64,000 nt of DNA from Macrostomum lignano (taxonomy: Eukaryota): assembly GCA_002269645.1 (NCBI GenBank), contig NIVC01001484.1:207527-271526 (forward strand), written 5' to 3'. The notes beneath the pieces were generated by a model. That model had not been told where the DNA came from. It ran no database searches and saw nothing but the letters and a program-made list of their open reading frames with translations. Of this stretch, positions 1-64,000 are shown one piece after another (positions within the stretch are counted from its first letter, which is position 1; each line of letters opens with the position of its first letter). The translations under genes were made by a program, and so were the position numbers.

Positions 1-38141: not shown

Positions 38142-41078
38142 TTACGAGTTTAAAAGTGCAACGAGCACGATGCACTCAGGCTCACGTACGAACGGGTTAT
38201 AGTCTGACGTAACTTTCATGTCGTCAATTCTCGTCCACACACAGCTCAGTACGCTTGCTGTGAAATGTCCCGATTTCAGTCGGTTTCCATGGTGTGATAT
38301 TGTGGCCACTGGCTTACCAAGTGTAGAAACACCCCCTGACCTTGAAGAAAAGCTTACAGGAGTTTGAAGCTTAAGGTGGCCATCCATACTAGCACGATCA
38401 AGATATATCAGGGTAAACTTTCCAGGTGTTACTACGATCTCTTGATTACAATCGCCCAGGCAATTGGCGTCCGAACATTTCACTACCTGAGGAGCGACAA
38501 AAGCGCAGAAGATTTTGTCTAAACTGACAATTGAGCGCTCAAATTGACAGAGAGGAATGCAAATCACTCTGTTATCGATTGTGCCAACAGGAACTTCAGC
38601 ACTTGTGCGCTGGCAATCCCGACAAGTTTGAATGAGTGAAAATTCTGTGAAAGCATCTGATGACAGAAATTCCAGATGTATTAGAAGCGTTTGAACAAAT
38701 TCGTTGACGCAATGGTGCTGATTTGTTTGAAATGAATCTGGATGTTGCAACCGAACTGCCGTTAACAGTGGAGTGACTGTTGCAGACCGCTGTTGCATCT
38801 CCGTCAGAAGACGAAGCAGCTCTCGATGGACTTGGTCGTTGCTAGTCTCTTTTAAAATGCATCCATTAGAATGCAGGCAGAGAAACAATTGCACTGCTGC
38901 ATTTGCGTAGCACTGCAGGCCATTATTTGGCAACCCAAATAACTTCTTCGGCGAATTCAATGAACCAGTAGCATTTGAACTGTGCCTCTGTTCATCTTGC
39001 TGCGATTCAGCACTGTCTCTGCGAGGTGCATTTGGAGCTGGATGACCACCAGATTGATCATTGTAAAGATTGGCAATCAGTGCTTTTGGCAAAGCACTGT
39101 CAATAAATCGGAAGCTGCTGCCACACATGTTGTAGCTTTCGGGGTGATATGCATAACAGCCTAGCATTCTAACCACAGCCATAACATGACTGTCACACCC
39201 TGCTGTCCTGCTTCCGGCCTTTGAGGATGAAAAGTAGCCATGCAGACGCAGCAGCCCCGAGTCACGAAATCCGAATCGGTTACCACTTGCAGTTTCGCAA
39301 ATACGAAGGACAACTCGGTAAGTTTTTGACCGATGACGGGAATGAAGAACGGCTAAATATATCCAAGATGGCCTCCATTCTCCAAACTTACTGCTCCACC
39401 CCTTTGGTGGCGCTCGCTGATGAAACTTCCAGCATTTTAAATGGCTTGGCAGTTCAGAAATCAACAATTCGAAATCGCGCCACGAGTCTCCAGCGTAGCT
39501 ACTGAGCACCTCATGAACTCTGACGTTTTCGATGTAGCGTTTTGACTGAAGAACGTGGTATGGGCCGATGCTAAGCTCTTCCAGATTTCTTTCGTCAACG
39601 CTGGGGAACCCTGAACTTTCAGGGTCCAGGGGATCCACTGCTGTCCATTTTCGGGTAGAACTCGTTGGTATTCGAGTCAAATCGCAATTGTACTCAAGTT
39701 GCTCAATTTCGTCTAGCTCATTCGCAATGAAAAGACGTTTAGCAAAGTTCCGTCCGTATTCGAACATGGAGCAATCTGACCATGACGGCGGCAGACTCCT
39801 TGTAGCTTGAAATCCTGGATGCGAACGGTTGAATTTTGCCATGGAGTTTTCAATAACAACATCGAGCCGGCTGCGTTCGGTAAACTCTGGGGCATGTAGC
39901 CATTGGTACGGCTCCTGTCGCTCATTTATGCATTTGTCCTGCTTGATTGCAGCAAAGCTACATTCTACGAGATAACGGAAAAGCGTAGCGCAGCGACTTG
40001 TATTTGCTTCGATTGATGTAAGCTTTCCTGGTATTGATCGGTCACCAACAGGAGCCTCATTATTTACAAATTCAAACTGCTCGTTTAGAACTCGGTCACC
40101 TGGACTGGTCGGAAATAGAAGCGTCGTGCAGCCTTTACTATTAGTCTCTATAAAGTCGCGGAAGTTAACCGAAGTTGGTGAACAAAGTTGGTGGCTGTAA
40201 CCTTTGTCGAAAATGCCAATAACGTGATAATCTTTCTGTACAGAGCACAGAATGCGCAACAAAATGGGCTCTATTAGTCCTTCAGCCTCCATGTCAACTT
40301 GCATTGCAGTCAAATTCCCATCGCCCATTGTTGGCGAGATAGCGGCGGTAAGGGGAGCGGTGTAGATAATTTTTCCTCTACTGTTGACAACCGCCATTTT
40401 TTTGTTCACATTCATTTTCTTGCCGGAAAAGTAAGTTCGAATTTGCGTGTGGTGTGAGCTGCTCTTAGGGAGATAAAAGTAAGTATGATCACCCACTAGA
40501 AGAACAAGCTTCTTGCCTTTGAGTAGCGTGTGAAATACACCGAGAATAAATTGATCGCGTACTACATTTTCCTCAAGCAGAGTCTGAATCGGAGTCGACG
40601 CTATCGACCTCGGTTGATATGGATCCCGTAGGTACTGCTCCTTGGCAATCTCCCAAAAAATGTCGCATGCTCTTTGGGCAGAAATGTTGAAATCGAAAGC
40701 TAATGATTGAAAGCTGCAACCTTGGCGAAGCTTCTTCAGGTACAAAAATATTCGAGATGGCTTTGTCAAAATACGAAGGCGAGATACTTCTGGTAACATT
40801 TCTGAGAAGCTATCGAAATCACTATAGCTAAGACCGCAAATACGTTTGAACTCCTTCTCATTTGCGGTTCGTGGAAAAAGGTTTGGGTTCAAAAAAACTT
40901 TCACATACTTACCACCGACCGCAAGAAACTGAAGCGCCTCTCGTGCGTTTCTCGGAGGCGCGAAGGCTCCAGACGATTCAGATGAGCAGCGACCACATCT
41001 AGTCGTTTCGAGATGTCGGTTCAAATTGGCTGCTTTGCTGAATTGATGACCACATTGAGAGCAAGTAAAATCGGACAT
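38142..41078 (-). CDS. Transposase fused to a ubiquitin-specific protease: C2H2 finger - HTH - DDE_Tnp_4-like nuclease - SWIM-like - USP/UCH (C19), ~978 aa
   Basis: N-terminal CSQCGHQFSKAANLNRH; HTH region IFLYLKKLRQGCSFQSLAFDFNISAQRACDIFW; catalytic motifs GDHTYFYLPKS...QIRTYFSGKK, FDKGY and RYLVECSFAAIK. SWIM-like SSKAGSRTAGCDSH. USP Cys box GLPNNGLQCYANAAVQLF, His box ISHHGNRLKSGHFTA, and WTRIDDMKV. Uninterrupted ORF; first ATG at 41078. Confidence 0.9.
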   Translation of the reverse strand: MSDFTCSQCGHQFSKAANLNRHLETTRCGRCSSESSGAFAPPRNAREALQFLAVGGKYVKVFLNPNLFPRTANEKEFKRICGLSYSDFDSFSEMLPEVSRLRILTKPSRIFLYLKKLRQGCSFQSLAFDFNISAQRACDIFWEIAKEQYLRDPYQPRSIASTPIQTLLEENVVRDQFILGVFHTLLKGKKLVLLVGDHTYFYLPKSSSHHTQIRTYFSGKKMNVNKKMAVVNSRGKIIYTAPLTAAISPTMGDGNLTAMQVDMEAEGLIEPILLRILCSVQKDYHVIGIFDKGYSHQLCSPTSVNFRDFIETNSKGCTTLLFPTSPGDRVLNEQFEFVNNEAPVGDRSIPGKLTSIEANTSRCATLFRYLVECSFAAIKQDKCINERQEPYQWLHAPEFTERSRLDVVIENSMAKFNRSHPGFQATRSLPPSWSDCSMFEYGRNFAKRLFIANELDEIEQLEYNCDLTRIPTSSTRKWTAVDPLDPESSGFPSVDERNLEELSIGPYHVLQSKRYIENVRVHEVLSSYAGDSWRDFELLISELPSHLKCWKFHQRAPPKGWSSKFGEWRPSWIYLAVLHSRHRSKTYRVVLRICETASGNRFGFRDSGLLRLHGYFSSSKAGSRTAGCDSHVMAVVRMLGCYAYHPESYNMCGSSFRFIDSALPKALIANLYNDQSGGHPAPNAPRRDSAESQQDEQRHSSNATGSLNSPKKLFGLPNNGLQCYANAAVQLFLCLHSNGCILKETSNDQVHRELLRLLTEMQQRSATVTPLLTAVRLQHPDSFQTNQHHCVNEFVQTLLIHLEFLSSDAFTEFSLIQTCRDCQRTSAEVPVGTIDNRVICIPLCQFERSIVSLDKIFCAFVAPQVVKCSDANCLGDCNQEIVVTPGKFTLIYLDRASMDGHLKLQTPVSFSSRSGGVSTLGKPVATISHHGNRLKSGHFTASVLSCVWTRIDDMKVTSDYNPFVREPECIVLVALLNS

Positions 41079-41389
41079 TACTAGCAAGTATAAAACGCAA
41101 TCTGCAACAAATCTGCACCTGTCATAAAACTAAGTAAGAAAAACTGACCAAAACCTTAACTTCATTAATATATCACTTAAAATATATCACTTAAACTAAT
41201 GCTACAAATACTTGACGCACAGTATCAAAAATCTCTCGCCTAAAGTGGTCAAATCAAAACCGCGAAAACATTCTCAAAAATCCGGAAAAATTAAACGACG
41301 GAAATATTACAATGCAAACAATATATAATAGCTAAAATAAAATACACCCGCTAATGCGATATTCGAATAGAATAGAGCTTCGTCACTTG

Positions 41390-43120
41390 AAACCGGATGG
41401 GATGTCTCGGCGATTCTAGTCGTCTGGGCCGACAAGTTATCGATTGCAGTCGGTTTGGTCCGGAGCTGAACTTCGGGCTCCATTCCAGAGCCTTAAGTTG
41501 ACATGAGATCCCCATTTTATCCCCTTTATCCCCTGGGACCCCAAGGAAGGGAGCCGGATGGGATGTCTCGGCGATTCTAGTCGTCTGGGCCGACAAGTTA
41601 TCGATTGCAGTCGGTTTGGTCCGGAGCTGAACTTCGGGCTCCATTCCAGAGCCTTAAGTTGACATGAGATCCCCATTTTATCCCCTTTATCCCCTGGGAC
41701 CCCAAGGAAGGGAGCCGGATGGGATGTCTCGGCGATTCTAGTCGTCTGGGCCGACAAGTTATCGATTGCAATCGGTTTGGTCCGGAGCTGAACTTCGGGC
41801 TCCATTCCAGAGCCTTAAGTTGACATGAGATCCCCATTTTATCCCCTTTATCCCCTGGGACCCCAAGGAAGGGAGCCGGATGGGATGTCTCGGCGATTCT
41901 AGTCGTCTGGGCCGACAAGTTATCGATTGCAGTCGGTTTGGTCCGGAGCTGAACTTCGGGCTCCATTCCAGAGCCTTAAGTTGACATGAGATCCCCATTT
42001 TATCCCCTTTATCCCCTGGGACCCCAAGGAAGGGAGCCGGATGGGATGTCTCGGCGATTCTAGTCGTCTGGGCCGACAAGTTATCGATTGCAGTCGGTTT
42101 GGTCCGGAGCTGAACTTCGGGCTCCATTCCAGGGCCTTAAGTTGACATGAGATCCCCATTTTATCCCCTTTATCCCCTGGGACCCCAAGGAAGGGAGCCG
42201 GATGGGATGTCTCGGCGATTCTAGTCGTCTGGGCCGACAAGTTATTGATTGCAGTCGGTTTGGGCCGGAGCTGAACTTCGGGCTCCATTCCAGAGCCTTA
42301 AGTTGACATGAGATCCCCATTTTATCCCCTTTATCCCCTGGGACCCCAAGGAAGGGAGCCGGATGGGATGTCTCGGCGATTCTAGTCGTCTGGGCCGACA
42401 AGTTATCGATTGCAGTCGGTTTGGTCCGGAGCTGAACTTCGGGCTCCATTCCAGAGCCTTAAGTTGACATGAGATCCCCATTTTATCCCCTTTATCCCCT
42501 GGGACCCCAAGGAAGGGAGCCGGATGAGATGTCTCGGCGATTCTAGTCGTCTGGGCCGACAAGTTATCGATTGCAGTCGGTTTGGTCCGGAGCTGAACTT
42601 CGGGCTCCATTCCAGAGCCTTAAGTTGACATGAGATCCCCATTTTATCCCCTTTATCCCCTGGGACCCCAAGGAAGGGAGCCGGATGGGATGTCTCGGCG
42701 ATTCTAGTCGTCTGGGCCGACAAGTTATCGATTGCAGTCGGTTTGGTCCGGAGCTGAACTTCGGGCTCCATTCCAGGGCCTTAAGTTGACATGAGATCCC
42801 CATTTTATCCCCTTTATCCCCTGGGACCCCAAGGAAGGGAGCCGGATGGGATGTCTCGGCGATTCTAGTCGTCTGGGCCGACAACTTATCGATTGCAGTC
42901 GGTTTGGGCCGGAGCTGAACTTCGGGCTCCATTCCAGAGCCTTAAGTTGACATGAGATCCCCATTTTATCCCCTTTATCCCCTGGGACCCCAAGGAAGGG
43001 AGCCGGATGGGATGTCTCGGCGATTCTAGTCGTCTGGGCCGACAAGTTATCGATTGCAGTCGGTTTGGTCCGGAGCTGAACTTCGGGCTCCATTCTGGTG
43101 CTTAAGTTGACATCCCCTTT
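41390..43120 (-). repeat. Right-arm array of the 161 bp unit (~11 copies), inverted relative to the left arm
   Basis: Reverse complement of the left-arm unit, same period. Confidence 0.98.
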
Positions 43121-43661
43121 GTCGGAATTGATTGGAAATTTCGCAGTATAAGCCATAGATAGGAGGACAGAAAAAGCCAATTCATAGCCAACTGTCGGAA
43201 TTGATTGCAAATTGTTTGAATTGATTGCAAAGTGTCGGTTTCTCGTGGTAGCTTGTTTGCTTTGTTTGAAAATTGTCGCTTTTGAAAGCACATTTGTCGG
43301 AATTGAATGCACGTCCGGCCAAGTACTATACCATAAACTGTCTGAATTGAATGAAAAGATTTTGACTTTGATTGCACGTTTGCCAAAATAGAATGGAAAA
43401 GGTGTAATAGGCCATTGACTAATGTTTTGTAGATGTGTGACTAATCGCCCATAGACTCATGGTTTCTAGATGTATGGCTAGCTAATACCCAATAGAATAT
43501 AGAGGCTATCAAAGATGCAGCAATTAGCCAACATACAGATAAAACACGTAGGCTATAGGCTTTGTTGGACATTTGAAAAACAAAAAAACTTTTTTCAATT
43601 ATATGACAACAACCGTTTAGTACTATGAGTAGTTAGTCATAAACAGAATCTTAAAGCTGCG

Positions 43662-44630
43662 TCACTGCTGCGGACCATAGTAGCCGCCTTCGGTTCGCCA
43701 GTCAGGCGCTCCGGTCCCACTGGTACCTACTGTGGAGTTTTGATGGTGCGACTGCTGCTGCTGAGGCTGGTTGTTGCTGGTGCCTCCGCTGCCCCTGCCA
43801 CCAGTGAAGACGGTCAGAATGAGAAATGCTCCGGAAATCAGGGCGCACAGGAGCGACCAGCCGAGCTTGTCTGAGTGGGTCACGGTTCGAGCAATGCTGG
43901 CCGCGATCAGGCCGCTGATGCCTAGTGGGGAAAGTGAGATTCAGGAAGTGGCTTGGCAGTTTGGGCTTTGGCGGAGAGTGACACAAGGGGTGAGGTGGAG
44001 AGTGATACAGTGGGTGAGGTGGAGAGTGATACAGTAGGTGAGGCGGAGAGTGACACAATGAATGAGGCGGAGAGTGACACAGTGGGTGAGGCGGAGAGTG
44101 ACACAATGAATGAGGCGGAGAGTGACACAGGAGATGAGGCGAAGAGTGACACAGTGGGTGAGGCGGAGAGTGACACAATGAATAAGGCGGAGAGTGACAC
44201 AGTGGGTGAGGCGGAGAGTGACACAGTGGGTGAGGCGGAGAGTGACACAGTGGGTGAGGCGGAGAGTGACACAATGAATAAGGCGGAGAGTAACACAGTG
44301 GGTGAGGCGGAGAGTGACACAGTGGGTGAGGCCGAGAGTGAAACAGGGGGTGAGGCGGCCGGCCCAGCCCTCACCTGCCAATATCATGCAGCCGGCATCC
44401 ACAAGCAGCACAATATTATTGCCCTCGAAAATGTCGAGAAAGGTACAGGCAAACGTGAACGCCAATCCAATAAAGTAAGTTAATAAACCGATAATTAAAA
44501 AGGCGGTCTTCGCGTCATTCTGTTGAGCGTCGAGCAGGAAGACGTCGTTAGCCGACAGCCAGACAATGAAGCCGATTGAAGACAGAATGAAGGCCAACCG
44601 AAGCCACAGCGGCCGTTCGTGGAAGATCAT
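43662..44630 (-). CDS. Small four-TM membrane protein (claudin/PMP22-like topology), two exons, ~171 aa
   Basis: Exon 44630-44375 (three hydrophobic segments, ending CMILAG|GTGAGG); acceptor CACTAG| at 43921 continues GISGLIAASIART...LGWSLLCALISGAFLILTV, then a G/Q-rich tail. Phase 1 matches. Confidence 0.75.
43975..44345 (+). repeat. 24 bp minisatellite filling the intron of the 4-TM gene
   Basis: GAGGCGGAGAGTGACACAGTGGGT, about 15 copies. Confidence 0.95.
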
Positions 44631-45140
44631 TTGAGGGCCCGATCAGAGTGCCAGCTTTAGCCAACGGAGACGCGCTAGGAGAGTGCGTTTTCGCTCCCGC
44701 TGTTTTGGGATTTTAGACAGCCGGATTGCTGTTGACACAGCCTTGGAGGAGGGCCGCAGCAACTCTTCCTGCCTGCTCGGTGGAAAATTGCTCCATTGGA
44801 CGAGGGCAGGTGTACTTGGCAGAACACTTGGGAAGGAAGGTGGCTGGCCACCGGGCGACCACCTCAATTCTGACGCGTGCCGTACTTCCTTCTGAGCTAA
44901 ACCTGCCCTCTACCTCCCCAGTCCTGTGTCCGTGCCCCTCTAGCTTAGGGGATTATAGTTAGACACGAGCCCCGCCCTAAGCTGCCCACCCCAGACCATC
45001 TGCCAGGTACTGTACGTGCCAGCAAAACCCAATTCTGTACTCCGATCTGCTGCAAAGATAGCCGCGTTGCACTCGGGTGAAGAAATCAATGCCAACTGTT
45101 CATTGCTAAAAACGAGTTCACGCTTTTTCGGACTCACTAT

Positions 45141-45142
<2 letters not shown>

Positions 45143-45209
<67 letters not shown>

Positions 45210-45275
45210 GACTAACTAACTAACCAACTAACTAACTAACTAAATAACTAACTAACTAACTAACTAACTATCTAT

Positions 45276-45355
<80 letters not shown>

Positions 45356-45356
45356 A

Positions 45357-45391
<35 letters not shown>

Positions 45392-45419
45392 CTATCTAAC
45401 TAACTAACTAACTATCTAT

Positions 45420-45507
<88 letters not shown>

Positions 45508-45538
45508 TTAACTAACTAATTAACTTAACTAACTAACG

Positions 45539-45604
<66 letters not shown>

Positions 45605-45632
45605 ATAACTAACTAACTAACTAACTATCTAT

Positions 45633-45673
<41 letters not shown>

Positions 45674-45674
45674 C

Positions 45675-45705
<31 letters not shown>

Positions 45706-45706
45706 C

Positions 45707-45748
<42 letters not shown>

Positions 45749-45749
45749 A

Positions 45750-45784
<35 letters not shown>

Positions 45785-45788
45785 CTAT

Positions 45789-45826
<38 letters not shown>

Positions 45827-45850
45827 TACTAACTGACTGACTAACTGAAT
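45143..45850 (+). repeat. (CTAA)n microsatellite
   Basis: Near-perfect array with CTAT/CCAA variants. Confidence 0.99.
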
Positions 45851-46789
45851 GACTAACTCAGTATAAAAGTGGCACATGACAGGCACCTAATTGCATAAAA
45901 ATGAAGGAAAGCTTTAAGAACCAGTTCGGTCACATAACTGCGCATATAAATAAGAATTTTGAATAATTAATGCCTTGACTTGACATAGCGAAAACGCGTC
46001 TTTACTTGTATGTGCATACCAATTCTTGATTAATTCGCTTTTTCAGCTCGCAAGTCTCCTGGCAAAAATCTAAGACGGAAATTGGACTGCAAATGAGCTT
46101 TCTGCCAGGGTTTCAGTACTGAACCTGCTGTGTCGTACCTACGAGCGTTAAATGATTTTTTGTTAAAGTACACCAATATTCATTTTTCAGTCTCTGCTGC
46201 TACCACACGGTCACCTCTATTTCATAACGGATCAATTTATATAGTTTTATAATTTTTCTAATAAGTTTAGAAGTGGAATGTACTCGCGGTTTTCTGAGAC
46301 ATAGTTTATTGGTTGAATCTTTGTTGAAATCAACAAGAATGTTGTTCTTTTAAAAGCAAATTTCTCAATAGTTTATTTGTGATGCAAGTTTTAAGCTGTG
46401 CATCAAACTACAAATCCAACACTTAAAGTATCCTATGTTTTAATGAACAATCAGCCTACTAACAAGTAGCAAATATGAGACATGCAATGGGCTGCCTAGG
46501 AAAGACTAAGTTAAAATTGAACTGCCATAGTGCAGAACAATACTCTAATTGAAGTTAGTCCAAGGCCGAATCTCTCAACAACTATGAAAATTATTTGAAG
46601 GCTTAACTTCGTACATTGGATGTGACCACGCATAAACTCTGTCAAATTTAAATATTGAAAAATAAGTCTACCAAAGACTGGAAAAAGCAAAATTCAAGTT
46701 AACAAACGTTGATAAAGAGAGCCGAGTTCGATCTGTGGCTGTAAATATTACAGAAACTTATGCACTGTAAGCATGAGATGAAGAGCAGA

Positions 46790-47045
46790 GATCAGAGACA
46801 CAGTGTGAGACACAAGGCCGAGATCAGAGACACAGTGTGAGACACAAGGCCGAGATCAGAGACACAGTGTGAGACACAAGGCCGAGATCAGAGACACAGT
46901 GTGAGACACAAGGCCGAGATCAGAGACACAGTGTGAGACACAAGGCCGAGATCAGAGACACAGTGTGAGACACAAGGCCGAGATCAGAGACACAGTGTGA
47001 GACACAAGGCCGAGATCAGAGACGCAGTGTGAGACACAAGGCAGA
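46790..47045 (+). repeat. 32 bp tandem repeat (AGATCAGAGACACAGTGTGAGACACAAGGCCG), ~8 copies
   Basis: Perfect array; its reverse complement closely matches the 32-bp variant in 48505-51240. Confidence 0.96.
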
Positions 47046-47604
47046 GAGGCACTGCTATATTGCTTTATCTGTTAAAATAAATCGAGCCTAGACAGAATCA
47101 AGTCAAATGCAATATCGATGGGCAGCCTACTCACTTGACAACCCCCCAACCAGCAGCCACAATACGCCACCACGTTCTACTTTATTGCTCCTGGCCTGCT
47201 GACGTCAGTCGATTTGACTGGAACCTAGTTTGAGTCAATTATTTTAATAGATAAAGCAGTCTTCTTTTAATTGAAGCAAATAAAAGCCGTGAATCTCCTG
47301 GTCCACCTCCATAATTGCGGACACGCCTCGGTCTTTAATAGGTAGCCTCGATTCCCCAAATCACACCTGCTCTGCAGTGGGTGTAATTGCAGCATTTCGT
47401 TGGATGAAATCTAATGCTAATAATTGAATAATTTTGCCTATCAGGCAACTGCTCAATTGAGCTTCTGAGCCAAAAGTCTATAAAATGCGGCACCTTTTCG
47501 CAGCTCCTGACCATCGAACCAATCGACTTACGGGTGCCTCATCGGTTCTCCAGACTCAACCCAGCTTCCTACCTGCCTGCCTGCAGCTCAAGCCGCATCT
47601 CGCC

Positions 47605-47967
47605 ATGCTCAACACGCCTCTCCATCTGCTCCTTCTGTGTCTGACGACCGTCGCTCTCCCCGAGTCGCTCCGCCTGACGGCCACAAGTGGCGAAGGTCTG
47701 GAAGCTCTCGTGGCTCAGGTGAGTGGGTCATCCCACAAGATTAGCACTGCCCATGCATGCAAGCACACGCAGCTTTGTCAGCAGCCTCAGCCTCAAAGTT
47801 TTCAGCCCACAGTCGGCCACGGCAGCCCGAGAGACCGCCAGTCAGTCACCGAAGTCTACCAGCCAGCTGTGAAGAAGTGGCACGAGATGAAGAGAGGATT
47901 CTGGGGTCCGTACAAGTACTGCAGCAGCTTCTACCAGCCGCTCTCGTGCTGGGGACTGCCTCGCTAG
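47605..47967 (+). CDS. Secreted peptide precursor (neuropeptide/hormone-like), two exons, ~91 aa
   Basis: GCCATG start; signal-like MLNTPLHLLLLCLTTVALP; 87-nt intron CAG|GTGAGT (47719) to TTTTCAG| (47805); dibasic KR followed by GFWGPYKYCSSFYQPLSCWGLPR*. Confidence 0.7.
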   Translation: MLNTPLHLLLLCLTTVALPESLRLTATSGEGLEALVAQVSGSSHKISTAHACKHTQLCQQPQPQSFQPTVGHGSPRDRQSVTEVYQPAVKKWHEMKRGFWGPYKYCSSFYQPLSCWGLPR

Positions 47968-48504
47968 CGGCTGAGCCATCCACAGACCTGACAAGAGGCC
48001 TGACACTCCTGACGAGAGGAGTCTGACAATGCTGACTAGTTTTTGTGTTGTGTGCAAAGCTTTTCCTTATTACAGTAGGGACTAGCGGGGCCGTAGCCAA
48101 GAGGTCAATGGGGTCCGTGACCCCCATTGGCTGACTAAAGAATACGGCGTCCCCTGACCAGCGGCTTCAATACTTCTTCTCCCCACTGAAACTCCTGACT
48201 GCTCCTGCAGCCAGTGCGAATACTCATACAAGTGGTCTCAAGCGCGCCAGAAACCGTCTCTAAGCTCTCAAACGCTCCCACACCGAGTCTCAGTGTCTCA
48301 AACTACTTTAAATATTTTATCAAGTGCAATCAGCAGCCCCAACGTACAGGCTTTTGTGTCCTAATAAACTCTCGCTTTTGTCCACCGCAAATGTGCAAGG
48401 ACGACTTTATGTTCATTTATTGGCATCGAAACAAGTGCCTCAGGTACTTTATGCACACCTACTGATATGAAGGTAGAGCTTGTGTCCCGTGCTCAGTAGT
48501 GGCT

Positions 48505-51240
48505 GTGTCTTTGATCTCTGCCTTGTGTCTCAGGCTGTATCTCTGATCTCTGCCTTGTGTCTCTGATCTCTGCCTTGTGTCTCAGGCTGTGTCTCTGATC
48601 TCTGCCTTGTGTCTCTGATCTCTGCCTTGTGTCTCTGATCTCTGCCTTGTGTCTCAGGCTGTGTCTCTGATCTCTGCCTTGTGTCTCTGATCTCTGCCTT
48701 GTGTCTCTGATCTCTGCCTTGTGTCTCTGATCTCTGCCTTGTGTCTCTGATCTCTGCCTTGTGTCTCTGATCTCTGCCTTGTGTCTCTGATCTCTGCCTT
48801 GTGTCTCTGATCTCTGCCTTGTGTCTCTGATCTCTGCCTTGTGTCTCTGATCTCTGCCTTGTGTCTCTGATCTCTGCCTTGTGTCTCAGGCTGTGTCTCT
48901 GATCTCTGCCTTGTGTCTCAGGCTGTATCTCTGATCTCTGTCTTGTGTCTCTGATCTCTGCCTTGTGTCTCTGATCTCTGCCTTGTGTCTCAGGCTGTGT
49001 CTCTGATCTCTGCCTTGTGTCTCAGGCTGTATCTCTGATCTCTACCTTGCGTCTCTGATCTCTACCTTGTGTCTCTGATCTCTGCCTTGTGTCTCTGATC
49101 TCTACCTTGCGTCTCTGATCTCTGCCTTGTGTCTCAGGCTGTGTCTTTGATCTCTGCCTTGTGTCTCTGATCTCTGCCTTGTGTCTCTGATCTCTGCCTT
49201 GTGTCTCTGATCTCTGCCTTGTGTCTCTGATCTCTGCCTTGTGTCTCTGATCTCTGCCTTGTGTCTCTGATCTCTGCCTTGTGTCTCTGATCTCTGCCTT
49301 GTGTCTCTGATCTCTGCCTTGTGTCTCTGATCTCTGCCTTGTGTCTCTGATCTCTGCCTTGTGTCTCTGATCTCTGCCTTGTGTCTCTGATCTCTGCCTT
49401 GTGTCTCTGATCTCTGCCTTGTGTCTCTGATCTCTGCCTTGTGTCTCAGGCTGTGTCTCTGATCTCTGCCTTGTGTCTCAGGCTGTATCTCTGATCTCTG
49501 TCTTGTGTCTCTGATCTCTGCCTTGTGTCTCTGATCTCTGCCTTGTGTCTCTGATCTCTGCCTTGTGTCTCTGATCTCTGCCTTGTGTCTCTGATCTCTG
49601 CCTTGTGTCTCAGGCTGTGTCTCTGATCTCTGCCTTGTGTCTCAGGCTGTATCTCTGATCTCTGTCTTGTGTCTCTGATCTCTGCCTTGTGTCTCTGATC
49701 TCTGCCTTGTGTCTCAGGCTGTGTCTCTGATCTCTGCCTTGTGTCTCAGGCTGTATCTCTGATCTCTACCTTGCGTCTCTGATCTCTACCTTGTGTCTCT
49801 GATCTCTGCCTTGTGTCTCTGATCTCTACCTTGCGTCTCTGATCTCTGCCTTGTGTCTCAGGCTGTGTCTTTGATCTCTGCCTTGTGTCTCTGATCTCTG
49901 CCTTGTGTCTCTGATCTCTGCCTTGTGTCTCTGATCTCTGCCTTGTGTCTCTGATCTCTGCCTTGTGTCTCTGATCTCTGCCTTGTGTCTCTGATCTCTG
50001 CCTTGTGTCTCTGATCTCTGCCTTGTGTCTCAGGTTGTGTCTCTGATCTCTGCCTTGTGTCTCAGGCTGTGTCTCTGATCTCTGCCTTGTGTCTCTGATC
50101 TCTGCCTTGTGTCTCTGATCTCTGCCTTGTGTCTCTGATCTCTGCCTTGTGTCTCTGATCTCTGCCTTGTGTCTCTGATCTCTGCCTTGTGTCTCTGATC
50201 TCTGCCTTGTGTCTCTGATCTCTGCCTTGTGTCTCAGGCTGTGTCTCTGATCTCTGCCTTGTGTCTCAGGCTGTATCTCTGATCTCTGTCTTGTGTCTCT
50301 GATCTCTGCCTTGTGTCTCTGATCTCTGCCTTGTGTCTCAGGCTGTGTCTCTGATCTCTGCCTTGTGTCTCAGGCTGTATCTCTGATCTCTACCTTGCGT
50401 CTCTGATCTCTACCTTGTGTCTCTGATCTCTGCCTTGTGTCTCTGATCTCTACCTTGCGTCTCTGATCTCTGCCTTGTGTCTCAGGCTGTGTCTTTGATC
50501 TCTGCCTTGTGTCTCTGATCTCTGCCTTGTGTCTCTGATCTCTGCCTTGTGTCTCTGATCTCTGCCTTGTGTCTCTGATCTCTGCCTTGTGTCTCTGATC
50601 TCTGCCTTGTGTCTCTGATCTCTGCCTTGTGTCTCTGATCTCTGCCTTGTGTCTCTGATCTCTGCCTTGTGTCTCTGATCTCTGCCTTGTGTCTCAGGCT
50701 GTGTCTCTGATCTCTGCCTTGTGTCTCAGGCTGTATCTCTGATCTCTGTCTTGTGTCTCTGATCTCTGCCTTGTGTCTCTGATCTCTGCCTTGTGTCTCA
50801 GGCTGTGTCTCTGATCTCTGCCTTGTGTCTCAGGCTGTATCTCTGATCTCTACCTTGCGTCTCTGATCTCTACCTTGTGTCTCTGATCTCTGCCTTGTGT
50901 CTCTGATCTCTACCTTGCGTCTCTGATCTCTGCCTTGTGTCTCAGGCTGTGTCTTTGATCTCTGCCTTGTGTCTCTGATCTCTGCCTTGTGTCTCTGATC
51001 TCTGCCTTGTGTCTCTGATCTCTGCCTTGTGTCTCTGATCTCTGCCTTGTGTCTCTGATCTCTGCCTTGTGTCTCTGATCTCTGCCTTGTGTCTCTGATC
51101 TCTGCCTTGTGTCTCAGGTTGTGTCTCTGATCTCTGCCTTGTGTCTCAGGCTGTGTCTCTGATCTCTGCCTTGTGTCTCAGGCTGTGTCTCTGATCTCTG
51201 CCTTGTGTCTGAGGCTGTGTCTCTGATCTCTGCCTTGTGT
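48505..51240 (+). repeat. 20/32 bp satellite (TCTCTGATCTCTGCCTTGTG with or without TCTCAGGCTGTG), ~2.7 kb
   Basis: Mix of 20-bp and 32-bp units with recurrent variant blocks. Confidence 0.98.
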
Positions 51241-51879
51241 CTCTCTCTCCACGCCTCTCTTTCGCCCTCTCTTCATCTACCTCACCAACTCCCCCCCCTG
51301 TAGGCGCCTGCTGCCTAGTGCGTGGTAGCTTTCATGGCAATGATTTTACTCCTGGTATTGCTTATGCAATGTACATCCAGTGTGCTTTCTCGCCGAATAA
51401 TTTGTCCCAGGGTGGCTGGAGTCCTGCGAATTTTTTGCCTTTTCCAACTTCAAGTAGTCTAAAGACCCACATCCATCGCAATGCATTGTACAAATAAGCC
51501 TGAAAATCAGTATAATATAAGGAGAAGTGAGCCTCAAAATAAATTTTTATAATTTCGTAGTAGGACGTGCACTGAGTGCCTCACTCTTAAGCCCCCTCCT
51601 CAGATCAAGCGGCGGATCTGCTGCAGCAGAGGGCCAGCTGTCTCAGCTGTCGCTGCGCTGCGTAGACGCGAGGACGAGAGGAGGTCGCCGCTCCTTGAAG
51701 CCTGCAGCTGGATGCCAGGAGGAGAGATGAAGCTGAAAGAGTGGTTAGGGAGAGAATTGTTGAATTGTTGGAATTCTGCTTTAAAATAATATAAAATTTG
51801 ACTTTAAAGTCTTCCTTACACTCTACCTCATTTTTGATTAGCACTCTCCCCTACTGGGGGACGGAGCTATCATGTCACC

Positions 51880-52095
51880 CTGTCTCCAGCACCCTCTCCG
51901 ATGTTCCAGCACCCTCTCCGATGTTCCATCACCCTCTCCGATGTTCCATCACCCTCTCCAATGTTCCATCACCCTCTCCGATGTTCCATCACCCTCTCCG
52001 ATGTTCCATCACCTTCTCCGATGTTCCAGCACCCTCTCCGATGTTCCATCACCCTCTCCGATGTTCCATCACCCTCTCCGATGTTCCATCAACCT
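51880..52095 (+). repeat. 20 bp tandem repeat (CACCCTCTCCGATGTTCCAT), ~10 copies
   Basis: Direct inspection. Confidence 0.93.
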
Positions 52096-52870
52096 CTTCC
52101 GATGATCCATCACTCTTGGCCAAGTGAAATTTTTATAATACACAAACCAAAATGTACTTCTATTAGGGCCTAGAAATTCCCCGCTTTTCTTGCCTCCGGT
52201 TCTATCCAAGGAACCCTAACCGAAGCTGAGGGCAGACCGCCTACTTTACAAATTGACATTTTAGAACTAATCTAATATTTCTGATCACCGAAGCGAATTT
52301 ATGTAAATACAAATACACTGGCACACTTTGGAATACGTTGGTATCAGTACTCAAGAGACTCGAGCAGCACAACATCCCAACGGTCCTATCCTGTACACCA
52401 GCACAAATACCAGTCAAACTTGTTATTGCTTCTGACTTTGCTGTCTACTAAGCCTGAGGTGGGTGGAGATTAAAAAGAATAATTCTTTGAAATTGCGTGC
52501 GAGATCGACTTCTACTCTATAGCAGACTCCGACTCCTCAATGGCAATTTCCGATCTCATTTCAAACAGCCTCTCTCCGTGAGCAGAAATCCTTCGCAGCC
52601 GCGTCTCCCTACCCGGGAGGCTTTAATCCGAGGCCCGTTCCTGCCTGCAGCTCATTCATAACTCTTCCTCTGCTTCTGAGAGCTGCCTTGTACCAGCGCC
52701 GCTCTTTGCTTGCAAACTGGAGAGTTGGGGGCCTTGCTATCGATCTGGGACATCGAGAGGGCGGGGCGGCCGCTTTGGCTGAGGCGAATATTGAAAGTGA
52801 TAAGAATGCAGCCATGCATGGAGATGGGCACAGTGGGGGAGCAGGGACCACTAGATGTTACACACATTCG

Positions 52871-52897
52871 TACAGACAGACAGACAAACAAACAGAC

Positions 52898-52943
<46 letters not shown>

Positions 52944-52944
52944 T

Positions 52945-53022
<78 letters not shown>

Positions 53023-53023
53023 A

Positions 53024-53076
<53 letters not shown>

Positions 53077-53137
53077 CACAGACAGACAGACACACAGACA
53101 GACAGACAGACAGACACACAGACAGACAGACAGACAC

Positions 53138-53207
<70 letters not shown>

Positions 53208-53262
53208 GGACAGACAGACAGACAGACAGACGAACAGACAGACACACAGACAGACGGACCGA
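52871..53262 (+). repeat. (ACAG)n microsatellite
   Basis: Direct inspection. Confidence 0.98.
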
Positions 53263-53637
53263 CAGTTAAATAGAGGCATGAAAAGCGGCAGTTCGGATGT
53301 CGGAGGCACACTCATTCATACGAGTATAGCGTGCTAAACAGCAATTATTTCGATCGTCATCATGCCAATTGAAAGGGAAAGCGGTTATGCTTTTTTGGTA
53401 ACTAGTAGAGTAGAGCTCGGGTTGCTTTACTAATTTTTTAGCTCCAGTCCGCATCGCAGTAATTGCGAGTAAAGTAATTACTCGATCGAGAAAAGCAATC
53501 AAGTTATAAAAAATATCAGTGAAGTTTTGCTTTTCACTGAACTAACAAACAAATCAACACTTAGTTTTAATAGTTTTTGAAATTTTTGTTTCTTCAAAAA
53601 CATTTTAGCGCCAATTTAAACAAATATTCAAACATAC

Positions 53638-53983
53638 CCGACTGGGAAATCTCGCTGGTCTCAACTTCGGCCAGTTTTGCCGCCACCGCAGCTCCGTTGC
53701 CGAGGGGCTCAGAGGACACCAGGGACCAGAGCAGGTCCCCAGCTTGATACCACTGCTCCTCCTCGAGGAAGAAGTTCTCGTCGTCAATGTACGGAATGTC
53801 AGAATCCTCAGCTTGATGACCATCCAACTGTCGGAGCCCTTTGACCTTCAACGGCGTGAGGGAGTCTGGATAAAGTCGGTCAAGACTACTCCCATCTTCT
53901 AGAACTGGGCCGTTTGTAACAGTCCGGTCGATGCAATGGTTGCCATGGAGACGAGACGACGTCACAGCTTGTCTGTTGCCCAT
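53638..53983 (-). CDS. Probable first coding exon of an uncharacterised acidic protein
   Basis: ATG-initiated 115-codon frame (MGNRQ...DIPYIDDENFFLEEEQWYQAGDLLWSLV...) ending at a G|GTATGT donor. The downstream exon is uncertain; an acceptor near 52727 would add VCKQRAALVQGSSQKQRKSYE*. Confidence 0.45.
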
Positions 53984-55319
53984 AGTCAGTAGGCAGACTG
54001 GCCCGACAATCTAAACTCCTCTATGCCGCGAAATCGTTAGGCATGCTTTGTAAAGCCGCTTCTCTGGCCGCGTTATAAAATAGAGGATGGGAGAAAAAGG
54101 AAATTGGGGAGAGTCTGGGAGAGAGACAGGAAAGGATCCGATGAGGAACAGGCTGGCATTGCTCGCGAAGGGGCGGACTCGTGGGAGCAGAGGAGATTGG
54201 GCCGCCTGGCTGGCTGCTGTTCGCCCCTCTGCCAATCCACAGCTTCTTCATTAAAACCGATCGCCCATTCAAACTGGGTGCACGCGTTCGGTGCTTCTGT
54301 CCCTCTGCACATGGGTATAGGCCTTCTCAATCTACTGGGACATGAGAGTTCTCAGACTGCTCATCATTCATGCACTCTCTTCCTGTACTATATTATACAC
54401 CTATTCCTGACAAACAGATGGAGAATGACTTGGAATGGCTGTTTTCATGATCGATCATTGAACAGCAAACGGTGCTTGAATGGAGCAACTTAGGCGTATG
54501 TCGAGACTTATAAAGTTGGGCTTATTTTCCACAAATTTTCAGAGCAAGGTGACAGTTCTCATTACAAAGCAGAGGCAGAAAGACAAGTCAAGTACTTGTG
54601 GATCTCGTGGAAGAAAACTCATTTCTGAAAACTGAAGTCACTGTAACAAGCTCCGCGAACGACTGCCGAACAAGTCTGTCGTCATCGCCCAGACGGCAAA
54701 CGTAATAACATAATTGCAATATAGTTTGCAAAATAAACACATAACTTTAAAGTGAGAAGTCAGTTCTGTGGCTTATACACATTTTATTCCCATGACTTGA
54801 AAATACAGCAAAGTTTTGCTGAGGTTGGAAGTCCCAAGGCTGTGCTATATTAGTGTTACACTAGAAATTTGCATACCATACTAGCACTAGCTATGCTCAA
54901 CTCTGAACTACACTTACTGAATTTCACAACAGAGAGCCATCGTTTTAAATCATTAATATTCCTTGTTTTTGCATTCGATGCCGCATTATGACAACGGCGT
55001 TGAATCGGTTTTCATCTGACGGAGGGAACTACATGACGGATTGCGATGGTGGCCAAGGCTTCTAAGTGATTTGTCAATATATATCAGTCTCTGTCAGCGA
55101 GGCTTTGGGATGGGAAGATTCCGTGATTTGTTGCTTAATTCTAGAGAATTCCAACGAGTTCAGACGAGTCGACGACGTAACAAGCAGCAAGCTAATGGAT
55201 GATTTTTGAAGACAACTAATAACCATTTTGTTGAGTGGGGATCTATGTCTGGGGCGCCAAGGGGCTTTAGCATTAAGGGGCTTTAGCACCATGGGGCTTT
55301 AATACCAAGAGGCCAAGAG

Positions 55320-55720
55320 GCGCCAGCACCATGGGACGCCAGCATTAAAGGATGTCAGCACCAAGGGATGCCAGCACCAAGGGACGCCAGCACCAAGGGA
55401 CGCCAGCACCAAGGGATGCCAGCACCAAGGGATGCCAGCACCAAGGGATGCCAGCACCAAGGGATGCCAGAACCAAGGGATGCCAGCACCAAGGGATGCC
55501 AGCACCAAGGGGTGCCAACACACCAAGAGGCGCCAGCACCATGGGACGCCAGCACCAAGGGACGCCAGCACCAAGGGACGCCAGCACCAAGGGACGCCAG
55601 CACCAAGGGGCGCCAGCACCAAGGGATACCAGCACCAAGGGATGTCAGCACCAAGGGGTGCCAACACACCAAGGGACGCCAGCACCAAGGGGTGCCAGCA
55701 CCAAGGGACGCCAGCACCAG
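55320..55720 (+). repeat. 16 bp minisatellite (GCCAGCACCAAGGGAY)
   Basis: About 24 tandem units. Confidence 0.95.
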
Positions 55721-55949
55721 CGCCCCTAGATCAGCAACCCTCGTCTGCTTGACACGGATGTCCTCATCCAGAAGCAGTTCGCCTTCAGAAAGCGGAACCT
55801 ACGGCCGCACGACGACCTCAGCCTGCGAGACCTGGTAGCTGCGGGAGGCCAGCTGACTCTCTCGGACAAAATCCCATTGACCTCCACTAAAATCCAAAAG
55901 CATTATTCCACTACGTCATGACGTAAGAGGCAATTGGAACCACTGTGAA

Positions 55950-56300
55950 ATCCACTGCTTCAATGACGGATCCCAAATCAACTCCGCCTCTGGCTACAGC
56001 TACTGCATCGTGTCTGGAGTGAGACCGTGGCGACCTTCTCTCAACACACTGGTACCTGCTCTACCGTCCTCCAGAACGGCGAGATCAGCGAGTCTATGGG
56101 AAGGAGATTACCCTCCACTCGGACAGTCAAGCAGCGATCCACGCCCTTGAGCGCACCACAACCTGCTCGTGTACAGTCCTCGACTGCATCGTGCACCTTA
56201 ACCGCTTAGGCGCCTCCAACAAGGTGTCCCTGAGGTGGATCCCCGGGCACTCTGGCCACCCCGGCAATGTGTCAACGATCGCCTGAACAAGGCTGGCTCA
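55950..56300 (+). mobile_element. Degenerate RNase H domain of a non-LTR retrotransposon (I/R1-like)
   Basis: FNDGSQ, ITLHSDSQAAIHALER and KVSLRWIPGHSGHPGN motifs, with frameshifts. Confidence 0.8.
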
Positions 56301-56856
56301 ACCGTGCCTTCTACTGGTCCCCGTGTCCCGAGAGTTTCTGCCAGCTCGTCCGCAACTTAAGAGCTACGTACCGGGCGAGCAACCATCCACCTCCTGGACT
56401 CTCCAGAATAGGTATTTTACTGCTGGTTTGTCTAATAATAATATGGTCATTTTCTCTGACACGAAAATACGTTAAACTATTTTCACGTGGAATTCCCTAC
56501 AGCGTGCAGTTGTTTAGCTGCAGTTTGCTAAAAATAGAAATTACACACCCCCGGCCTCACCTCGCTTCGCGAAAGTTCGCTTTTAAACGTACTGTACAGT
56601 GCACTATGCTAAATGGCAAATGCAATGCGTTAGTGTTTATTTTAAGCCATGACCAATAATACAATTACTTCCTTGTTAGTTTGTCAGGACTGCGGATTAC
56701 CTAATTGCTATTATTGTTGATGACTTCTTAGCGCAGAAAACAAGGCACTTTACCCTCGGAGTATAAAAATGGTGCTAGTTAGGTAAGTTTAGCATCATCA
56801 AGACCTGTTAAAAACGTTGCCTGCAATATACGATCTAGTTTAGTTTCATAATTATC

Positions 56857-57447
56857 ATGAATTGCCTGCCGATTGCAGAGTTGGTGCTGCACTCCACACT
56901 AATCTGTGTGAGCACAGTCTGCTTGTGCATAGAAAGCCAGCTCAATGAGATATTCGATGGACTCAACTCTGAGTACAGCAGATACCTCGGCTACATCTGC
57001 CCCGTTGTGGTGACGCTACTGAGTTTACACAGTCTAACTGTCCTCATCTTCAAGAACTGTTGCGAAAGAAGTTTCGCAGAGAGCGCAGAGAGAAGCCGCG
57101 GCTGCAGCTGGTGCGCGTTGATGCAGCTTCTGGCTTGGCTCGCCTGCGCCGCCGGCTTCTTGGCCATGACCGTGCTCATCACCATCGGCCTGCCGCACAT
57201 TCAAGGCGTCGCCTCGTCGGCGTCATCAACGACGGTGTCAGACTGTCCAGGGATCAACTTGGCCATTCGACTGTGGCGATTTCAAGCGGCAGTGGCCGGA
57301 GTGGCGGCTGGCGAGTGCCTGGCTCTCTTCGGCCTGAGAATTGCTGGACTGGTGGCGGCCCCGAGACCAAGGGAGGAGGATGGCGTCATTTTCCAAGAAA
57401 CATGGTCGTTTAAACCGGGAGCGGCAAAAAAACAAATCCCTGTGTAA
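56857..57447 (+). CDS. Single-exon four-TM membrane protein (MARVEL-like topology), 196 aa
   Basis: ATG-initiated GC-rich ORF in AT-rich surroundings, with four hydrophobic segments and a Cys-rich loop. Confidence 0.6.
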   Translation: MNCLPIAELVLHSTLICVSTVCLCIESQLNEIFDGLNSEYSRYLGYICPVVVTLLSLHSLTVLIFKNCCERSFAESAERSRGCSWCALMQLLAWLACAAGFLAMTVLITIGLPHIQGVASSASSTTVSDCPGINLAIRLWRFQAAVAGVAAGECLALFGLRIAGLVAAPRPREEDGVIFQETWSFKPGAAKKQIPV

Positions 57448-58243
57448 AATTTGTTTGTTACAGTTAATGTTTGCAGTGATGTTACAAGTAGTTCTTACCG
57501 AATCTTGTAAAATACAAACATTTAAATGATTTAATCCATGCTTAATCTGTTTGACTAAGTGCCTGTGACTTTTGCTGGCCAAAAGTTACAAACGAGGATT
57601 TTAATGGCTCAGTAAATTTTTTATAGCTTTAGTAAATTAGTTCTATTCTTATGTCATTTAACTTATCTACAGACTTATTCATTATAACTAATTATATGCT
57701 ATATTTAGAATCGTTACGAGTTACAATGATAATAATAATACATAAATTTAGAAATACTATAGTTATAATTATCATGTTGAATTATTAGGGTACTAAACTA
57801 TTAGCGCTAGACTATAAAATGTAAATTATTATGTAATAAAACAACTGGCATACAGTATAATTGATAACACTTGTAGTTGAGAAATAATACTAATTTCCAA
57901 TACACTAAAAATGGGAAGTCAGGATTTTAGAATTGTTGGTGCTCAAAACTGACGGGTCATAATAGGAATCTGCTGTCTGACTTTAGACATCTCTCTTAGT
58001 TCGTAAAGTGTACACGAGTACTTTATAATCGCTTCGATAGCCAGTCAATTGACGTTCTAAAGTTTATCTGAAAAAAAACTAAAAATTTTGTCTATGGCAC
58101 AGAGAAGGCGAATCTTTTCTGCGTTGATGTCAAATTTGAAGTCAAAAGAAGAGAGATCCCGGCCCAGCTTCTTTGTTAAAGCTGCTTTAAAAGAAATTAA
58201 AGGTTGCTCTAGACGCATTTTGATTATAATAAAGACAGGAAAG

Positions 58244-60152
58244 ATGGACCAGCAAGAGGACTCAGAAGCGACAGTCGATCTGAAGCAAACATTCTGCTTC
58301 GACTTTCTGTCCGGGCCAGAAACTACGGAGGCGGCCAGTCATAGCAACCAGAGCAACCGCACTGACATCATGAAGAAGTACTTAGTCTACATGGAGCTAC
58401 CCAAGATTAGAGTGAGTGTCTGATATCTCAACTAATCTACTGGTAGTAGTTTAGATTTACCAAAAACTTTTGGTATTAAAATTTTTTTATCACTGTTCTT
58501 ACCAAGTCATTTTTATCTACACTGTACAGATTGGAGACTACAGAAAGTCGAGCTGCGTCTCCGGCAACGTGATCCGCTTTCACTTTCTGCTTCGTATCGC
58601 TCGCGATGAAGAGAATATGGTGCTGCGACTGCAACCCATCAAGGCCTACAAAACGCCCGTGGTGAACTTCGCCGTCATCCATCGGCCTTTCCTTGACGAT
58701 GACAGCGCTAAAGGTCCAATTCCAAAGAGTCCCGGTGTGCGCAGCCCGCTGATCAACTACGAAGGCGAAGAGACCAGTCCAGGAGTGCCCGACAGTCGTA
58801 CCGATGATATCATTGAAGACTTTCAAAGCGACAAAGCTCAGGCGCCTAGTGTCGATGATGAACAAAAGCAACAGGGACAGAGGCGATCAAGCGATGCTAG
58901 CATCGGTAAATCTCAGCCTAAACTGAAAGAAAGCCCGAAGAGGCGGTCCAGTCAGGCTAGTATCGACAAAGACAAAGTACAGCAGAAATCCTCCGAGAGC
59001 CCGAAGAGGCGGTCCAGTCAGGCTAGTATCGAAAAAGACAAAGTACAGCAGAAATCCTCCGAGAGCCCGAAGAGGCGGTCCAGTCAGGCCAGTATCGACA
59101 AAGACAAAGTACAGCAGAAATCCTCCGAGAGCCCGAAGAGGCGGTCCAGTCAGGCGAGTATCGACAAAGCTCAACAAGAGCAGGCAAAGAGTCCCCAGAA
59201 ACATTCGAGTTCAGAAAAGACCCAGACCCAGCCGTCGGAGAGTCCCAAGCGACGATCTAGTCAGGCAAGCACCGACGAGCAGCAGCGGTTAGAAGTCGAG
59301 GCGCCTGTGAGGCGGCCAAGCCAGACAAGTCTCGACCAGTCTAAAATGGCGAGCGTTGATCAGAGACGTTCGAGCCAATCAAGCACAGGTGCTCAGCAGC
59401 AGCGATTTGAAGTTGAGGCGCCCGTTAGGCGGCCAAGCCAAGCTAGCGAAGATCTGCTTCACCAGGCCGGGGCAGCCAGGCAGCAAGAGAGTCAAACCAG
59501 TTCGGAAAATCGTCAGTCTCAGGTACCGGAGACGTCTCAACAGAGACCTGTCCAGGGCATCTTGGCTGAGTCTCCAAAAAAGGCCCGACTTGAGATCGAG
59601 TCACCGACACCTCGTCAGGACATTTCCCCAGCTAGACTTCTCTCAGACGATAATGCAACCACTCGCACAGATACGACCGGTCGTCAAAAGCAGCGCCGTC
59701 CAAAGAAGTATTTTGTCTACTGCGAGATACCGAAGATCCTCCTTGGCGACTATCGCAACTCCAGCGTCATCTGCTCTGAGATTATCCACGCGCATTTCCT
59801 GATGAAAATTGCCAAAGATGAAGAAAGCAACCAGCCGCGTCTGAAACCGATCAAGCGGTATCACCGGCCAAAAGTGAACTTTGCAGTCATTCACCGGTCG
59901 CTACTGGTTGACGACGACGCAATCGGGCCGATTCCTCGCAGCCCGAACGTTCGGTCACCGATGATCCGCGAGGATGAACCCGAGGAGGAAGACGACGTTC
60001 CGCCAGACAACGTGATGCACGCCACAATGGGCTTCTGCTACGGTCGCCTGCCCCGCTCTAAGTACGAGCTGATCACGCAGTGGTCTTTGGTCAATGGAGA
60101 CGGTGGTGGACCGCCACTTCCTGAGCTCGTGCTCAGCAAGGCCGATGTGTGA
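58244..60152 (+). CDS. Uncharacterised ~596 aa protein with two copies of a ~90 aa domain separated by an S/Q/K-rich repeat linker
   Basis: Exon 58244-58411 (AGA|GTGAGT) joins exon 58530-60152 (TACAG|ATT) in phase 0. The join gives KKYLVYMELPKIRIGDYRKSS, which aligns with the downstream KKYFVYCEIPKILLGDYRNSS. Confidence 0.85.
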
Positions 60153-60732
60153 TTTTGTCAAGTGCCATTCGGCGTGCTTAGCGGTGAAATCAATAACCAC
60201 AGCGTTCATTTTTGTTCAGCGTCAGTCATCAAGCGACCGATTTTTCAGTTTTACTTCTTTGGAACACTTCAAACATTTTTTCGTCTTTACAGACACGTTT
60301 TTTTCGGCCTGCGCACTGCAGGTGCAATCAATCGCCCAGAAATTTCCTCTGCAATTTATACTAATCCTCTTTTACTACCTGTGCCCATACATTGTTAGAC
60401 AGAAGCGACCACTAAATTAAACCGGATTTTTAATTTCAACTATACACACTTGCTGAAACAAAAGAAGTCGTTGATGCATCATTTTCACATAAATAGGTCT
60501 TGCACTTTCTATTCCGTAAATTTTTAACCAGCCTTGATTACTTAGATTATTTAAGTTACTTAGCCGATAAGTATAATTAAGTCCGTAAACTATTATTTTT
60601 TAGATCAATCCGATATTTTATTAGATAAATTCTTTATTCGATAAGATTGAATAGCTACAAAGAAAACTTTAAATTACAGCGTGTCAATGTCCACATGGAC
60701 TTGATTATACATCATTCTAGGAAATCGTAATA

Positions 60733-61968
60733 TTGGGTTGTAACAAAAGTTTCGAGCATTTTCTTTGAACTTCTAGCGCTTTCTTTAGAGAAATTTCTGG
60801 AATGTTCTATGGGGGTATATAAGAGTGACCAGTGCGCACTACCGTATCCACTTCAAGGATATGCTCAACCTTCAGCTACAATGGCTACGAAACAACACGA
60901 TCAACGTCACCTCATTCGAGCATCTTTACTTTTCTGCTTCAAGCTGTGCAACTAAGCAGCTGAGGTGCATTGCAAGTTATGTCAGGCATGTGCCGAAGAC
61001 TGTTTGAGCGATCAACGCTGCCATGTCTGGTTTGCGCAGTTCAAGAAGGGTGAAGGAATCACTCGAAGACAAGTAGCTCTCCGGTCGCCCACCTGAGCTC
61101 GATATCCAGCAGCTAGCCCTGCTTTTCGAAGCTGAGCCATATCTTACAACACGTGAAATTGCAGAGTACTTCAAGGTCTCTGCCATGACCATCGACCGCG
61201 GCCTTCATCAACTCGGCAAAGTGCACAAGCTTGGTCGATGGGTTCCGCACGAACTTTCCCGTGAGAACAAGGATCAGCGCATCATCACATGCAACCAACT
61301 CCTGTCCTATCGTCGCAATCCAGGATGGCTCGATACTGGTTACTGGCGATGAGGAGTGGGTGGCCAGTTTCAACACCACGCGCAAGCGCCAGTGGCTTGG
61401 CATGGCGGATCAGCCACAGCCAACGCCCAAACCTGATCCACACCAAAAGAAGGTCATGATGTGAATCTGGTGGAATTCCAGCGGAATCGTCCACTGGGAG
61501 CTCCTGCCTCGTAACACCTACTGTGAGCAGCTGGACAGACTGCACCAGGCTTTTGTCAAGCAGCAGGGCGCTGGCGCTAAAATTCGATTTCTCCACGACA
61601 ACGCCCGATCTCATGTGGCGAAGAAGACACTGCGGAAGCTGCTCGAGCTGGGCTGGGAAGTGATGCCCCACCCTCCCTACTCGCCTGATCTTGCGCCATC
61701 TGACTACCCCCTGTTCCGCTCTATGCAGAACACATAAATGGCGTGACGTTAAAAGACGCGGAGGAGGTGACAGCCTGGCTCGAGCAACACTTCAAGTCGC
61801 TGCCGCCTGAGTTCTTTAAGAAGGGCATCCACGATCTCATAGCCAGATGGCAACAGGTCATTGATCAAGATTTTGGTTATATCCTGGAAAAGAAACTGTT
61901 ATGGAACTGGAAAAATGAACTCAAAGATTGAGTACCAAAAACGCTCAGAACTTTTGTTACAACAACAA
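60733..61968 (+). mobile_element. Mariner (DD34D) transposon, full-length but inactivated
   Basis: TIRs TTGGGTTGTAACAAAAGTTTCGAGC and the reverse complement TTGTTGTTGTAACAAAAGTTCTGAGC, with TA flanks. Motifs WVPHEL, VTGDEEW, HDNA and HPPYSPDLAPSDY are present; several frameshifts and stops. Confidence 0.93.
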
Positions 61969-63795
61969 TAACTTAAGTGACCATTAAATGTAGCGACTTT
62001 TTTAAATGAGCCCAGTCTTCAGTTTAACACTATATGCGATATCAATCTGACGAACTATAAGGGAACTTCAACAGCCAATAGAACGGAACGGGGGTACCAG
62101 CAGGATGTCAAACGTAAAAAACGAGGAAAACAAACAGTAACTCGGTCAGATTAGCACTCCATCATTCTTTTCTTTCCGATCCATGAATACACACAGTTAA
62201 CAAATTTTTTTGACTTTAGCAACACAGGAGCAGCAAGTAGCTTTCACTATAAGTTGACAGTAGATAGCAAACAGCTAAATTAGTAATAGTCAGAGTTAGT
62301 TTTTACAGTTACAATTTGTTAGTGCAACACAAAGCAGCGAAGGCAGCAGCTCAAACCGGAAAGTGTGTGACGTCACATTTTTTCAAAAAGCGAACCGTGA
62401 CTGGCAACTATATTCTGCATTTAAAACAAAACTTAATATTTCACTATATACTTACCTTGCCTAATTGATAGTGTCTGAAAATGTCTGAAATTGCTAACTA
62501 CTTTCTAAATGAATACTTTAGAAATACTTTTAAACAGAATAATTAGATAACTCGTGGAAACTAAAATATTTGCATCAAATTCTCACCAAAATATTTTGGC
62601 GATTTTAATTTTTCATCACATTGAACACCCACTGAGCGTCTAGTCAATGTTTCAGAAAAGTCGGAATTATTTTGTCGACCTAAACTTAAAGAAGCTTGAT
62701 ACCCCGTCTATGAACCCGTCTGTGTGCCGAATTCTGCAATGCTAAGGCTACTCAAGGATTTGTGCAAAACTGCATGGTTGCCGCGTGAGCTGACGGTGGA
62801 GCACAGGACGAGCTGATTGAGCGCTATTTATCAAGTGGTTCAAAATCGTTCATAACTTTGGAAAAATGCAGCCAAGCCTAAAATTTTATGGAACCACGAC
62901 ACTTCAAAGTCTACATATTTAAAGTTTCATTCAAATCAGACGCTCTGGACGTGAGCAATAGTACAGAAAGTTTTGCAGCTTTATCTTGGACACACAATAT
63001 CTTGGAGACGTCCAACTGATACGTGTCTAGGAAGTTGCTGGCGCATCACAAAACACTTGTCTGCAGCGTCACGGATATCGATACGTATTTTTGTCTTAAG
63101 GGTCTGAACTACGGTGAAAATGCACATACAGGATTGGGAGTCTGAAAAAGCTGTGCACGGATGCATCATCTTTGGCTTTTATGTTTGGCGTCCTTTTACT
63201 TCTAATTTATTACATGTACGTGTCAACAGTTCTCAACAGTATACGAATTCAAACTCCGACTCCAAATACTCCGAATGGAAAGAAGATTGTCAGTCGTGCA
63301 CTCGAACTTCTCTGAGCAATATAAATATTGCCGTGTATTTGATCATAGACTGATGCGTTAGGCAAAATTTTCTGGTCAAAGTAAATATTTCAGTCTTCGG
63401 ATTGACTTCAGTTCTCAAGCAGTTTGATCTTCGCAGTGCTCAGCTCCTGAAGACAACACACATCGGTTCGAAACACGAATTGGCGAATTTTGCTGATTTC
63501 TCTCAGAGTCTGGAATTCAAAATAAAAAAATGTTTTGCGCTGATTGTCAAAGTAGTGCCAGAAGAAATCAGGACATATCTGATCAAAATTTTCAGAAAAG
63601 TAAATGTCCAAAATCTTGTTTGAAACAAACAACCAGGAATAGCAAATGGCGTAATGGCACTTTATACACATACGAGTACTTTTTGAATCTGCGAATCCGG
63701 GATCCTCATCCTTGATCAAAATTCGAACTATAGGACCCAGATTCTAATTTAGAATTTAAATCCGGAATCCTCATCCAGGACTGAATTCAGAAGTG

Positions 63796-63999
63796 CTATG
63801 AGCAGAGTATAAAGGAGCAACAGAGCAGCATCACCCACCGCCAGACGTATCGATCCTTTTTCGACGCTCGTCGCTCAAGGTGTCGATAGCGTTTGAGCAG
63901 CGTCTCGCGAGCAATTTCGTCATCATAGGGCTCGACGGTCTCGAAGCGCCGTTTCAGCGTGAACATGTTGCTCCAGGGACTCTCGTCACCTCCGTCGTT
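63796..63999 (-). CDS. Last coding segment of a gene entering from the right edge, with a C-terminal hydrophobic tail
   Basis: Open frame NDGGDESPWSNMFTLKRRFETVEPYDDEIARETLLKRYRHLERRASKKDRYVWRWVMLLCCSFILCS*. Confidence 0.55.
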   Translation of the reverse strand, partial: NDGGDESPWSNMFTLKRRFETVEPYDDEIARETLLKRYRHLERRASKKDRYVWRWVMLLCCSFILCS

Positions 64000-64000
64000 C

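What the first reader, a model, noticed from the sequence alone, without database searches (positions are those of the whole stretch)
38142..41078. DNA transposase fused to an intact ubiquitin-specific protease (USP/C19) domain
Seen: one uninterrupted ~978 aa ORF with a C2H2 finger, HTH, DDE_Tnp_4-like catalytic motifs (GDHTY, FDKGY, RYLVE), a SWIM-like segment, a low-complexity linker and a C-terminal ~265 aa USP fold. The USP part retains the Cys box (GLPNNGLQCYAN), His box (HHGNRLKSGHFTA) and WTRIDD. Established: transposons are known to carry Ulp1/C48 SUMO proteases (Mutator, Ginger, Zisupton) and OTU proteases (Helitron, Ginger). I do not recall a USP fused to a PIF/Harbinger/ISL2EU-type transposase. 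Inference: the element may use its own deubiquitinase to protect the transposase from degradation or to remove repressive histone ubiquitin at targets, i.e. a self-encoded anti-silencing module.
Basis: partly seen in the sequence, partly recalled or inferred. Interest (0 to 1): 0.95.

Follow-up and report, generated by a model that had tools for sequence, protein, structure and literature searches.

The report
Transposon whose transposase carries a deubiquitinase
An intact, apparently young 8.3-kb cut-and-paste DNA transposon encodes one protein in which a PIF/Harbinger-ISL2EU-type transposase is fused to a complete ubiquitin-specific protease, a combination that recurs in distant relatives and that I did not find described for this transposon class.

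Summary
Window 38142-41078 (minus strand) is one stop-free 978-aa ORF. Its C-terminus (aa 713-978) is a USP/C19 domain by four tests. Pfam UCH scores above its gathering threshold. A family profile hits USP2 at E 8e-37. The AlphaFold model has pLDDT 90.6, and its best Foldseek matches are USP18, USP2 and USP46. Cys723, His938, Asp952 and a four-Cys zinc ribbon are all present.

The N-terminal 670 aa is a DDE transposase. hhalign links it (probability 100%, E 2e-47) to relatives that match Pfam DDE_Tnp_4. The triad is D197/D291/E372.

The ORF lies in a complete 8,290-bp element (35115-43404). The element has a TA target-site duplication and about 2.4-kb inverted ends built from 161-bp tandem arrays.

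The fusion is not a chance read-through. The closest relative (51% identity) and at least five deep lineages from marine and other metagenomes carry it with the catalytic residues kept. In one such family, dN/dS of the USP part is 0.39-0.74. Two other branches carry a Ulp1 protease at the same position.

The element fails the tested marks of canonical ISL2EU, Harbinger and Spy.

A Pfam UCH domain has been reported in Helentrons (2024). I found no report of one in a DDE transposon, but Repbase and Dfam could not be searched. The function, a self-carried deubiquitinase that aids transposition, is inferred.

Verdict: new variant of a known kind.

The parts
35113..35114 (.). Left copy of the TA target-site duplication
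   Evidence: The element interrupts a 37-bp satellite. Removing the element plus one TA restores the unit GTGTGACTAATAGGCC exactly.
35115..43404 (-). Complete 8,290-bp DNA transposon. Termini are CAAATTTTTCCATTC... and ...GAATGGAAAAGGTG.
   Evidence: Alignment of the outer ends. The terminal 31-mer is found only at the two ends, with 0 matches expected by chance. No other copy or fragment is in the window.
35115..37545 (+). Left terminal inverted repeat, about 2.4 kb: outer unique part 35120-35328, arm-specific spacer 35329-35569, 161-bp tandem array 35577-37457 (11.7 copies), inner unique part to 37545
   Evidence: The arms are 98-99% complementary. The outer 211 bp is 97.6% identical to the right end.
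41305..43404 (-). Right terminal inverted repeat: inner unique part, 161-bp array 41393-43113 (10.7 copies), outer unique part to 43404
43405..43406 (.). Right copy of the TA target-site duplication
38142..41078 (-). Single intronless ORF of 978 aa plus stop codon: the transposase-USP fusion protein
40995..41069 (-). N-terminal C2HC zinc finger (aa 4-28)
   Evidence: Weak Pfam zf-C2H2 hit. Conserved in P0001. The AF2 model shows a beta-beta-alpha fold.
40653..40769 (-). Helix-turn-helix of HTH_Tnp_4 type (aa 104-142)
   Evidence: Pfam E 7.6e-5, below the gathering score. 23 of 49 relatives match.
39939..40511 (-). DDE catalytic core (aa 190-380): D197 (40488-40490), D291 (40206-40208), E372 (39963-39965)
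   Evidence: These columns are invariant in the family alignments. They align to the D/D/E of DDE_Tnp_4-positive relatives by hhalign at probability 100%, E 2e-47. The AF2 model has pLDDT 90.8 and its best PDB fold match is Tn5 transposase, weakly.
39144..39446 (-). SWIM-like beta/alpha module (aa 545-645). The zinc site is degenerate here (S617, S619, C628, H631).
   Evidence: Family consensus GYxCxCKxGxRTxGCCxHV. The same Ser substitutions occur in the closest relative L001. No Pfam SWIM hit.
38943..39065 (-). Low-complexity linker (aa 672-712)
   Evidence: pLDDT is below 50 at the C-terminal end of the transposase model and at the N-terminal start of the USP model.
38145..38942 (-). USP/C19 deubiquitinase domain (aa 713-978): Cys723 (38910-38912), His938 (38265-38267), Asp952 (38223-38225), zinc ribbon C819/C822/C868/C873
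   Evidence: Pfam UCH above the gathering score. Conserved columns in alignment A2. Family profile against PDB: USP2 at E 7.9e-37. AF2 pLDDT 90.6. Foldseek: USP18, USP2 and USP46 at E about 1e-16.

Best explanation
SHOWN. [quoted passage not shown]
- It made a TA duplication when it inserted into a 37-bp satellite.
- Its inverted ends are about 2.4 kb long and consist mostly of 161-bp tandem arrays.
- Its single 978-aa ORF reads C2HC finger, HTH, DDE core (D197/D291/E372), SWIM-like module, flexible linker, USP domain (C723/H938/D952 plus a Cys4 zinc ribbon).
- The transposase-USP fusion is an inherited feature of a transposase family. The closest relative and at least five deep lineages have it. 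The catalytic residues are kept across lineages whose USP domains are only 18-35% identical to the window's.
- In one family the USP part evolves under purifying selection, though weaker than on the transposase.

INFERRED. The USP is an active deubiquitinase tethered to the transposase by the linker. It acts locally to remove ubiquitin from the transposase or transpososome (escape from proteasomal turnover, my first choice) or from chromatin proteins at the donor or target site (second choice), and so raises transposition success. Sister lineages carry a Ulp1 (SUMO-type) protease at the same C-terminal position. This suggests the selected property is removal of ubiquitin-like conjugates near the transposase.
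For: - ORF and motifs.
- Element ends and TA duplication, verified by restoring the satellite unit.
- Arms 98-99% identical and ORF intact.
- USP identity: Pfam UCH 37.5 bits against 23.9; profile against PDB, USP2 at E 7.9e-37 and 113 USP chains; AF2 pLDDT 90.6, pTM 0.87; Foldseek top 50 all USPs, TM about 0.7.
- Transposase identity: 33/49 relatives match DDE_Tnp_4, 23/49 HTH_Tnp_4; hhalign probability 100%, E 2e-47 over 479 columns with D/D/E aligned; AF2 pLDDT 90.8.
- Fusion conserved: P0010, P0022, P0033 and P0046 are full-length fusions with Pfam UCH; P0007, P0069 and P0083 are fragments with SWIM-like plus USP.
- P0007 continues the P0001 lineage. Both come from JGI sample 3300040801 and their contigs overlap at 89-95% nucleotide identity.
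- The P0010 and P0033 clusters each have 20 members, most of them full-length.
- Catalytic Cys/His/Asp and zinc-ribbon Cys are conserved.
- dN/dS in the P0010 family: transposase 0.15; USP 0.39 (Fisher p 0.003), 0.48 (p 0.03) and 0.74 (not significant).
- Ulp1 at the same position in P0114 and P0127.
- Published analogy: Helentron VTD deubiquitinases are active and were proposed to protect transposition proteins from degradation (PMC9741609).
Against: - No enzymatic or transposition data exist.
- The USP part is less constrained than the transposase: 34% against 51% identity to the closest relative, and higher dN/dS. One of the three dN/dS comparisons is not below 1 significantly.
- Many family members lack any protease (P0003-6 and P0012 end 10-45 aa after the SWIM-like module), so the USP is dispensable for transposition as such.
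- Only one copy is in the window, and no identical or near-identical copy was found elsewhere, so activity of this copy is not shown.
- The window protein does not hit Pfam DDE_Tnp_4 directly.
- The SWIM-like zinc site has lost two ligands.
- The substrate (ubiquitin or another ubiquitin-like protein such as ISG15 or NEDD8) cannot be told from sequence. The top fold hit is USP18, an ISG15 protease.
Confidence: 0.72

Rival explanations
1. The USP acts on chromatin, not on the transposase. It removes histone ubiquitin (H2A/H2B) or ubiquitin on repair or silencing factors at the element or its target, as an anti-silencing or target-access module.
For: The USP is tethered to a DNA-bound enzyme by a flexible linker. 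Sister lineages have Ulp1 at the same position, and from general knowledge SUMO is central to transposon silencing in animals. The protease is dispensable in many relatives, as expected for a host-interaction module.
Against: Nothing in the sequence identifies a histone or nucleosome-binding surface. No data distinguish this from self-deubiquitination.
Confidence: 0.2
2. The USP domain serves mainly as a ubiquitin-binding or targeting module, for example directing the transposase to ubiquitin-marked sites such as stalled forks or breaks. Catalysis would be secondary.
For: The USP fold binds ubiquitin through its fingers, and the zinc ribbon is conserved. Constraint on the domain is relaxed.
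Against: The catalytic Cys, His and Asp/Asn are kept in every full-length fusion lineage examined. A pure binding module would not need them.
Confidence: 0.08
3. The USP is a passenger: a captured host gene fragment read through by chance, with no role for the element.
For: Transposons do capture host fragments. Many relatives lack the domain. Only one copy is seen in this window.
Against: The same fusion is present in the closest relative and in at least five deep lineages, with the triad and zinc ribbon intact. dN/dS is below 1 in the USP part of the P0010 family. The fold is complete.
Confidence: 0.04
4. The ORF is a domesticated host gene derived from a transposase, not a mobile element.
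For: The P0033 ORF is nucleotide-identical in six contigs from different samples, which could fit a single-copy gene in one species.
Against: In the window the ORF is flanked by 98-99% identical inverted ends and a TA duplication inside a satellite whose unit is restored on removal. The metagenome contigs all break at 6-7 kb, as repeats do.
Confidence: 0.03

Closest known systems
ISL2EU group of the PHIS superfamily (Han et al. 2014, PMC4122938; Han et al. 2015, PMC4482050)
   Same: DDE_Tnp_4-type transposase with an upstream HTH. 2-bp target-site duplication in A/T-rich DNA. Zinc-finger DNA-binding domain at the N-terminus. Animal or marine hosts.
   Different: - The duplication is TA, not AT (target A|AT|T).
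- The ends begin CA, not GG.
- The finger is C2HC, not THAP.
- There is no YqaJ exonuclease ORF.
- Inverted ends are about 2.4 kb against the reported 6-259 bp.
- A C-terminal USP domain is not mentioned in either paper.
Helentron / HLE2 rolling-circle transposons carrying a Pfam UCH domain (HELIANO, PMC11417382)
   Same: A USP-type (Pfam UCH) domain recurrently associated with a DNA transposon lineage and used as a clade marker.
   Different: Those elements use a RepHel (HUH nuclease plus helicase) and transpose by rolling circle. Here the USP is fused in frame to a DDE cut-and-paste transposase. No biochemical or structural analysis of the Helentron UCH is given in that paper.
VTD and OTU deubiquitinases of Helitrons/Helentrons (Erven et al. 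2022, PMC9741609)
   Same: Transposon-encoded cysteine deubiquitinases with conserved catalytic residues. They were proposed to protect transposition proteins from proteasomal degradation.
   Different: Different protease folds (VTD with an Asp-x-His site, or OTU) and a different transposition machinery. VTD activity has been shown experimentally. Here nothing has been assayed.
Ulp1/C48 proteases in DNA transposons (Ginger, PMC2836005, seen; MULE, CACTA and Zisupton from my own knowledge)
   Same: A ubiquitin-like-protein protease carried by a cut-and-paste element. Within the present transposase family, P0114 and P0127 have Ulp1 at the same C-terminal position as the USP. Zisupton also combines a SWIM finger with a protease (from memory).
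   Different: C48 is a different clan and normally acts on SUMO or NEDD8. Those superfamilies have unrelated transposases and longer duplications (8 bp in Zisupton, from memory).
Foldback-like elements with long ends made of tandem repeats (Drosophila FB, Galileo; from my own knowledge)
   Same: Kilobase-long inverted ends composed of tandem subrepeats.
   Different: Unrelated transposases. Within PHIS, the longest inverted ends reported in PMC4482050 are 1042 bp.

Membership tests
USP / peptidase C19 (Pfam UCH PF00443) | Match to the family profile above the curated threshold | tested here: met
   37.5 bits against a cutoff of 23.9, aa 715-958 covering profile positions 2-237 of 254. A family profile hits USP2 at E 7.9e-37.
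USP / peptidase C19 (Pfam UCH PF00443) | Cys box with the catalytic Cys preceded by a conserved Asn | tested here: met
   GLPNNGLQC(723)YAN. The Cys column is invariant in all sequences that cover it.
USP / peptidase C19 (Pfam UCH PF00443) | His box with the catalytic His, followed by the Asp/Asn of the triad | tested here: met
   SGH(938)F and WTRID(952)D(953). The His column is invariant, D953 is at least 90% conserved, and position 952 is D, N or S across the family.
USP / peptidase C19 (Pfam UCH PF00443) | USP catalytic-core fold (fingers, palm, thumb) | tested here: met
   AF2 pLDDT 90.6, pTM 0.87. Foldseek top 50 are all USPs, E down to 6e-17, TM about 0.7. The Cys4 zinc ribbon is present. 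Triad geometry in the model could not be measured because coordinates are not exposed.
USP / peptidase C19 (Pfam UCH PF00443) | Hydrolysis of ubiquitin (or ubiquitin-like) conjugates | not testable with these tools
   Needs Ub-AMC, Ub-PA or chain-cleavage assays with a C723A control.
PHIS superfamily (PIF/Harbinger-ISL2EU-Spy; Pfam DDE_Tnp_4) | Direct match of the window protein to Pfam DDE_Tnp_4 | tested here: not met
   No hit even at E up to 10.
PHIS superfamily (PIF/Harbinger-ISL2EU-Spy; Pfam DDE_Tnp_4) | Homology of the catalytic region to DDE_Tnp_4 transposases, with an aligned DDE triad | tested here: met
   33/49 relatives match DDE_Tnp_4, best E 7e-25. hhalign of the query clade against the DDE_Tnp_4-positive clade: probability 100%, E 2e-47, with D197/D291/E372 aligned to their D/D/E.
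PHIS superfamily (PIF/Harbinger-ISL2EU-Spy; Pfam DDE_Tnp_4) | HTH_Tnp_4 upstream of the DDE core | tested here: inconclusive
   22.7 bits against a cutoff of 27, E 7.6e-5. 23/49 relatives match.
PHIS superfamily (PIF/Harbinger-ISL2EU-Spy; Pfam DDE_Tnp_4) | Terminal inverted repeats and a short (0-3 bp) duplication in A/T-rich DNA | tested here: met
   Inverted ends and a TA duplication.
ISL2EU group | AT duplication at an A|AT|T target, ends starting GG | tested here: not met
   The duplication is 2 bp but TA, at GAC|TA|ATA. The ends start CA (compared with PMC4482050).
ISL2EU group | THAP domain in the transposase | tested here: not met
   No THAP hit. A C2HC finger takes its place.
ISL2EU group | Second ORF with a YqaJ exonuclease domain | tested here: not met
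   Apart from the repeat-array reading frames, the only ORFs of 80 aa or more between the ends are two that lie antisense within the transposase ORF (80 and 94 aa) and one 87-aa ORF in repetitive DNA. These were not scanned against Pfam.
Canonical PIF/Harbinger | 3-bp TWA duplication and a second Myb/SANT ORF | tested here: not met
   2-bp TA duplication. No second ORF.
Spy | No duplication, insertion into AAATTT | tested here: not met
   A TA duplication is present and the target is GACTAATA.
SWIM zinc finger (PF04434) | CxCxnCxH ligands and a profile match | tested here: not met
   The window protein has S617, S619, C628 and H631. No Pfam SWIM hit in it (E up to 10) or in 48 relatives (E up to 0.001). 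Relatives do have CxCx9CCxH.

The most novel reading that the evidence does not exclude
A previously undescribed branch of the PHIS superfamily: TA duplication, C2HC/C2H2 finger, SWIM-like module and very long array-built ends. Its cut-and-paste transposase carries its own active USP deubiquitinase, and sister branches carry a Ulp1 protease in the same place. This would make removal of ubiquitin or SUMO conjugates a recurrent, convergently acquired counter-measure of DNA transposons against host control, and it would be testable with a single-ORF element.
Probability: 0.4. Interest if true: 0.8.

Novelty: new variant of a known kind. Interest (0 to 1): 0.66.

Why it matters
Transposons of several unrelated classes carry proteases for ubiquitin or its relatives: Ulp1, OTU, VTD and, in Helentrons, UCH. 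Why they do so is an open question, and only the VTD enzymes have been assayed.

This element has one ORF, and its DDE transposase, both ends and USP all appear intact. The role of the protease could therefore be tested by a single point mutation (C723A) in a standard excision and integration assay.

The same transposase family uses USP in some branches, Ulp1 in others and nothing in the rest. That makes it a natural comparison set for asking what the deconjugating activity buys the element.

Tried and rejected
- phmmer of the whole protein against PDB gave only chance zinc-finger matches.
- The word-indexed 5.8-billion-protein search found one relative with the single protein and two with a fusion alignment. 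It missed all the deep fusions that the exhaustive representative search found.
- An exact look-up of the window protein in public assemblies found nothing.
- Metagenome scans found no true relatives: back-translated peptides and a degenerate KAGSRTAGCD pattern.
- The transposase profile against PDB sequences gave nothing. By fold there is only a weak Tn5 match (E 0.014).
- I looked for clear inverted ends in the relatives' contigs L002-L009. None spanned both ends, and the contigs are probably truncated.
- Rfam and tRNA scans of the window and Pfam on ten other long window ORFs gave no clue to the host organism.
- Eight literature searches found no paper on a USP in PHIS elements.
- A 3-bp TAA/TWA duplication was considered and rejected. 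It would need a mutated left copy, and it gives ends that do not both start with CA.
- dN/dS for the window lineage itself is not feasible. The nearest relative is 34-51% identical, so synonymous sites are saturated. I used the P0010 family instead.
Full report
**1. The observation.** The minus strand of window 38142-41078 carries one uninterrupted ORF of 978 aa from its ATG (981 aa from an upstream TTG). It is the longest ORF in the window that is not a microsatellite artefact.

Pfam results for the protein:
- UCH (PF00443) matches aa 715-958 at 37.5 bits, above the gathering score of 23.9.
- HTH_Tnp_4 (aa 104-142, 22.7 bits against 27) is below threshold.
- zf-C2H2 (aa 4-25, 18.6 bits against 25.2) is below threshold.
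- No DDE family matches directly.

The ORF sits between two inverted arms (36173-37545 and 41305-42677 in the longest pairing, 98-99% complementary). The arms consist mostly of a 161-bp tandem repeat: 11.7 copies at 35577-37457 and 10.7 copies at 41393-43113, each array about 98% internally matched.

Aligning the outer flanks extends the arms to 35115 and 43404. The terminal 31-mer occurs only at those two places, with 0 matches expected by chance.

The element lies inside a 37-bp satellite. Removing 35115-43404 plus one TA restores the unit GTGTGACTAATAGGCC exactly. The insertion therefore made a 2-bp TA duplication, and the element is 8,290 bp with termini CAAATTTTTCC... and CACCTTTTCC.... 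The outer 211 bp of the two ends are 97.6% identical. No other copy or fragment is in the window. No other plausible coding ORF lies between the ends: the other ORFs of 80 aa or more listed there are array artefacts, antisense to the main ORF, or in repetitive DNA.

**3. The USP part.**
- An alignment of the C-terminal domain with 16 relatives (A2) shows the expected conserved columns: the catalytic Cys (C723), the His-box His (H938), the Asp pair (D952/D953), and four Cys of the finger zinc ribbon (C819, C822, C868, C873).
- A profile of that alignment hits 113 solved USP chains. The best is USP2 at E 7.9e-37 over the whole catalytic core.
- AlphaFold2 on aa 690-978 with this alignment gives pLDDT 90.6 and pTM 0.87.
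- The 50 best Foldseek matches in the PDB are all USPs (USP18, USP2, USP46, USP8, USP21, USP35), with E down to 6e-17 and TM about 0.7.

The domain is a complete, compact USP core. I could not measure triad geometry because model coordinates are not exposed.

**4. The transposase part.** An exhaustive phmmer search of 1.84 billion representative proteins returned 131 hits. A local domain map shows that most share the order HTH, DDE, middle region, SWIM-like module.
- Of 49 longer relatives, 33 match Pfam DDE_Tnp_4 (best E 7e-25), 23 match DDE_Tnp_1 and 23 match HTH_Tnp_4.
- D197, R368 and E372 are invariant and D291 nearly so in the 49-sequence alignment. All four are invariant within the query clade.
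- hhalign of the query clade against the DDE_Tnp_4-positive clade gives probability 100% and E 2e-47 over 479 columns, with the three acidic residues aligned.
- AlphaFold2 of aa 1-690 gives pLDDT 90.8. The only suggestive solved fold is Tn5 transposase (E 0.014), and no solved relative is found by sequence.
- The family consensus after the DDE core is GYxCxCKxGxRTxGCCxHV, which has the SWIM pattern. The window protein and its closest relative both have Ser at the two first Cys positions. Pfam SWIM matches none of the 49 proteins scanned.

**5. Is the fusion real or a read-through?** It is real and inherited.
- Full-length proteins P0010 (1048 aa), P0022 (955 aa), P0033 (1119 aa) and P0046 (1639 aa) combine this transposase with a Pfam UCH domain.
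- P0007, P0069 and P0083 are fragments that join the SWIM-like module to a USP.
- The closest relative of the window protein is P0001 (51% identity over aa 6-560). It sits on a 3-kb contig that ends in the linker.
- P0007 comes from the same JGI sample. Its contig overlaps that end at 89-95% nucleotide identity and continues into a USP that is 34% identical to the window's.
- The P0010 and P0033 clusters each have 20 members, most of them full-length. P0033 lies on at least 19 contigs, several of them from TARA Oceans assemblies.

In the P0010 family, Nei-Gojobori dN/dS is 0.15 for the transposase. For the USP it is 0.39 (Fisher p 0.003), 0.48 (p 0.03) and 0.74 (not significant) in the three pairwise comparisons. 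The USP is under purifying selection, but weaker than on the transposase.

NJ trees place USP-bearing members in two clades of the transposase tree, interleaved with members that end just after the SWIM-like module. In the USP tree most transposon USPs group together. These trees carry no support values. They are compatible with one old fusion followed by losses but do not prove it.

Two members of the DDE_Tnp_4-positive clade (P0114, P0127) carry a Ulp1/Peptidase_C48 domain at the same C-terminal position.

**6. How it most likely works.**

Shown: the anatomy of the element, the family membership of both enzymatic domains, and conservation of the fusion and its catalytic residues.

Inferred:
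- The element moves by DDE-catalysed cut-and-paste. The N-terminal finger and HTH bind the ends, and the 161-bp arrays may supply multiple binding sites.
- The USP is an active deubiquitinase held near the transposase by a disordered linker.
- My first choice for its role is removal of ubiquitin from the transposase or transpososome, which would prolong its life. This was proposed for Helentron VTD enzymes (PMC9741609).
- My second choice is action on chromatin or silencing factors. The Ulp1 alternative in sister branches fits either role.
- The many protease-less relatives show that the domain is an accessory and not part of the core reaction.

**7. Comparison with what is known.** ISL2EU elements make AT duplications at A|AT|T, have ends starting GG, carry a THAP domain and a YqaJ ORF, and have inverted ends of 6-259 bp (PMC4122938 and PMC4482050). 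The window element shares only the 2-bp length of the duplication. Canonical Harbinger (3-bp TWA, Myb ORF) and Spy (no duplication) are also not met. TA duplications within PHIS have been reported for the fungal PHISTA lineage (PMC12730594).

The three PHIS papers I searched for those words (PMC4122938, PMC4482050, PMC9179366) do not mention ubiquitin or a protease. Eight literature searches found no description of a USP in a DDE transposon. They did find that Pfam UCH is a recurrent captured domain in Helentrons (PMC11417382). A USP in a DNA transposon is therefore not unprecedented. What looks new is its in-frame fusion to a DDE_Tnp_4-type transposase. I could not query Repbase, Dfam or InterPro architectures, so prior cataloguing cannot be excluded.

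**8. Verdict.** The structural interpretation is supported, with corrections: the element is not canonical ISL2EU or Harbinger, the SWIM site is degenerate, the finger is C2HC, and a Helentron precedent exists. The functional interpretation is plausible but untested. I rate it a new variant of a known kind (transposon-encoded ubiquitin or ubiquitin-like protease), with interest 0.66.

Noticed in passing
window 34942-35114 and 43405-43470: The transposon is inserted in a 37-bp satellite (unit AATGTTTTGTAGATGTGTGACTAATAGGCCATAGACT). The satellite continues in phase on the other side, which gives an internal 'empty site' control.
   Followed up: yes
window 35577-37457 and 41393-43113: The 161-bp tandem arrays inside both inverted ends give a ladder of overlapping mechanical 122-aa ORFs (MEPEVQLRTKPTAIDNLSAQ...). 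These are repeat artefacts, not genes. The arrays may hold transposase binding sites, which was not tested.
   Followed up: partly
window 35329-35569 versus 43121-43190: The two arms are asymmetric. The left arm has about 240 bp between the outer terminal segment and the array, the right arm only about 70 bp, and the two spacers align poorly.
   Followed up: no
window 30097-31399, 33654-34381, 43970-44358, 45142-45858, 46788-47047, 48536-50000+: The window is very rich in micro- and minisatellites: (TGTC)n, a 19-bp unit, a 24-bp unit, (AACT)n, a 32-bp unit and a 20-bp unit. Several regions show extreme strand skew, for example 14001-16000 with GC skew -0.67.
   Followed up: no
window 645-2408 and about 19750-20400: Long 'ORFs' that translate to SIYLSIYL... 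are 12-nt microsatellite arrays, not genes.
   Followed up: yes
window 58470-60152 (+): A 560-aa ORF has two homologous end segments of about 85 aa (...GDYRKSS...HFLLRIARDEE...VNFAVIHR...GPIPKSPGVRSP...) flanking serine-rich repeats (SPKRRSSQASIDKDKVQQKSSE). It has no Pfam match, and its nature is unknown.
   Followed up: partly
relatives P0114 (aa 566-706) and P0127 (aa 759-920): Members of the DDE_Tnp_4-positive branch of the same transposase family carry a Ulp1/Peptidase_C48 domain at the C-terminus, the position the USP occupies in the window protein.
   Followed up: partly
L009:202-1944 and L002:1568-2932: USP-bearing relatives have an upstream ORF with C2H2-type fingers. The one in L009 is in the same frame as the transposase ORF, about 60 bp away, and is homologous to the N-termini of P0003-P0005. 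It may be one gene split by a stop or a short intron.
   Followed up: partly
L002-L007 (P0033 ORF): The 3,360-bp fusion ORF is nucleotide-identical in six contigs from different ENA assemblies, three of them named TARA. All the contigs break at 6-7 kb. This fits either a very young multi-copy element or one widespread species.
   Followed up: partly
L001:2580-2745: The contig of the closest relative has an in-frame stop and a frameshift in the transposase ORF, so that copy is decayed or misassembled. L010, from the same sample, has a deletion of about 137 bp relative to it.
   Followed up: partly
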